Source: Halorutilales archaeon Cl-col2-1 (GTDB lineage Archaea; Halobacteriota; Halobacteria; Halobacteriales; Afararchaeaceae). From it: a stretch of 64,000 bases of DNA. The notes below the pieces were generated by a model. It was not told the origin of the DNA and did no database searches. It was given only the letters and a program-made list of their open reading frames with translations. Position numbers and translations under genes: made by a program. This document shows positions 1 to 64,000 of the stretch, piece by piece. The stretch is from assembly GCA_041891055.1 (NCBI GenBank), contig CP169074.1, positions 1,216,001-1,280,000 on the forward strand. Reading direction: 5' to 3'. How positions within the stretch are numbered: position 1 is the stretch's first letter; every line of letters begins with the position of its first letter.

Positions 1-1
1 G

Positions 2-745
2 GACGTCGAGGGCGTAGAGGACGAAGTCGGAGAGGAAGCCATAGAGGCGGCTATAGACAACGACGCACGTGTGGCTGTCGTCACAGAGACCGACGAACAG
101 AAGGAGTACGTCGAGGACAGCTACGATGTCGAGGGCGTCGTATCACTCGACGAGATAGACGAACAGAGTGACAGGTTTGAGTGGCTCGACACGATGCCCC
201 AGCTTCCGGGTCCGAGCAACCCCGACGAGCTTTCGGCGGCTATCGGCGACTACATGAACAAGATGTTCAAGCCGATAGGTATCGCGGTGGGTCAGATACT
301 CGAAACACCCGACAACCCGCGTGGAAACCCCGAGGTCATATTCGAGAGAGCGGGACAGAACACACTCTCCGCCTCGACTATGATGTGTTCGTCGTACATG
401 GGTAAGGTCGTCTTCTCCGAGGACATGGAAGGAGACCGTTACTCGTTCTACGCGCCTCAGGTCTGGATGCGTCAGAGACGTATCTACATGCCGTCGACCG
501 AGATATTCGGTACGCACATGAAGAACCACTACGAGGTCAAGCAGATGAACTCCGCAATAGAGCAGGGCATCTTCGACATACCCGAGACACATCTCACGCC
601 TTGGGACGAGGCTCCCGTCGCTCACCAGGAGATGTGGGACAACGTCCACGAGGAAGGCTCGTACGTCATAAACCACGCTCTCCCTGAGGACGGTCTTGAG
701 ACGAAGGAAGAGCTTCTCGAGACGTGGGAAGAAGAGTGGAGCTGA
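2..745 (+). CDS. C-terminal part (5'-truncated by window) of a propionyl-CoA synthase-like / acrylyl-CoA reductase (crotonyl-CoA reductase-type MDR) domain
   Basis: Frame open from position 2 (DVEGVEDEVGEEAI...). PDNPRGNPEVIFERAG, YSFYAPQVWMRQRRIYMP, GTH and AHQEMWDNVH..SYVINHALP..GL.TKEEL match, from recall, the C-terminus of trifunctional Pcs (Chloroflexus/Erythrobacter type). Confidence 0.7.
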   Translation, partial: DVEGVEDEVGEEAIEAAIDNDARVAVVTETDEQKEYVEDSYDVEGVVSLDEIDEQSDRFEWLDTMPQLPGPSNPDELSAAIGDYMNKMFKPIGIAVGQILETPDNPRGNPEVIFERAGQNTLSASTMMCSSYMGKVVFSEDMEGDRYSFYAPQVWMRQRRIYMPSTEIFGTHMKNHYEVKQMNSAIEQGIFDIPETHLTPWDEAPVAHQEMWDNVHEEGSYVINHALPEDGLETKEELLETWEEEWS

Positions 746-746
746 A

Positions 747-1667
747 CTAAGCGGTTTTGGGTTTCTGACTCTCTTTTCCTTTATCTTTCTGTTTTTTGCC
801 CATACTCACGAGACGTTCGGCACGTTGCTTGACGTCTAGACCTAAGCCACCTATCTCCGACTCGTACTCCGACGCCTTGACGAGCGCACGCGCGAGACAT
901 CTTGGATTTCCCGTGACCTCGACGGCTCTGTCGTCGGCACCGTACTCCTGTCTTCTGCGTATCGAGTACTTTACCCTCTGTACGAGGGGATCGAAGAATA
1001 GGAGACGTCCGAGTATCTCGAAGTAGGGACGGAATCTGCCGTCTAGCTCCTCTATGTGTGCGAGTTCGTGTGCGAGAACTGTCTCAAGTTCCTCGGGTTC
1101 GAGCATTCTAACGAGAGGACTCTTGACTACGACGATGTCCTCGCCGAGCGCTGGCGAGACAAGGGACGGGCTGGCTATCACCATCGTATGTGCCCCCGCC
1201 TCTATGTCGTCGACGGCTAAAAGACGTAGACTCCCCACCTCGAACTCATCTATCAGGCTGTCCAAGTCTACCATCTGGTTTAAATCACGCGTCACTTCTG
1301 CGTTGGCGAGGTCGTCGTACCTATCGAACATCCGTCTCATGCTCCACTGGTTGAAGACGAAGAGTGCTGACAGTAGAGCTACCGAGAGGATGTGTGCGAG
1401 TTCGACGACAGAGACGAGGAGTTCCCACGACAACGGAGGTTTTCCAGTGGTTAACCAGAATCCACTTATGGCGACGAGCATACCGCTCGTCAGCCATAGA
1501 GTCATTATTCCTGCGACCCCGAAGCTAGCGAACATCGACACTACGGCTCTCCTCTTCGAGAGCGCGGCGTAGTAGACCGTAAGGATTCCGAACCAGCCGG
1601 CCCCCGCTACCGAGAGATATAGGAGAACATCCTCGGGACTACTCACCAACGCTTGCAGATCCACCAT
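747..1667 (-). CDS. M56/M48 family membrane zinc metallopeptidase (BlaR1-like)
   Basis: N-terminal TM helices, LAHELAH zincin motif, QEYGADDRAV; overlaps the upstream BlaI-like gene by 1 nt. Confidence 0.85.
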   Translation of the reverse strand: MVDLQALVSSPEDVLLYLSVAGAGWFGILTVYYAALSKRRAVVSMFASFGVAGIMTLWLTSGMLVAISGFWLTTGKPPLSWELLVSVVELAHILSVALLSALFVFNQWSMRRMFDRYDDLANAEVTRDLNQMVDLDSLIDEFEVGSLRLLAVDDIEAGAHTMVIASPSLVSPALGEDIVVVKSPLVRMLEPEELETVLAHELAHIEELDGRFRPYFEILGRLLFFDPLVQRVKYSIRRRQEYGADDRAVEVTGNPRCLARALVKASEYESEIGGLGLDVKQRAERLVSMGKKQKDKGKESQKPKTA

Positions 1668-2071
1668 CAGTCAGACACATCCTCCTTAGCTGTCGTTAGT
1701 TCTGACTCAGACTCCTCTTCGGACTCCAAATCCTCACCGTTACACAGCTCATCATCCCTCTTCTTGGAGATCTTCTCATGGAGACTGTCTATTCCCTCAC
1801 AGCCGAAGAGGTCGACTACGTCACGTAGAATTTCGTTGAGGTAGTCCTCCTCGAAGTCGACGTACTCGTAGACGTACCTAGATCCGCCCTTGTAGGGCTC
1901 CTCACGTCTCTCGATTATGTCCTTCTCGTAGAGCCTGTCGAGTATAGTCCCCACCGTGGTGTACGCCTTGTCCTCACCCCTCTCTTCGAGACCATCGACG
2001 ACCTCTCTCACACTCGCTTCCCCCTCGTCCTCTAATACCCCCAGTACCTTTGCCTCCAGGCTTCCGAGCAT
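1667..2071 (-). CDS. BlaI/MecI/CopY family transcriptional repressor
   Basis: LGSLEAKVL..L...GEASVREV....AYTTVGTILDRLYEK wHTH signature. Confidence 0.88.
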   Translation of the reverse strand: MLGSLEAKVLGVLEDEGEASVREVVDGLEERGEDKAYTTVGTILDRLYEKDIIERREEPYKGGSRYVYEYVDFEEDYLNEILRDVVDLFGCEGIDSLHEKISKKRDDELCNGEDLESEEESESELTTAKEDVSD

Positions 2072-2188
2072 ACACAGAGTTGGGCTTAGAGTAGTATATG
2101 CTTTTTTGATGTAAGACTAGTAGGTTCCTAGAACGAATTCGAAGTATGTACCAGAACAGTTAGTACAACATCAGACAATTGCATAGAT

Positions 2189-2695
2189 ATGGACAGAAGA
2201 GACTTCCTGAAGGCTGCGGGAGCGACATCGATAGCTGGACTCGCCGGCTGTACAGGCGGCGGGGGCGGAGGAAACGGCGGAGACACCGGCGGTGACGGCG
2301 GTGGTGACATGGGAGGTAACGAATCCGGCGGAGATACCGGCGGTGACGGTGGAGGCGACACCGGCGGCGACACTGGTGGAGACTCCGGCGGAAACGGCGG
2401 AGGCGGAACCACGGGACTCCCCGAAGGTGTCTCTCAGGAACAGTTCGACACTGGTCCCGTCCCCGACGCCTACTCGACCGCAACCTCACAGGGTGGTACC
2501 GCCAGAAACCCCGACGTCCTCCAGGCAAAGAGCGGCGTCAGCTACCAGGCAGAGCCGAGTTCGGGTGACCGGTGTGACGGCTGTGTCCAGTACGTACCCG
2601 ACCAGAACGACGACGGCTACGGCGCGTGTTCGCTCGTAGAGGGCTACATCCATCCCCAGGGATGGTGCTCGCTCTACGCTGCGTACCAGGGTTAA
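2189..2695 (+). CDS. Tat-exported lipoprotein with high-potential iron-sulfur (HiPIP) domain
   Basis: DRRDFLK Tat motif, LAGC lipobox, Gly/Asp linker, YQ..P..G.RCDGC..Y....GACSLVEG.I.P.GWC 4-Cys HiPIP pattern. Confidence 0.85.
   Translation: MDRRDFLKAAGATSIAGLAGCTGGGGGGNGGDTGGDGGGDMGGNESGGDTGGDGGGDTGGDTGGDSGGNGGGGTTGLPEGVSQEQFDTGPVPDAYSTATSQGGTARNPDVLQAKSGVSYQAEPSSGDRCDGCVQYVPDQNDDGYGACSLVEGYIHPQGWCSLYAAYQG
2256..2410 (+). repeat. Coding low-complexity GG(D/N)(T/S)GGD repeat linker
   Basis: Degenerate ggcggagacaccggcggtgac repeats within the HiPIP gene. Confidence 0.8.
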
Positions 2696-2778
2696 AGGCA
2701 TCGGCGTCTTCGAGACGAGACATACGTTTCTCTTTCTATGAAAAACATTATTTAAGTCAGAGGCGAAGCGGTAAATGC

Positions 2779-2862
2779 GCGAGGGTAGCCAAGCCTGGAA
2801 ACGGCGGCGGACTCAAGATCCGCTCCTGAAGAGGTCCAAGGGTTCGAATCCCTTCCCTCGCA
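2779..2862 (+). tRNA. tRNA-Leu (CAA)
   Basis: GCGAGGG acceptor stem; GCGGA-CTCAAGA-TCCGC anticodon arm; long variable arm; GGTTCGAATCC T arm; TTTAA box upstream. Confidence 0.95.
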
Positions 2863-2871
2863 GTGAACGAA

Positions 2872-2995
2872 CGATTCTTAGAGTGAGTGAACGAGAAGGA
2901 AGGTTTGAACCAGGGAACAGAGTGACCGAGGTTCGAATCCCTTCCCTCGCATTCGAACTAAGTGAGAATCGAGGGACAGTGAACGAAGTGACCGT
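2872..2995. repeat. tRNA-3'-end-derived hairpin repeat: antisense T-arm copy, core, then 22-bp sense copy at 2930-2951
   Basis: GGTTCGAATCCCTTCCCTCGCA at 2841-2862 is repeated at 2930-2951 and preceded by the near reverse complement GGAAGGTTTGAACC. Confidence 0.8.
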
Positions 2996-3005
2996 TTGGT
3001 CTAGT

Positions 3006-3266
3006 TCATAAACGCTCTATATACGCGACTACGCCTGACTCGGAGTTACGTATCTCCACGAGCTCGCCGCCGTCGAGCTTAGAGACCCACGACTCGACCT
3101 CGTCACAGTCTTCCGACGGCTTTCCTGTCTTTATGGCTATCAGATCGCCCGGCTCCGACGAGTCGAGTTCCTTCTTCGCGTTCATTATAGGCATGAAACA
3201 GACTTCGTCCTCTACGTCTATGACGGCGTCACAGTCTTTCAGAGTCACGGAGTTACTCCCCACCAT
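3006..3266 (-). CDS. TusA/SirA-family sulfur carrier protein
   Basis: IDVEDEVCFMPIMNAKKELD...GDLIAI....W pattern; start reassigned to ATG 3266. Confidence 0.75.
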   Translation of the reverse strand: MVGSNSVTLKDCDAVIDVEDEVCFMPIMNAKKELDSSEPGDLIAIKTGKPSEDCDEVESWVSKLDGGELVEIRNSESGVVAYIERL

Positions 3267-3315
3267 ACCCCAAGAACGGCTTCGGGTCTCTAAAGTATTG
3301 GTGTCGTAGGGTAGA

Positions 3316-3798
3316 TCAGAGACCCTCAATCTCGGAGGGCTTCTGCTTACGCACGACGTAGACGTCGTAGTCGCCCGCGCTCGCTGCGCGACCCCCGACA
3401 CTCGTGACGGGTGTCGCTATACGTCCGACGTTGTCACTCCCTATGAAGATTATACTCGGGTCGTACTCTCGTATGACTGATCCGAGCTCTGTGGCTATTG
3501 ATCCCTTGGTCGAGTAGCCGCCTATTACGCTGTGTTCGAACGCAGCGTTCGGGGCTATCTCTGCGACCTCGTCCTCGAGGTACTCAGCAGCCCTCTCCAA
3601 GCTGAAGCCGTCGCCTTCATCGATCCAGCCTCTCGACCTCACGTACCTCTCGTCGTCGGGGACTACGGAAGCGGCGACTATTACCCAGTCTCCGAGAGCG
3701 TCAGCGTACTCCTTAGCGCGTCTCAGGGCGGCTTTCGAGAGGTCGGAGGCGTCGAAGGGGACGAGAGCGATCATAGACCGTGTGGTGGCTCCATGCAT
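3316..3798 (-). CDS. Universal stress protein (likely start 3774)
   Basis: LVPFDAS.LSKAAL, IFIGSDNVGRI..PVTSVG...YDVYVVR. Confidence 0.85.
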   Translation of the reverse strand: MHGATTRSMIALVPFDASDLSKAALRRAKEYADALGDWVIVAASVVPDDERYVRSRGWIDEGDGFSLERAAEYLEDEVAEIAPNAAFEHSVIGGYSTKGSIATELGSVIREYDPSIIFIGSDNVGRIATPVTSVGGRAASAGDYDVYVVRKQKPSEIEGL

Positions 3799-3877
3799 AT
3801 TCTACTTTCTCTTGGCTCCGGGTGTCAAGGCGAGACGTCCGTTATTGTTATATACTTTTGTGTACTAATTGTAGGAC

Positions 3878-4516
3878 ATGGTATCAGGGGTAAGGGTAGA
3901 GCTAACAGTTGGCAAGCCTCAGGACTGTCCCGTCGCCGAGGTGTCGTCCGAGGGCGGCGAGTCGGGTGCTGTCTCTAAGGCTGTGACACCCGACGGAAAG
4001 GCAGTAGAGGAGTTCACGTACACGGAGAACTCAGTCGGAAAATCGGAGAAGGAGGTCGACGAGGTATTCTCTTACGGCTCCGAGAACGTATACAGGTTCG
4101 AGAGAGACACGGGAATAGGATGTGTGTGCGAGGTCATAGAGGAGGCAGGATGTCCCGTCTCCGACGTCAAAGGGGACAACGGCTCTCTCCTAATCTCGTT
4201 CCACGCTCCCGACGTCGATACCCTCAAAGATATAACCACGGAGCTACGTAACGAGTTCTCGGACATCAGTCTCCAGCGTCTTGTGAGAACAGAGGACGAG
4301 GGATCGAAGTCCGACCTCGCCTTCGTCGACAGATCGGCTCTGACCCAAAGACAGACAGAGGTTCTCAGAAAGGCACACGAGATGGGCTACTTCGAGTACC
4401 CGAAGGGGGCGAACGCGAAGGAGGTTGCCGACGAACTCGGTATCTCCGCCTCGACCTTCTCGGAACATCTCTCGGCGGCACAGAACAAGATACTCGGGGC
4501 TCTCCTCGACGACTGA
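3878..4516 (+). CDS. DmsR/NarO-like Cys-containing HTH-10 (Bat-type) transcriptional activator
   Basis: N-terminal CPV, CVC, GCPV; C-terminal LTQRQ.EVL..A.EMGYFEYPKGANAKEVADELGIS.STFSEHL. Confidence 0.85.
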   Translation: MVSGVRVELTVGKPQDCPVAEVSSEGGESGAVSKAVTPDGKAVEEFTYTENSVGKSEKEVDEVFSYGSENVYRFERDTGIGCVCEVIEEAGCPVSDVKGDNGSLLISFHAPDVDTLKDITTELRNEFSDISLQRLVRTEDEGSKSDLAFVDRSALTQRQTEVLRKAHEMGYFEYPKGANAKEVADELGISASTFSEHLSAAQNKILGALLDD

Positions 4517-4585
4517 GGTGACGTTTAAACCCCCCGAAAATAAGGGCTGTTTATATTAGTGTCACCGCCGACTACACAGTATTGT

Positions 4586-5749
4586 ATGGTGGGGACAGTA
4601 ACGGCAGAAGAACTCAGAGACCTGCAGGACTCTGACGAGGAGTATGAACTTATAGACATGCGTTTCGAGGATCAGTTCGACGACTGGCACATACAGGGGG
4701 CTAAGAACATACCCTTCATGGAGTTCGAGGAAGATCCCGACTCTTACCTCGACGAGATACCCGAGGACGAGCCCGTGTATCTACTTTGTGCAGAGGGAGG
4801 ATCGTCGGAGTACGCCGCCGAGATGCTCGAAGAGAGAGGCTACGACAACGTCCACAACGTCGAGGGAGGAATGAAGGCGTGGAGTGCGGTCTATGACGTG
4901 ACTCCCGTGTCGACACAGGACGACGACCTCGAGATAGTACAGCTACAGAGGAGATCGAAGGGCTGTCTCGGATACATAGTCGGTGACAAGGCGACGGGAG
5001 AGGCTGCGGCGATAGACGTCACACGTCACACGAACGAGTACAAGGACGCCGCCGCCGAACGTGGCTTCGAGATAACCAAGGTCTTCGACACACATATCCA
5101 CGCAGACCATATCTCGGGAGGAAGCAGACTCGCCGACGAACTCGACGTTCCGTACCATCTCGGATCTCCCGCTGAGACTCGTAATCCGGGATTCGACTAC
5201 GATCCCGTCAATCCGAACGACACAGTTGAGGTCGGTAACGTGAGCATAAAGGCGGTACACACTCCGGGACACACCACAGGTTCGACGTCTTGGCTAGTCG
5301 AGGACGAGGCTCTGATGACTGGAGACACTCTCTTCGTCGAGTCGGTCGGACGTACTGAGCTCCAGTTCTCGGGGGAGGACGCCGAGGACGCCTCGACAGT
5401 ACTCTACGACACTCTCCAGAACATGATGTCACAGCCCGACACAGTCAAGATACTCCCCGCACACTTCTCGGTCACAGACTGCGGAGAGTTCATCGATGTC
5501 ACACCCGGAACACCGATGGTGTCGACTGTGGGCAAGATAAGGACGAGCAACGAGATGATACAGATGGACAAGGACGAGTACGTCGAGGCTGCCTTCGAGA
5601 ACATGCCGTCGAAGCCTCCCAACTACGAGGACGTCATCTCTATAAACGAGGGCAAGCAGGAGCTTGAAGGCGAGGAGGAGGCGACCAACCTCGAACTCGG
5701 ACCTAACCGGTGCGCAGCGACCGAGGAGAGCGTAGTCGCAGACGACTGA
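4586..5749 (+). CDS. Rhodanese + metallo-beta-lactamase fold fusion (persulfide dioxygenase-like)
   Basis: Rhodanese HIQGA..IP and CAEGGSS; MBL motifs DTHIHADHISG, HTPGHT, GDTLF, PAH; C-terminal GPNRCA; TATA-like TTTATATT about 30 nt before ATG 4586. Confidence 0.88.
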   Translation: MVGTVTAEELRDLQDSDEEYELIDMRFEDQFDDWHIQGAKNIPFMEFEEDPDSYLDEIPEDEPVYLLCAEGGSSEYAAEMLEERGYDNVHNVEGGMKAWSAVYDVTPVSTQDDDLEIVQLQRRSKGCLGYIVGDKATGEAAAIDVTRHTNEYKDAAAERGFEITKVFDTHIHADHISGGSRLADELDVPYHLGSPAETRNPGFDYDPVNPNDTVEVGNVSIKAVHTPGHTTGSTSWLVEDEALMTGDTLFVESVGRTELQFSGEDAEDASTVLYDTLQNMMSQPDTVKILPAHFSVTDCGEFIDVTPGTPMVSTVGKIRTSNEMIQMDKDEYVEAAFENMPSKPPNYEDVISINEGKQELEGEEEATNLELGPNRCAATEESVVADD

Positions 5750-5790
5750 CCGGAAGAAGATAGATAAGAAGGCGTCTCTTCTTTGTGGAC

Positions 5791-6453
5791 ATGAAAAACT
5801 CCGTAGTCGTAGGAGTAGCTGTAGCTATGGCTCTGTTCGTGCTGGCGTCTGTCTCGGTGGCGGCGTCGGTGGGTACCGTCTCGGCTCAGGAAGACAGTGG
5901 GGGAGACAGTAACAGTAACGAGAGCCTCGACCTCGCCGAGGCAAACGTGATGGAGGTCGAGTACTCGGCTTCGGGTTCGGGAGCCTACGGCTTCGACGTT
6001 ACTCTCTACCACGACGACTCGGGAGAGGAAGCCTACGCCAACTGGTGGCAGGTCGAGACGACCGGCGGCGAAAGGTTGGGCAGACGTGACCTCCTCCACG
6101 CCCACGGAACGAGGGAGTTCACCCGGTCGGAGACTGTCGAGGTACCGATGGGAACGAGGTACGTCGTCGTACGTGGACACGACGAGACCCACGGATACGG
6201 CGGAAGGGCGGCAGTAGTCGACCTCGAATCCGGCGACGTCGAGTTCGTGGATCAGGGAAACGAGGCTCAGAGCTTCTCAGGCTACTCAGGCTCTAAGACA
6301 GAGAAGAACAGTAACCGCACGGAGTCGGGGTCAGCGTCGAAACCCGAATCAGAGTCAGAAACAGAGTCACAGCCTCAGCCGGGATTCAGCGTATCGGCTC
6401 TGGCGTCGGTATTTCTGATGGCTCTGATAAGGAGACTGCTGTGGAATAGGTAG
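5791..6453 (+). CDS. Secreted His-motif protein with PGF-CTERM-like sorting tail
   Basis: Signal peptide; FDVTLYH..., LLHAH..EFTRS, RGHDETHGYGG; S/E linker, QPGF, hydrophobic stretch, RR. Confidence 0.7.
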   Translation: MKNSVVVGVAVAMALFVLASVSVAASVGTVSAQEDSGGDSNSNESLDLAEANVMEVEYSASGSGAYGFDVTLYHDDSGEEAYANWWQVETTGGERLGRRDLLHAHGTREFTRSETVEVPMGTRYVVVRGHDETHGYGGRAAVVDLESGDVEFVDQGNEAQSFSGYSGSKTEKNSNRTESGSASKPESESETESQPQPGFSVSALASVFLMALIRRLLWNR

Positions 6454-6465
6454 AAGTGGTTAGAG

Positions 6466-8154
6466 TTAGTACGACCTCTCCTTCGGCTCGTACTCCTTTA
6501 TGACAACGTCGTCGTACTCAAGACGCGGGTACTCGTTCTCGCCCGCGTAGTATGCCATCGTGTGTTTGAGCCACTCGTCGTCGTTCCTCTCGGTGTAGTC
6601 GTCGCGCGAGTGTGCGCCCCTCGACTCGGTTCTCGCAAGGGCGCTCTCAGTGATGACCTCGGCGACGTCGAGTATACTCCTGAGTTCGAGAGTCTGTGTG
6701 AGGTCGGTGTTGAATGTCGAGCTTGAGTCCTTGACTGTGACGTCCTCGTACCGTCTCTTCGCCTCCTGTATAGCCTCGCGTGCCTCCTTGAGACCTTCCT
6801 CAGTTCTGAAGACTCCTACCTTCTCGGTCATTATCTCCTGGACTTCCTCACGTATCTCGGACTGGTGAACTCCCGTACCCGACATAAGCTCCTCGATACG
6901 TTCCCTCTCCTCCTCGGCTCTCGCCTCGACCTCGCTCGGTGAGACCGAAGACGATCCGGCTGACGCCTTCGCGGCGTGTTCACCCGCTCTCTTTCCGAAG
7001 ACGACGAGCTCTAGGAGTGCGTTTCCTCCGAGACGGTTCGCGCCGTGGACTGAGACACACGCCGCCTCCCCGACGGCGTAGAATCCTTCGACGTTTGTCT
7101 TTCCGTCGGCGTCACACGCGATTCCCCCCATCGTGTAATGCTGACCCGGCTTCACGGGTATGGGCTCCTCGACGGGGTCGACCCCCTCGAAGTCGCGCGC
7201 AAGTTCGAGGATCTGTGCGAGACGTTCCTCTATCTTCTCCTCTCCGAAATGGGTTAGGTCGAGATGTACGGTTCCCTGTTCGAAGCCACGTCCCTCCTGA
7301 ACCTCTATGAGCTCGGCACGTGAGACGACGTCACGTGACGCGAGCTCTCCGGCGTTGGGGGCGTAGCCGCGCTCGTACATGAACCGCTCACCCTCGTTGT
7401 TATAGAGGATTCCACCCTCTCCACGGCATCCCTCTGTGATCAGGATTCCCGTACTCGGGAGGGTCGTGGGATGGAACTGTATGAACTCCATGTCCTCCAT
7501 CGGGACTCCCGCCCTGTACGCGATAGAGAGACCGTCTCCGGTGTTGGCGACTGCGTTCGTGGTGTGTTCATAGACCTGTCCCATTCCTCCCGTGGCGAAT
7601 ATAGTCGCGTTCGCGGCGAAGGAATCGACACGTCCCGTCTGGAGATCGATCGCCGTGACACCGTGGGCGCGTCCGTTCTCGACGACGAGGTCGGTGACGT
7701 ACCACTCGTCGTAGACAGTTATGCCCCTCTTGAGAACCTGTTCGTACATAGTGTGGAGGAGCATATGTCCCGTCTTGTCACTCGCATACGTCGTACGCGG
7801 GAACGAGAGTCCTCCGAACGCCCTCTGGGCGACCCTCTCGTTCTCCTCGCGCGAGAAAGCCATTCCCATGTTCTCGAGGTTGATGACCTCGTTGGGAGCC
7901 TCGCGCGTCATTATGTTGATAGGCTCCTGGTCGCCTATGTAGTCGCTCCCCTTTACGGTGTCATAGGCGTGGTCGTGCCAGTCGTCCTCGTCCTTGAGTG
8001 CGGCATTTATTCCTCCCTCGGCGGCTCCCGTGTGTGACCTAACGGGATGTAGCTTCGAGACTATCGCTACGTCAGCACCCGCCTCGTGTGCGGCGACGGC
8101 GGCTCTGAGACCCGCTCCGCCCGCGCCGACTATGAGTACGTCGTGTTTGTGCAT
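6466..8154 (-). CDS. sdhA: Succinate dehydrogenase flavoprotein subunit
   Basis: GAGGAG, RSHTGAAEGG, FIQFHPT, HGANRLGGN, ESRGAH. Confidence 0.96.
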   Translation of the reverse strand: MHKHDVLIVGAGGAGLRAAVAAHEAGADVAIVSKLHPVRSHTGAAEGGINAALKDEDDWHDHAYDTVKGSDYIGDQEPINIMTREAPNEVINLENMGMAFSREENERVAQRAFGGLSFPRTTYASDKTGHMLLHTMYEQVLKRGITVYDEWYVTDLVVENGRAHGVTAIDLQTGRVDSFAANATIFATGGMGQVYEHTTNAVANTGDGLSIAYRAGVPMEDMEFIQFHPTTLPSTGILITEGCRGEGGILYNNEGERFMYERGYAPNAGELASRDVVSRAELIEVQEGRGFEQGTVHLDLTHFGEEKIEERLAQILELARDFEGVDPVEEPIPVKPGQHYTMGGIACDADGKTNVEGFYAVGEAACVSVHGANRLGGNALLELVVFGKRAGEHAAKASAGSSSVSPSEVEARAEEERERIEELMSGTGVHQSEIREEVQEIMTEKVGVFRTEEGLKEAREAIQEAKRRYEDVTVKDSSSTFNTDLTQTLELRSILDVAEVITESALARTESRGAHSRDDYTERNDDEWLKHTMAYYAGENEYPRLEYDDVVIKEYEPKERSY

Positions 8155-8159
8155 CTATT

Positions 8160-8918
8160 TCACCTCCAGAATCTGAGTTTCTGTTTGACTGCTTCCTTGC
8201 TCATCTCCATTATAGCTTCCGTGGGTGAGATTCCCTTCGGACAGACGTCTGTACAGTTGAACTGTGTGTGGCATCTCCAGAGTCCGTGTGACTCGTTGAG
8301 CATCTCGAGACGTCTCTGTCTCGTCTCGTCACCCTCGCGCTCGTCCTTGAAGAACCTGTACGCCTTCGCGAGCGCGGCGGGACCTGTGAAGTCGTCGTCA
8401 TTTCCGGCGGGGTTACACGAAGACGAGCAACAGCCACACCAGATACAGTCGAGTACGGTGTCTATGTTCTGCCTGTTCTCGTGTGACTGAAGGTACTCCT
8501 CCCCGGTCTCAGGCTCGTGGTCGGGCTGGAACCACGGCTCCACGCTCTCCATCCTGTCGTAGAAGCCGTCCATATCGACGACGAGATCACGTTCGACATC
8601 CTCGTTCGGAAGAGGCTCTATCTGAACCGGCGTCGACAGGTCGAGATCCTCTATCTGTGTGTTACACGCGAGCCTCTGTCTTCCGTCTATGTACATCGCA
8701 TCGCTTCCGCATCTCGCCATCCTGCACGAGTGTCGGAAGGTGAGGGTAGGATCCTGGTGGTCACGTATACGTATTAGGGCGTCGAGTACCGTCATTCCTT
8801 CCTGCCTCTCGACGGTGTACTCCTTGAAGTACGACTCTTCGTCTTCCTCAGGCACGTACCTGAAGACCTTGAGGTTTACAGTTCCTCTGTGGGTGTCGTC
8901 TGCTGTTTTAGTTGACAT
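8160..8918 (-). CDS. sdhB: Succinate dehydrogenase iron-sulfur subunit
   Basis: SCRMARCGSD..LAC; CIWCGCCSSSC; CHTQFNCTDVCP. Confidence 0.95.
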   Translation of the reverse strand: MSTKTADDTHRGTVNLKVFRYVPEEDEESYFKEYTVERQEGMTVLDALIRIRDHQDPTLTFRHSCRMARCGSDAMYIDGRQRLACNTQIEDLDLSTPVQIEPLPNEDVERDLVVDMDGFYDRMESVEPWFQPDHEPETGEEYLQSHENRQNIDTVLDCIWCGCCSSSCNPAGNDDDFTGPAALAKAYRFFKDEREGDETRQRRLEMLNESHGLWRCHTQFNCTDVCPKGISPTEAIMEMSKEAVKQKLRFWR

Positions 8919-8924
8919 CTTTTA

Positions 8925-9353
8925 TCACATCGATGTTGCGGTGAACGCCTGGAATATGAGTATTCCCTGTACGAAGAGGGCTATGCCGGCGACTACGAGG
9001 ACGGCACGTACCGTCTTCTCAGCCTTACGGCTCCATCCCTGTTCGGTGGCTATCGTGTATACGCCGTTGAAGCCGTGGTATATAGAGAAGCCTAAGAGGA
9101 GTATAGCGATCGTCTGGTAGAGGAGTGCGGAGATCTCGACAGTTCCGAACTGACCCGAGATTACTCCCTGTGTCATCCTCTCGACGGTGTTGTCGAATGT
9201 GACCTCAGCGGCTCCGACTATGAAATGTTCGACTGCGAAATGGAAGCCGAGTAGGACGATCAGACCGACTCCCGTGACTCTCTGTAATAGCCATCCTCTG
9301 TACGCCCTTCCGCTCGGTTCTTTGCCTTCTTCCATCATATTAACCACTCCCAT
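8925..9353 (-). CDS. sdhD: Succinate dehydrogenase membrane anchor
   Basis: WLLQRVTG..H, YHGFNG, 3 TM helices; operon position. Confidence 0.85.
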   Translation of the reverse strand: MGVVNMMEEGKEPSGRAYRGWLLQRVTGVGLIVLLGFHFAVEHFIVGAAEVTFDNTVERMTQGVISGQFGTVEISALLYQTIAILLLGFSIYHGFNGVYTIATEQGWSRKAEKTVRAVLVVAGIALFVQGILIFQAFTATSM

Positions 9354-9730
9354 CCCATGAAGAACGGGACGCCTACTGCTACCACAGCCGCGCTAACCGC
9401 GACACTGAGGTAGAAGAGCTGTTCCTGTATGTCGAGACCTACCGTCATGTCGAAGAGGACTACGCGTGTTCCGTTGAGTGCATGGAACACGAAAGCCGCG
9501 AAGAGACCGAGTTCGAGAACCTTTACGATCGTGAGGCTCTCGAATCCGTGTATGATCGAGTTGAACGTCTCGGGTCCTATCCAGTAGGCTGTCCCGAGAA
9601 CCATGAGATGCATCACGAGGTAGAGTGTCAGAACCAAGCCCGTGATCCTATGTAGATAAAAAGCCCAGGTTCCGGGCGCGAAGTCCCTCCAGCGGCTGAA
9701 GTCCTCTATGCGTCCTCTGTCAAGACTCAT
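9335..9730 (-). CDS. sdhC: Succinate dehydrogenase cytochrome b556 subunit
   Basis: LHRITG...YL..H, FHALNG.R. Confidence 0.9.
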   Translation of the reverse strand: MSLDRGRIEDFSRWRDFAPGTWAFYLHRITGLVLTLYLVMHLMVLGTAYWIGPETFNSIIHGFESLTIVKVLELGLFAAFVFHALNGTRVVLFDMTVGLDIQEQLFYLSVAVSAAVVAVGVPFFMGWEWLI

Positions 9731-9768
9731 TGTTAGATATGACTCTTTTATCCGTTATAGTAGTTTCT

Positions 9769-10098
9769 TTAGGGCTGAGCCCCTGCCTCTGCCTCTGGGT
9801 TCTTCTCGTCCTTGAGCCTCTCGACGCGTTTGTTGTGTAGCTCCCTGAGGTAGGCTACGTCATCCATGTCGTCGGGAGTCTCGACGGGCTGGTACTCGTT
9901 GCCGTCTGTGACCTCGACGGCATCCCTGTCGGACTCGAAGACAGTCGACTCGATGACCCTGTTCGACCAGTCACGTATCTGGAGGAGCCAGACGCCATCC
10001 TCGTCTGTCGAATAGAGTCCTACGAGGTCGTCTCCTACGGTGTCGCGGGCTATGGGAGAGTCTATCTCGGGAAGACTTTCCACGTCTATCTCTGTCAT
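9769..10098 (-). CDS. Hypothetical acidic protein
   Basis: Clean acidic ORF with host-like codon usage; no recognised motif. Confidence 0.6.
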   Translation of the reverse strand: MTEIDVESLPEIDSPIARDTVGDDLVGLYSTDEDGVWLLQIRDWSNRVIESTVFESDRDAVEVTDGNEYQPVETPDDMDDVAYLRELHNKRVERLKDEKNPEAEAGAQP

Positions 10099-10218
10099 AC
10101 TTACTTACTCCTACTACCGACAGGGGTATGAATCTGGTGGAAATTCGGTCACATACCGACTTCTGTAACCGAAACCGAGAATAAAAGGCGTTTAATAACT
10201 CCGCGACTTTCGGTATAT

Positions 10219-11205
10219 ATGAAGCTCAAGGAGTCAGCATTCGACTTTGAACTCGACAGGGTCGTAAATGAGATAGAAGAAGAGGGATACGACAGAGTGG
10301 GTCTCCAGTTCCCACAGGGGCTCAAGAGACGCGCGACAGAGGTCGTGAGAGAGCTAAGGCAGAGAGCACCCGGGACTCAGTTTCTTATATCGGGAGACCC
10401 GTGTTACGGCGCGTGTGACCTCGACGAGTACCTCCTCAAACGCACCGACGTCCTCGTTCATTTTGGACATTCGCCCATACGTAACACAGACAGCGTGATC
10501 TATGTCGAGTCGCGTTCACACGCCGAGATAGAGCCGATAATAGAAGAGAGCTTGGAGAAGATAGACGACGACAAGCCCGTCTGTCTCGTGACGACCGCAC
10601 AGCACTCACACGTCTTCGGGGAGGCGCGCGAGATAATAGAGGAGAGAGGCTACGACGTCGTGACACAGGAGGGCGACGACAGGCTCGAAAACGAGGGACA
10701 GGTTCTCGGCTGTAACTACACTACTGTAGACTCCGACGCTCCTCAGGTACTCTACCTCGGCGGAGGCGACTTCCATCCCGTGGGTCTCGCTATGGATCAC
10801 CCCGACAAGCTTCTCGTCGTCGCAGATCCCGTCAACAAGGAGGTCAGAGAGGTTGACGGGGAGAAGTTCATACGTCAGAGGTACGCCGCCATCGCACGTG
10901 CCGAGGACGCCGAGTCATGGGGTGTCATACTCTCGACTAAGATAGGACAGAAGAGGGAGAGGATAGCCGAGGAGATAGTCGAGAACCACGACGAGGCGTT
11001 CCTCATCACGATGAACGAGGTTACCCCCGACAGACTTCTACATTTCGACGCAGACGCCTACGTCAACACGGCGTGTCCACGTATAACTACTGACGACGGT
11101 CCGAGGTACGACGAGCCGGTTCTCACGCCTATCGAGTTCGAGATCGCTGTCGGAGAAAGAGACTGGGACGACCTGAGGTTCGACACCTTCCACGGAGCCT
11201 TCTAG
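10219..11205 (+). CDS. dph2: Diphthamide biosynthesis protein Dph2
   Basis: GLQFPQGLK, PCYGACD, HFGHS, GQVLGCNY, TACPRI. Confidence 0.95.
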   Translation: MKLKESAFDFELDRVVNEIEEEGYDRVGLQFPQGLKRRATEVVRELRQRAPGTQFLISGDPCYGACDLDEYLLKRTDVLVHFGHSPIRNTDSVIYVESRSHAEIEPIIEESLEKIDDDKPVCLVTTAQHSHVFGEAREIIEERGYDVVTQEGDDRLENEGQVLGCNYTTVDSDAPQVLYLGGGDFHPVGLAMDHPDKLLVVADPVNKEVREVDGEKFIRQRYAAIARAEDAESWGVILSTKIGQKRERIAEEIVENHDEAFLITMNEVTPDRLLHFDADAYVNTACPRITTDDGPRYDEPVLTPIEFEIAVGERDWDDLRFDTFHGAF

Positions 11206-11418
11206 CTAGACGCCTTCCATCTCGCCGTGTTTGATCTTGGCGTTGTTGGGAGCCGCAGTCGTGAGATTCTTCTGTTTGAGACGTACAGTCTCACCGCTCT
11301 CGTATACGTATACCTTGAAGTAGTCGCCGTACTCGTTCTGCGTTATTATCCCCATGCTGCCGTTGTAACGGCTGTCGGGATCGTCAACCCGCACACGTGC
11401 ACCATTTGACAGTGACAT
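11206..11418 (-). CDS. Small SH3/KOW-like hypothetical protein
   Basis: G.RVRV.D..S.Y.G..G.I pattern; start reassigned to ATG 11418. Confidence 0.5.
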   Translation of the reverse strand: MSLSNGARVRVDDPDSRYNGSMGIITQNEYGDYFKVYVYESGETVRLKQKNLTTAAPNNAKIKHGEMEGV

Positions 11419-11471
11419 ATGTTGACAGTGTGCTGCGTGGGATATAATACTATCGGACAAAAAGAGTTAGA

Positions 11472-11663
11472 TTACCTCTTGGCTCTGTACTCGCCGTGTT
11501 TGACGCCTATGGCGAGCGTTATGAGACCGTAGATCACCATAGAGGGAAGAACCATCATCAGAACCGTGCTCGGTCTCATCATAGGTGCGGCTACGAGTCC
11601 TCCAACTCCGAGTGCCACTATCAGTACGAACAAGCCAGCTGTCTTAGTTAAGTCGAACTCCAT
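11472..11663 (-). CDS. Small 2-TM haloarchaeal membrane protein
   Basis: MEFDL..., TVLMMVLPSM, GVKHGEYRA. Confidence 0.75.
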   Translation of the reverse strand: MEFDLTKTAGLFVLIVALGVGGLVAAPMMRPSTVLMMVLPSMVIYGLITLAIGVKHGEYRAKR

Positions 11664-11759
11664 GTGGTTAGACAGGAGATCTAGATACTTATACTGTCGG
11701 ACAGACTCGAAGTGGAGTACCGTCTCCTGAGAGCCGTGAAGACGGGAAGCTTCGGTCGA

Positions 11760-12191
11760 CTACTTGACTCTCTCCTGAAGAACCGAGGGATGTGACGCCG
11801 TGACTCCTTCTATTCCCTCGATGCCATCGGAGATTATGCCGTGGAGGCTACGGTTGTCGCGCGCGACGACCTTCGCGAGTATGTCGTGATCACCGCTGGT
11901 TATGTAGACGTCCCTGACGCCTTCGACATCCTTTATCTCCTCCGAGACACGCAGAAGGCTGTCGCTCTCGGTGTCGATCCCAACAAGAGCGACCGTCCGA
12001 CCGCTGACCTTCTTAGGATCGACCTCCGCCGTGTATCCGGTTATAGCCCCCGTCTCTTCGAGCCGCTCCATGTACTTACGCACGGTGGGCTCGCTTACCC
12101 CCACCTTCTCGGCGATATCGCCGTACGAGGCGCGTGCGTTCTCCTCAAGCGCCTCTATTATCGCCTGTTCGGTGTCCGTAGAGTCAGTCAC
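11760..12191 (-). CDS. Lrp/AsnC family regulator (LrpA1-like)
   Basis: ENARASYGDIAEKVGVSEPTVRKY..LE..G.I.GY; SGDHD. Confidence 0.9.
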   Translation of the reverse strand: MTDSTDTEQAIIEALEENARASYGDIAEKVGVSEPTVRKYMERLEETGAITGYTAEVDPKKVSGRTVALVGIDTESDSLLRVSEEIKDVEGVRDVYITSGDHDILAKVVARDNRSLHGIISDGIEGIEGVTASHPSVLQERVK

Positions 12192-12266
12192 AGTAAGTAG
12201 TACGTTCGTCTAATATAAAAAAACTCATAAATATACCAAAGAAAGTTTTTCTAAGCCTAAAGAGAG

Positions 12267-13181
12267 ATGGAGTGTTCTAACTGCAGCCAGCCCGCGGTTC
12301 TGAGACAGGCGTACAGCGGCAAGCATCTGTGTGAGACGCATCTCTACGAGTCGGTCGAGAAACGCGTCAAACAGAGAATACGTGAAGACGACATCCTACA
12401 GGGCGACGAGACGTGGGTCGTGGGTCTGAGCGGTGGAAAGGACTCATCTGTTCTCCTCGACATAATCGCGCGCGTCTTCGACGACAACCCCTCTGTCGAG
12501 ATAGTCGCCCTTACACTCGACGAGGGGATAGAGGGATACAGGGACGAGAGCGTCAAGGAGGCGGAAAGGCTGTGTGATAGACTCGGGATTAGACACGAGA
12601 TCGTGGAGTTCGACGAAGACATAGACGTCACGATGGACGAGGTCGTCGACCAGAAGCCCCAGAGACAGGCGTGTTCCTACTGCGGTGTCTTCAGACGCAC
12701 ACTCCTCAACAGACACGCCGAACGTCTCGGCGCGACGAAGCTCCTGATGGGACACAACCTAGACGACGTCGCACAGACCGCCCTGATGAACTTCCTCGAC
12801 GGCGACGTGGAGAGGATGTCACGCCATTACCGTGCGTCTCTGTCGCCGAAGAACGAGGAGGGCGACTTCGTGAGACGCGCGAAGCCTCTTCGGGACGTGC
12901 CCGAGAAGGAGATCGCGGTCTACGCACAGCTCAAGGATCTCCCCGTCTACCTCGAGGAGTGTCCCAACGCAGAGGGCGCGACGCGGGGCGACATACGTGA
13001 TCTCCTAATGGAGTACGAACGTAAACACCCGGGTACTCGCCACTCCCTGATGAGCTCTTACGAGAAGATAGCCGAGAGGCTCGACTGGTCATCACAGGAT
13101 CTCGTGGAGTGTGATAGATGTGGCGAGCCGACTACAGGAGATCTGTGTCGGGCGTGTTCTATGTTAGAAGAAGTTGGTTAG
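12267..13181 (+). CDS. ncsA: tRNA 2-thiolation protein NcsA (TtuA/Ctu1 family)
   Basis: Terminal Zn fingers, SGGKDS PP-loop, CSYCGVFRR, GHNLDD. Confidence 0.92.
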   Translation: MECSNCSQPAVLRQAYSGKHLCETHLYESVEKRVKQRIREDDILQGDETWVVGLSGGKDSSVLLDIIARVFDDNPSVEIVALTLDEGIEGYRDESVKEAERLCDRLGIRHEIVEFDEDIDVTMDEVVDQKPQRQACSYCGVFRRTLLNRHAERLGATKLLMGHNLDDVAQTALMNFLDGDVERMSRHYRASLSPKNEEGDFVRRAKPLRDVPEKEIAVYAQLKDLPVYLEECPNAEGATRGDIRDLLMEYERKHPGTRHSLMSSYEKIAERLDWSSQDLVECDRCGEPTTGDLCRACSMLEEVG

Positions 13182-13219
13182 CTTACTTGGTAGAGAAGGC
13201 GAGTCTACGGTGGGGAAAA

Positions 13220-13603
13220 CTATGTCAGTTTATAGACTACTAACCCCAGTAATAGAGATATAATCATCCCAATATAGACCCCTATAAGAGAGCTTATTCT
13301 AAGTAATTCTCGTGAGGCTACGAAGCTCAAGGGAACTACGACCAACATAATTACAAATACGACTATGAGAAATACTATCAGATCCCCTTTCGACTGGTCT
13401 GTTCTGAATCCCAGAACTATACGACGTCCTAAGAAGGTAAAGGTTCCCAGCCCAGTTCCTGCGAGAAGACTAAACTGAACCGGATTATGGTTTACGTAGA
13501 GAAGAAGGCTCTGACCAACCCCGGCTAATACCCCGATCAAAAGACTGTCCCCCCAGAGTCCAAAATGTCGACGTAGCCAGGACTGGTTCTTAGACTGTGT
13601 CAT
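13220..13603 (-). CDS. Small 4-TM membrane protein (candidate immunity protein)
   Basis: Very hydrophobic, non-acidic, AT-rich; last gene of the accessory islet. Confidence 0.6.
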   Translation of the reverse strand: MTQSKNQSWLRRHFGLWGDSLLIGVLAGVGQSLLLYVNHNPVQFSLLAGTGLGTFTFLGRRIVLGFRTDQSKGDLIVFLIVVFVIMLVVVPLSFVASRELLRISSLIGVYIGMIISLLLGLVVYKLT

Positions 13604-13676
13604 GGCTAAGTGTCCAGGAAAATAGATGGGTCATGTAGGTTGATTCTATTCCACTTGTCATACTGAAGGACAAAAA

Positions 13677-14174
13677 TCATATCTGTACCATCCTATCACT
13701 CGGACAGCTTTCGAACGACGGATCCGAGACGACACCTGTACATCCTGACGGATCGCCGTTCTGGTAAAACTTTACACGGACTCCATCGGCTCCTGGATTT
13801 ACTTCGGCTGTGACGGTGTACTTAATCCCGTAGTTGTCCCTACAGCTTTCAGTGCCAATAATGTTAGTTGTGTTGACGTTTACAGAGTAGACGCCGTCGC
13901 CTGTTTTCGATATGCCAGATACCAATGCCGCTTCCGAACCGTTTTTCCAGACGATATCAGTCTTGTTAGCCATAACTGTGTGATTCGGTGTCCCGGAGAG
14001 GTAACTCGGATACGACAGAGACAGATTCGACTCACAACCGGCGTCGATTTGTGTGACATCGACCGAAGATACCGACGCTGTCTCATCACTGCCCGTACCC
14101 AGACTTAATCCGACGCCGACGGCTACGATCAGTCCTATGCTTAGAACGCCGAGAAGCTTTCGGCTAATATTCAT
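13677..14174 (-). CDS. Secreted or membrane-anchored Cys-containing hypothetical protein
   Basis: N-terminal RK plus hydrophobic signal; 4 Cys; beta-rich. Confidence 0.65.
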   Translation of the reverse strand: MNISRKLLGVLSIGLIVAVGVGLSLGTGSDETASVSSVDVTQIDAGCESNLSLSYPSYLSGTPNHTVMANKTDIVWKNGSEAALVSGISKTGDGVYSVNVNTTNIIGTESCRDNYGIKYTVTAEVNPGADGVRVKFYQNGDPSGCTGVVSDPSFESCPSDRMVQI

Positions 14175-14235
14175 CGTCTGGTTTACGTAGATTCATGCTT
14201 TACTGTCTTCACTCATTGAGCAGTAGCTTCCACCA

Positions 14236-14370
14236 TTACTGCTTAATGATAGGGCTAGAAGTCTCGGCAGAACCTACCGTTACCATCGGCGTAGCTAATG
14301 CACCCGACGCTACTCCCGTTTTTCTCAGAAAGCTCCTCCGTCCCATACTATTCTCGTTTTCTTCGAACAT
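14236..14370 (-). pseudogene. Truncated Tat precursor (signal peptide only, 44 aa)
   Basis: MFEENENSMGRRSFLRKTGVASGALATPMVTVGSAETSSPIIKQ*; not in the ORF track; directly under the duplicated promoter. Confidence 0.7.
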
Positions 14371-14380
14371 ACAGTTCCAC

Positions 14381-14526
14381 AGTAACACTCCGTTTATTTA
14401 TAATTTCGGTCTAGAATATGTTTCAAATTATTAGATATTTCTACAGTATGAAATCTTCTCACTATATGAAATGATTCCGCTCAACGAAGCTGTTTGACTG
14501 AGTGAAAGCTGTCTCAAAATGTGAAA
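14381..14526 (-). promoter_or_regulatory. Duplicated 146-bp promoter/operator block, copy 1
   Basis: Near-identical to 15910-16055 (offset 1529); minus-strand GAAATTATAAATAA BRE/TATA about 25-35 nt before ATG 14370; TGAAA at 14449, 14467, 14503, 14522. Confidence 0.85.
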
Positions 14527-14715
14527 TAGATATTCATACTGAAGAAAAGTCATAAACTCTTCGGATTTATGAGTATATGTAAGTCTTGAACCACACTCAT
14601 CCCAAAATCGCTGATTTTGAGGGCTCGTAAATCTCCAATTTGTAAAGATCAACCAAAGATTAATGAATAGATAAGGTCTCAGATCTTTCAGTAGCAACGG
14701 TGAATGTATCTCCCT

Positions 14716-15063
14716 CTATGAAACATTTTCTAGTGAAAGTTTGGATAAAATCCCCGCAACACCAACTCCAACAATAAATGATACTCCCATAGAAACTGAG
14801 TGATTTACCATCTGACTCGGTATAAAAGCTGAAAAAATCATTAGTAAGAATTCGATCACACGCCTAGTACGTGACTTATGAAAGTCAAAATACCCATATA
14901 ATAATATTATAAGATAGCCATATAAAATCCCAAAAGCCAAACCTAAAATAGAAATACCAACCTCTTCAACAAAAAGCAGAATTAGTCCGGTTATAAGTGT
15001 AATTAAACCTACATATAGACCCAACCGTTGTGTGAATTCTTCAGTTAGTTTCATTACACACAA
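14716..15063 (-). CDS. Small 4-TM membrane protein (candidate immunity protein)
   Basis: Very hydrophobic and AT-rich; begins a few nt after the Tat precursor stop. Confidence 0.65.
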   Translation of the reverse strand: MCVMKLTEEFTQRLGLYVGLITLITGLILLFVEEVGISILGLAFGILYGYLIILLYGYFDFHKSRTRRVIEFLLMIFSAFIPSQMVNHSVSMGVSFIVGVGVAGILSKLSLENVS

Positions 15064-15069
15064 TAGAGA

Positions 15070-15906
15070 CTATAAGACAATAAAATCGGGATCCTTTCCT
15101 GCATGATCATTTACTGATGCGACAGGCATAGTTTCCGAAGCATCAGCCAAGTATTTATTCGATATTACTGTACTGTACATAGGTGTGTTAGTTATTGGGG
15201 TATCAAAGTCCTTTGCTCCGACAGTAAAATCCTTATCCGTGTATAAGGATAGTACTGTTCCAGCTATAATTGAGATTACAGTTCCTATTCCCCCACCTAA
15301 GAAATAACCAATCAATCCCGCGAGAGTATTTTTTGATAAAGTATCGATAGACTGTGTTAGTTCAATAGCATCTCCTGCGTAGAAATGGTTGTAATCTGAA
15401 TAATATGCACATGATCCTATGGTTTTGGAAAAACTCTCATGTCTTCTAACCAGTGTTGAGTAGTCATAGCTGGCTAACTGGAGATGAGGACTGGGGTTAA
15501 AATCCATGAGGGTAAAATCGTTTTGCCAGCTTTTGCTACTGGCGGGATTGGGTTCATTGTTATCTTTTCTCTTATTACTCTGTCCCTCTCTTCTAGGATT
15601 GCCATTTTTAGATCCCAGCTTAACATGATCTATTCTGCCTTTTCTCTGCCCTTTCTTGAATTCCTTAAACAAATGAAACACATCATTTACTCCCACGCGG
15701 GCTATACGTACTGATTGGTTATCTACTAAAATCTTCCTTTTAACATCCATCCCTTCATCGCTACTTGCCCGACTCATCTTCTTCCTATTTGGGAGACCTG
15801 TCAAAGGGACTGTCGCAATACCTAAGCTCTTCAGAAACTCACGTCTGTTTGAGCCGATTTTATCTTTTTCCTTGTCTTCTTTCTCTGCCATGTCTGATAC
15901 CACCAT
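15070..15906 (-). CDS. Tat-exported precursor with hydrophobic Gly-rich hairpin (halocin/bacteriocin-like candidate)
   Basis: SNRREFLK Tat motif; K/R-rich pro-region; TLAGLIGYFLGGGIGTVISIIAGTVLSLY segment. Toxin function is inferred. Confidence 0.6.
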   Translation of the reverse strand: MVVSDMAEKEDKEKDKIGSNRREFLKSLGIATVPLTGLPNRKKMSRASSDEGMDVKRKILVDNQSVRIARVGVNDVFHLFKEFKKGQRKGRIDHVKLGSKNGNPRREGQSNKRKDNNEPNPASSKSWQNDFTLMDFNPSPHLQLASYDYSTLVRRHESFSKTIGSCAYYSDYNHFYAGDAIELTQSIDTLSKNTLAGLIGYFLGGGIGTVISIIAGTVLSLYTDKDFTVGAKDFDTPITNTPMYSTVISNKYLADASETMPVASVNDHAGKDPDFIVL

Positions 15907-15909
15907 AAT

Positions 15910-16055
15910 AGTAATACTCCGTTTATTTATAATTTCGGTCTAGAATATGTTTCAAATTATTAGGTATTTTCACAGAATGAAACTCTTCCACCATATGAAA
16001 TGATTCCGCTCAACGAAGCTGTTTGACTGAGTGAAAGCTGTCTCAAAATGTGAAA
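15910..16055 (-). promoter_or_regulatory. Duplicated 146-bp promoter/operator block, copy 2
   Basis: Direct repeat of 14381-14526, lying between the regulator stop and the Tat gene start. Confidence 0.85.
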
Positions 16056-16062
16056 CAGTCGA

Positions 16063-16824
16063 CTACGGGTACTTAGCCTCCGACTCTGCGAAGTATGACT
16101 CGAATCTCTCACGTCCCCATTCAGTAGCCTCTTCCGAGGTATTTTCGACGAGTGCAACCAGACTGCTGTGGCTGTAGGCTCCAATGAGAAGCTTTTCGTC
16201 GGTGAGTACGAGACCATGGGGTATACTTCCGTCGTACGCGCGGAGTTCGAAGTCTCCTGTCTCAACTGTCTCCGAAAGCTTATCGGGGTACTCATCTTCG
16301 AGTACTCGCACTAAAGGATTCTCCAAGACTATCTCCGCCTGCATGCCTTCAGTTATACGTCTGTGGAAGACCGTGACATAAGTTGGAGTTACGACAGGGG
16401 AGAAGCCGCGAACGTATGACGCTTCCTCAACGGATTCTATGAGACGTTTTACCGGATAATGTGGTCTTCCGTCTTTCGGAGTGTAGACAGTCGATCCCGA
16501 GAGTCTACTGAGTTCGTCGACAGTCTCTCCCACGTGTTCAAGAAAGGGTTCGAGTTCTTCGACTGTCTTTATATGGTGTGTGAACTCAGACAGCCCATCG
16601 AGAACAGCCTCGCCTTTCGGAGTGAGTCCGAAAGCATCGTCATCTCTGCGTACGAGATTACGGTTTCTCAGAAACTTCATCTTACGGTGGAGAGTCGACC
16701 TCGATCCATCGACGTGATCCTCCAGATCATCCATCTGGTCTTTTCCCTGTCTAATTCCGTCGAGAATTTCTGCGGAGTCGAAGAGTCCATGAAGGTAGTC
16801 GATATCGATGTCCCGACCAGACAT
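16063..16824 (-). CDS. Haloarchaeal wHTH transcriptional regulator (DUF1724/FilR1-like C-terminal domain)
   Basis: SRSTLHR..L....LV....FGLTPKG; RGFSPV; PHGLVL; A.EWG..FESY..E. Confidence 0.85.
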   Translation of the reverse strand: MSGRDIDIDYLHGLFDSAEILDGIRQGKDQMDDLEDHVDGSRSTLHRKMKFLRNRNLVRRDDDAFGLTPKGEAVLDGLSEFTHHIKTVEELEPFLEHVGETVDELSRLSGSTVYTPKDGRPHYPVKRLIESVEEASYVRGFSPVVTPTYVTVFHRRITEGMQAEIVLENPLVRVLEDEYPDKLSETVETGDFELRAYDGSIPHGLVLTDEKLLIGAYSHSSLVALVENTSEEATEWGRERFESYFAESEAKYP

Positions 16825-16917
16825 GGCTACGGTTCACAAAGAGGATACTAAGCATTTCTGGTTGGGTTAGAAAGCGAGATAGAGGTAACGAAAATTAGGA
16901 ACGCAGAAACTCTAACG

Positions 16918-18021
16918 TTAACGTATTACGTCGACGTTCGCGGAGTTCTTCTTCACCGAGTCGTCTCCGCCGTCACTCGTCGACGTCGTCTTGCTCGCGC
17001 TCGTCATCTCGGATCCGAGTACCTGCGAGCTCTGGACTCCGGTCATTATAGCCATCACACGTACCTTCGAGTCGTAGTCCTCCTGTATACGTGCTCCCCA
17101 GATGACGTTCGCCGACGACCCGAGACGCTCTGTGATGTTCTGTGCGATCCCCTCAGCCTCTCCGAGAGTGAGGTCGGGTCCTCCCGTGATATGGACGAGG
17201 CTGCCCGAGGCTCCGCGGTAGTCGACGTCTAAGAGCGGATGGTTGAGAGCGTCCTCGACGACTGCGTCTATCTTGTTCTTGTCCTGTGTCTCGCCGACGA
17301 GCATCACCGCGACTCCGCCCTGGTTCATGATAGTCGTCATGTCGGCGTAGTCGAGGTTGATGAGGCTCGGCTGTGTGATGGTCTCCGAGATCCCCTTGAC
17401 CGTCTCGGCGATTATCTGATCCATCACAGAGAACGCCTTGCTTATCGGAAGGTTGGGGACGTAGTCGAGGAGCCTGTTGTTGTCGAGGACGATTATCGAG
17501 TCCGCCTCCTTCCTCAGGTTTTCGAGTCCCTGCTTAGCCTTAGACGTCCTCGCGCGTTCGACGTCGAACGGCGTACTCACCATTCCGAGGACGATAGCGC
17601 CCTGATCCTTAGCTATCTTAGAGACGACGGGTGCGGCACCCGTACCTGTTCCGCCACCCATTCCCGCGGTGACGAAACACAGGTCGGCGTCCTCAAGTAT
17701 GTCCTTGAGAGTGCCACGCGCCATCTCAGTAGCGCGCTCACCCATCGAGGGGTCGCCTCCCGCACCGAGTCCGTTGGTGAGTGACTTGCCGACGAGTATC
17801 TTTGTGTCGGCTTCGATCATCTGAAGATGCTGTTTATCGGTGTTGATGGCGATTGTCTCAGCCCCCTCGGCACCGATATTATACAGGCGGTTTACAGTGT
17901 TGTTGCCCGCACCCCCACATCCGACGACCACTATGTTGGGGTCGCCGAAGTCCTCGGCGTTCTGCTTCATCTCCTTTTCCTTCTCGTCGTTTTCAAGAGC
18001 CTCTTGTACTATGTCTTCCAT
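16918..18021 (-). CDS. ftsZ2: Cell division protein FtsZ2
   Basis: [17 protein letters not shown] tubulin signature, SLINLDYAD; directly downstream of cdrS. Confidence 0.96.
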
Positions 18022-18024
18022 GTC

Positions 18025-18192
18025 TTACACTCTCGCAAGTCTTCTGTCGTCGGAGTCGGTGTCTCTGTCCGTAACCATGTTCCGTACGGCGGCTCTGATA
18101 GCCTCGCTCCTATTGGGGAACTCCCCCTTGTCAACCAGGTCTTCGACAGCATCTATCTGCTGTTCGGGTATTCTTAGTGTAACTCGTTCCAT
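18025..18192 (-). CDS. cdrS: Ribbon-helix-helix cell-division regulator CdrS
   Basis: [32 protein letters not shown]; adjacent to ftsZ2; start reassigned to 18192. Confidence 0.92.
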
Positions 18193-18287
18193 TTTTGCCC
18201 TCCTCCCTCTGTCTCTGGGAGACTTCCGGTTTTCTGAGGATCCTTCTGTCGTTTCAAGCGTGTGACCGGATCCACTGTCACACACTT

Positions 18288-18304
18288 GTAAGACGATGTC
18301 TTAC
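18288..18304. promoter_or_regulatory. Perfect palindrome GTAAGAC-GAT-GTCTTAC, candidate CdrS/CdrL operator
   Basis: About 25 nt downstream of a minus-strand TATA (TTTATATG, 18328-18335); half-sites also at 18022 and 18360. Confidence 0.6.
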
Positions 18305-18362
18305 GAATTACCCTTATTGACTAATCCCATATAAAGTTTTCCCGGGACTCAGAAAATTTGTC

Positions 18363-18839
18363 TTACTTGCTCTCGGGAGATTGAGCGGGAGAAGTGCGTC
18401 GACCGCAAGACGGGCAGAACCTCCAGTCGCTCCGCACCTCGTCACCACATTCACAGAACACGCGTGAGACCTTCGTACCACAGTTAGGACAGTAGACAGA
18501 GTCGTCGTCGAGAGATTCACCGCACTGACTGCACGACGACACCGCGTCTATGTCAGACAGTCGGTCAGACTGAGCGCGAGACTTCGACTCTGGATTCGAT
18601 CCCGCTTGAGGGGTGAATGCGTCGGATTCACTGAGTTTTTCGTCTATTATCTCCTCTATCCTCTGAGATATCAGACTGTCGAGCGACTCAGAAGTATTAC
18701 GTGTCTCACGCGGACGTGAACACGAGTCGAGGTAGTCGCGGAGAGCGCGTCTCATTATTTCCGAGCGCGACTCGTCGATACGGTCGACCCTCTCTATGAG
18801 GTCGTCGCTGACACGGAAAGTTATCTTACTGTCTCTCAT
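18363..18839 (-). CDS. cdrL: RHH + double zinc-ribbon regulator CdrL
   Basis: SKITFRVSDDL...SEIMR.AL; CSQCG, CPNCG, CECG, CPSCG. Confidence 0.88.
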   Translation of the reverse strand: MRDSKITFRVSDDLIERVDRIDESRSEIMRRALRDYLDSCSRPRETRNTSESLDSLISQRIEEIIDEKLSESDAFTPQAGSNPESKSRAQSDRLSDIDAVSSCSQCGESLDDDSVYCPNCGTKVSRVFCECGDEVRSDWRFCPSCGRRTSPAQSPESK

Positions 18840-19263
18840 CGTCTAACACCCACGAAGGTTTCTTACGTGACATCTCGCCTATCTCATTGGAGAGCCTCAC
18901 AGCTTCCTCCTCTAAGACATCGGAGACTATCTCCGAGAGGGGAGTCTCAAAAGCCTTTGTGTACCTCTCGTAGAAGTCGTAGACCCTGGGGTCGATCTCG
19001 AACTCGACCTTCATCCGTTTTCCGTCAGCTGCCTTACCCTCGTCGTCTTCGAGTTTATCGTAGATATTCCCGAGACGTGGATATATCTCGTCTTCGAGCT
19101 TCTGTTCGACGACTTCCTCGACTGTCTCGGCTTCGGCATCCGTGTCGTTCTCGATACCGAGATGTGACTTGAGAGCCTGTCTTACGACCTCACTCCTGAC
19201 GTCACCCTCTGAGTCGACCTCTTCGAGGAGGTCGTCGTCGACACGGACGTTGATACGACCCAT
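18826..19263 (-). CDS. Additional ribbon-helix-helix (CopG-like) protein
   Basis: MGRINVRVDDDLLEEVD....RSEVVRQAL; second RHH-like segment KVEFEID..Y......LSEIV; overlaps the cdrL start. Confidence 0.7.
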   Translation of the reverse strand: MGRINVRVDDDLLEEVDSEGDVRSEVVRQALKSHLGIENDTDAEAETVEEVVEQKLEDEIYPRLGNIYDKLEDDEGKAADGKRMKVEFEIDPRVYDFYERYTKAFETPLSEIVSDVLEEEAVRLSNEIGEMSRKKPSWVLDDERQ

Positions 19264-19318
19264 TACGAGATTCTAGTAATAGTAGACATATAAATCTATC
19301 CCGAGTGTCATACATACG

Positions 19319-20044
19319 TCATCCGCGGCTGAGACCTCTCTCGGATACCTCGGTGTTGAGCTCGTCACGAACCATCTCACCCGTCTCATAGTCGTTCGCG
19401 GTCGTTACAATCCGGTTCTCCTGTACGGAAGAGCCGTCACGTATCAGTAGACGTAGGTTGCCGTTGGTGTCAGACCGCGTGACCTTCGCCCCGAATCCGC
19501 CGCTAGAGTTGCTCCCCGCGGCGTTTATAGGACCCGGGACGAGTTTCTTGACATTGGGATGGCGTGTCACAGCCTTCACGGCTTCGAGACCCTTTGACTC
19601 GCCTATAAGAGTCGTGTGGCTCCCGCCTATCTTCTCGTTGGGTGGCTTGTCGACGACCTGGAGTCCCGCGGTGTCTTCGTCGAGAACAGACTCGACCGAC
19701 TCATCTCCACGTATACGTTCGACAGTATGGTGGAGCCGTGTGCGTATCTCGTCGAGAACTTCCCTCGACCCGCGCGCGTAGACCTCGTCGACTCGTTTGC
19801 GTCTTACCTCATCGACGACAAGACCCGCGTAGTTACGTATCTCCCTCCTTTCCTCGTCGGGGTCGTCATCCTCGGGTACCGTGGTAACGGTCGTCTCACC
19901 GACGATCTCAGAGCCGTATGACACAGTAATACGCGTCCGTTCGCGTCCAACCTCTAAGAAGACGGTGTCGGCGTTCGGGGTGCGGCAGACGAGACAGTAG
20001 TCGCCGGGTTTCTCGATAGACGTGCCGCACCTTCTGCAGTCCAT
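19319..20044 (-). CDS. DUF2103-domain zinc-binding protein
   Basis: CRRC..CLVC; KIGGSHTTLIG; HPNVKKLVPGPI; RDGSSVQENRIVT. Confidence 0.85.
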   Translation of the reverse strand: MDCRRCGTSIEKPGDYCLVCRTPNADTVFLEVGRERTRITVSYGSEIVGETTVTTVPEDDDPDEERREIRNYAGLVVDEVRRKRVDEVYARGSREVLDEIRTRLHHTVERIRGDESVESVLDEDTAGLQVVDKPPNEKIGGSHTTLIGESKGLEAVKAVTRHPNVKKLVPGPINAAGSNSSGGFGAKVTRSDTNGNLRLLIRDGSSVQENRIVTTANDYETGEMVRDELNTEVSERGLSRG

Positions 20045-20167
20045 ATACAGTGTTTCTTCTGGTTCCTATTACACGTGTCGGTCAGACGGATTCGTGAGTA
20101 TGACAGACAAGCCGGACGTTCTTAGCAAGAGTTAAGTCTTTACCCCATCTACGGAATGATGTAGTCA

Positions 20168-20241
20168 CCCGCCCTAGCTCAGTCTGGTAGAGCGGTCGAC
20201 TGTAGATCGACTGGTCCTCCGTTCAAATCGGAGGGGCGGGA
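20168..20241 (+). tRNA. tRNA-Tyr (GTA)
   Basis: CCCGCCC acceptor stem; GTCGA-CTGTAGA-TCGAC anticodon arm; TTCAAAT T loop. Confidence 0.95.
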
Positions 20242-20243
20242 TT

Positions 20244-20305
20244 CCCTCCCCGATATGAACAGGGAGCGAACTAGCGACCGTGTTCAAATCGGAGGGGCGG
20301 GATTC
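20244..20305. repeat. tRNA-3'-end-derived hairpin repeat (antisense copy, core, 24-bp sense copy)
   Basis: GTTCAAATCGGAGGGGCGGGATTC at 20221-20244 is repeated at 20282-20305; near-antisense CCCTCCCCGATATGAAC lies between. Confidence 0.8.
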
Positions 20306-20389
20306 GATCCCGGTCTGACAGTTAAGATCGGGATGAATTGAGAGGAAAAGCAAGACTTATACGGTGTCTTGTAAAACGTATATGTGTAA

Positions 20390-20462
20390 GCCCGAATGGT
20401 GTAGTGGCCCATCATACAACCCTGTCACGGTTGTGACGCGGGTTCAAATCCCGCTTCGGGCG
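20390..20462 (+). tRNA. tRNA-Asp (GTC)
   Basis: GCCCGAA acceptor stem; CAACC-CTGTCAC-GGTTG anticodon arm; GGTTCAAATCC. Confidence 0.95.
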
Positions 20463-20516
20463 TACTTCGTTTACTTTAACTCCCGATAAGACATTCCCCC
20501 TTAGTCACTACGTTTC

Positions 20517-20942
20517 CTACACGTCACGGAACCTCGGCGCTCCGAGAGGAACTGTTATAACTGGAACCGGAGACATGTCGACGAGCTTGTGTGCAGTTGT
20601 CTCGGTGTCTCCACCTCTCTTGTGGCTTACACGTGTATGGCCCATCAGGATCAGGTCATAGTCATCCGCCTCGTCTGCGATGTAGCCTGCGACGTCTTCG
20701 TACTCTACGGGCTCGTCCCTCAGCTCCGTCGTAACATTGACACCTGACTCGCGTAGGCTCGAAGCGAAGCTCTCGAACGACTGTCTGTGCTCCTCGACGT
20801 CCGACTTGCCCTCGTCCTGGAGTGTCAGAGACAGGAGATGGACGTCTGCATCGAATCCCGAGGCTATCGCCTCTCCGTGTCGTCGTACATCGCTCTGGTC
20901 GAGGAGGTAGAAGCTCACGGGGAAGAGTATGTCGTCGTACAT
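20517..20942 (-). CDS. Universal stress protein
   Basis: MYDDILFPV, DLILMG, PVPVITVP. Confidence 0.85.
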   Translation of the reverse strand: MYDDILFPVSFYLLDQSDVRRHGEAIASGFDADVHLLSLTLQDEGKSDVEEHRQSFESFASSLRESGVNVTTELRDEPVEYEDVAGYIADEADDYDLILMGHTRVSHKRGGDTETTAHKLVDMSPVPVITVPLGAPRFRDV

Positions 20943-20979
20943 GGCGAAGCATAAGAACCGGGGTGTCTTTTATCTTTGT

Positions 20980-21585
20980 GTGGTAACAGACAGGAGGAGT
21001 CTTGAGATCGCTCTGGAGGAGATTGAGGGATTCGAGGAGCCGTCCCCGAATCTCGAACAGTACGCGACCCCCTCCGACTTAGCGAGTCACGTCTTACATT
21101 TCGCGTACATGCAGGGAGACATAGAGGGCGAACGTGTCGTAGACCTCGGCTGTGGCACGGGTGTCCTATCGGTCGGCGCGGCTCTCTTGGGCGGCGATGT
21201 AGTTGGAGTCGACATCGACACCGCCGCTGTCGGGAGGGCGAGACAGAACGCCGCCGCTGTGGGAGTCTCCGACCTGACCGACTGGGTAAACGCCGAGGTC
21301 GGCGATGTCTGTCTCCGCCTCGAAGACGTGACCGTGGTTATGAACCCGCCGTTCGGAGCACAGAAACACGGCGCTGACAGACCCTTCCTCGAAAAGGCAA
21401 CAGAGATTGGAGACGTCATATACAGTATACACAACGAGGGAAGCCGTGACTTCGTCGAGGGGTTCTTGGGAGACAGAGGAGAGATCACACACGGCTTCGC
21501 GGCGAAGCTTCGGCTGCCACGTCAGTTCGAGTTCCACACACGCGAAAGCCACGAGATAGACGTCGAGGTCTACCGCATAGGATAG
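20980..21585 (+). CDS. METTL5-like SAM-dependent methyltransferase
   Basis: LEQYATP, DLGCGTG, MNPPFG, YSIHN, FEFH; GTG start inferred. Confidence 0.88.
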   Translation: MVTDRRSLEIALEEIEGFEEPSPNLEQYATPSDLASHVLHFAYMQGDIEGERVVDLGCGTGVLSVGAALLGGDVVGVDIDTAAVGRARQNAAAVGVSDLTDWVNAEVGDVCLRLEDVTVVMNPPFGAQKHGADRPFLEKATEIGDVIYSIHNEGSRDFVEGFLGDRGEITHGFAAKLRLPRQFEFHTRESHEIDVEVYRIG

Positions 21586-21593
21586 AACAGATG

Positions 21594-23258
21594 TCAATTG
21601 TCACTGAGACGTCCGACTACTGCGCGGGTCTCCCCCGATACGTCTGACGCGACTACGGTCGAGTTCTCGACACGAAGTTCTACACCGAGTGCGCGAGGCG
21701 TCGAGTTGGGAGACACCGACACTGTTCTTGATATCGAACTCGACTCAAGCACTGCTGTGTAGTTACGACGCGAGACGCCAACCGATATATTGGTGCCGTT
21801 TACACGTACTCCTGTCGGAGCGGGTGGCGACTCGAAGAGAACCGTATCGGAGTCTTTCTTCTCCCGACTCACAACGACTGAGTAGGCGGATTCACCCGAC
21901 GGTGTCGATACGCCTACGCGTTCGACTATGACACGTGTCTCGCTCCGGAGGTCGCCAGCGTAGAAGCTGAGGGTCGACTCCGACTTGAGCTCGGATGGAG
22001 ACGCCTGACGGAGCCAGATGCCTCTGTCAGGGTCTCTGACCACGACGCCGGAGGCGTCCCAGGAGACGTTGATACCCGGAACGGAGACCGGGGCGACACG
22101 TCGGAGGCGTGCCGAGTCTACGTAGGAGATTTCGTATCCCTCGTACTCTACCTGACCGTAAGTCGCGTTAGCTTTGTCTCCGGCGTCGTCGGACACGGAA
22201 GCCGCACCGTCGACACCGACGACGGAGGATACGTTTACGGGAACTGCGATGAAACAGATCACCAGAACCGGTAGGAGAAGACCCACGTAGCCGTAGCTTC
22301 CGAAGCTAATCCTCTCGGAGACGACGTTCGAGACTGTCGGCGGACGTGACCTGACCGCGAGAGCCGTTCCGAGACCCGCGAGTAATGTGAAGCTCAGACC
22401 GAGCGACTGATAGAGGACGTACGACGAACCGTTAGCTATCCAGAGAGCATATATCCCCTCGAAGACACCGACTACGACGACGGCTGCGCCGACCTTCGTA
22501 GCCCTCGTATCGGTTCTGACCCGGTCAGCGAGGCGCGAGTCCAAGAGAAGAGCCCCCACTAGGATTCCGACGAAGAAGCCAAGTATATGACTGTCGACGG
22601 CTATCTGTGCCCACCACGGTGTCACGAACTCCTCCGTGGGTGTCTGGGTGATTACGGGGTACTGGAGTATGCTTACGACCGAGTCGAGAACCGAGGTTAC
22701 AGCGACGAGGACGACGGCTCCCAAGGGGTAGAAGACCGTAATGAAGCCGATAAGGGCGAATACGGCTCCTGAGAAGCCGACGGTAGGACCCGCGGAGAAA
22801 GCTGAGGTGAATACACCGATGACATAGAGAGAGACGGCGAATCCGACGACACGTACGACGGATCTGTGCCGGGGGTCGGAATCGGTGTTACGGTGTCCGA
22901 CGACGTACTCAGCAACAGGTGCGAATACAGCAGTGGCGACGAGGTTCGAGGTTATGTGTCCGACATTGGCGTGAGATATCGGACTTGCGAGGATACCGAC
23001 GGGGTACGAGTAAGACCACGAGTAGTAAGGTATTACGAGAGGATTCGACGAGTGCCACAGACCCCTCTGGGCGAACGCGTAGAAGCCGAGGTTGACGGCG
23101 ACTACGGCGGCGGTTCCAAGGGGGAGGCCAAGAACGAGACGTCTCCTCGACCTCTCGTAGATGTCGGAGAGCGAGTCACGTTCGAGGAGGTATACGGCAA
23201 CGAGAGCCGCCGAGAGGGCGACGATGACCGCGAGGTTGGATACTATGTCTTCGTCCAC
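21594..23258 (-). CDS. Rhomboid family intramembrane serine protease with extracellular C-terminal domain
   Basis: HANVGHITSN, GFSG catalytic Ser, SHILG His. Confidence 0.85.
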   Translation of the reverse strand: MDEDIVSNLAVIVALSAALVAVYLLERDSLSDIYERSRRRLVLGLPLGTAAVVAVNLGFYAFAQRGLWHSSNPLVIPYYSWSYSYPVGILASPISHANVGHITSNLVATAVFAPVAEYVVGHRNTDSDPRHRSVVRVVGFAVSLYVIGVFTSAFSAGPTVGFSGAVFALIGFITVFYPLGAVVLVAVTSVLDSVVSILQYPVITQTPTEEFVTPWWAQIAVDSHILGFFVGILVGALLLDSRLADRVRTDTRATKVGAAVVVVGVFEGIYALWIANGSSYVLYQSLGLSFTLLAGLGTALAVRSRPPTVSNVVSERISFGSYGYVGLLLPVLVICFIAVPVNVSSVVGVDGAASVSDDAGDKANATYGQVEYEGYEISYVDSARLRRVAPVSVPGINVSWDASGVVVRDPDRGIWLRQASPSELKSESTLSFYAGDLRSETRVIVERVGVSTPSGESAYSVVVSREKKDSDTVLFESPPAPTGVRVNGTNISVGVSRRNYTAVLESSSISRTVSVSPNSTPRALGVELRVENSTVVASDVSGETRAVVGRLSDN

Positions 23259-23375
23259 ACACCAAATACGTGTCGCTCGTCTTTAGGCTACTGTTCACGC
23301 TACCGGCGCGTCGTGTTCTCGGTCGCTTCGTGTCTAATCAGAAAGTTCAAACATCTCACCTACGTAGACGGGGAC

Positions 23376-23651
23376 ATGAACATAACAGTCCTCTCGAAGA
23401 CCGGTACAGAGGTCGAGGTCGAGATAGGGGGAGAGGGACACACGTTTCTCAACGTACTCAAGGACGCGCTTCTCGATGTCGAAGGCGTAGAGGCGGCAAG
23501 CTACGACATGAATCCCGAACAGAGCGGGGGCAACACCGAGCCTATACTCTATGTCAAGACCGACGACTCGGTCGATCCACTCGACGCCGTCTCAGAGGCA
23601 ACCGACGGAATAAAGGATGAAGTCTCGGAGTTCAAGGACGCTCTGGCTTAG
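23376..23651 (+). CDS. rpoL: RNA polymerase subunit L (Rpo11)
   Basis: GEGHTFLNVLKDALL...ASYDMNPEQSG; start reassigned from the over-extended ORF. Confidence 0.93.
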   Translation: MNITVLSKTGTEVEVEIGGEGHTFLNVLKDALLDVEGVEAASYDMNPEQSGGNTEPILYVKTDDSVDPLDAVSEATDGIKDEVSEFKDALA

Positions 23652-24238
23652 TTATTTTTAGTCAGACGCAGAACCACGAGCTCCTCGAAGAATAGGCTAC
23701 TTCTCGCGGCTTGATCGACACCGAAGCCCTCGTCGCGCGCGCGCTGGGTGACCTCTCGTATCCCCGTCTTACTGCTGACCAGAAGTAAGACAGTGCCGTC
23801 GTCGGCGAGAACCCTTCCGACAGTTTCGAGAAACTCGACGGTGACACCGCGTCCCGTCTTTCCCGAGGTGAGAGCCTCGTCGATCCAAGACCACGACCGC
23901 GACTCGTCCTCGTCGTCTCTCTCAGGTAGATAAGGCGGGTTGAAGACGACGTAGTCGAACTCCCAACAGACGGCGTCGACGAGATTTGTTCTCACGGCTT
24001 CGACTCCTCTATGGCTCGCCTCTCTGACCGCGTGAGGGTTGATGTCGGTCGCGACGACCTCGGCGGGCGTCTTCTCGTCTATCTTGTGTGAGACGAATCC
24101 CGACCCCGTGCCGACTTCGAGTAGCTTACCCCCGTCTATCTCGTCTAAGCAGGCTTCGAGAAGAAGATGGGTGTCCTCCGACGGAGGGTAGACCTCGTCG
24201 GATTCGAAGTTACTGTCGCTGCCGCGGTCGTCCTCCAT
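23648..24238 (-). CDS. HemK2/Mtq2 release-factor glutamine methyltransferase
   Basis: VYPPSEDTHLL, LEVGTGSG, FNPPYLP. Confidence 0.9.
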   Translation of the reverse strand: MEDDRGSDSNFESDEVYPPSEDTHLLLEACLDEIDGGKLLEVGTGSGFVSHKIDEKTPAEVVATDINPHAVREASHRGVEAVRTNLVDAVCWEFDYVVFNPPYLPERDDEDESRSWSWIDEALTSGKTGRGVTVEFLETVGRVLADDGTVLLLVSSKTGIREVTQRARDEGFGVDQAARSSLFFEELVVLRLTKNN

Positions 24239-24240
24239 CC

Positions 24241-25047
24241 TTAGGAGTAGACGGTGTTGACTATCTCAGCGTACTCCTCGGGCGTTATCTTACCCGGACG
24301 TTTCCGGAGCGTGTCGTCGGAGAGACGTGAGACCACCTCCTCGGGGTCTTCTATCCCGGTTATATGTGTCGTGTTACGTATACAGTTCCTGAGTGTCTTA
24401 CGTCTCTGTGTGAAGACCCCCCTGAGGAAGTCGAGGAAGACGTCGTCGTCGACTTCGAGGTCGTAGTCGGGGTCTCTCGGTTCGAGACGTAAGACAGCAC
24501 TCTCGACCTCTGGCTGAGGATCGAACGAAGACGGCGCGACCGTCTCCTCTATAACCGGCTGAGCGTAATGGCGCGCAGTCACTGAGAGACGTGAGTAGTC
24601 GTCCTCGCCGGCTTGAGCCACGACTCTCTCGGCGAACTCCCTCTGTACGGTCACGACTAAGGGCTTTCCGAGGGGCAGGAGACGGAAAAGTATGGGGCTC
24701 GAAGCCGAGTAGGGGAGGTTCGAGACGCAGACGTCGAACCCGGGCAGGTCGACTTCGAGCACGTCTCCCTCTATCACCTCGACCTCGACCGAATTGAACT
24801 CGTGTCTCAGGAAGTCGGCGAGGTCGGAGTCTAACTCGACGGCTGTGACCTTCTCGACCCTCTCGGCGAGACGTGACGTGAGTACGCCCGCGCCGCCGCC
24901 TATCTCTAAGCAGTGGTCGTCGGGGTTCGAGACCGAGTCGGCGTATCCGACTATACGGTCGAGGAGGTCGTCGTCGACGAGGAAATGCTGATCCCTCGAA
25001 CTGTCGGGACGTATCCCGGCCTTCCTCACGAGATCCTTAGCCTTCAC
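24241..25047 (-). CDS. ksgA: 16S rRNA dimethyladenosine transferase
   Basis: DQHFL, LEIGGGAG, SNLPY, F.P.P.V.S, FTQRRKTLRN. Confidence 0.93.
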   Translation of the reverse strand: MKAKDLVRKAGIRPDSSRDQHFLVDDDLLDRIVGYADSVSNPDDHCLEIGGGAGVLTSRLAERVEKVTAVELDSDLADFLRHEFNSVEVEVIEGDVLEVDLPGFDVCVSNLPYSASSPILFRLLPLGKPLVVTVQREFAERVVAQAGEDDYSRLSVTARHYAQPVIEETVAPSSFDPQPEVESAVLRLEPRDPDYDLEVDDDVFLDFLRGVFTQRRKTLRNCIRNTTHITGIEDPEEVVSRLSDDTLRKRPGKITPEEYAEIVNTVYS

Positions 25048-25067
25048 GGTGTCACCTTCATATTCAT

Positions 25068-25619
25068 CTACCTTGCGAATACCCTGTACTTGAGATCCTC
25101 GTCCTTTATCTCGTTGACTATCCTCTCGGCGAGAATCTCCCTGACGTTATGGAGACCGCCGACCCTCTCCTCTATGTCGTCGAGGCTCTCGAACTCCTTT
25201 TCGCGTCTCTCTTCGAGTATGCCGTTACGTATCTTCTTGCCTATCCCGGGAAGAAGGTTAAGCTGGTGGAGACGCGTCGTGATAGAGCCCGCGGTGTTGA
25301 AGAACTCGACGTACCTCTCCTCGTCGTCGTCGATTATAGCCTTGACACCGTACTCAAGCTCTGCCTTGGCGCCCTGTGTCAGATCCTCGTATCCGAGGCG
25401 TCTCTTGACCCTCTCTATTCTTTCCCTCTCGCCCTGACCTACGTAGACGAAGTCGCCTATCTTGATACGCGCGTCTTCCCTCGCGGCGAGTTCGAGAAGC
25501 GTGAAGTTATCGCTTCCGACGCCCTGTACTATGGGTTCGTTGTGCGTCCTGTCCTCTGCGTGACCCTGGGGAAGGAAGTCGAGAACGTAGACGTACTCCT
25601 CTCTTTCGGTGTCAGACAT
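25068..25619 (-). CDS. DUF655 family putative RNA-binding protein
   Basis: FTLLEL, ITTRLHQLNLLPGIGKK; conserved rpl21e-rpoF-DUF655-ksgA order. Confidence 0.9.
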   Translation of the reverse strand: MSDTEREEYVYVLDFLPQGHAEDRTHNEPIVQGVGSDNFTLLELAAREDARIKIGDFVYVGQGERERIERVKRRLGYEDLTQGAKAELEYGVKAIIDDDEERYVEFFNTAGSITTRLHQLNLLPGIGKKIRNGILEERREKEFESLDDIEERVGGLHNVREILAERIVNEIKDEDLKYRVFAR

Positions 25620-25681
25620 TGATGTTCTGAGTAATATATAACCTATAAAAACTTATAACTAAGTGCTGCTTTCGTGTCGCG

Positions 25682-26032
25682 TCAGCGGTACTTGGCTACG
25701 ACGTCGAGAATCTCGTCTAGCTCGTCACCTGTGAGGGTGTACCTCTCCTCGGCGAATATAGAACGTATCTCATCACGTGTCGCGGGTAGGAGGTCTGCGA
25801 TCTTGTGTGCGACGAGTTCGTCGACCTTCTCAAACTCCGAGACCTCATCTATGAGTTCACGCGACTCTTCCGCCTCTAACTCGGCGAGTTCATTGGCGTG
25901 GTCTATCGCGCGTCTGAGCTCGTAGCTCATCTCACGATCCTGGGCGGCTCTCTCCTCCGAGACCTGGTTGAGAACCTCCTTTACCTCGGCGAGGCTGACG
26001 TACTCCTCGTCGAGTTTCTCCTTTACTATCAT
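25682..26032 (-). CDS. rpoF: RNA polymerase subunit F (Rpo4)
   Basis: YELRRAIDHA, KIADLLP...DEIRSIFA.ERY. Confidence 0.92.
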   Translation of the reverse strand: MIVKEKLDEEYVSLAEVKEVLNQVSEERAAQDREMSYELRRAIDHANELAELEAEESRELIDEVSEFEKVDELVAHKIADLLPATRDEIRSIFAEERYTLTGDELDEILDVVAKYR

Positions 26033-26035
26033 GTC

Positions 26036-26329
26036 TCAGTTACTCTGAGGCTTGAGGTGCTGTGGCTTTACGAAGAGTGTCTTCTTCTTGTCGCCGTCGT
26101 GTATCTCGACCTCGAAGGCAGTTCCCTGCTCTCCGACAACGACTCCCGTCTCACCGTGGAACCTGGGGTTGGGACGTCCGTCGGGGACACTCGGGTCTAT
26201 GGCTACGTGGACGTTTTCTCCCTCATCGAACTCCTGTACTGCACGGCTAGGCGGGCTCTGTCCCCTGTCGCGCGGGTCGTTGCGCAGCTTGTTACGTGTC
26301 TTGTTCCTCGGTCCTTTAGAGTTGGGCAT
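26036..26329 (-). CDS. rpl21e: 50S ribosomal protein L21e
   Basis: MPNSKGPR..TR.KL, IDPSV..GRP.PRFHG.TG; start 26329. Confidence 0.95.
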   Translation of the reverse strand: MPNSKGPRNKTRNKLRNDPRDRGQSPPSRAVQEFDEGENVHVAIDPSVPDGRPNPRFHGETGVVVGEQGTAFEVEIHDGDKKKTLFVKPQHLKPQSN

Positions 26330-26542
26330 ATCTCTACGGTGGTGTGCTATGGACATAAGGCTTTTCGTAAGTCTGACGCGCGCCAGAGGCAGTTTCACAC
26401 ACCGATTTTACCTCAGCTGAAGATCCCACCCCAGTCATGTGCCCGGGTTTTCTTTGGACGTATGTAGAGACGTGTATATTTATGCCAAAGGTATTTATAC
26501 TATAATTACTGAGTCTCAAATGAGCACGGAGGAACTCCAACG

Positions 26543-26986
26543 TTGGCACAAGAAAGCATAACGGGATTCCGTAAGGAAGGAAGCTGGGAAGAAGTAGTCG
26601 AACACGGCGAGGAGATAACCCAGGTAATGAAGGAGGCAGACGCGGAGATCGAAGGCGGTAACTTCGACGACTGGGAAGAGTGGCGTCCCAAGAACAAGGA
26701 CGACATGGGAGATGAAGTCGTGGAAAAGACAGCAAAGAAAGCGAGCATAGATCCTGACAGTGACTCAGGGATAAAGAAGGCAGGTAAGAAACTCTTCTGT
26801 AGCCTCGAAGAAGCGGTGTACGAGAACGTCATGGGGAAGGCGTCACCCTGCTACTTCGACAACGACCTCGTGAGCGCCAACATAAAGGACACGTCGGGTA
26901 GGATAGGAGACACCGAGACGTTCGCTCTGGAAGTCGATGTCTACGACGCCGATCTCAAGGACGAGATAAGACAGAATCTAGAATAA
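26543..26986 (+). CDS. Conserved haloarchaeal protein (DUF5828-like)
   Basis: ESITGF...G.W..VVEHGE.IT, EWRPK, EE.VYE.VM....PCYFDN.LVSAN. Confidence 0.75.
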   Translation: MAQESITGFRKEGSWEEVVEHGEEITQVMKEADAEIEGGNFDDWEEWRPKNKDDMGDEVVEKTAKKASIDPDSDSGIKKAGKKLFCSLEEAVYENVMGKASPCYFDNDLVSANIKDTSGRIGDTETFALEVDVYDADLKDEIRQNLE

Positions 26987-27152
26987 AACACTTAGAGCTT
27001 TTCTTATAAATGGTCGAAGTTGAAGAGACAAGACGAAGCTAATTTATACACGAAGAGTGACGCCAAAGATACATCAAGACAATGGTAGACAGACACAGTA
27101 GTGAACTGTTCTCGGAAAGGAGGACATGTGTGGGACGAAGAGGTGAAGGAAG

Positions 27153-28112
27153 ATGGATCTAATTCTACTGCCGGCTCTCGTGATATCGTTCTTCGTGGCA
27201 GCAGTCACGGGAGCAGTCAGCATTCCGGTGTCGATGGCTCCCGCGGTGGGGTCGAACACGACGGGCGTGATGAGGGCGGCGTTCCTCGTGGGTATATTTG
27301 GCTTCTTGGGTGCTGTCGCACTTGGGGCGGGGGTCGCGTCGGGGATAGGAAGTAATATAGTCAACGGAGAGCTTCAGCTTCCGACGACAGTTATCGCTCT
27401 CTTCGTGATAGGCTTCTACGTCGCCCTCGGTCTCATAAAAGAGTATCCTATACCCGCGGCGTTCACTGCATTTGGAAGCGTCGCAGGAGCGGGAATAGCA
27501 CAGGGGCTGACGCCCAACGAGGGATACTGGATGACAGCAGTCGTCTCGTGGATAGGAATGGGTCTCGCCGCGATAATCATATCTTGGGTTCTGACGGTCG
27601 CACTCAGGAGGTACGTCAAGAAGACAGACAAGTCGGTCTCTGTGATGGAGAAGATAATCCTCTTCTCAGGTATCGTCTTCGCGTTCATAGGAGGAGGAAG
27701 TCAGGTTGGACTTGCGGTCGGACCTCTCGTAGCGCCGTTTACGGATCTAGGATACGGAATCACTCCGCTTCTCGCCTTCGGTGGCTTAGGACTCTTAGTC
27801 GGAGCGTGGGTCAGAAGCCCCGTGATGCTCAACGCAGTCGGTAGGCAGTACTCCGACATGGGAACCAGAACCTCGATCTCGATACTCTTTTCGGCGATAC
27901 CTCTCGTACAGATCGTGGCTAACGTCCTAGGCGTCCCAGTCTCGTTCAACCAGATAATCATAAACAGCATAATGGGAAGCGGATTCGCCGGAGATGGTAG
28001 CTCAGTCGACAAGAAGAGAATGGTTTACACCGTCGGAGCCTGGATAGCCTCGCTCTTCGCGTCTTTCGGAACGGCTTACGGCATCTACTACGTCGTATTC
28101 GATGTCATCTAA
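27153..28112 (+). CDS. PiT-family inorganic phosphate/anion transporter
   Basis: MAPAVGS, GGSQVGLAVGPL, GVPVSFN; multiple TM helices. Confidence 0.85.
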   Translation: MDLILLPALVISFFVAAVTGAVSIPVSMAPAVGSNTTGVMRAAFLVGIFGFLGAVALGAGVASGIGSNIVNGELQLPTTVIALFVIGFYVALGLIKEYPIPAAFTAFGSVAGAGIAQGLTPNEGYWMTAVVSWIGMGLAAIIISWVLTVALRRYVKKTDKSVSVMEKIILFSGIVFAFIGGGSQVGLAVGPLVAPFTDLGYGITPLLAFGGLGLLVGAWVRSPVMLNAVGRQYSDMGTRTSISILFSAIPLVQIVANVLGVPVSFNQIIINSIMGSGFAGDGSSVDKKRMVYTVGAWIASLFASFGTAYGIYYVVFDVI

Positions 28113-28302
28113 AAAGGAGTAGATCGCCAGATAGGAAGACCGAAGAACTGAGAGAGGGTTCTACTCTTCTGTCTGGGCTCGCCGACAGGAAGGGGAACTG
28201 TCGGCACTTACAGATTAGTAAGCCGTATTATTAGTCTTACTGGTAGGTTACTCGAAGACCGAGACAGAAAGAATCGGATAGGGAGACAGAGGAGAGTCGG
28301 AA

Positions 28303-28809
28303 TTAAGCTTCTAGGAGACCGAGTATCTTCCTCGACTTGTCGGTCGGCTTTGCCGTACCGTCGTCGTCGGTCTCAACAAGTCCCCACCTCTCGTAACTCT
28401 CTATGTAGTTCTCAACAGGTTCGTCGGCGTCGACCTCGTCACTTATCTCGTCGGTAGTCGCGGGAAGAGTTTCGAGTATCTCGTGTGTCACAGACCCCGA
28501 GTAGTCAGAGATAGCCGAGACCGCCTGTGAGAGAGGACCCACGCACGTGTTGGGGTTACAGAACTCCTCACACTTGTCACGGCTCAGAAGGTTGTATGTC
28601 ACGGCTGCCTCCTTTCCCTTCGAGGTGATAACGTACTTCTCGCCGTCGGTCTCGACGAAGCCGTCGTCTATGAGTTCCTTGAGACGTCTGTCGACCATAC
28701 TGGGGTTGATTCCGAGGTACTCCTCTATCTCCGAGAAACGTGACTCTCCGTTCATACAGAGATAGACAATAATACCCTCGCTCTTCGAGTACGAGAGGGT
28801 CTTGAGCAT
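28303..28809 (-). CDS. Winged-helix regulator (HxlR-like, two wHTH domains)
   Basis: RFSEI...LGINP.MVDRRLKEL...G.V...Y.IT.KG; second wHTH-like C-terminal half. Confidence 0.7.
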   Translation of the reverse strand: MLKTLSYSKSEGIIVYLCMNGESRFSEIEEYLGINPSMVDRRLKELIDDGFVETDGEKYVITSKGKEAAVTYNLLSRDKCEEFCNPNTCVGPLSQAVSAISDYSGSVTHEILETLPATTDEISDEVDADEPVENYIESYERWGLVETDDDGTAKPTDKSRKILGLLEA

Positions 28810-28856
28810 AGACGAAGATAAGACGCCGAGAGAGGATAAGCTTACTGATTAGTACG

Positions 28857-29603
28857 CTACACGCGTTTCGCGGCTTCGAGTGCTATCTCTATGACACGTC
28901 CGACGCCCGCGCGCGCCTCCTCGGGAAGCTCCTCGTCGTCCTCTGTCTCGCCCTTCTGTTCTCCTGCTACGAGGTTTCCGTCGACTGCGAGGACGGCTCC
29001 GGCTTTCACACCGCGTCTCCTTGCAAGAGTGAAAAGAGCCGACGCCTCCATCTCAACCGAGAGCATTCCCGCCTCCTCCCAGTCACTCGCGGGCTCGTCC
29101 TCAGCGTAGAAGGCGTCGTCTGTCACTACCGACCCGACGTGAACCTCGTGTCCTCCCTCGTCTGCGGCGTCTACGAGAGAATTCGTGACATCGAGAGACG
29201 GTACGGCGGGATACTCGACCTCCTCGTACCTCTTGGTCGTCCCCTCGTACTTCGCCGAAGCAGTCGGTATTACGACGTCACCAGTTGTCACGTCCTCCTG
29301 AAGACCACCCGTAGTACCGGGACGTATGAAGGTCTCCGCGCCGATGTTGACTAACTCCTCGACTGCGACCGCGGCACTCGGGCTTCCGACCCCTGTCGAA
29401 CAGACTGTCACGGGTTCGCCTTCGTAGACACCGTTGACGAGCCTGTACTCTCGGTTGTGTGAGACTACCTCTACGTCTTCGAGTCTCTCGGCTATTCTGT
29501 CGACCCTGTCGGGGTCTCCGGGAACGAGAACCGTCTGGTTTATGTCGCCCTCGGAGGCGAGTATGTGAGGCTGTTTTACCTCGGTGTCACCGTCTTGTGT
29601 CAT
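28857..29603 (-). CDS. Nucleoside (uridine-type) phosphorylase
   Basis: VPGDPDRV, NREY, STGVGSPS, VEMEAS; start 29603. Confidence 0.92.
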   Translation of the reverse strand: MTQDGDTEVKQPHILASEGDINQTVLVPGDPDRVDRIAERLEDVEVVSHNREYRLVNGVYEGEPVTVCSTGVGSPSAAVAVEELVNIGAETFIRPGTTGGLQEDVTTGDVVIPTASAKYEGTTKRYEEVEYPAVPSLDVTNSLVDAADEGGHEVHVGSVVTDDAFYAEDEPASDWEEAGMLSVEMEASALFTLARRRGVKAGAVLAVDGNLVAGEQKGETEDDEELPEEARAGVGRVIEIALEAAKRV

Positions 29604-29658
29604 ACGGCTTCTGTGGTACCGATAAGTAGAAAAAGCTTCCGAGGGATACGCTAACCAG

Positions 29659-30366
29659 ATGGACGTTCCCAAATCTTCAGATTCGCGTGCACCCGAGAAT
29701 GGGGGTTCTCGGGACGCAGAGAAACTCGGCTCGGCGATAGACCACACACTCCTCGACAAGGATCACACGACGGAGGACGTTGACGAAGCTGTGAGAACGG
29801 CGGACGACTACGGCATGAATATCTGTCTCCCGCCGTCGAGGATCGAACGCGTACCAGCATCCTTCATGGGTGAGGTATGTAGTGTCGTCGGCTTCCCCCT
29901 CGGGTACAACGACACCGAGACGAAGGTATTCGAGGCACAGCGTGCATCCGAGGACGGCGCTACGGAGGTCGACGTCGCGTGTAATGTCTCACATCTCAAG
30001 TCGAGGAGCTACTACGAGTTCAGGAGCGACGTCGAGAGGGTCGTCGAAGCCGCCGACGTCAGGGTAAAGGCTATAATAGAGACGGGTCTTCTCTCGAAGT
30101 CGGAGATAAAGAGGGCGTCTAAGCTGTGTGTCGAGGCGGGTGCCGACTACGTCAAGACGTGTTCGGGGTTTACCGACGGTGAGGCTACGCCGAGCGACGT
30201 GAGGACTATCAGAGAGGCTGTGGGCGAGGGAGTAGGCGTGAAAGCAAGCGGAGGAATAAGGAGCTACTCCGATGTCGTCGAGATGGTGAGGGCGGGAGCG
30301 ACACGTATAGGAAGTAGCTCAGGGAAGGAGATAGTCGAAGATTTCAGTCAGAGTCAGAGCCGATGA
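29659..30366 (+). CDS. deoC: Deoxyribose-phosphate aldolase
   Basis: IDHTLL, VVGFPLG, VKTCSG, VKASGGIR, GATRIGSS. Confidence 0.93.
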   Translation: MDVPKSSDSRAPENGGSRDAEKLGSAIDHTLLDKDHTTEDVDEAVRTADDYGMNICLPPSRIERVPASFMGEVCSVVGFPLGYNDTETKVFEAQRASEDGATEVDVACNVSHLKSRSYYEFRSDVERVVEAADVRVKAIIETGLLSKSEIKRASKLCVEAGADYVKTCSGFTDGEATPSDVRTIREAVGEGVGVKASGGIRSYSDVVEMVRAGATRIGSSSGKEIVEDFSQSQSR

Positions 30367-30823
30367 CGTAGTCGTTTACTGTGTTCCTGGGTATCAGAAC
30401 CACCTCCTTCGCGTCCATCCTTCCGTCCTTGAGAGAAGCCGCGAGCCGTGTGGCTGTCTCGAACTCGACCGCCCTTACAGTACCGTCTATCTCGTAGGTC
30501 GTCTCGTCAGTCTGAGTCAGAGCTAAGTAGTCGTCGCCGAACTTCCTGTCCTCGTCGGACTTGTAGTGGTACTCGTATTCGTCGCCCTCGGAGTCTCCGT
30601 AGGTTCCAGTCGACGTCGACGCGGTTCCGACAGCCGTACGTCTTATCACTGAGTCGGCGGGGACAACCCAGATCTCGGAGCCGTCTTCTACGTCTATCTC
30701 TCCGGCATCACGTCTCTCCTCTATCATATGTACTATCTCGTCGGGAGTCGTCGCAGTCGCGGAGCCGACGTCGAGGAGGTACTCGTCGAGCTTGAGAAAG
30801 GCACGGAACTTTATGCCTCGCAT
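30344..30823 (-). CDS. Hypothetical protein with apparent internal duplication
   Basis: Acidic ORF; EIWVVPADSV versus EVVLIPRNTV in the two halves. Confidence 0.55.
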   Translation of the reverse strand: MRGIKFRAFLKLDEYLLDVGSATATTPDEIVHMIEERRDAGEIDVEDGSEIWVVPADSVIRRTAVGTASTSTGTYGDSEGDEYEYHYKSDEDRKFGDDYLALTQTDETTYEIDGTVRAVEFETATRLAASLKDGRMDAKEVVLIPRNTVNDYVIGSDSD

Positions 30824-30895
30824 TAACGGGCGTAGACGCGGAACGGGTTTTATACTATCGGTCGGTGGGTCGGTGACGAGGCTGGATCTTCAGTA

Positions 30896-31555
30896 TCACT
30901 CGAATATGTCGAGTACGTCTTCAGTCATCCCCTCACGTGAGAAGACAGTGACCAAGTCATCCTTCTGTATACGTGTCTGACCCTTGGGGATTATCACATC
31001 GCCGTCCCTGTCGACCGCGACTATCAGGACTCCCTCGTCGAGGTATCCCTCATCGTCGGCTTCGGCTATCGTCATTCCGACCAGGTCTGAGTCCGCGCCG
31101 ACGGGAATCTCGAATATCTCGGCTGTCTCTCCGACGTGCATGAAGTCCTCAACCGAGGGAAGCTGTACCGCCCGGAAGAGGTAGTCGGCGATGAGATGCT
31201 GGGGGTTTTCTAAGACATTCGCGCCGACCCGTCGGAAGAGGTTGAGGTGTTCGGGGTTCTGGACTACAGTGACCCTTTGTGGTATGCCTATCTCCTCCGA
31301 GAGGAGGAGTACCATCATGTTGGTGGCGTCGGACTCCGTAGTGCAGATCACAGCGTCGGCTTCGTCGGCACCCGCGTCTTCGAGAACTGATTTGTCGCTC
31401 GCGTCCCCCTCGATCACGAGGCAGTCGTAGTCACGGCTCATCTTCTCGGCTCTCTCGGGGTCTTTCTCTATCACGACGGTGTCGACCCCGGCTTCGGTGG
31501 CGAGGTCTATGACCTGTGACCCTATGTCACCCGCGCCGACGACTATGAGGTACAT
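30896..31555 (-). CDS. trkA: TrkA-family K+ uptake regulatory subunit (single RCK pair)
   Basis: IVVGAGDIG, GDASD..L..AG; TrkA-C domain; start 31555. Confidence 0.9.
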   Translation of the reverse strand: MYLIVVGAGDIGSQVIDLATEAGVDTVVIEKDPERAEKMSRDYDCLVIEGDASDKSVLEDAGADEADAVICTTESDATNMMVLLLSEEIGIPQRVTVVQNPEHLNLFRRVGANVLENPQHLIADYLFRAVQLPSVEDFMHVGETAEIFEIPVGADSDLVGMTIAEADDEGYLDEGVLIVAVDRDGDVIIPKGQTRIQKDDLVTVFSREGMTEDVLDIFE

Positions 31556-31577
31556 AGACTCTAATCTCACTCCTTCC

Positions 31578-31793
31578 CTAAGTCTCTTTTCTAAGAGCTT
31601 TACGTAGTAGGTTGACAAGGAAGACTCCGATGTAAGAGACTGCGAGAGACGTAGTCAGGCTGTTTCTGCCCAAGACTCCTATGACGACAACCAAGACGGG
31701 AGCCACGAGTATAAGGGAGTCGAAGACCCTGTCGTCGGCTCCCATCTCGTAGACAGTCCGGAGAACCGGGATTCGGTCTATGTCTATGTCCAT
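31578..31793 (-). CDS. Small 2-TM protein in the trk operon
   Basis: GADDRVFDSL plus 2 TM helices, between trkH and trkA. Confidence 0.65.
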   Translation of the reverse strand: MDIDIDRIPVLRTVYEMGADDRVFDSLILVAPVLVVVIGVLGRNSLTTSLAVSYIGVFLVNLLRKALRKET

Positions 31794-31833
31794 GTCTCAC
31801 CACTCCACCTCGATCTACATCTCGGTCTTATAC

Positions 31834-33399
31834 TCATACCTCGAATCCTCCCGTGATGCTCTTGAAGACGACGAGAACTGGTATTATCTCCAGGCGTCCT
31901 ATCCACATGTTGAGGAGGAAGAAGCTCTTGGCTACGGTCGACATCTCGGGTGACGTGATACCCGCCGAGAGACCGACGTTGCCCTGTGCGCTCGCGACCT
32001 CGAAGATCACGTTTTCGAGGCTGTAGACGTCGGGAACCACAGACAGGAGGACGAAGACGCCGGCGAGTAGAAAGACGACCCAGAGGAACGATATTATAGC
32101 CGCCTCCTCAAGCTCGTGTGCGACCTCGGCGTCGGAGAGCGTCCTTCCGTCGATTTCGAGATGTCTCACAGCCGTGTCGGGATAGAAGACACCCGCTATC
32201 CTGTAAGCAGTCCCCTTCGTGAGTGTGATAGCACGTATGACCTTTATTCCCCCGACCGTCGAACCCGCGGCGGCTCCTACCGTCATAGCCAACGAGACGA
32301 GTATCTGTGACTCCGCCGACCAGTCGCCGACCGCGCCCGTCTGGAAGCCAGCGCATGACGCCGCCGAGACGAACTGGAAAGTACCGTACCTGAACGACTC
32401 GAACGCCGATGAATAAGAGCCGTTGACGTAGAGGAGTGCCGAGAGCACGACGCTCCCGAGTGTGAAGATACCGATGACCCATCTAGTCTGTATGTCGGAG
32501 ACGACACGTCTGAGATTGCCCTGGAGAAGGAGGTAATGTACGGGGAAAGCCACGCCTCCGACCGCCATCACGGGAATCACGGCGAAGTCTACCAGGGCAC
32601 TGTCGTAGGTCGCTATACTGTTGTCGGTGACGCTGAATCCTCCCGTCGAGAGACCCGTCATGGCGTGGTTTACGGCGTCCCAGAGAGGCATCCCGGCGAG
32701 CCACAGCAGAAAGACCGAGACGAAACTGTAAAGGACGAATATCCACCAGATCGTCCGGACAGTAGAGAGTATGCTCGGATGTATCTTCTCCGAGCGCGCC
32801 TCGCTCCTGTAAAGAGTCAGAGAGCCGCTCCCCGGGCGCGCGAGTATAGCCGTCGTGAGTACGATCACACCGACGCCGCCGATCCACTCAGTGAAAGACC
32901 TCCACCACTGGAGCGTATGGGGCAGGACGTTCTCGTGACGTGTCATGGTGAGTCCTGTCCCCGTGAATCCGCTCATGCTCTCGAAGACGGCGTTGAGGGG
33001 CGACTTGAACGCCGCGACTGTCGGCGACATCTCCGGTGACCCGAGTAAGCCGGGGTCGAGAGCGACCGTCCACGCTATCAGTACGAAAGGGAAAGACCCG
33101 AAGACTGCGACCACTCCCCAGCCCAAAGCGGCTATCACCATCCCGTGGAGCTTTCCAGGGTCCTCGGCGTCGGCGTACCTGCGTACGAGGAGAGTTCCGA
33201 CGCCGAAAGGCACGAGCGATGAGACGGCTAATCCAGGGACTGCATACAGCTCCCCCCAGATCAAAGGTACTAATATAGAGATTCCGACCGCCGCCGAGAG
33301 CGCCCTGAGTATGTTCCCGAGGTCGCGGAGAACCGTCTCCGACGTCCAGACGAACGAGGGTTTCATCTTACCGTGTCGAAAGACACCGGATCTGAACAT
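31834..33399 (-). CDS. trkH: TrkH-family K+ uptake membrane protein
   Basis: FESMSGFTGTGLT, WIGGVG, TGGFS, SAQGNVGLS, WIGRLEI. Confidence 0.93.
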   Translation of the reverse strand: MFRSGVFRHGKMKPSFVWTSETVLRDLGNILRALSAAVGISILVPLIWGELYAVPGLAVSSLVPFGVGTLLVRRYADAEDPGKLHGMVIAALGWGVVAVFGSFPFVLIAWTVALDPGLLGSPEMSPTVAAFKSPLNAVFESMSGFTGTGLTMTRHENVLPHTLQWWRSFTEWIGGVGVIVLTTAILARPGSGSLTLYRSEARSEKIHPSILSTVRTIWWIFVLYSFVSVFLLWLAGMPLWDAVNHAMTGLSTGGFSVTDNSIATYDSALVDFAVIPVMAVGGVAFPVHYLLLQGNLRRVVSDIQTRWVIGIFTLGSVVLSALLYVNGSYSSAFESFRYGTFQFVSAASCAGFQTGAVGDWSAESQILVSLAMTVGAAAGSTVGGIKVIRAITLTKGTAYRIAGVFYPDTAVRHLEIDGRTLSDAEVAHELEEAAIISFLWVVFLLAGVFVLLSVVPDVYSLENVIFEVASAQGNVGLSAGITSPEMSTVAKSFFLLNMWIGRLEIIPVLVVFKSITGGFEV

Positions 33400-33498
33400 A
33401 AAACCTGAGGTTGGCGCTCTGGTCAGTGGTCTGTAACGGAGACTATTAGAAGACAGTTCTTAAGTACGAAACCGTCGTGTTTTACGCCACTATTCAAG

Positions 33499-34857
33499 AT
33501 GCGGGTTATAATAATAGGAGCGGGCCAGGTTGGGTCTAAGATCGCGGCGGAGCTCTCGAAGTCACACGAGGTCGTCGTGATCGACGCCGACAAGGAGAAG
33601 GTCGATGAGCTGACCTACGCTGTCGACGCGATGTCGATACACGGAGACGGTACCGACACCGACGTTCTCGACGAGGCGGGCGTGTCGGAAGCCGACATGC
33701 TCATAGCCACTACCGACGAGGACCACGCCAACATAGTCGCGTGTACCACGGCGAAGACACTCTCGGACGTCTTCACTGTCGCACGTGTCAAGAGAACTCA
33801 GTTCCTGAGGACGTGGGAGAGGTCGGAGAAGAAGGGAGCGATGGGAGTCGATTACATGGTCTGTTCGGATCTCCAGACGGCGAAGGCGGTGGTCTGGGTC
33901 ACGACTTTACCCGCAGCGAAGGACGTCGACCTCTTCGCCGAGGGACGCGTCCAGATGGTGGAGTTCGAGATAAATGAGGGGAGTCCCGTCGCGGGTATAA
34001 CGGTAGAGAACGCCGATGTCCTCGACTCGTTGACCTTCGCGGCTCTCCTCAGGGACGGCGAGGTCATCCTACCAAGGGGTGACACCGTCATACGTGAGGG
34101 CGACTCGGTGATCGTAATAGGGAGCGTCGAGAGCACACAGAAGTTCAGCAACAGGCTGATGTCGGGGTCGATAGAAGACGACAGCCACGACGAGGAACAC
34201 GGCGACATTGTGATCGTCGGAGGGAGTCAGACGGGATACCACACGGCGCGTCTCCTCGAAGAACGCGGATACCAGCCTAAGCTCATCGAGTCTGACCCCG
34301 AGAGGGCGCGCCGTCTCGCCGAGGATCTTCCCGGAACCGTAGTGATGGAGAGCGACGCCACCGACATCGAGTTCCTGAAACGTGAGGGGGTCGACAGGGC
34401 AGACGTCGTGATATCCGCTCTCGACACCGATGAGAAGAGCCTCCTCGTTTCGCTCCTCACGAAACGTCTGGGTGCCGAACGGTCGGTCGCCGTCGTCGAA
34501 CAGGGATCGTACGTCGACCTCTTCGAGACAGTGGGGGTGGACGTCGGTGTCAACCCGAGGAAGATAACCGCCGAGAAGATCACGCGTTTCACGCGTGATT
34601 ACCGAGCCCAGAACCTCGCCGTGATAGGCGACGGAGAGGCGGAGATACTTGAGATTGAGATAGACGACGACAGCCTACTTGCCGACAGCACCGTCGAGGA
34701 AGCCGCTGGGACTCTCGGATCAGGGGTCGTCTTCGGAGCCATCACACGTGACGGAGGTTTCATAACACCCCGCGGTGGTACACGTATGCGAGCCGGCGAC
34801 CACGTAGTAGTCTTCGTCGAGGACGAGCATCTCGACGAGGTTGCACCGATGCTCTGA
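33499..34857 (+). CDS. trkA: Full-length TrkA K+ uptake regulatory subunit
   Basis: Two RCK-N/RCK-C repeats, GAGQVG. Confidence 0.93.
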   Translation: MRVIIIGAGQVGSKIAAELSKSHEVVVIDADKEKVDELTYAVDAMSIHGDGTDTDVLDEAGVSEADMLIATTDEDHANIVACTTAKTLSDVFTVARVKRTQFLRTWERSEKKGAMGVDYMVCSDLQTAKAVVWVTTLPAAKDVDLFAEGRVQMVEFEINEGSPVAGITVENADVLDSLTFAALLRDGEVILPRGDTVIREGDSVIVIGSVESTQKFSNRLMSGSIEDDSHDEEHGDIVIVGGSQTGYHTARLLEERGYQPKLIESDPERARRLAEDLPGTVVMESDATDIEFLKREGVDRADVVISALDTDEKSLLVSLLTKRLGAERSVAVVEQGSYVDLFETVGVDVGVNPRKITAEKITRFTRDYRAQNLAVIGDGEAEILEIEIDDDSLLADSTVEEAAGTLGSGVVFGAITRDGGFITPRGGTRMRAGDHVVVFVEDEHLDEVAPML

Positions 34858-34933
34858 TGAAGTACGGTATCGACAGATTGATTCGTGTATTAGATCGAGT
34901 TTGACACAGCGGGATACAAAATAAGAGATAATA

Positions 34934-36514
34934 ATGCGTGTGGGTATACCGAGACTCAGGGTTGACTACCGAGCGAGCCTTTCGATGATAGGCACGGTTC
35001 TGAAGTTACTCGCCGTGCCTCTTCTGATTCCGGTCGTCGTGGGTGTGATCTACGGCGACTCGTTGGTTCCCTTCTTCGTTACCATAGCCGTAACTCTCGT
35101 ACTCGGGGAGTCGCTCGAACGTCTGAGTCCCGACGCCGACATGGGTAACCGCGAGGCGTTTCTGATGGTGCCTCTGACCTGGATCGCTGTCGTAGTCATC
35201 GGCGCGATCCCGTACGTCGTAGAGGCTCACGGAATACCTCCCGTCTATCCGGCACCGTACCCCGAATCGAGCCTCGGAGACCCCGTAGACGCCGTCTTCG
35301 AGAGCATGAGCGGATTCACGACTACGGGAGCTACCGTGATGGAGTCGATATCGTTCGAGTCCCACTCGCGCGCTCTGATGATGTGGAGACAGGAGACCCA
35401 GTGGCTCGGCGGAATGGGTATAGTCGTCCTCGCGGTCGCTATACTCCCGAGGCTCTCAGTCGCGGGCGCACAGCTAATGGAAGCCGAGGCACCGGGTCCG
35501 GGTATCGAGAGGCTGACTCCACGTATAAAAGAGACTGCAAAGACACTCTGGAAGATATACCTCGGTCTCACTGCTCTCCAGGTAGGTCTCCTCTATCTCT
35601 TCTACCGTCTCGGACACGCTCCCGAGATGACTCTCTACAACGCCGTGGCTCACGGCTTCACGACGCTCCCGACAGGGGGGTTCTCACCCGAGGCGAGGAG
35701 CATAGAGGCGTTCTCACCCCTAGTCCAGTGGAGTATCGTACCGTTCATGCTCGCGGCGGGTACCAACTTCGCCCTCTTCTGGTATCTCCTCAACCTCGAC
35801 TTCGGTGACTTCTTCGGCGACGAGGAGTTCAGGTCGTACATCGGTGTAACCGCAGTCCTGTCACTGATGGGAGCCGCTCTGATCTTCTTCGACCCGGGTC
35901 TCGAATCAGTCGACGGCATAGGCAGGATAGCCGGCGAGGTAGAGCCCGCATTACGCCACTCAGTCTTCCAGTTTACCTCGATAGTCACGACGACGGGATA
36001 CGCGAGCATGGATTTCAACGCGTGGGGATTCGGGTCGACGGTGCTCCTCTTCATAGCTCTCTTCGTGGGCGGAAGCACGGGAAGTACGGGCGGCGCGATA
36101 AAGATAATGAGATGGGTCGTCGTGGTCAAGTCGATCAAGCGCGAGCTTTTCACGACGGTTCATCCCGAGGCTGTCAGACCCGTCCGTCTCTCGGGTAACC
36201 CGCTCGATGAACGCGCGATCCGTGGCGTCCTCGTCTTCGTGACGACCTACCTCGTACTCTTCTTCGTCGGCGTCTTCCTCGTCGCAGTCGACGCCTCGAA
36301 CGCCGGAGTAGACATTAGCCTCTTAGAGGCAGCCTCGGCAGTCGCCGCGACTCTCGGAAACGTAGGACCCGGATTCGGAGCCGTAGGACCGATGAACAAC
36401 TACGCCTTCTTCTCCGACACGACGAAGCTGTTTATGGTCGTTCTGATGTGGGCGGGAAGGCTCGAAATCATACCCGTCCTCGTAGTTCTGACGCCGTCGT
36501 ACTGGACGTCCTGA
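34934..36514 (+). CDS. trkH: TrkH-family K+ uptake membrane protein
   Basis: FESMSGFTTTGAT, QWLGGMG, TTTGY, LGNVGPG, WAGRLEI. Confidence 0.94.
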   Translation: MRVGIPRLRVDYRASLSMIGTVLKLLAVPLLIPVVVGVIYGDSLVPFFVTIAVTLVLGESLERLSPDADMGNREAFLMVPLTWIAVVVIGAIPYVVEAHGIPPVYPAPYPESSLGDPVDAVFESMSGFTTTGATVMESISFESHSRALMMWRQETQWLGGMGIVVLAVAILPRLSVAGAQLMEAEAPGPGIERLTPRIKETAKTLWKIYLGLTALQVGLLYLFYRLGHAPEMTLYNAVAHGFTTLPTGGFSPEARSIEAFSPLVQWSIVPFMLAAGTNFALFWYLLNLDFGDFFGDEEFRSYIGVTAVLSLMGAALIFFDPGLESVDGIGRIAGEVEPALRHSVFQFTSIVTTTGYASMDFNAWGFGSTVLLFIALFVGGSTGSTGGAIKIMRWVVVVKSIKRELFTTVHPEAVRPVRLSGNPLDERAIRGVLVFVTTYLVLFFVGVFLVAVDASNAGVDISLLEAASAVAATLGNVGPGFGAVGPMNNYAFFSDTTKLFMVVLMWAGRLEIIPVLVVLTPSYWTS

Positions 36515-36558
36515 GCAGTAAGCAAAAGTGACGTGTGGGGTGGGCGCGAAGAGGCAGT

Positions 36559-37851
36559 ATGTTCGGAACATCGGGTATACGCGGAAGCCTCGAAGAGGTC
36601 TCACCCAGTCTGTGTCTCAGACTCGGAAAGGCTGTCGGGAGCCTGTCGTCGAGAGTCGTCGTAGGACGAGACGGACGTCTCACGGGGAAATCTCTCAAGA
36701 ACTCCTTAGTCGCTGGGTTAGAGAGTGTGGGAGCCGAGGTCGTCGACGTCGGAGTAGTTCCGACACACACGCTCGCCTGGGCGGCGCGCGAACACGGGTG
36801 TCTGGGAGTGATGGTCACGGCTTCCCACAACCCGCCGAGCGACAACGGACTCAAAGTATTTGGCTCCGACGGAAGCGAGATAAGCCGCGAGACGGAGAGA
36901 CGGTTAGAGGAGAGAGTCGGTGACAGCGACGTCGCCGAGCCGCGCGACTGGACTGAGTCAGACGAACGCGGCTGTTTGAGTGCCTATCTGAGAGACGCTC
37001 TCGACTACGTAGGAGAAGACGGGGACGTCGATCTCAGAGTCGCGGTCGACTGCGCTAACGGCGTCGGTTCCCTGACTACGCTCCCGCTCCTGAGAGAGAT
37101 GGGATGCGAGGTCACGGGGGTCAACGCCCAGATAGACGGTAGCTTCCCGGGACGTGAGCCGAAGCCGACACCCGACTCACTCTCGGAGTTCGGTGACTTC
37201 GTCCGAGACGGCGACTTCGACTTGGGTCTCGCACACGACGGCGACGCGGACAGACTAGTAGTAGTAGACGGTGACGGCGACGTAGTCCCCGAGGACGCAG
37301 TCGTGGCTGTCCTCGCCGACGACTACACGAATAGAGACGGAGGCACAGTAGTCACTACGCCGAACGCGTCGTCGAAGATAGACCAACGCGTCGACGGAGA
37401 AGTGAGACGGACACGTCTCGGGGGGCTCTCTGAGGCACTCGACGACGACGTCGTATTCGCCGCAGAGCCGTGGAAACACGTCTTTCCGAAGTTCGGCGGC
37501 TGGATAGACGGAACCGTGAGTGCAGCCGAGGTCGTACGTCTCGTCGCAGAGGCAGGAAGCACCGAAGATCTCTTCGGCGACATACGGATCTCAGTCGAGA
37601 AGACCAACGTCGACTGTCCCGACGACGCGAAGCGACAAGCCATCGAAGGCGTCGAGGAGAGGACAAGAGAGGAGTTCGGCTCCGAGGCGGAGATAGACAC
37701 GTCTTACGGAGTCCGTCTCGACTTCGGAGGCGGAGACTGGGCACTCGTACGTCCGAGCGGAACAGAGCCGGTCGTACGTGTCTACTCCGAGGGGTTCGAG
37801 TTAGAAAGAGTAGTCGAGGTCGTCGAGGAAGCTATTCGAGAGGCACAGTAG
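36559..37851 (+). CDS. Alpha-D-phosphohexomutase superfamily enzyme (PMM/PGM; possibly phosphopentomutase)
   Basis: MFGTSGIRG, TASHNP, DGDADR, RPSGTEP. Confidence 0.9.
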   Translation: MFGTSGIRGSLEEVSPSLCLRLGKAVGSLSSRVVVGRDGRLTGKSLKNSLVAGLESVGAEVVDVGVVPTHTLAWAAREHGCLGVMVTASHNPPSDNGLKVFGSDGSEISRETERRLEERVGDSDVAEPRDWTESDERGCLSAYLRDALDYVGEDGDVDLRVAVDCANGVGSLTTLPLLREMGCEVTGVNAQIDGSFPGREPKPTPDSLSEFGDFVRDGDFDLGLAHDGDADRLVVVDGDGDVVPEDAVVAVLADDYTNRDGGTVVTTPNASSKIDQRVDGEVRRTRLGGLSEALDDDVVFAAEPWKHVFPKFGGWIDGTVSAAEVVRLVAEAGSTEDLFGDIRISVEKTNVDCPDDAKRQAIEGVEERTREEFGSEAEIDTSYGVRLDFGGGDWALVRPSGTEPVVRVYSEGFELERVVEVVEEAIREAQ

Positions 37852-38569
37852 CCTCGTGTCCGTTGACCCAGGTAAAACGGTAGTCTTTCTCGGAGTCCGA
37901 CTCAGCCTCGAAGGCGGCGTTGACTGACTGAACCTCGGCGTCCCCTTCCCAGTCGACACGGTAGCTACCCGCGTCACCCACACGTGTCTTGCCGGCGACA
38001 GGAGCGACCTCTCCGTTACTGACGGCGAGGGTCGCTTTCGGCGGTTCGAGACTGAAGACGTCGACGCCCACAGTGTAGTCAGTCTGAGTGTCAGTCGCTG
38101 GCGAGTACATTCCCATCTCGTATCCCTCGTCGAGTTCGACTCCTGTGTAGATCCTCTTGACACCACCGTCAGACCCGGAGCTTTCGGAGAGGTTTGACAG
38201 AACCGCGTTCCAGAGCCAGAAGAAGTAGGAGTCGGAAGTCGTGCCCTCCCGCCGGATACGGTAGACGGCGACCGCGGAGTCGGAACGTCCCGATCGGTTG
38301 GGTAACTCGACGCCGTCAGTCCACGCGCCGACGTATTCGAGTTCGTGGTCGGGAGTCTGCCTCTGTTTCCCCCAGACACCGTTGTCGCCGTAGATGTCGG
38401 CTGTCTCGTCAGCGAAAGAGTCGAACTCGGTCTCAGAAAGCCCTCCCTCGGAGTTACTGGATCTCACGACAGTCGAGGTATCACGTCTGTCGAGAGTAGT
38501 TCCGCCACCGAGACAGCCGGCTGTGAAGACAGTAGCAGCGGCTGCCTTCACGAAGTCTCGTCTTTCCAT
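37832..38569 (-). CDS. Tat-exported lipoprotein, unknown function
   Basis: MERRDFVK, TAGC lipobox. Confidence 0.75.
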   Translation of the reverse strand: MERRDFVKAAAATVFTAGCLGGGTTLDRRDTSTVVRSSNSEGGLSETEFDSFADETADIYGDNGVWGKQRQTPDHELEYVGAWTDGVELPNRSGRSDSAVAVYRIRREGTTSDSYFFWLWNAVLSNLSESSGSDGGVKRIYTGVELDEGYEMGMYSPATDTQTDYTVGVDVFSLEPPKATLAVSNGEVAPVAGKTRVGDAGSYRVDWEGDAEVQSVNAAFEAESDSEKDYRFTWVNGHEATVPLE

Positions 38570-38624
38570 AGCTATGGTATGGTCAGCGTTCCGGAATAAA
38601 GGATTTGTGTAGGAAGAAGAGAAG

Positions 38625-39011
38625 CTACTCGAGAGGCTCGAACTTAGTGCCGTAATGTATCATGCCTTCCTCGCCGTCCTGTCCTATACGTCTGAACGAA
38701 GTCTCGACGCGGTCGCCTATCTCGACGTCCTCGTCGACGACCTGACCCGTCGTACGTGCTCCCTCGTCTAGCTCGACGACAGCGAGCGTGTAGGGCACGG
38801 TTCCCTCGTAGTCCTCTCCGGGGTCGTGGACACGCGTGTAAGAGACGACCTCTCCCTCTCCCGAGAACTCCTTCTCGACTATCTCGCCGTCCCTCCTGCA
38901 GTCAGGACACAGACTGCGCGGAGGGAAGTAGGCTGTGCCGCACGTCTTGCACTCTGTTCCTACGGTTCTGTAACGCTGGTTTATCTTTCTCCAGAAACGT
39001 GGTACTGTCAT
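38625..39011 (-). CDS. DUF35 Zn-ribbon/OB-fold scaffold protein
   Basis: VPRFWR, CKTCG..YFPPR..CPDC, YGTKF. Confidence 0.92.
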   Translation of the reverse strand: MTVPRFWRKINQRYRTVGTECKTCGTAYFPPRSLCPDCRRDGEIVEKEFSGEGEVVSYTRVHDPGEDYEGTVPYTLAVVELDEGARTTGQVVDEDVEIGDRVETSFRRIGQDGEEGMIHYGTKFEPLE

Positions 39012-39015
39012 TTAT

Positions 39016-40212
39016 CTACTGCCTCCTTGAGCTCGGGTTCTGGTTCGAGTTCGAGAGTATGCTGACTACGGCTGTCGCGCCCGTTCCTCCGACGTTGTGG
39101 GCGAGTCCGACCTCGGCGTCTTCGACCTGTCTCCCGTCGGCTTCGCCTCTGAGCTGTGTCACGACCTCGGCGATCTGTCTCACACCCGTCGCTCCGAGAG
39201 GATGTCCACACGCCTTGAGACCTCCCGACGGATTTACGGGTATACGTCCGTCGAGTCCTGTCTCGCCGTTCTGGGTAGCCTCGCCTCCCTTTCCTTTCTC
39301 GACGAATCCGAGATCCTCTACTGCGAGTATTTCGCCTACGGTGTACGAGTCGTGAACCTCGGCGAGGTCTACGTCGTCGGGATCTATACCCGCGGAGTCG
39401 TATGCGGTCTGGGCGGCGTGCTGTGTCGACTTGATACTCGTCATGTCGTCCCTGTCGTGGACTGAGAGTGTGTCGCTCGCCTGTGCGGTCGCCTCGACGT
39501 AGACTGGATTGTCGGTGTACTCCTCGGCTACGTCGGCGGAGGCGACTACTACCGCCGCCGCGCCGTCGCTTCCGGGCGAACAGTCGAACATCCTGAGAGG
39601 CTCCGACACATACGGAGTCGACTCGACTACCTCGGCGGGCACAGAGCTCTGGTACTGTGCGTACTCGTTGCCCTCTGCATTGGCGTGGTTCTTGACTGCG
39701 ACCTCCGAGAGCTGAGACCTCGTCGTGCCGTACTCGTCCATGTGTGCACGCGCCATCATAGCGTAGAGCGAAGGGACGTTGGCACCCTCGAAGACCTCCC
39801 ACTCCCTGTCGGCGCTCCCGCTCAGGGCGTCGGTCGTCTCCTCGGCACCGAGGTCTGTCATCTTCTCGGCTCCGCTAGCGACGACGACGTCTGACGCGCC
39901 GCTCGCCACGTCGAGGACTGCCTGTCTGAAAGCGAGTCCTCCCGAGGCGTCGGCGGCTTCGACACGTGTCGCGGGTATGTGTTCGACCGCGAGTCCGGCG
40001 TAGTCGGCGATGAGCGCGGCGACGTGTTCCTGATCTATGAACTGACCCGCGCTCATGTTTCCGCCGTAGAGAGCGTCTATGTCGTCTCCACCGACGCCCG
40101 CGTCTTCGAGAGCACGTACCCCCGCAGTCGTGAATATGTCTCTGAACGATCTGTCCCAGTGTTCGCCGAAAGAGGTCTGTCCGACCCCTATTACTGCTAC
40201 GTCTCTTTCCAT
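39016..40212 (-). CDS. Acetoacetyl-CoA thiolase-like protein (archaeal type)
   Basis: VAVKNH, AEVHD, VNPSGGLKACGHPLGATG, HNVGG; has EAADASG where EAACASG is usual. Confidence 0.88.
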   Translation of the reverse strand: MERDVAVIGVGQTSFGEHWDRSFRDIFTTAGVRALEDAGVGGDDIDALYGGNMSAGQFIDQEHVAALIADYAGLAVEHIPATRVEAADASGGLAFRQAVLDVASGASDVVVASGAEKMTDLGAEETTDALSGSADREWEVFEGANVPSLYAMMARAHMDEYGTTRSQLSEVAVKNHANAEGNEYAQYQSSVPAEVVESTPYVSEPLRMFDCSPGSDGAAAVVVASADVAEEYTDNPVYVEATAQASDTLSVHDRDDMTSIKSTQHAAQTAYDSAGIDPDDVDLAEVHDSYTVGEILAVEDLGFVEKGKGGEATQNGETGLDGRIPVNPSGGLKACGHPLGATGVRQIAEVVTQLRGEADGRQVEDAEVGLAHNVGGTGATAVVSILSNSNQNPSSRRQ

Positions 40213-40214
40213 TC

Positions 40215-41261
40215 TTACTCCTCCTTTATCTTGCCCTTGTGCTTGGCGTACTCTCCGTAGTCGAGATACTCTACGTCGTCGGAGTCGATGATGTCACGCA
40301 CGAGAGGTGCGCGGTCACGTCTCTCGATCTCCTCAGTTATGTCGAGCGAGAAGGCGTCACTTCCCGCTCCCGATCCGAACGATGCTAAGAAGACGCGGTC
40401 GCCGGGCTCCGCCTCGTCTAAGACAGCAGAGAGACCGACGAGCGACGCGCCGCTGTATGTGTTTCCTATCTCGGGTGTGAGAAGACCCGTCTCGTACTGT
40501 TCCTCGTCGAATCCTATCTTCTGTGCGACCTTGACGGGGAACTTACCGTTGGGCTGGTGGAATACGGCGTAGTCGTAGTCGTCTGTCGTCGTCCCGAGTC
40601 TGTCCATCAGCTTCTCACTCGAACTCGTTATATGTCTGAAGTAGGCGGGCTCTCCCGTGAAACGTTCTCCGTGCTGAGGATAACGCGCTCCCTCACGTCT
40701 CCAGAAGTCGGGGGTGTCGGTTGTGAAGGACGCGGTGTCCTCGATCTTAGCCATCGCCTCGTCGTCGTCTCCTATAACGAAAGCCGCGCCTCCGGCGGCG
40801 GCACTGTACTCAAGAGCGTCCCTCGGCGCGCCCTGTGAGACGTCGGCACCGATAGCCATTCCGTAATCTATCATACCCGAGTCGACGAGTCCCATACACG
40901 ACTGTATCCCCGCTGTGCCTGCCTTACACGCGAACTCGAAGTCGGCGGCTGTCATGTCAGGGGTCGCGCCTATCGCCGCGCCGACTATCGTTCCCGTCGG
41001 CTTGACTGCGTAGGGGTGTGACTCACTTCCGGTGTATATAGCACCGATCTCCTCGCCGTCTACGTCGACACGTCTCATCGCGTTCTTCGCCGCCTCGGTG
41101 GCGATAGTTATGGTATCCTCGTCCTCGTCGGGGACGCTTTTCTGTTCAACGTTGAGACCGTTCTTGATGACGTCTGGGTCGTCTCCCCAGATACGTGCTA
41201 TCTCCTCGGCCTCTATCCTGTACTTGGGTACGTAGGCTCCGTAGCTTACTATTCCTGCCAT
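40215..41261 (-). CDS. Archaeal-type HMG-CoA synthase
   Basis: [55 protein letters not shown]. Confidence 0.93.
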
Positions 41262-41265
41262 TCGG

Positions 41266-42018
41266 TTACTCCTCCTCGTATCTGTTTATACGTGAGATCA
41301 TCTTACTCAGATCCATCTGTGTAACGCTCAGGTCTATTCCTTCTATACGTGCGAGACGGGGTGCTAGATCCGACATCTCGTCTTCGTCTATTCCGTGTAG
41401 TACGACGGCGCGCGGCTTGAGGCTCGTGACACGTATTGCGACGAGAGGACTCTCACCGCGCGAGACACGTGTGAAAACGAGTGCGCGCTGTGTCGTCCAG
41501 CCGTAGAGACGCGTGAACTCGGCGTTCGAGAGGCTAGTTATCGCCTTCACCGAGTCTATGACTGTGTGTCCGGCGAGTGTCTTGTCGTCGTCGGACTCCT
41601 CGCCGGCTCTGTGAACCACGTCAGCGTCTATGGCGTCGTAGAAGTCGTCACCGTCGACGGGGGTCTCGTAGTCCCTGAGATCCTTTATGGCGTCACCCTC
41701 GAAGCCGGCTCCGAGAATACGTCTGTACCTTCGGAGTGTCTCGCCTCCGCGCTCTCTGTCAATCTCTATGAGGGCATCGACAGTCCTCCTCACTACGTTC
41801 GCTCCAGGGCTCTCGCGTCTGCCGCTCTCGTAGTCACTCACGACACTCACCGAGACCCCGAGTCTCTCGCTGAGCTCCGACTGTGAGACTCCGAAGTTCT
41901 CCCTCCATTTCCGGAGTGTAGATCCGGGGTCGTCGCTCAGGACGACCTCTCCCGCAATCTTCTCCGAGAGCTTAGTCTCAGGTGTCGAAGCCGCGCGTGC
42001 CTCCTCCGTCTCAGCCAT
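41266..42018 (-). CDS. Archaeal XRE-type HTH regulator (COG1709-like)
   Basis: [41 protein letters not shown]. Confidence 0.85.
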
Positions 42019-42096
42019 CTAAAGGAGAGTCACGTCTCTCTCATATATATGTAGCGAAAGGCGACGAAACGAGTTTCGACAGCTGTCGAAAGAGTG

Positions 42097-43224
42097 TCAG
42101 GGGTTTTCGGGTCTGTCTCCCAAGGTCACCTCAACGGTCTTCTCGTCTCCGTCATGTACTACGGTTACCTCGACGGTTTCACCCGGACGTGTCTCAGTAG
42201 CGAGATGGCTAGCGAGATCCTCCGATGAGTCGACCCCCATCCCTCCGATTCCGACTATGACGTCTCCTCCGGTGGGCATCCTTCCGTCGGTACTGCTCGG
42301 CTCAAGGATGCCCTCAGAGGGCCCATCGTCGATTACGTCGACTACGAGTATGCCCCTCACGTCTTCGAGACCGTTGGCTTCGGCGACAGCAGGTGTCACG
42401 GGCATAGTCGATACGCCGAGGTACGAGTGGCTGTAGTCGCCGTCTTGTATGAGTTCGGGGACGACACGGCTCACCATCTCGGGCGATATTGCAAAGCCGA
42501 GATTGTCGCCCTGTTTGGCGCGGTTGACACCCACGACCTCCCCCTTGAGATTTACGAGAGGACCGCCGCTGTTACCCGGATTTATGGGAGTATCAGTCTG
42601 AACCGCGTCGGGGATTGCGAAGCCTCCTCTCGTCCTCATAGACCTGTCGAGTCCGCTGACTATGCCGTGTGTGACAGAAGCCTCGTAGCCGAGAGGGTTT
42701 CCGAGGGCGAGTACGACCTGCCCCCTCTTAGGATCGGAGGACGCAACTGGTAGTGGGTCGGCGTAGGTGGGAGGATCGTCGACTCTGAGTACGGCTAAGT
42801 CAGTGTAGACGTCGGTTCCGATAACCGTTGCCTCTCTCCAGTCGCCCTGATTGAATCTCACCCAAACATCCTCTGAGTCCTGTACGACGTGCTGGTTGGT
42901 GACTACGTGCCCCTCAGAGTCGTAGATGAATCCGGATCCCTGACCCGAGTTAGTCGACGCCGAAGAGCCGACACGTATCGAGACGACAGAGTCTATCGTA
43001 GAGTTGTAGACCGACGAGTAGACTTCCGACGGGCTTCCCGTGATATTTACTGAGACCGGAGTCCCGGGTCGCGTGTCGGCTCCGGCTCCCTCGGGCGACT
43101 CCGAAGTAGAAGCAGACGGAGACGGGTTCGGCGACTGGGGCGCTGCGGTGTTTACGACGCCGAATATGACGCCGAATATCACCACGACGGCGACAGCTCC
43201 GCCTATCTTCGATTTTGTACTCAT
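42097..43224 (-). CDS. HtrA/DegP-like S1C serine protease with PDZ domain
   Basis: TNQHV, TDLAVL, NPGNSGGPL; N-terminal anchor; PDZ. Confidence 0.92.
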   Translation of the reverse strand: MSTKSKIGGAVAVVVIFGVIFGVVNTAAPQSPNPSPSASTSESPEGAGADTRPGTPVSVNITGSPSEVYSSVYNSTIDSVVSIRVGSSASTNSGQGSGFIYDSEGHVVTNQHVVQDSEDVWVRFNQGDWREATVIGTDVYTDLAVLRVDDPPTYADPLPVASSDPKRGQVVLALGNPLGYEASVTHGIVSGLDRSMRTRGGFAIPDAVQTDTPINPGNSGGPLVNLKGEVVGVNRAKQGDNLGFAISPEMVSRVVPELIQDGDYSHSYLGVSTMPVTPAVAEANGLEDVRGILVVDVIDDGPSEGILEPSSTDGRMPTGGDVIVGIGGMGVDSSEDLASHLATETRPGETVEVTVVHDGDEKTVEVTLGDRPENP

Positions 43225-43273
43225 TTGCGTCTAAGTAGACGGCTTCGGAGAATAAGGCTGGTGGTAGATGAGT

Positions 43274-43825
43274 CTAAGCGTTCCCATCGGCGTCGGAGAA
43301 CTCGTGTCCACAGTTGGGACACGTATGTTTCTCGTCGGTCTCCTCACGCCGAAGCTCGCGGCTCGACTCGGCAATCTCCTTCATGGCGTCAGTTATGCGA
43401 TCCTCAGCTTCCTTCTCTCTGTCGACAGAGACGCGCGCGCCCTCGACTTCCAACAGGAAACGTGCGGTCTCGGTCGACTCATAGACTATGTCGTCTATCT
43501 CGTCGGGCTCGAAGAACTCCGACATAGCTCCGTAGAGGAAGGTAGCACCCGACTTACGCACCTTGTCCTCGAAAGAGTTTCTCGCCTCGTTTACCGCCTG
43601 TGGCGAGTAGGTGTCTGTCATGAAAGGGACAAGGTCGGGGAGGTTCTCGCCTATGAGTGTCATCTCGATCCCCGTCTCAGTCCTGAAGTCGGAACACAGA
43701 CGCGCTATTGCCCACTCGCGCGCCGTGATGTAGGTACGGTCTCTCAGGAACTCGTTTACCCTGTCATACTCCGACTCCTCGACCTTCTTGAAACGGTCGT
43801 ACTTGTCTATCTCGTCGGACTCCAT
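43274..43825 (-). CDS. Conserved haloarchaeal protein (DUF5806-like) with C-terminal CPxCG
   Basis: YDRVNEFLRDRTYITAREWAIARLC.DFRTETG. Confidence 0.8.
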   Translation of the reverse strand: MESDEIDKYDRFKKVEESEYDRVNEFLRDRTYITAREWAIARLCSDFRTETGIEMTLIGENLPDLVPFMTDTYSPQAVNEARNSFEDKVRKSGATFLYGAMSEFFEPDEIDDIVYESTETARFLLEVEGARVSVDREKEAEDRITDAMKEIAESSRELRREETDEKHTCPNCGHEFSDADGNA

Positions 43826-43876
43826 TGGGATAGTTTAGTCAGTCTTTCAACTTAAAGACCTGCGCTGGGTGTCGTC

Positions 43877-45484
43877 TCAGACGTCTTCGGCTTCGAGACT
43901 GTGTCTGTGTAGCTCAACGGGTATACCGCCGGCTTCGAGTAGCCGACTGTGGAAGTCCCGCGTGCTGAAGTCGGTCTCGTCGGCGAGGTCTGAGAGAAGT
44001 CTCTTACCGACCGTGAAGGAGACGCCGTTTCCGGGGTTACGGCTGTAGGCGACCGCCTCTGACCACGCAGCCTCGGGCTCGAAGCCCGCCTCTTCGACGA
44101 GGTAGTCGGCGGCTTCGTCGACTGTCATCTCTCCTCTGCTGAGTCTCATGTCGACTACGGCACGGCATGCGTTTCTGATCCTCTTCTCTGCCGAGACGAG
44201 ACGTAGACCCTCGGCAGTCGCTCCCGTATCGAGTTCGTCGACGAAACCCGACTCTATCGCAGTCTGTGCGGTGTATCCCCTCCATCCCTCTACGAAGTCG
44301 TCGCCGAAGCTGTTGAATCTCCCCGCGAGGCTGTTGACGCGCGACGGACTGAGACACGAGTAGACCTGCTGGAGATGGTGTCCGGGGAAGACGTCCGAGA
44401 AGACGGTGTACGCAATCTCGGAGACGTTGTGAAACCTGAGCATCTCGGAATCTGCGGGTGGTGAGACGTAGTAGACTGCGTCCTTCTCGCCAAGGGGGGT
44501 GGGCTCTACGTAGCCAGAGTCACCTATGAGTGGACGGAGACGTTCGGGGGTCTCAGATATACGGAGGCTCGACTCGGGGACGTCAGCGAAGTCACCGTCT
44601 GTGAGACGGTACGCGGCGTCGGCAGTTCGTCTGTACTCGTCTATGACTCCGTCAAAGGTCTCGGGATGGTCGGACTCAACCGACTCTATAGCCTCGTCGA
44701 AGGATGGCGCGTCAATCTTCGAGACAGCGTCTCTCAGATCCTCGTCCGCCGCGTCAATCTCCGACTCAGCTATCTCGATGACCTCCGAACTCGGCGGCAG
44801 GTAACGGAGTTCGAGGAGACGGTCGAGTTTTTCCTCGCCGACCGGGTCGTAGCTACGCGTGTCGAGCGACTCTAGCCAGTCACGGTAGTCGTCGACAGCG
44901 TCGATGACGTCCTGTGAGTTCGCACTTATCCTGTAGGCGACGTCCTGTCTCTCTATGTCGCCAGCGTGGTCTGCTATAAGCTGTAGGAGACCCGGAATCT
45001 CAGCACACGCCTCTATCTCGGATTCGACCCACTCGTCGACGGGATCGGTCAGACGGCTCTTTGTCTCTTCTATGTAGTCGGGACAGTCTTCGAGACGGTC
45101 GGCTATTCTCTCGAGACGTTCCTCGAAGGGAGCGAAGTCACGTACGAAGAGGGGGTAGATCAACGAGACCACGCCGTCAACCGCCTGTGGGTCGGACTCC
45201 CAGAGACGTAGCTCGTCCATCTCGTAGAGGTCGTATTCGAGACTCGAAACAGCCGCCTGTTTGCTCACTGTGTCTTCGTCTAAGCCCCTGAGTTCTTCGA
45301 GGACGTCCTTGGCGTCTTCTATCTCTTCCACTACGGATTCGCGGCTTCCGTCGGGGACGTCGGAGTCGTAGTCGTGGACGCCTAAGACTGTCGCCATGTG
45401 GGGGTTGCGTTCGAGTACACGGTCGAAGTAGTCGGAGACCACGGCTTCGGTCTCTGTCTGTGTCTGATCGTCTGTGTCTGTCAT
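43877..45484 (-). CDS. DUF885 family protein
   Basis: NP..AT.LG.HDYD, PGHHLQ, FVEGW..Y, R.VVD, FH..LL..G.IP. Confidence 0.82.
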   Translation of the reverse strand: MTDTDDQTQTETEAVVSDYFDRVLERNPHMATVLGVHDYDSDVPDGSRESVVEEIEDAKDVLEELRGLDEDTVSKQAAVSSLEYDLYEMDELRLWESDPQAVDGVVSLIYPLFVRDFAPFEERLERIADRLEDCPDYIEETKSRLTDPVDEWVESEIEACAEIPGLLQLIADHAGDIERQDVAYRISANSQDVIDAVDDYRDWLESLDTRSYDPVGEEKLDRLLELRYLPPSSEVIEIAESEIDAADEDLRDAVSKIDAPSFDEAIESVESDHPETFDGVIDEYRRTADAAYRLTDGDFADVPESSLRISETPERLRPLIGDSGYVEPTPLGEKDAVYYVSPPADSEMLRFHNVSEIAYTVFSDVFPGHHLQQVYSCLSPSRVNSLAGRFNSFGDDFVEGWRGYTAQTAIESGFVDELDTGATAEGLRLVSAEKRIRNACRAVVDMRLSRGEMTVDEAADYLVEEAGFEPEAAWSEAVAYSRNPGNGVSFTVGKRLLSDLADETDFSTRDFHSRLLEAGGIPVELHRHSLEAEDV

Positions 45485-45528
45485 TGAAGTAGAGTCGGGA
45501 CGCGGCGACTTGTAAACTGTGTCTATAT

Positions 45529-46698
45529 CTACGTCTGTGGCAGATCGCCGCGGACGACATAAGGACCGACTACACGCACGAACTGTGAGGTCACGACGAG
45601 TAAGATCGGGCCTAAGAAGATGCCGTAAAATCCGAAGACTGCGGGTCCGAGTATGTAAGCGAACATTAGGAGACCCATGTGAGTGTGCTTGCCGCTGACG
45701 TAGGGTCTCACGAGGAAGTCGGGCACGAGGTCAACGACGACGAGTGTGACGGCGACGAAGACCGCGACGAAGACGAGGGTCTCAGCCCCGGCGGTTAGGT
45801 ATCCCATCGCCCCCATGTAGGCTGCGACAGGAAGGTAGACTATCTTCATCCCCACGACGGGTATCAGGCTTCCCGCGCCCGTGAGAGCACCTACGAGAGC
45901 CGGATACGGAACCTCGACCGCCTCAGGTGCGACGTAGTTGTAGGCGTAGAAGATCCCTATTCCGATTATGGCTGTCACGAAGGCGTTGAGTATGTTTCCG
46001 AAGAGTATCGACGAGAGTTCACGGTCGACGGCGTCGGCGTAAGTCTCGACTATCCCCGTCGAGTCGTACTCCTCAAGTATCCACATCCTAAGACGGCTGC
46101 CGTCGGCTAGTAGGTAGTAGGTTCCCGAGAAAACTAGGAAACTCCTGAGAAGGACACCTCCGGCAGCCGTGACCGTCTCAGATATGCTCTCGGAGGCTGT
46201 GGTCAGCCATCTACGAACCGAGTCGTCGTTGGCGAGTTCACGTAGCTCCGAGACTGTCAGACCACGTATACTGTCGAGGGTGAGAGGGGGCGAGTCGGTA
46301 GGTGTCGGAAGTACACCAATGTCAGGGACATAACCCTCTCCGAGAGCATCACGTATCTCGGGCACTAAGAGCGAGACTGTGTATCCTAAGAGAGCGACGA
46401 AGGGTATCAGAAATATGAGTATCGTAGCCGCGGCTCTGAGTCTCGACTGGTATGGGAACGAGATGTCCTCGAGAAAACGGTGGTCGGAGAGTGACTTCAG
46501 GCTCTTGTGTATCGGACGGCTCGCATAGTAGAGAAAGACGGTAAAGACGGCTGTCGCGGCAAACTGTGTGACCACGTATGTGACAGTCCCGAGTAAGAGA
46601 ATGAGGAGTACGCCGAATCCGACGCGTCGGAGCAGGTCGGCTCTTAGTCTCGTTTTCTGACCTCCGTCTTCACCTTCGTTAACGTCGGACTGGGACAT
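45529..46698 (-). CDS. AI-2E family transporter
   Basis: VFLYYASRP, IPVVGMK, RPYVSG, G...FGFYGIFLGP. Confidence 0.85.
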   Translation of the reverse strand: MSQSDVNEGEDGGQKTRLRADLLRRVGFGVLLILLLGTVTYVVTQFAATAVFTVFLYYASRPIHKSLKSLSDHRFLEDISFPYQSRLRAAATILIFLIPFVALLGYTVSLLVPEIRDALGEGYVPDIGVLPTPTDSPPLTLDSIRGLTVSELRELANDDSVRRWLTTASESISETVTAAGGVLLRSFLVFSGTYYLLADGSRLRMWILEEYDSTGIVETYADAVDRELSSILFGNILNAFVTAIIGIGIFYAYNYVAPEAVEVPYPALVGALTGAGSLIPVVGMKIVYLPVAAYMGAMGYLTAGAETLVFVAVFVAVTLVVVDLVPDFLVRPYVSGKHTHMGLLMFAYILGPAVFGFYGIFLGPILLVVTSQFVRVVGPYVVRGDLPQT

Positions 46699-46760
46699 CC
46701 TGTCTAGGCATTACGGAGACAGAACATAAATGTCAGGACAGTTCCTCGGGGTCGACATTC

Positions 46761-46850
46761 GAAGAGCTTTGCTCTCGTTGGCTCAGAAATCAAAGATTTC
46801 TGAACGTATGCAAATCGAAGATTTGCTTGCACACTAATCAGAGATTAGCG
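46761..46850. repeat. Array of four short palindromes (3-nt loops, ~24-bp period)
   Basis: AGAGC-TTT-GCTCT; CAGAAATC-AAA-GATTTCTG; GCAAATC-GAA-GATTTGC; CTAATC-AGA-GATTAG; related array at 61771-61909. Confidence 0.8.
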
Positions 46851-47681
46851 GATTTCGTGGTTCCTTATGTAATGGAAGATGTAGTTCTGAGCATAACCGG
46901 CGTACTCTCCGAAGTAGTCGCGGAAGTTCTCCGACGTCTCGGAGTAGCTCGACCCCGCTAAGTCGGGATAGTAGGTCTCTATAGCCTCGTCTATCCACGT
47001 GTCTATCGGAACCGCCTCGTTGAAGCCGAGCGAGAAGAGGAGTATACAGTCGGCGACCTTGTCTCCGACGCCCATGAGACGTTTGACCTCGTCGTGTGCG
47101 TCGACGTACTCCATCCGCCTCACCTCGTCGGGGTCGACCTCTCCGTCTGCGACCATACGCGCCGTCTTGACGACATACGGGGCTCTGTACCCCAGACCTA
47201 TCTCTCTGAGCTCTTCCTCTCCCGCCTCGGCGAGAGTCTCGGGTGACGGGAAGACATAGGCGTCGTAACCCTCGATAGGCTCACCGTACCTTCGTCTGAT
47301 CTCGTCGACGAGACTCTTTATGCGCGGTATCCTGTTCTGCGCGCTGATTATGAAAGAGACAGTACACGCGAAGAATTCGTCGTTGACGACTCTGAGACCC
47401 GGGTACTCGTCGATACCGCGTGTCACGAGTTCGTCGTGTGAGATCTCGTCGTGTATCTCGTCGAGTGGGTCGTCTAAGCCGAGGAGACGTCTGACGGCTT
47501 TCTCGGAGGCTCCCGTGGTCTCGTACCGAACGCCTTCCTCGTGGTCGTCCTGATAGACCCTCACTCCCTCTCCCTCGACTGCTGTCGAGAATCCGTCGCC
47601 GTCAGTTTGACGTCTCCAGACAAAGGTCTGTCCCGACTCAAGCGTTTCAACGAGGTCGATACGTGTCTCGATCTCTCTCAT
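46845..47681 (-). CDS. ogg: 8-oxoguanine DNA glycosylase/AP lyase (Ogg1-type)
   Basis: TLESGQ.F.W, SFIIS.QN.I.RI, GLGYRA.Y, GVG.KVADC.LLFSL, P.DTW. Confidence 0.9.
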   Translation of the reverse strand: MREIETRIDLVETLESGQTFVWRRQTDGDGFSTAVEGEGVRVYQDDHEEGVRYETTGASEKAVRRLLGLDDPLDEIHDEISHDELVTRGIDEYPGLRVVNDEFFACTVSFIISAQNRIPRIKSLVDEIRRRYGEPIEGYDAYVFPSPETLAEAGEEELREIGLGYRAPYVVKTARMVADGEVDPDEVRRMEYVDAHDEVKRLMGVGDKVADCILLFSLGFNEAVPIDTWIDEAIETYYPDLAGSSYSETSENFRDYFGEYAGYAQNYIFHYIRNHEIR

Positions 47682-48004
47682 ATCTGTATGCTCCCGACAC
47701 AGTCGTCGATGCTACGTCTGACTTCGTCGTACTCACGTAACATCGTCTTCCCGTCGTCGGTCAGAGACGCACCCCCACCCTCGCTCCCGCCTCTTTTCCG
47801 CTCGACGAGTGTCGTCCCGAGCCGCTCCTCGACTGTCTGTATCTTGTCGAGAGCGTACCTGTAGCTCATCTCAGTGTTCTCGGCTGCCTCCGAGACTGTT
47901 CCCGTCTCGTCTATCTCCTGAAGGAGAGCCATAGTCCCCTCACCGAAGACGTAGTCCCCGTCGTCGTCGGTGAACCAGAGCTTGAACTCGGGATATATCT
48001 CCAT
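47678..48004 (-). CDS. ModE-type N-terminal HTH regulator
   Basis: FGEG..LL..I..TG....AA...MSYR.A, RGG..GGGA.LT. Confidence 0.88.
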   Translation of the reverse strand: MEIYPEFKLWFTDDDGDYVFGEGTMALLQEIDETGTVSEAAENTEMSYRYALDKIQTVEERLGTTLVERKRGGSEGGGASLTDDGKTMLREYDEVRRSIDDCVGSIQI

Positions 48005-48061
48005 ACGGATACGTCGTGCGCGCCGGGTTAATAGATATGGTGCTCTCGCTGTTGTTATGGA

Positions 48062-48934
48062 CTACTCAGTCTTCGGGGTCGTCTTAGCCCCCGACGGCGG
48101 AACGATTAGGACATTACTCGTTGACTTCTCTGCTACGCTCTCAGTCACACTTCCGAGGAGAAGACGTCTTATCCTGCTGAGACCACGTGATCCCATCAGA
48201 ACGAGCGACGGATCCCAGTCGTCTTCCTCAGCAAGTATCTCCTCGACAGCGTTGCCCTCACGAACGTTCGTCTCTACGTCTATGTCATCCTTCAGATCCT
48301 CAAGCTCGCCGCGGAGATCCTCAAGTGTCTGCTTAGCTCCCTCTTCCCCTCCTACGACGTCCTCCTCTCCCGTGAGGACGTGGAGGAGGTCGACTTCCTG
48401 TACCGACTCCTGTATATCCTGGAACTCGTTGTACGCTCTCTGTGCGTTCTCGGAGAAGTCGGTAGGATGTAGAACGCGTGAGAAGATAGCCTTCTCGGCG
48501 ACCTTGACCTCGCCCTCCTCGTGTCCGGTTATACGCTGTATCAGAAGGGGACGAGACGCGGTTCTCGCCATGTTCTTCGCTGTGCTCCCTATGAGGGTAC
48601 GCTGTATACGTCCACGTCCCTTTGAGCCGACTATGATCATGTCGGCATCGACCTCCTTCGCGAGATCGTTTATACGTCTGTACGGCGTGCCTCTCACGAC
48701 GTGGGACTCGACTTCGAATCCCTCGTCTTCAAGAACTCCCTTCTGACCGTCGAGTAGCTCCTGCTTCGGGCTTTCGAGGTCGAAAGGCGCAATACCCGAC
48801 CTCATCGAGACATTTATGACATGGATTAGATGTATCTTGTCGACGCCGACTCTCTTAAGACAGTCGAGACACGTCTGTGACTTTACCGCCGCCTCTGTCG
48901 GCTCTGACAGATCTGTCGCGTATACGACTTCCAT
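48062..48934 (-). CDS. Tandem universal stress protein
   Basis: Two Usp domains (GSKGRG...LIGST; GSRG...LLGSV); CxxC; start 48934. Confidence 0.88.
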   Translation of the reverse strand: MEVVYATDLSEPTEAAVKSQTCLDCLKRVGVDKIHLIHVINVSMRSGIAPFDLESPKQELLDGQKGVLEDEGFEVESHVVRGTPYRRINDLAKEVDADMIIVGSKGRGRIQRTLIGSTAKNMARTASRPLLIQRITGHEEGEVKVAEKAIFSRVLHPTDFSENAQRAYNEFQDIQESVQEVDLLHVLTGEEDVVGGEEGAKQTLEDLRGELEDLKDDIDVETNVREGNAVEEILAEEDDWDPSLVLMGSRGLSRIRRLLLGSVTESVAEKSTSNVLIVPPSGAKTTPKTE

Positions 48935-48990
48935 GGACTTGGGTACTCGTTCATACGGTTTATAATCTAGGGTGGCGGCAGACACCGAAG

Positions 48991-51525
48991 CTACCGCCTC
49001 AGCCAGCCGAGGAACGAGTAGTCAGTGTGGGGGTCGTAACGCCTAAATAGAAGACTGTTCGAGAGAACCGAGACGCTCGAAAACGCCATAGCCCCCGCGG
49101 CGAGGACGGGCTGGAGAAGGCCGAGGGACGCGAGGGGTATCATCGCCGTGTTGTATCCGAGCGCCCAGAAGAGGTTCTGTCTGATCTTCGAGAGTGTAGC
49201 TTCTGAGACACGGAGAGCCTTGACGACGTCGAGGGGGTCGTCTCTCATGAGTGTTATGTCGCCCGCCTCTATCGCGACGTCGGTTCCGCTTCCTATCGCA
49301 GTCCCGACGTAGGCAGCAGCGAGAGCAGGGGCGTCGTTGACACCGTCGCCGACCATCATAACACGTCTACCGTCGGACTGTATCTCCGAGACGACCTCTT
49401 CCTTCTCGTCGGGGAGTACGTCGGCGTGGACGTCGTCGGTATCTATGCCGACCTCGTCGGCGACGGCGTGTGCAGTACGTGGGTTGTCGCCCGTGATCAT
49501 CATGACGTCGAGATCTCTCTCAAGCAGACTCTCTACGGCTTCCTTCGAGGACTCCTTGACTGTGTCGGAGACTCCGACGACACCTATGAGGCGTCCTTCG
49601 AGGGCAACCATGACCGCAGTCTTGCCCTCATTTTCGAGCCTCTCGGCGGTCTCTTCTCCGGCGGAGACATCTATCCCGTTGTTCTCCATATGTCTCCTGT
49701 TTCCGAGGACTACCTCGCCCTCGTTGGTCTCGGCGTGGAGACCGTGTCCGGGGACGTTCTCGAAGCTCTCGGGTTCGTCGAACTCGACACCTCTGTCCTC
49801 GGCACCCTCGACGACCGCGCGTCCTATGGGATGTTCACTACCTGTCTCCGCGGTCGCGGCGAGTCGGACGACGTCTTCGTCGTCGTACTCGTCGACGACC
49901 TCCAAGCCGCCGTCTCCCACCGCGGAAGAGTCCGAGACGGGAACTACGTCGGTCAGACTCATCTCTCCCCGAGTGAGAGTCCCTGTCTTGTCGAAGACTA
50001 CTGTGTCGACGTCTTTGGCTCTCTCCAAGACGTCACCGCCTTTGAAGAGGACGCCGTTCCTCGCTCCTATTCCCGTCCCAACCATAGTCGCCGCGGGGGT
50101 CGCGAGACCGAGTGCGCACGGACATGCTATCAGGACTGCGGAGGCGAAGACTATCACGGCGAACTCGAAGACAGAGACTGCGGCGGGTCCACCGCCGACG
50201 AGTCCCCAGAGAGGAAGCGCGGCGACGAAGCCCGCAAGTGTTTCGGGGAAGACGTACCACGCCGTACCCCAGATGACCGCGTTGAGTATCACTATGGGAA
50301 CGAAGTAGGCACTTATCCTGTCGGCGACGTTCTGTATCTCGGGCTGTCTCGACTGGGCTTCCTTCACGGTCGAGACTATCTGCTGAATAGCGGTGTCGTC
50401 CCCGACCTTAGTCGCCTCGACTCTCAGGACACCGTTCTTGTTGACGGTCGATCCCACGACATCGTCGCCCTCCGACTTCTCGACGGGAACCGACTCACCC
50501 GTTACCATCGCCTCGTCAACTGCGCTCTTGCCCTCGATCACGGTTCCGTCGGTAGGTATCTTCTCACCCGGACGTACTTTCATCACGTCGCCGACCTCGA
50601 CCTCATCGAGAGGAACCTCGGTTTCGTCTCCGCCTCTCACGACAGTCGCGGTGTCAGCTTCGAGTTCGAGGAGGCTTCTGAGGGCGTCACCCGCCTGTCT
50701 CTTAGCTCTAGCTTCGAGGTAGTTTCCGAGTGTGATGAAGACGAGTATGAGAGCGGCAGTGTCGAAGTATAGGCCGCCCGTGATGAGGTCGAGAAGTACG
50801 GCTATGGAGTAGAAGTAGGCTGTCGAGGAGCCGAGTGCAATCAGGACGTCCATGTTCGCAGTCCTGTTCCTCACGAGGGCGTTGTACGAGTTGACGTAGA
50901 ACTCCTTTCCGAGGACAGCCTGGACGGGGGTGGCGAGTCCGAAGGCTATCCAGCCCGTCGGAATGCCGAGGACTGTCTCAGGGAGACCCACTGAGAGTTC
51001 GACGACGAGCATGAGTAGGAGGGGCACAGCGAACGACGCGCCGAAGAGAACGAGTCTGAGCTTTCTCTCGACCTCGGCGGTCTGTGATCCGTTCTCGTCG
51101 GTGCCATCGCCGTCGGATCTCACGGGTTCGTACCCTGCCTTCTCGACCGCGTCGTATACCTCGTCGACGCCGGCGTCCATGGGGTTATACTCGACTCTCG
51201 CCTCGTCGGTGGCGTAGTTGACGTCGATGTCTATGACTCCCGAGACGTCACCCACAGACTCCTCGACAGTCTCAGCACAGTTGGCACACGACATCCCGCG
51301 TATATCGACGGTTCGCGTCCGTCTAACGGGGTCGTAGCCCGCCCTTTCGACTGCGTCGTAGATCTCAGAGAGGGTGACCTTCTCGGGGTCGTACTCGACT
51401 GTCCCCTCGTCGGTGGCGTAATTTATGTTGGCGTCGTCGATCCCGTCAAGTGAGGAGATCCCCTCTGCGACTGCCTGTGAACAGTTGGCACAGCTCATGC
51501 CCTCGATACGGAGATTAGCCTTCAT
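48991..51525 (-). CDS. copA: Cu(I)-translocating P1B-type ATPase
   Basis: Two GMSCANC HMA domains, TGES, CPC, DKTGT, SEHP, GDGVND, YN. Confidence 0.95.
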
Positions 51526-51609
51526 ACTCTGAGTACGTGACTCAGATTCAACCGTCTTTCGGCTAAAAAAGTTAAGTAAAACCCGCTCCTAAGCACGGAT
51601 TCTTAGGTG

Positions 51610-52194
51610 TCAAGCTCCCTCTCTTAGCCTCTCGTACCTCTCCTCGAAGGATGACTCACACGATGGACAGCAGAAGTGGTAGGTATCGCCGTCTATCGTA
51701 ACCGACTCTCCCTCGGACGTCACCGTGTTGCCACATTCGTCACAGCTGAGTGCGAGGGTAGCGTCACCCACTCCGGGGCTCGAAGCCGTGTCGATCAGGA
51801 GGCTGACTTCGTAGTCCTCGATCCCCTCGACCGACGAGGCTATCTCGCTGACTCTCTCGGGACTCGTAGTCGCCGTGAAGACGACGCGTGAGTCGGCGGT
51901 CGTGTAGAGATCGTCTGTCTCGTCGAAAGCACGTAAGACGTCGGCAGCGTCACGTGTGTCGGCGTTGGCTTCGAGGTAGAGATCCACGAGCACACGCACC
52001 CCCTCGTCGAGGAGAGACCTATCGAGGTCGACTGTGAACCGTCTTACGACCCCTATCTCTTTCAGGCGGTCGATCCGGTCGGAGACCGCAGGAGGCGACA
52101 GGCCCACCTCGTCGGCAATCTCGCTGTAAGGACGTCTCGCGTCTTCTAAGAGTAGGTCGAGTATCTTCAGGTCGGTATCGTCTATGCCGCGCAT
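51610..52194 (-). CDS. Lrp/AsnC regulator with C-terminal TRASH metal-binding domain (CopR-like)
   Basis: DARRPYSEIA..VGLS.PAVSDR; CDECG...YHFCCPSC; start 52194. Confidence 0.9.
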   Translation of the reverse strand: MRGIDDTDLKILDLLLEDARRPYSEIADEVGLSPPAVSDRIDRLKEIGVVRRFTVDLDRSLLDEGVRVLVDLYLEANADTRDAADVLRAFDETDDLYTTADSRVVFTATTSPERVSEIASSVEGIEDYEVSLLIDTASSPGVGDATLALSCDECGNTVTSEGESVTIDGDTYHFCCPSCESSFEERYERLREGA

Positions 52195-52213
52195 ACTGTG
52201 GCTTGGTCCGATC

Positions 52214-52408
52214 CTAAGCGACCTCGTACCCGGCTTCCCTGACAGCGCCCTCAACGGCTCCGAGATCAAAGTCGCCGTCTACCTCGACTACTCCGTCCTC
52301 GTGGTTAGCGGTGACATCGGTGACACCGTCGATATCACCCACGGATTCCTCGACGTTCTCCTCACATCCGTCACAAGCCATTCCCTCGACTGTAAGCTTC
52401 TGTACCAT
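52214..52408 (-). CDS. copZ: Copper chaperone (HMA domain)
   Basis: VEGMACDGCE...AGY. Confidence 0.9.
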   Translation of the reverse strand: MVQKLTVEGMACDGCEENVEESVGDIDGVTDVTANHEDGVVEVDGDFDLGAVEGAVREAGYEVA

Positions 52409-52444
52409 ACTCCGGGTAAGGCTCGGTACCGGAAAACGGTTGTG

Positions 52445-53605
52445 CTACTCCGTCTCAGAGACCGGCTTACGGAGGGTCAAAACGAACTCAGCACCTCCCA
52501 AGTCGCTGTCTCCGACCTCGATGTCTCCGCCGTACCTCTCGACCATCCGCCTGGCGTAGCCGAGTCCTATTCCGGCTCCCTCACTGTCCTCGCCCGAGAA
52601 TCCCATCTCAAATATCCTGTCCTTGATAGAGTCAGAGACCCCGTGTCCGTCGTCAGAGATAATGACGGAGATCTCGTCGTCGGTCTTGTCTGTCGATAGA
52701 CGTACGTTTACGTCACCCTCGTTGTGGAAGCCGGCGTTAGTAACGAGGTTACTCAGGACTGACGAGAGCATGCCGTCGGCTACTACGGCTGTCTCGAAGT
52801 CGTCAGGATCGTACTCGACAGAGAGGTTTTCGTAGTCGTCGGCGTCGTCGACAGCCTCCTCGACCTGTTCGATGAGTGAAACCCGACGTGTCTCAGGCTC
52901 ATGTCGGGTTCCTCTCACAAGGCTGTGTGTCTTCGTGAGGACGTGGTCGGCGGACTCTACCGAGTCGAGGAGAGACCCGACCGAATCGTCGTCGGGATAT
53001 CTCTCGGACAGCCTGCGCGCGTGGCTCTCTATCGAGTCGAGCTTGTTACGCAGGTCGTGTCTCAGAAGTGCATCGTAGGTCTGTATGACTTCCTTCCGTC
53101 TCTCAAGCTCGTCCATCGACCTTATATTGCTTATCGCGGTTCCGGCATGCGAGGCAAGTATTTCGAGAAGGTGAACCCCCTCGCTCTCGTCGTCGAGGCT
53201 GGCACTCTCATATCCGTCTGTGTCGTCCTCGGAGACTGTCTCTATTACCCCGACTACGTCGTCAGCGACTGTGACCGGGACTGCTACGACCACCTCAGCG
53301 TCAGAGTAGACCGAGACGTCGATATCGTCGCCTGATACGACGACTGAGTCTTTCGTCTCGTAAGCCTCACTCGCGACGGCTTCGTGTTCGTCGCCCCTCT
53401 CGACACGGTCTGTCGTGGTGTCTACGACCCTCAGAGATCCATCAGTGGGCTCGACGTATGTCGTGTGTGTGAATCCTATTAGGTTCTCAGTAGCCTCTAT
53501 GCTCAGACTCACGACATCGTCCTCCGACGAGCTCTGGTTGAGAACCCTGGCGTAATGGTTGAGGTCGGCAACCTTGTTCTCGAACTCGGATCTGTGTTTC
53601 GACAT
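52445..53605 (-). CDS. GAF-domain sensor histidine kinase
   Basis: LRHDLRN H-box, NLVTNA, DDGHG, GIGL. Confidence 0.9.
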   Translation of the reverse strand: MSKHRSEFENKVADLNHYARVLNQSSSEDDVVSLSIEATENLIGFTHTTYVEPTDGSLRVVDTTTDRVERGDEHEAVASEAYETKDSVVVSGDDIDVSVYSDAEVVVAVPVTVADDVVGVIETVSEDDTDGYESASLDDESEGVHLLEILASHAGTAISNIRSMDELERRKEVIQTYDALLRHDLRNKLDSIESHARRLSERYPDDDSVGSLLDSVESADHVLTKTHSLVRGTRHEPETRRVSLIEQVEEAVDDADDYENLSVEYDPDDFETAVVADGMLSSVLSNLVTNAGFHNEGDVNVRLSTDKTDDEISVIISDDGHGVSDSIKDRIFEMGFSGEDSEGAGIGLGYARRMVERYGGDIEVGDSDLGGAEFVLTLRKPVSETE

Positions 53606-53687
53606 CTGGTCTTCGTACTTACGTGGAGGCACTTATAAAACAGGGTGGAAGCAAAATTCTTTTGCTCAAGAGGGGAGTCTCTCAGAT

Positions 53688-54314
53688 GTGAACGTACGTG
53701 TACGTGTGGTCGACTACGGTCTCGGGAACCTCAGAAGCGTCAGTAAGGGTCTCGAACGCGCGGGCGCAGACATCGAGATCACCGACAGTCCGGCTGAGAT
53801 AGACGAAGCCGACGCTCTCGTCCTCCCCGGAGTCGGCGCGTTCAGAGAGGGAATGGAGGAGTTGGAGAGGCTACGGGGAGCCGTCGAGGACGCAGCCGAC
53901 GACACCCCGATCCTGGGAATCTGTCTCGGGATGCAGATGCTTCTGACTGAGAGCGAGGAGGGGTCGGAGTCGGGGTCAGTCGAGGGTCTAGATCTCATAC
54001 CCGGAAGGGTGGTGCGTTTCCCAGACGACGTCGGTAAGATTCCCCACATGGGATGGAACAGCCTGAGAGTCGAGAGGAAACACCCGGTCGTCTCGGGGAT
54101 AGAAGACGGCTCTCACGTCTACTTCGTCCACTCGTACTACGCCGACGCGGGATCCGACTCTACTGTGGCTTCGACCGAGTACGGCGTCGAGTTCTCGTCT
54201 GTCGTGGCGAACGAGAGAGGGAACGTAGTCGGGACACAGTTCCATCCCGAGAAGAGCGGCGATGTGGGCCTCAGTATACTCAAGAACTTCGTCGAGTACT
54301 CCGAGGAGTACTGA
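53688..54314 (+). CDS. hisH: Imidazole glycerol phosphate synthase glutaminase subunit
   Basis: DYGLGNLRSV, PGVGAF, GICLGMQ, PHMGWN, YFVHSY, QFHPEKS; GTG start inferred. Confidence 0.95.
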   Translation: MNVRVRVVDYGLGNLRSVSKGLERAGADIEITDSPAEIDEADALVLPGVGAFREGMEELERLRGAVEDAADDTPILGICLGMQMLLTESEEGSESGSVEGLDLIPGRVVRFPDDVGKIPHMGWNSLRVERKHPVVSGIEDGSHVYFVHSYYADAGSDSTVASTEYGVEFSSVVANERGNVVGTQFHPEKSGDVGLSILKNFVEYSEEY

Positions 54315-54335
54315 GATCTCAGAGGTAGAACTGAA

Positions 54336-55820
54336 TTGACGGGGGAGACTGAGGGAGTCACCGTAACCGAGAGACGGACTGCGACCCTCGGGGTTCTTCT
54401 GGGAATCTTCCTCGCGGGAATAGAGGGAACTGTAGTGAGCACGGCGATGCCGACAGTCGTGAAGTCACTCGGAGGACTCGAACTCTACTCGTGGGTCTTC
54501 GCTTCCTACATGCTATTCGCGGCGGTCTCGATGCCCGTACTCGGGAAGCTGTCTGACATATACGGTAGGAAGAGGCTCTTCGTCGCGGGAGTTGTTGTCT
54601 TCGTCGCGGGAAGTGCCCTCTCGGGGCTTTCGAGGAGCATGACACAGCTTATACTCTTTAGATGCCTCCAGGGGATAGGCGGCGGGGCGATGTTCTCGAT
54701 ACCCTACACGATCTTCGGTGTGATATACCCGCCCGAGAAGAGGGGGAATGCGATAGGATACGGCAGCGCAGTATGGGGAATTTCGAGCGTGATAGGTCCC
54801 CTTCTTGGATACGGCGTTGTGACCTACCTCGGATGGCGGTGGGTCTTCTACCTCAGTCTTCCCGTGGGTGCTGCGGCGATAGCCCTCGTGTCGTACTCGC
54901 TCGAAGAGACAACAGGGGAGGCTGAGTCGGTCGACTACCCGGGGGCTTTCGCCCTCGTTGTCGGGGTCGGATCGTTCCTACTTGGACTCGAGTTCGTGGG
55001 GAGCGGAGCCGAAGCGGATGTCGGCGGAATCTCGGTGGGACTCCTAGGTGTCTCAGTCGTCTCGGTAGCCGGATTCTACTTAGCCGAGAAGAGAGCGCGT
55101 GAGCCGCTTCTATCGCTATCACTCTTCTCAGACGGCGTCTTCGTGGCGACGAACACCGTAGCGTTTCTGACGAGCTTCACAGTCTTCGCCGCGATAGCAT
55201 ACGTACCTCTCTTCGTACAGAGCATGAGGGGAGGGGCGGGAAGCGCGGCACTCGCAGTCTTTCCTATCTCACTCGGCTGGTCGGGGACGAGCGTCTTAGC
55301 GGGAAGGCTCGTCAGCCGCGTGGGGGAGAGACGTCTTGCGACGTTCGGTGGAGTGGTCATGACGGTCGGCTTCGCGGGAGCGTCTTTCTGGAGCATCGAC
55401 ACGTCACTGCCCGTCGTGATGGCGACTGTCTTCGTAATGGGCGTCGGTATGGGAAGCATCACGGTTCCTCTCCTCACGTCGATACAGAACCATCTCGGGA
55501 AGGAGAAGATGGGTCTGGCGACTTCGTCACAGCAGTTCTTCAGGAACCTCGGCGGAACTGTGGGAGTCTCAGTCCTCGGATTCGTAATGACTCTCACAAT
55601 GCGTGACAGCCTTCAATCCGTCGAGGGTGTCTCGGGGATCGGCGAGATACAGCGTCTCCTTCTCGGAAACGGCTCGCCTCCCGACGAGGTGGTTCCCATA
55701 CTTACTCAGAGCCTCGTGAGGGTCTTCACAGTCTCAGTGGTAATCTGTGTCATTGCGGTCGTCGTGGCGAGAAGACTCCCCGTCGACTCAGTCAGGGGAG
55801 AGTCCGACGAAAGTAGGTAG
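54336..55820 (+). CDS. MFS drug-efflux-type transporter (14 TM)
   Basis: GKLSDIYGRK, RCLQGIGGG, LGWRWVF. Confidence 0.9.
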   Translation: MTGETEGVTVTERRTATLGVLLGIFLAGIEGTVVSTAMPTVVKSLGGLELYSWVFASYMLFAAVSMPVLGKLSDIYGRKRLFVAGVVVFVAGSALSGLSRSMTQLILFRCLQGIGGGAMFSIPYTIFGVIYPPEKRGNAIGYGSAVWGISSVIGPLLGYGVVTYLGWRWVFYLSLPVGAAAIALVSYSLEETTGEAESVDYPGAFALVVGVGSFLLGLEFVGSGAEADVGGISVGLLGVSVVSVAGFYLAEKRAREPLLSLSLFSDGVFVATNTVAFLTSFTVFAAIAYVPLFVQSMRGGAGSAALAVFPISLGWSGTSVLAGRLVSRVGERRLATFGGVVMTVGFAGASFWSIDTSLPVVMATVFVMGVGMGSITVPLLTSIQNHLGKEKMGLATSSQQFFRNLGGTVGVSVLGFVMTLTMRDSLQSVEGVSGIGEIQRLLLGNGSPPDEVVPILTQSLVRVFTVSVVICVIAVVVARRLPVDSVRGESDESR

Positions 55821-55848
55821 TAGAAGAAGGACTAAAGACAGTCCTAGG

Positions 55849-56736
55849 ATGTCACACAGACTCAGATTCCACATAGTAGACGTCTTCGCCGAGAGAAAGT
55901 ACTCGGGAAACCAGCTTGCGGTGGTCAAGGACGACGGGTCGCTCTCCGACGACGATATGCAACGTATCGCTCGGGAGTTCGGATACTCCGAGACGACATT
56001 TATCGAGTCCGACGTCAAGGACGGAGCGTACGACGTCCGTATATTCACACCCGAGGAGGAGATTCCCTTTGCGGGACATCCGACGCTCGGGACGGCTCAC
56101 GTGATACGGGAGGGGGTGGAAGAGAAGCCTCAAACTGAAACCCTTCTGAACCTCGGGGTCGGCGAGATACGGGTCGACGCAGAGTTCGAGGACGGAAACG
56201 AGATCCTCTGGATGTCTCAGAAATCGCCCGACTTCGGACGTGAGTTCAGAAGAGAGGAAGCCGCCGAGGCTCTGGGTTTGAACTCAGACGAGATAGACAA
56301 CAGTTATCCCGTCGAGTACGTGTCGACTGGTCTTCCGACTGTGGTAGTCCCACTGCGGAGCATCGACGCCCTAAAGCGAGTATCCGTGAACCGCACCGCC
56401 TACGACAGCTTCGTCTCAGGACACGACGCTAAGAACATACTCGCTTTCTGTCCCGAGACCCGGAGTGACGAGAACGACGTCTCCGTGCGTGTCTTCGCGC
56501 CGTTCTACGGCGTTCCGGAGGATCCCGCTACGGGAAGCTCAAACGGCTGTCTCGCGGGATATCTACTTCGTCATAACTACTTCGGGAGTGAAATCATAGA
56601 CGTCCGTGTGGAACAGGGACACGAGATACAGCGTCCATCACTACTACGTCTGCGTAGTTCTGTGAGCCAGGACGGAATAGAGGTAAGAGTTGGTGGACAG
56701 ACAGTTACGGTCGCAGAGGGAGAGCTTTTAGTTTAG
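55849..56736 (+). CDS. PhzF family isomerase
   Basis: VDVF....GNQLAV, SETTF, RIFTP..E.PFAGHPT, EDPATGS. Confidence 0.92.
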   Translation: MSHRLRFHIVDVFAERKYSGNQLAVVKDDGSLSDDDMQRIAREFGYSETTFIESDVKDGAYDVRIFTPEEEIPFAGHPTLGTAHVIREGVEEKPQTETLLNLGVGEIRVDAEFEDGNEILWMSQKSPDFGREFRREEAAEALGLNSDEIDNSYPVEYVSTGLPTVVVPLRSIDALKRVSVNRTAYDSFVSGHDAKNILAFCPETRSDENDVSVRVFAPFYGVPEDPATGSSNGCLAGYLLRHNYFGSEIIDVRVEQGHEIQRPSLLRLRSSVSQDGIEVRVGGQTVTVAEGELLV

Positions 56737-56740
56737 GTGG

Positions 56741-57238
56741 GTGAGAATGGAGAAGATCAACCAGGACGACGTCGACTGGAAGGATTACGAAAACGGTGAG
56801 TCGGAGTTCCGCAGAAAAGAGCTATCGAACTCAGTCGAGTCTGAGAAACTAGGGTGTAGCCTATACGAACTTCCTCCAGGGAAACAGTCTTGGCCCTACC
56901 ATTACCATACTGCGAATGAGGAGGCTATCTTCGTTTTAGAGGGAGAGGGACAGCTTCGTGCCGAGGGTGGGAAGCACTCGTTGGAGAAGGGTGACTTCGT
57001 GACACTTCCAGCTAATAGTAGTGGTGGACATACTGTATTCAACGACAGCGACCGGAAAATACGGTACTTGATGGTGTCCACGATGAACGAGCCCGACGTG
57101 ACTGTGTACCCAAAGATGGAGAAGCTGGGTATTTTCGTGGGCGATCCACCCGGAGGTAGGAGTGAGGACGGGCGCGATCTCCACGGCTTCTATAAGATCG
57201 ACGACGACGTCAGTTACTGGGGCGAAGATGGGGACTGA
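56741..57238 (+). CDS. Cupin domain protein
   Basis: PPGK.SWPYHYH..NEE.IFVLEG, H.V.N. Confidence 0.88.
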   Translation: MRMEKINQDDVDWKDYENGESEFRRKELSNSVESEKLGCSLYELPPGKQSWPYHYHTANEEAIFVLEGEGQLRAEGGKHSLEKGDFVTLPANSSGGHTVFNDSDRKIRYLMVSTMNEPDVTVYPKMEKLGIFVGDPPGGRSEDGRDLHGFYKIDDDVSYWGEDGD

Positions 57239-57286
57239 TACTCAAGGACAGAGCCACCGGGTCGAATAGGAGTACTACATCTATAA

Positions 57287-58198
57287 ATGTCGTCGGCTCC
57301 AGTCTCAGTATCAGTAGTGATGAGTGAATCCAAGCCCGAGGAGATAGCCCAGGTTAAGACGTCACTCTCGGACAAGACAGCCGTAGTCACCGGATCGACG
57401 AGGGGAATAGGACGTGAGACGGCTCTCAGCCTCGGACGTCTCGGGGCGGACGTCGTAGTTCACGGAAGGGACAGCGAGAGGGGAAAAGAAGTCGTCGACT
57501 CGGTCGGCGCGCTCGACAACGGAGCGTCGGCGGAGTTCGTGAGAGCCGACTTCTCGGAGGCATCGGAGGTCAAGTCCTTCGCCGAAGAACTGCGTAAATA
57601 TGGCTGCGTCGACATACTCGTCAACAACGCCGGAGGCTACTTCCGCGACGCCGAAACGGTCGACTGGAGAGGTACTCAGGTCAGCCGTACAGTCGCAGTC
57701 AACCATCTCGCTCCCTTCGTGGTAGTCGCCGAGCTATCGGAGAGTATAGAAGGTCGTGTCATCAACACGGCGTCTGAGGCACACAGGGACGCAAGCCTCA
57801 ATGTCTCGAAGTTCGAGTCCCCCGAAGCAGGATGGTCGGCGTACTGCCGTTCGAAGCTCGCAAACGTGCTCTTCACGAGGAGTCTTGACAGACGCATCGA
57901 AGACTTGGGTGTCTACTCAGCACATCCTGGAGTCGTGCTCGGAAGTGGTCTCTGGAGGGCATTCCCCTCAGTACTACGGAGAGGTGCTAAGATACTATCG
58001 CCTCTCTTCGACTCGCCGGAGAATGCAGCCTCAAACCTCGTGTATCTCGCGGCGAAGGAAGACGTTCCCGACGGCTATTACTTCAAAAACAGAAAGCCGT
58101 CGAAGCCATCACGCGAAGCCCGGAGCGACGAGAACGCAAGACAGCTCTGGGAGTGGAGCCGCGAACTAACCCAAAAGGGGACGGATAATACCTCGTGA
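57287..58198 (+). CDS. Short-chain dehydrogenase/reductase
   Basis: TGSTRGIG, NNAG, YCRSK, HPG.V. Confidence 0.9.
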   Translation: MSSAPVSVSVVMSESKPEEIAQVKTSLSDKTAVVTGSTRGIGRETALSLGRLGADVVVHGRDSERGKEVVDSVGALDNGASAEFVRADFSEASEVKSFAEELRKYGCVDILVNNAGGYFRDAETVDWRGTQVSRTVAVNHLAPFVVVAELSESIEGRVINTASEAHRDASLNVSKFESPEAGWSAYCRSKLANVLFTRSLDRRIEDLGVYSAHPGVVLGSGLWRAFPSVLRRGAKILSPLFDSPENAASNLVYLAAKEDVPDGYYFKNRKPSKPSREARSDENARQLWEWSRELTQKGTDNTS

Positions 58199-58237
58199 TC
58201 CAGAAATGCTTTCAGCAACTAAGCCTGATTCTCCAAC

Positions 58238-58702
58238 ATGGAGTTCAGCATAGACGGTCCTTCTGGAAGATTACAGACGGTCTTACTGCTTCTACTCGGG
58301 ATTGCGTCAGTGGGATACGGAGCGTACAGCTACAACGTCCAGTCGTCGGCTCTCGACTCAGGGGTGGAGGTCGAAGCGACTCTAAACTCGACCTCGGTGG
58401 AGGAGGTGTCACAGAGACGGGGTGTGGGCTACGTTCCCCGTGCGACCTTGACTTACAGATACGACGGCAAGGAGTACAGTTCTTCGAATGTATACCCCGG
58501 GGAGCTACCCAGGGAGTTCGATACCGAGGACGCCGCCGAGTCCGTCCTCGACGGATATGATACGGGAGACACGGTGACAGCGTACGTTCCGCCTGAGTCG
58601 CCCGACGACGCCTACATCAAGCACGAGAGCAGTAATAAGCCGTTTCTGATAATCGGCATCGGCGTCTTGTTCGTCGTGGGAGGAGTCCGGTCATTTCTTT
58701 AG
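58238..58702 (+). CDS. DUF3592-like membrane protein
   Basis: TM - beta domain (Y.Y.GKEY, G..V.AYV.P..P..A) - TM. Confidence 0.75.
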   Translation: MEFSIDGPSGRLQTVLLLLLGIASVGYGAYSYNVQSSALDSGVEVEATLNSTSVEEVSQRRGVGYVPRATLTYRYDGKEYSSSNVYPGELPREFDTEDAAESVLDGYDTGDTVTAYVPPESPDDAYIKHESSNKPFLIIGIGVLFVVGGVRSFL

Positions 58703-59670
58703 CTACTTCCGTCTGTCGGTAGGTTAGGGTCGAACTCAAACTCGGGTAGTCTCTCCTCTATCACGTCACGCCTGTCTTCGAGCCAGTCGGGAAGCACGAG
58801 CCGGCTTCCGAGACTCTTGACGTCCTCGTCGACTGTGAATCCGGGGTCCTCGGTTGCGACCTCGAAGAGAATCCCGCCCGGCTCACGGCAGTATATCGAG
58901 TTGAAGTACTTCCGATCCACTTTACGAGTCACGTTTAGACCGTGGTCAGCAAAGGCGTCGCGGAACTCTTCGAGCTCTCCGTCGTCGGATGCTCTGAAAG
59001 CGACGTGCTGAACCACTCCGATACCCATACGTCCGCTTTCGTCGTCGGTTTCGACGACGTCTACTACCGACCCCATTCCGTCGTCTTGTGTTGAGTAACG
59101 CCGTCTACCTCCGGACTCGTCTTCGAGTGAGTAACCCAGTACGTCGGTGAGAACCGAGACGGTCGGGCCGAACTCCTCGACCGCGAGAGTTACACTGTGG
59201 AAGCCACGTAGCTGGTGTTCGACGGGTACAGGACTCCCCTCCCACGGCTCGGCGTCGGTCTCCGTATCGCTGGCGACGAGTTCGAGACTGACACCGTCGG
59301 GGTCGGTGAAGCCGAGAACCGGATCACCGAATCTTTCGATATGGTCGACTTTCACCCCCTTAGATTCGAGACGTTCCTCCCAGTAGCCGACTGAGTCCGA
59401 CGGTATCACGTAGGCGACCGTCTCAGCCTGTCCCGCTCCATTCCTACCAGGGAGTCGGTTAGCTAAGAGAGGAAAGAAACTGATGTTGGTTCCGGGTGTA
59501 CCCTTTCGGTCACCGAAGTAGAAGTGGTAGATGTCGGTGTCGTCGTGGTTCACGGTGCGTTTGACGAAACGGAGTCCGACTATGTTGACGTAGAACTCTG
59601 CGTTGGGTTCGGGATCACCTGCTGTCACTGTCACGTGGTGAAGACCCGATGTCGTGGGTTTGGATGTCAC
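58699..59670 (-). CDS. Ring-cleaving dioxygenase / VOC glyoxalase (MhqO-like)
   Basis: GLHHVT, TVNHDD..YHFYFG, HVAF, DRKYF.SIY.REPGGILFE. Confidence 0.9.
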   Translation of the reverse strand: MTSKPTTSGLHHVTVTAGDPEPNAEFYVNIVGLRFVKRTVNHDDTDIYHFYFGDRKGTPGTNISFFPLLANRLPGRNGAGQAETVAYVIPSDSVGYWEERLESKGVKVDHIERFGDPVLGFTDPDGVSLELVASDTETDAEPWEGSPVPVEHQLRGFHSVTLAVEEFGPTVSVLTDVLGYSLEDESGGRRRYSTQDDGMGSVVDVVETDDESGRMGIGVVQHVAFRASDDGELEEFRDAFADHGLNVTRKVDRKYFNSIYCREPGGILFEVATEDPGFTVDEDVKSLGSRLVLPDWLEDRRDVIEERLPEFEFDPNLPTDGSS

Positions 59671-59721
59671 GGACTGTGTACAGACCGTAAGAGTATCCGT
59701 CTTGTGGACACCGGAGAGAGG

Positions 59722-61698
59722 TCAATACTTGTCCGCAGCCTGAAGCTCAACGACAAAGACAGTACCCTCACCGTCGGGGGCGTCGGGGTTGTCCTCGACC
59801 CAGACATCGCCGCCGTAGCTCTCGACGAGTGTATTGACGAGATAAAGACCGACACCCGTACCCTCGCTTTCGAGTCCTTTCTCGCCTTTTCCGAACACCT
59901 CTTGTTTCCTGCCGTCGGGGATACCTGGACCGTTATCGGCGACACATACGATGATTCTACCGCCCACGTTGTCGATCTCTGCTGAGACCTCGACCCTCGG
60001 AGTCGGCTTGTCGTTGTGCTGTACGGCGTTGTTGAGGAGATTCCTGAAGACAGTCGAGAGGAGATCGTTCGCCCTGACGTCGACATCGGGTATATCATCC
60101 ACTCGGATCTCGGCGTCGGAGTGTCTTTCGGAGGCTTTCCTGACGGAGTCCTCGACCGAGTCGGATAATCTAACGGCTTTAAGCTCTACGTCGTTACCTC
60201 TCTCTATTGCCTCGACGAAGTCACGTGCGGTTCTCGTGAGATCGACGACGTGCTGACTAGCGTCGAGAACCGTGTCGAGGTACTCCTCGCCTTCGTCGTC
60301 GACGTGGTCTCTGAGCTTACTTCCCCATCCGAGGACTTTGTTCATGTCGTTACGTATGTCGTGTCTCACTATCCGGTTGAGAAGGGCTAACTGATCCTTC
60401 TCAGTCCTTATCCTCTCCCTTGCCTCGATGGTATACAGACCTATGGAGACGTTATGGGCGATCTCCTCGACGACACGTCTCTCGTTCTTGGATATCCCCG
60501 ACGGGAGATGTAAGGTCATTATACCGTATGCCGTGTCCCTGTACTCAAGCGCGAGGGCTATCGCTCCGTGACCCTCCCTTTCGGAGTCGTGCTGTTGGTA
60601 CGGGGGACGAGTGATATCGTCGATTGTGAGAGTTCCCGAGTCGAGAACCTCATCTATGTACTCCTCGGTGTGGATCTCACGCCATCTTCTCTCGCTCTCT
60701 GTCTCGGAGTCGGCTATGCTCCCGGCGTTGTAGATCTCGGTCACTTGATTGTCGTCATCGAGAATTGCGATCGCTGTACAGCCGTATCTGTATCCCTTCT
60801 CGCTCCTCGACGCGAGGGTGTCACGCACGGTATCGAAGACATCCTTTCGGCTGTCAGCGTCGAGTATCCCCTTAGTTATGTCACGAACCGAGTTGAGCAT
60901 CGTCCTCAGCTTCCTCTGTTCGGTGACGTCCTGTACGGTACCCAGAATTCTTGCGGGCTCGCCGTCCTCGTGCTTCAGATTGCTTCTCTGATGTATAATA
61001 CGCACCTCGTCGTCGTTACCCGCTCCACCGCAGTTCCGGAGTATACGGTAGTTCGTCTCGTGGTATCCCTTCTCGACTGTCTCGTCGATCTCGTCCCCCA
61101 TCCTCCCCCGGTCATCGGGATGGACACAGCTACGTATCGTGTCGTAATTTTCGACCAAGGAGTTCCTTAGACCAAGTATCATCTGAGCCTGCTCCGAGAG
61201 TTCGATCCTTCCCGAGTCGAGGTCGAGAGACCAGTATCCGATGTCGGCTACTTCCTGTGCCTCCCTGAGACGGTCACGAGCACGTGACAGGTCCCGGTTC
61301 TTCTGTCCCAGATTGAGCGACAGACGACGGTTCCGTAGGAGGTTCCGGATACGCGCGTCGAGCTGTTTCTTGTCGACAGGTATCTCGACGACATCGTCGA
61401 CTGTCTCCCAGACACCGGGGGGAACCTCTTCCCTCTCACGTTTGACCAGGAGATAGGGGAGAAAGACGGGCTCCTCCGACTCCTTCTTCTCTCTCAGACG
61501 TGAGGCTCTGTGCTCGAAGGTTGAGACATCGAGTATAACCAAGTCGAGATCCGACTGTATGTCAGAGTCAGTTCTGACGTTGTGATCCGTCTGAAGCTCG
61601 TCACGGAGTAGATCTATGTCGGACTTGTTCCTCAGAAGAAGTAGTATATCGGAAGTCGGAGATCTACCTGTCTGAGAAGAGACGCGCTCCTCAACCAT
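59722..61698 (-). CDS. Multi-sensor histidine kinase (degenerate REC-PAS-GAF-HisKA-HATPase)
   Basis: VHPDDR/GTVQDVTE PAS; RHDIRN; NLLNNA; DNGPG; GVGL. Confidence 0.9.
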   Translation of the reverse strand: MVEERVSSQTGRSPTSDILLLLRNKSDIDLLRDELQTDHNVRTDSDIQSDLDLVILDVSTFEHRASRLREKKESEEPVFLPYLLVKREREEVPPGVWETVDDVVEIPVDKKQLDARIRNLLRNRRLSLNLGQKNRDLSRARDRLREAQEVADIGYWSLDLDSGRIELSEQAQMILGLRNSLVENYDTIRSCVHPDDRGRMGDEIDETVEKGYHETNYRILRNCGGAGNDDEVRIIHQRSNLKHEDGEPARILGTVQDVTEQRKLRTMLNSVRDITKGILDADSRKDVFDTVRDTLASRSEKGYRYGCTAIAILDDDNQVTEIYNAGSIADSETESERRWREIHTEEYIDEVLDSGTLTIDDITRPPYQQHDSEREGHGAIALALEYRDTAYGIMTLHLPSGISKNERRVVEEIAHNVSIGLYTIEARERIRTEKDQLALLNRIVRHDIRNDMNKVLGWGSKLRDHVDDEGEEYLDTVLDASQHVVDLTRTARDFVEAIERGNDVELKAVRLSDSVEDSVRKASERHSDAEIRVDDIPDVDVRANDLLSTVFRNLLNNAVQHNDKPTPRVEVSAEIDNVGGRIIVCVADNGPGIPDGRKQEVFGKGEKGLESEGTGVGLYLVNTLVESYGGDVWVEDNPDAPDGEGTVFVVELQAADKY

Positions 61699-61770
61699 CT
61701 ACTATTAACCCAGATCACAGGCATATATGAGTTGTGATTCCTGTACAGTTTACCCCAAAATACAGATGGA

Positions 61771-61909
61771 TAATCAAAGATTAGCGAACGTTACGAGAGC
61801 TTTGCTCTCGCTGGCTCGGAAATCGAAGATTTGCTTGCACGCTAATCAGAGATTAGCGAACGTCCCGAGATCTACGATTCTGTTCTATGCAAATTTCAGA
61901 GAAATTTGC
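61771..61909. repeat. Array of six short palindromes (3-nt loops, 23-25-bp period)
   Basis: Loop centres at 61777, 61802, 61826, 61849, 61874, 61899; shares units and linkers with 46761-46850. Confidence 0.8.
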
Positions 61910-61947
61910 TCCGTCAGGGATTTGAACCCTGGTCATTGCCTCGAGAG
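61907..61947 (-). mobile_element. att site: 3' half of tRNA-Glu(CTC) marking the boundary of an integrated element
   Basis: Reverse complement CTCTCGA-GGCAA-TGAC-CAGGG-TTCAAAT-CCCTG-ACGGAGC-A; tRNA similarity stops at the anticodon loop and there is no D arm. Confidence 0.8.
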
Positions 61948-62180
61948 TCCGCCGAGTCTCGCGTAACTCTAACCTACTTTTCGGACATGACTTCTCTGAA
62001 TCCATGTCTTCTACTGGTGTCTATCAACCTATGACATCCCTATATAACCACCCTAACTACATAAAAACCCGGAACGTTGCCCCAGAAGGCAACTTGGATT
62101 GGATTTAACGTGTATACCGAATAGCGGGTGAAGAAAAATGACCCAAAAATTATTATTCGATTCTATCTCTGATTTGTGTA

Positions 62181-64000
62181 ATGGTAATTGAAGGTGCTAT
62201 CGCAAGTCTTCTAGTCGAAGTCGGTACTAACGCTGCCTCAAAGGCTTACGACTGGTACGACGACAGAGAACGGAGCAGCCGTATATCAGAAAACCTCAAC
62301 GACCTTGAAACTGAGTTCAACGACAGACTAGGTAAACGTATACAAGAGAGAGCAAACGACGACGACATAGACAGCACGAGCCTACTTCAGGTCGGATGGA
62401 AATGGAAAAATGTCGCCGACAGGGTGGACGTCTACGAACTCAGTTTTGAGGACGAGAGAGAAGCAGTAGACGAAATTACAGAGAGGATAGTTGAAACGGT
62501 AAATGCCGATACAGATACGTTCGGTGGAACAGAGCTCGACGAGAGTGATGAACAGGAGTTGCACGACATTCTTTCCGACGAATTCGCTGAAGCTACCGAA
62601 CAGTTCCGTGAAACAGTCGAAGGAAACCAAAAGCTACAGGACAAACTCCAGAACGACCTGAATGTCCAGATACTTGAGGAACTCAGAGAGATGCAGGAAT
62701 CGTTCGCAAGACTCAACGCGACACCGTACGACGTATACGACTTCCCCGAGGAACGTGACAAGATCCTCGAAAAGCTGGACAAGACATTCATCAAAGAGGA
62801 CGAAGCCCCTGAGTTCATCGAGAGAAACGACGGAACAGTACCCGACGACCACAAACCTGCTAAGCACTTCGTCGTCGGCCCGTCGGGTTCCGGTAAGAGC
62901 CGTATAGTCTTCGAGCGCTTAAAGCGTCTGTCGGACGACAGCCTGGCTCACATCATGGTACCTGACAAGGGCATGCTCTCACCATCAGATGCCTCGGGGC
63001 TGGCACGTGAGTCGTTCGACGGCGACTTACTGTTAGTCTGGGGGGACGTACACAGAGTAGCTCTGGATCAGGAAAATGCTTTCGTGAAAGACGTCCTGAC
63101 GAAGCTTGACGACGCACTCACAGAGCAGGGGCACAGTCTGCACACTCTCTTAGAGGCTCGCTCTGATAAGCTCGACAGCCTGACGGGGAACCTACCCGAT
63201 GACTTTAACAACGAGTTCTCGAAGAGCATCTGGACCGAGTATGAACCCATCTGGACAGAGGAACTCGATGAGGCAGTTCTGTACAGGATGGTAGGGGCAA
63301 TGGCGGAGAAGTACGGTGTCGAGATGGACGAAGAGGCACGCGATGCACTTGTCGAAAAGACCAACGACTCGAAGTCCGCACCGGAATATATAGACGCGGC
63401 ACTATCGACCGTACACGACGAGGATGGCGAACTGACTGTCGAAGACGTAGAAGAACTTTCGGAGACAGTCGAAGAAATGTGGCAGGAAAACTACGACTAC
63501 TTACGGGACGAATCCCCCAAGGAGTGGAATATTCTCCTCTCTATGAAGGCTCTCTACGACCTGAACGTGCTCCCGTACTCGCGCCTCGTTCGTTGCCTAT
63601 ACCTCGAGGTGTTTAACGGAGACAGGGGAGTGTTCAAGCCCGCGGTGAAATCCCTAAGCGACGGTCGACGGTGGGTAAACGTCGTGAGAGAAGGTAACTC
63701 CGCCGATGAAGTTCTAGAAGATGAGGTACGATACGAGATCCATGACACACAGCTTGACGCAGTGAGTTACAGCGCGAAGGACGACGCTGATGAGGTTTCG
63801 GAACTACTGCTCGATGAAACCGCCGACGCGGTTCCGCAGGAGATACAGGCTCGTGTACACTTCTTCGTGGGCAAGTCTCTTCACGAATGGGAGGTAGCTA
63901 AAAAGGCAGCAGTTCATTATGAGAGAAGCATAGCTATAGAGCCTAATACCATAGCCTACAACAACTATGGTATTCTTCTCCATAAGAAGTTAGACAGACC
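62181..64000 (+). CDS. STAND-like P-loop NTPase with C-terminal TPR repeats (3'-truncated; absent from the ORF track)
   Basis: Open frame from ATG 62181 to the window end; helical N-terminus; VVGPSGSGKS Walker A; LLLVWGDVH Walker B-like; LLEARS; YEIHD; TPR start HYERSIAIEPNTIAYNNYGILL. Confidence 0.8.
   Translation, partial: MVIEGAIASLLVEVGTNAASKAYDWYDDRERSSRISENLNDLETEFNDRLGKRIQERANDDDIDSTSLLQVGWKWKNVADRVDVYELSFEDEREAVDEITERIVETVNADTDTFGGTELDESDEQELHDILSDEFAEATEQFRETVEGNQKLQDKLQNDLNVQILEELREMQESFARLNATPYDVYDFPEERDKILEKLDKTFIKEDEAPEFIERNDGTVPDDHKPAKHFVVGPSGSGKSRIVFERLKRLSDDSLAHIMVPDKGMLSPSDASGLARESFDGDLLLVWGDVHRVALDQENAFVKDVLTKLDDALTEQGHSLHTLLEARSDKLDSLTGNLPDDFNNEFSKSIWTEYEPIWTEELDEAVLYRMVGAMAEKYGVEMDEEARDALVEKTNDSKSAPEYIDAALSTVHDEDGELTVEDVEELSETVEEMWQENYDYLRDESPKEWNILLSMKALYDLNVLPYSRLVRCLYLEVFNGDRGVFKPAVKSLSDGRRWVNVVREGNSADEVLEDEVRYEIHDTQLDAVSYSAKDDADEVSELLLDETADAVPQEIQARVHFFVGKSLHEWEVAKKAAVHYERSIAIEPNTIAYNNYGILLHKKLDR

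Follow-up and report, generated by a model that had tools for sequence, protein, structure and literature searches.

A putative halocin-type antagonism locus in Halorutilales archaeon Cl-col2-1

We describe an AT-rich islet in the genome of Halorutilales archaeon Cl-col2-1 that, judged from its sequence, reads with reasonable probability as a halocin-type antagonism locus. It likely consists of a regulator, six palindromic sites, an export-tagged precursor, and a transmembrane (TM) gene, followed by a decayed second unit. In short, a HalR-family regulator would bind to a tandem row of six palindromes ahead of a TATA box and activate expression of the precursor. The latter, which carries a twin-arginine (Tat) tag, would be exported, and cleavage would release its C-terminal domain (C-domain), a glycine-hairpin domain with a Cys/His/His set, outside the cell. 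There it would damage the membranes of rival archaea, while the adjoining small membrane protein (TM1) would shield the producer. A second copy of the promoter would head an older unit in which the precursor was cut to a signal stump and the immunity-like membrane protein TM2 was kept, which would leave the cell protected from a variant that it has ceased to make.

In the available text of a recent report, halocin production is called near-universal in haloarchaea, and only the precursor sequences of halocins H4, C8, and S8 are described as being used in genome surveys (10.64898/2026.07.27.741052). C8-type domains occurred in 22 of 151 genomes. The family defined by the C-domain of our precursor was found in 40 of 401 haloarchaeal genomes, with up to four members per genome; because this is about one in ten of those sampled, the family could explain part of the haloarchaeal antagonism that is still unexplained. 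It offers a predicted effector domain, three candidate residues, a putative cognate TM partner, and an orphan partner for which a candidate toxin (L060) can be named, as well as a predicted target site for regulators of an archaeal subfamily that is very common and has been little studied.

The first-pass annotation had described an islet with a regulator, a promoter, a Tat precursor, a TM gene, a second promoter, a signal-peptide remnant, a 4-Cys protein, and a further TM gene, and all of these were recovered on the minus strand at the positions it had assigned (Table 1). GC content is 40.9% over 13220-16060 and 36.8% over 14380-16060, compared with 55.7% for the window (the whole 64-kb stretch analysed), and the islet was likely imported into the host archaeon. 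On one flank, the NcsA model scored 408.6 bits, under the model cut-off of 500. Two further open reading frames, of 88 aa (14431-14697) and 111 aa (15960-16295), were dismissed because they arise from reading through the repeat and the dispersed element, and a scan for bacterial sigma-70 promoters stayed at chance level and is not relevant here.

Table 1. Features of the islet and its flanks (window positions)
Feature	Position	Strand	Basis or remark
NcsA-like tRNA 2-thiolation gene (flank)	12267..13181	+	NcsA model is the best match
TM2, membrane protein, 127 aa	13220..13603	-	N-half homologous to the L060 partner
4-Cys protein, 165 aa, all-beta	13677..14174	-	mostly stand-alone haloarchaeal family
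Tat signal-peptide stump, 44 aa	14236..14370	-	ATG at 14370
Second copy of operator array + BRE/TATA	14381..14529	-	BRE/TATA at 14409-14396
Dispersed palindromic (MITE/REP-like) element	14548..14642		between the two units
TM1, 112-115 aa, ~4 TM	14716..15063	-	predicted cognate immunity protein
Precursor, 278 aa	15070..15906	-	Tat motif, variable pro-region, conserved C-domain
BRE (CCGAAA) + TATA (TTATAAAT)	15925..15938	-	26 nt before the ATG at 15906
Operator array 1, six TTTCA-N5-TGAAA palindromes	15950..16055	-	predicted regulator-binding sites
Transcription regulator, 253 aa	16063..16824	-	HVO_A0261_N winged helix + FilR1_middle
ftsZ (flank)	16918..18021	-	FtsZ match above cut-off

Regulator, operator array and promoter repeat

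Both domains of the regulator scored above the Pfam cut-offs. Its family adjoins 12 of 25 halocin-C8-domain loci and a member also lies immediately before a 283-aa ProC8-type gene, the position reported for halR relative to the ProC8 gene (10.64898/2026.07.27.741052). A regulator of this type lies within about 3.5 kb in only 3 of the 51 loci of the precursor family, and a halocin-like gene flanks only 1 of the 28 closest regulators (other gene kinds are found at the remaining 27), which speaks against the earlier idea that payloads are swapped under one regulator.

The palindromes of array 1 start at 16055, 16036, 16018, 16000, 15982, and 15964, with zero to four mismatches each, and are in phase with an 18-19-nt period; together with the BRE/TATA that follows, they make up the duplicated block. 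The geometry of the BRE/TATA is that expected of a promoter, and the precursor transcript is likely leaderless. In copy 2, the sites run from 14526 to 14435 and the BRE/TATA from 14409 to 14396. The repeat spans 149 nt (14381-14529 and 15910-16058) with an identity of 92% ungapped and 94% gapped, and two identical blocks flank a diverged core. The near-identity of the copies thus stands as first noted, and the length, given as 146 bp, is corrected. A genome-wide search with the block returned only these two copies in the 2.06-Mb genome, and scans of metagenome and genome contigs with the exact promoter pattern gave zero matches and hence no third such locus.

What connects the palindrome to the regulator is its distribution around 28 homologous regulators, where 37 TTTCA-N5-TGAAA sites were counted at spacing 5 versus 4.4 in shuffled sequences. 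Other spacings gave three to nine sites, so that enrichment is confined to spacing 5. The motif is present in 22 of these 28 loci, against 6 of 29 and 2 of 24 control loci; a looser count (three mismatches, periodicity ignored) did not discriminate. Comparable arrays were absent from the upstream regions of the 51 precursor-family loci and from five C8 intergenic regions. From the in-phase array of a palindrome tied to the regulator family, we infer that the regulator would bind these sites and activate the precursor gene, in line with the original description of the locus as regulator-driven.

The precursor family and its membrane partners

The 278-aa precursor carries a twin-arginine motif at aa 19-26 (SNRREFLK) with a weak h-region (best 19-residue hydropathy 0.36, no TIGR01409 match) and has a pI of 8.9. 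Its C-domain (aa 142-278) holds Cys166, His174, and His268, together with a helix hairpin that is hydrophobic and Gly-rich (about aa 192-221). The structural model places this helical hairpin on a beta sheet (pLDDT 86.8). Neither a known family nor, clearly, a solved fold matched this protein: Pfam and NCBIfam, including the halocin families, returned no match and no homology to any characterised toxin, Foldseek with the C-domain against the PDB and BFVD gave nothing at E 0.001 or better, the best structural match reached Z 4.2 (rmsd 3.4, 74 aligned), and the best E in a sequence search of the PDB was 0.11.

The C-domain defines an unannotated family of 240 clusters at 50% identity. Three residues are near-invariant among its members (Cys in 154 of 155, His in 149 of 158, and His in 131 of 132), and they look more like a putative metal or catalytic site than like a simple pore-former. 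A 19-residue stretch with hydropathy above 1.5 is present in 86% of 162 members, and an RR motif in 99 of the 140 members of at least 200 aa, many of the others looking N-terminally mis-called. A junction motif, [VI][STGR][TVAIP]Q, picked by eye on the very sequences counted, occurs in 17 of 45 members and 10 of 24 C8-type precursors versus about 4.5% in shuffles. It is absent from the 278-aa precursor; because of this absence, the weak h-region, and the basic pI, this copy may be degenerate or inefficiently exported. Conservation lies in the C-domain and variation in the pro-region, the reverse of polymorphic toxins with their conserved N-terminal delivery domain. In all 51 family loci, the GC content of the precursor gene is below that of its surroundings (mean gap 10 points), and the loci are often broken and patchily distributed.

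Word-indexed protein searches found only two relatives of the precursor, a genome-contig scan with it confirmed nothing, and a tblastn search with two C-domains did not match any plasmid. The L119 precursor was rejected as a member since it belongs to a different family. We found no description of the precursor family in the literature covered, which did not include Makarova et al. 2019 (mBio, PMC6509191), the most probable place for one.

Downstream, TM1 starts 6 nt (TTG) or 15 nt (ATG) past the precursor stop, has four TM segments by the hydropathy rule, and showed no significant homolog among the other family partners. To define a pairing, we asked for a small same-strand open reading frame with at least two TM segments within 250 nt downstream. 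Such a gene is found at 35 of 51 family loci versus 33 of 939 ordinary genes of the host genome, and, after collapse at 50% identity, in 16 of 31 clusters; it is lacking at 16 of the 51 loci (15 of 31 clusters). The same rule applied to halocin-C8-domain loci as a positive control gave 12 of 24. At 33 loci, partner identity falls from 93% where the precursors share at least 80% identity to 33% at 50-80% and about 22% (noise) below 50%. The earlier notion of a precursor with an immunity-like TM protein gains from this pairing, far above background, and from the co-variation, and TM1 is the predicted cognate immunity protein. A complex prediction for the C-domain with TM1 scored 0.00, and its controls were not folded.

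The second unit and rival explanations

Two working cassettes had been proposed, but the second consists of a 44-aa stump, after which no trace of an effector domain was found in any frame. Its 4-Cys protein begins with an anchor or signal and contains four invariant Cys as well as six N-glycosylation sequons. It had been regarded as toxin-like cargo, which its family does not bear out: 27 of 29 other loci have neither a Tat precursor nor a small-TM array. Foldseek with its model gave no match, and word-indexed protein searches gave no relatives. TM2, originally called an unrelated 4-TM protein, has three TM segments by hydropathy, and its N-half is homologous to 2-TM proteins. Its best match, over 349 decoys, is the partner that follows the L060 precursor of the same family (42% over 52 aa, E 6e-12); no similarity was seen to the 4-TM gene of L119. 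TM2 is likely an orphan immunity gene, a status assigned by homology.

The duplication invites the view of an active cassette exchanger, in which the repeated promoter is a recombination site and effector-immunity payloads are swapped under one regulator. The two copies with identical blocks around a diverged core fit this view, as does TM2, which points to an earlier, different family member. In a sister lineage, the promoter before the 278-aa gene bears at least five of the seven substitutions that mark copy 2, which means that the copies either exchange sequence or stem from a recent common origin. That same lineage, however, has the same first cargo (broken by IS elements, with the precursor interrupted by an insertion), which gives no support to a payload swap under this promoter. 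Cassette 2 is dead, the genome holds no more than the two promoter copies, and no third locus turned up in the contigs scanned; treated as an orphan-module test for a polymorphic toxin, the locus shows one repeat, one stump, one orphan partner, and no swap. We find active exchange rather doubtful, and it is in any case an add-on to the halocin-type explanation, not an alternative function.

Other readings change the function itself. The C-domain could be a secreted signal or identity tag and the TM protein its strain-specific receptor, without any killing. Cognate co-variation and high diversity would equally fit receptor-ligand pairs, and a halocin has been linked to DNA uptake in the available text of PMC6759562. 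The partners, however, measure 65-150 aa with hardly any soluble portion, and 33 of them form 21 unrelated clusters. They also persist alone (L210, L211, L216, and TM2) or in arrays behind broken precursors (L207), as immunity genes do, and we consider self/non-self signalling unlikely. Slightly less probable still is a metal-binding or enzymatic surface protein, whose Cys/His/His would coordinate Cu or Zn or make up an active site, with the hairpin as anchor and the TM neighbour as an assembly or transport helper. The near-invariance of these residues favours it, non-toxin genes usually flank the regulator type, and Tat export suits cofactor-loaded folded proteins; yet a helper should be one conserved family, whereas the partners are unrelated below 50% precursor identity, and the loci are patchy, low-GC, and often broken. 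Finally, the stump, the MITE-like element, the IS damage in the sister lineage, and the ratios of non-synonymous to synonymous changes (7/3 in TM1 and 5/3 in the regulator versus 2/27 in ftsZ) would suit neutral debris, in which foreign AT-rich genes without joint function had gathered by chance at an insertion hot spot. Unrelated genomes again show the pairing of precursor and TM gene and the link between operator and regulator, though, which makes this very improbable as a full account; it could describe the present state of the window copy, not the design of the module.

Extending the halocin-type reading, we tentatively consider it possible that the family forms a class of haloarchaeal protein weapons. 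This widespread class would comprise at least 240 clusters of Tat-exported precursors. Their effector, of about 135 residues and without solved fold match, would combine an invariant Cys-His-His set, serving in metal binding or catalysis, with a glycine hairpin that inserts into membranes, and each would be neutralised by a small TM protein of its own, unrelated to the others. In the host genome, new units would enter behind a HalR-type regulator via the duplicated promoter with its six operators, and the immunity genes of older units would stay behind as an archive.

Comparison with known halocins and bacteriocins

The family is an unannotated variation on the known halocin-precursor theme. 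The halocin-like character suspected at the outset agrees with the layout and regulator family of halocin C8 loci: a Tat-tagged precursor of about 280 aa with a variable pro-region and a C-terminal hydrophobic domain, a same-strand wHTH-FilR1_middle regulator upstream (halR-halC8, where ProC8 comprises HalI and HalC8), a small downstream TM gene at many loci, and a junction motif common to a subset. The downstream gene suggests that the small TM genes behind C8-type halocins are candidate immunity factors too. The differences are equally clear. The C8 domain (TIGR04449) was found in none of 45 members (HHalign probability 3.8%) and nowhere in the host genome, and HalI (PF22862) in none of the 45, while the control L153 matched it at 1.7e-48. 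The new C-domain has about 135 aa, a beta sheet plus hairpin, one invariant Cys, and two His, whereas C8 is a 76-aa Cys-rich peptide, and no ABC transporter genes follow at the window locus. A feature-atlas cluster had hinted at halocin C8 identity (0.86, a lead only), which profile comparison did not confirm, as the signal peptide alone aligns with C8 precursors.

Gly-zipper membrane toxins share the Gly-rich hydrophobic hairpin; their models matched 8 of 45 members (E up to 0.05, a compositional match) and not the 278-aa precursor. As at many family loci, a small TM gene follows class II bacteriocins, where it confers immunity, and arrays of orphan immunity genes occur there as well. The new family differs from both in its hairpin, which lies within a folded beta domain, and in its predicted export through the Tat pathway.

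Against the predicted role of the TM partner, proven immunity to halocin C8 is reported to lie in the pro-region HalI and not in a TM gene; in favour of membrane action, an internal TM region is reported as essential for killing by halocin H4 (10.64898/2026.07.27.741052). The likeness to H4, for which there is no Pfam/TIGRFAM model, is by description: a Tat-secreted haloarchaeal protein with an internal TM region. In HFX_0892 (HmHapP) of Haloferax mediterranei, the active part is an N-terminal helical peptide, and no cognate TM partner is mentioned in the available text (PMC12893001); the likeness, again by description, is that of a secreted precursor, antagonistic only after proteolysis.

The islet and its precursor family

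In a haloarchaeal assembly of 2.06 Mb (55% GC), an NcsA-like gene and ftsZ bound an islet on the minus strand with a GC content of 41%, falling to 37% at the core. The locus is real, coherent, and partly new. It is likely of halocin type, founded on an effector family that lacks annotation, and it adds a predicted operator array and an immunity-like orphan gene. The first-pass annotation gave its contents and order accurately, all named parts being present. The 149-nt block has only two copies in the whole genome, both in the islet. The main contig has 93 exact cores (AAATC-N3-GATTT) of the dispersed palindromic element, which we take to be MITE-like, and the second contig has 11; several genome copies adjoin tRNA-like sequence.

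Features of the islet (window positions, in minus-strand order) and loci elsewhere
Feature	Location	Strand	Remark
Regulator	16063-16824	-	253 aa
Block, copy 1	15910-16058	-	149 nt
Precursor	15070-15906	-	278 aa, twin-arginine motif
TM1	14716-15063	-	112-115 aa
Dispersed palindromic element	14548-14642	.	
Block, copy 2	14381-14529	-	
Signal stump		-	44 aa
Four-cysteine protein		-	165 aa
TM2	13220-13603	-	127 aa
Second contig, same genome	G000:C2:72798-73355	+	weak match to C-domain family profile (E 0.0055)
TM2 homologs, other genomes	L210:1498-1695; L211:1495-1692; L216:1456-1668		65-70 aa, 2-TM
Regulator paralog, sister genome	L205:91-876		low GC; no close match in the window's genome; no operator sites in 2.5 kb; adjoins a small gene, presumably rhodanese-like
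Second unnamed Tat-precursor family	L119:6000-8527; L207:1662-6263		295 aa, no Pfam match; then four-cysteine protein and 4-TM gene
Broken precursor	L207:1662-6263		then array of five small TM genes

The 278-aa protein matched no Pfam or NCBIfam family, and profile comparisons ruled it out as a halocin C8 homolog. The full protein found relatives in 15 of 401 genomes, and a profile of its C-terminal domain (aa 142-278, the C-domain) hit 52 places in 40 of the 401. The C-domain family comprises 240 clusters (50% identity, E up to 0.001), or 150 at E up to 1e-10. In a set of 162 sequences, made up of the representatives listed and some of their cluster mates, one Cys (154/155) and two His (149/158 and 131/132) are near-invariant. 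The predicted model of the domain (pLDDT 86.8) combines a sheet of five strands with a hydrophobic hairpin made of two helices. Where names were given among 20 representatives looked up, they read "hypothetical", "uncharacterized", or "glycine zipper", and every named organism was haloarchaeal. Our literature search, which did not extend to Makarova et al. 2019, returned no account of the family; that paper or its supplements may list it. Judged by sequence, the protein defines a family so far without a name.

A junction motif ahead of the C-domain, picked by eye, occurs in 17 of 45 family members and 10 of 24 C8-type precursors, against about 4.5% expected. It is absent from the window's own protein, which is basic and has a weak h-region. 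Two family members (P0094, P0124) seem less acidic or to carry a Sec-like signal and possibly stem from non-halophiles.

Pairing with small membrane proteins

All 51 non-self places of the C-domain family were surveyed for a partner, defined as a same-strand ORF of 60-160 aa with at least two TM segments, at most 250 nt downstream of the precursor. Because the genomes are related, and hence not independent, the following figures are patterns and not P values: a partner is present at 35 of 51 loci and in 16 of 31 clusters after collapse at 50% identity (built from 49 loci after dropping two whose ORFs were very short), and partner identity falls from 93% where precursors are at least 80% alike to 33% for precursors at 50-80% and to noise below 50%. 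By the same definition, 33 of 939 genes of the window's genome have a partner (background), as do 12 of 24 C8-domain loci, the positive control (a 25th could not be parsed). The 33 partners fall into 21 clusters, and precursor gene GC lies below its surroundings in 51 of 51 loci. Downstream pairing, co-variation, and low GC of this kind are the typical look of toxin-immunity pairs. At the C8-domain loci (L150-L174), the genes following those 12 precursors encode 2-4 TM segments, and three more precursors are followed by shorter ones of 46-59 aa; all of these may be unrecognised immunity genes in addition to HalI.

The second unit had been read as toxin-like secreted cargo followed by an unrelated membrane protein. 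No C-domain trace was found between 13181 and 14720, and the unit has the appearance of a ruin. Its 165-aa protein is one of an all-beta family, present in 30 of 201 genomes, in which four Cys are invariant. It is a poor toxin candidate because only two of the 29 other loci (L119/L143 and L207/L148) sit in Tat-precursor or small-TM arrays; with 27 outside them, the toxin-like role finds no support. A subfamily may have an outer accessory or immunity function. Nor is TM2 unrelated: its N-half is homologous to the 68-aa partner of a family precursor (L060; 42% identity over 52 residues, E 6e-12, ranked first over 349 decoys), and short homologs stand alone, without an adjoining precursor, in three other genomes. 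The simplest reading is that TM2 would be an orphan immunity gene remaining from an earlier C-domain family member.

Operator array and regulator

Each block copy holds six TTTCA-N5-TGAAA palindromes at 18-19 nt spacing, followed by what we take, from general knowledge of their geometry, to be BRE and TATA elements. The five-site chain score reaches 41-43 of 50 at the two copies; in 500 shufflings of the AT-rich core it never exceeded 32. The 12 top positions on the main contig all fall at these two loci. An independent motif test used the flanks of 28 regulator homologs (L177-L204; loci returned from 151 genomes, best match per genome, own and sister genome excluded). These contain 37 sites at spacing 5 versus 4.4 in shuffles (3-9 at other spacings); a site is present at 22 of 28 loci, with in-phase pairs at 8 of 28, whereas control loci have one in 6 of 29 and 2 of 24 cases. 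Given this enrichment and spacing specificity, the window regulator's subfamily, part of the very common wHTH-FilR1_middle regulators, would very likely bind this palindrome. Homologs occur in 146 of 151 genomes; the neighbours of the 28 are other kinds of genes (by labels we assume) in 27 cases and a C8-type precursor with a 4-TM gene in one.

The window regulator (HVO_A0261_N plus FilR1_middle) is of the halR type. A profile of the regulator family matches at 12 of 25 halocin-C8-domain loci, and at locus L153 such a gene lies directly upstream, on the same strand, of a 283-aa precursor with a HalI domain, the same layout as in the window. The paper 10.64898/2026.07.27.741052 gives halR the same position; HalI and ProC8 are terms used for halocin C8 in that source and in PMC11509114. 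Beside C-domain family loci a regulator of this type is rare (3 of 51 loci other than the window).

Proposed mechanism, known systems, and the sister lineage

We infer every functional step of the mechanism. Most likely, the regulator would bind the operator array and switch on precursor and TM1 as one leaderless transcript; the precursor would leave the cell via Tat and then be cleaved; the C-domain hairpin would insert into target membranes, the Cys/His/His site perhaps gating or stabilising the domain; and TM1 would block the C-domain in the producer cell. The proposed likeness to halocins stands for layout, regulation, and likely processing, which resemble halocin C8, but not for membership, as C8 and HalI domains are absent. 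The label "polymorphic" does not apply in the strict sense, since here the C-domain is the conserved part.

Payload swapping under one promoter found no support: no different cargo was seen behind the 149-nt promoter in the window genome, the sister genome, or two salt-lake runs. The sister genome, of the same genus, carries the same islet at 97-98% identity. There an insertion close to the 3' end interrupts the precursor, and 585 nt of repeat DNA, presumably IS-like, stand in place of the window's 13609-14739. The two runs (one study), which are not independent of the sister genome, have the same junctions. The promoter in these runs shares at least five of the seven substitutions marking copy 2, so the two copies either derive recently from one source or exchange sequence. 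Non-synonymous/synonymous changes between window and sister, in small numbers, are 7/3 for TM1, 0/1 for TM2, and 2/27 for ftsZ.
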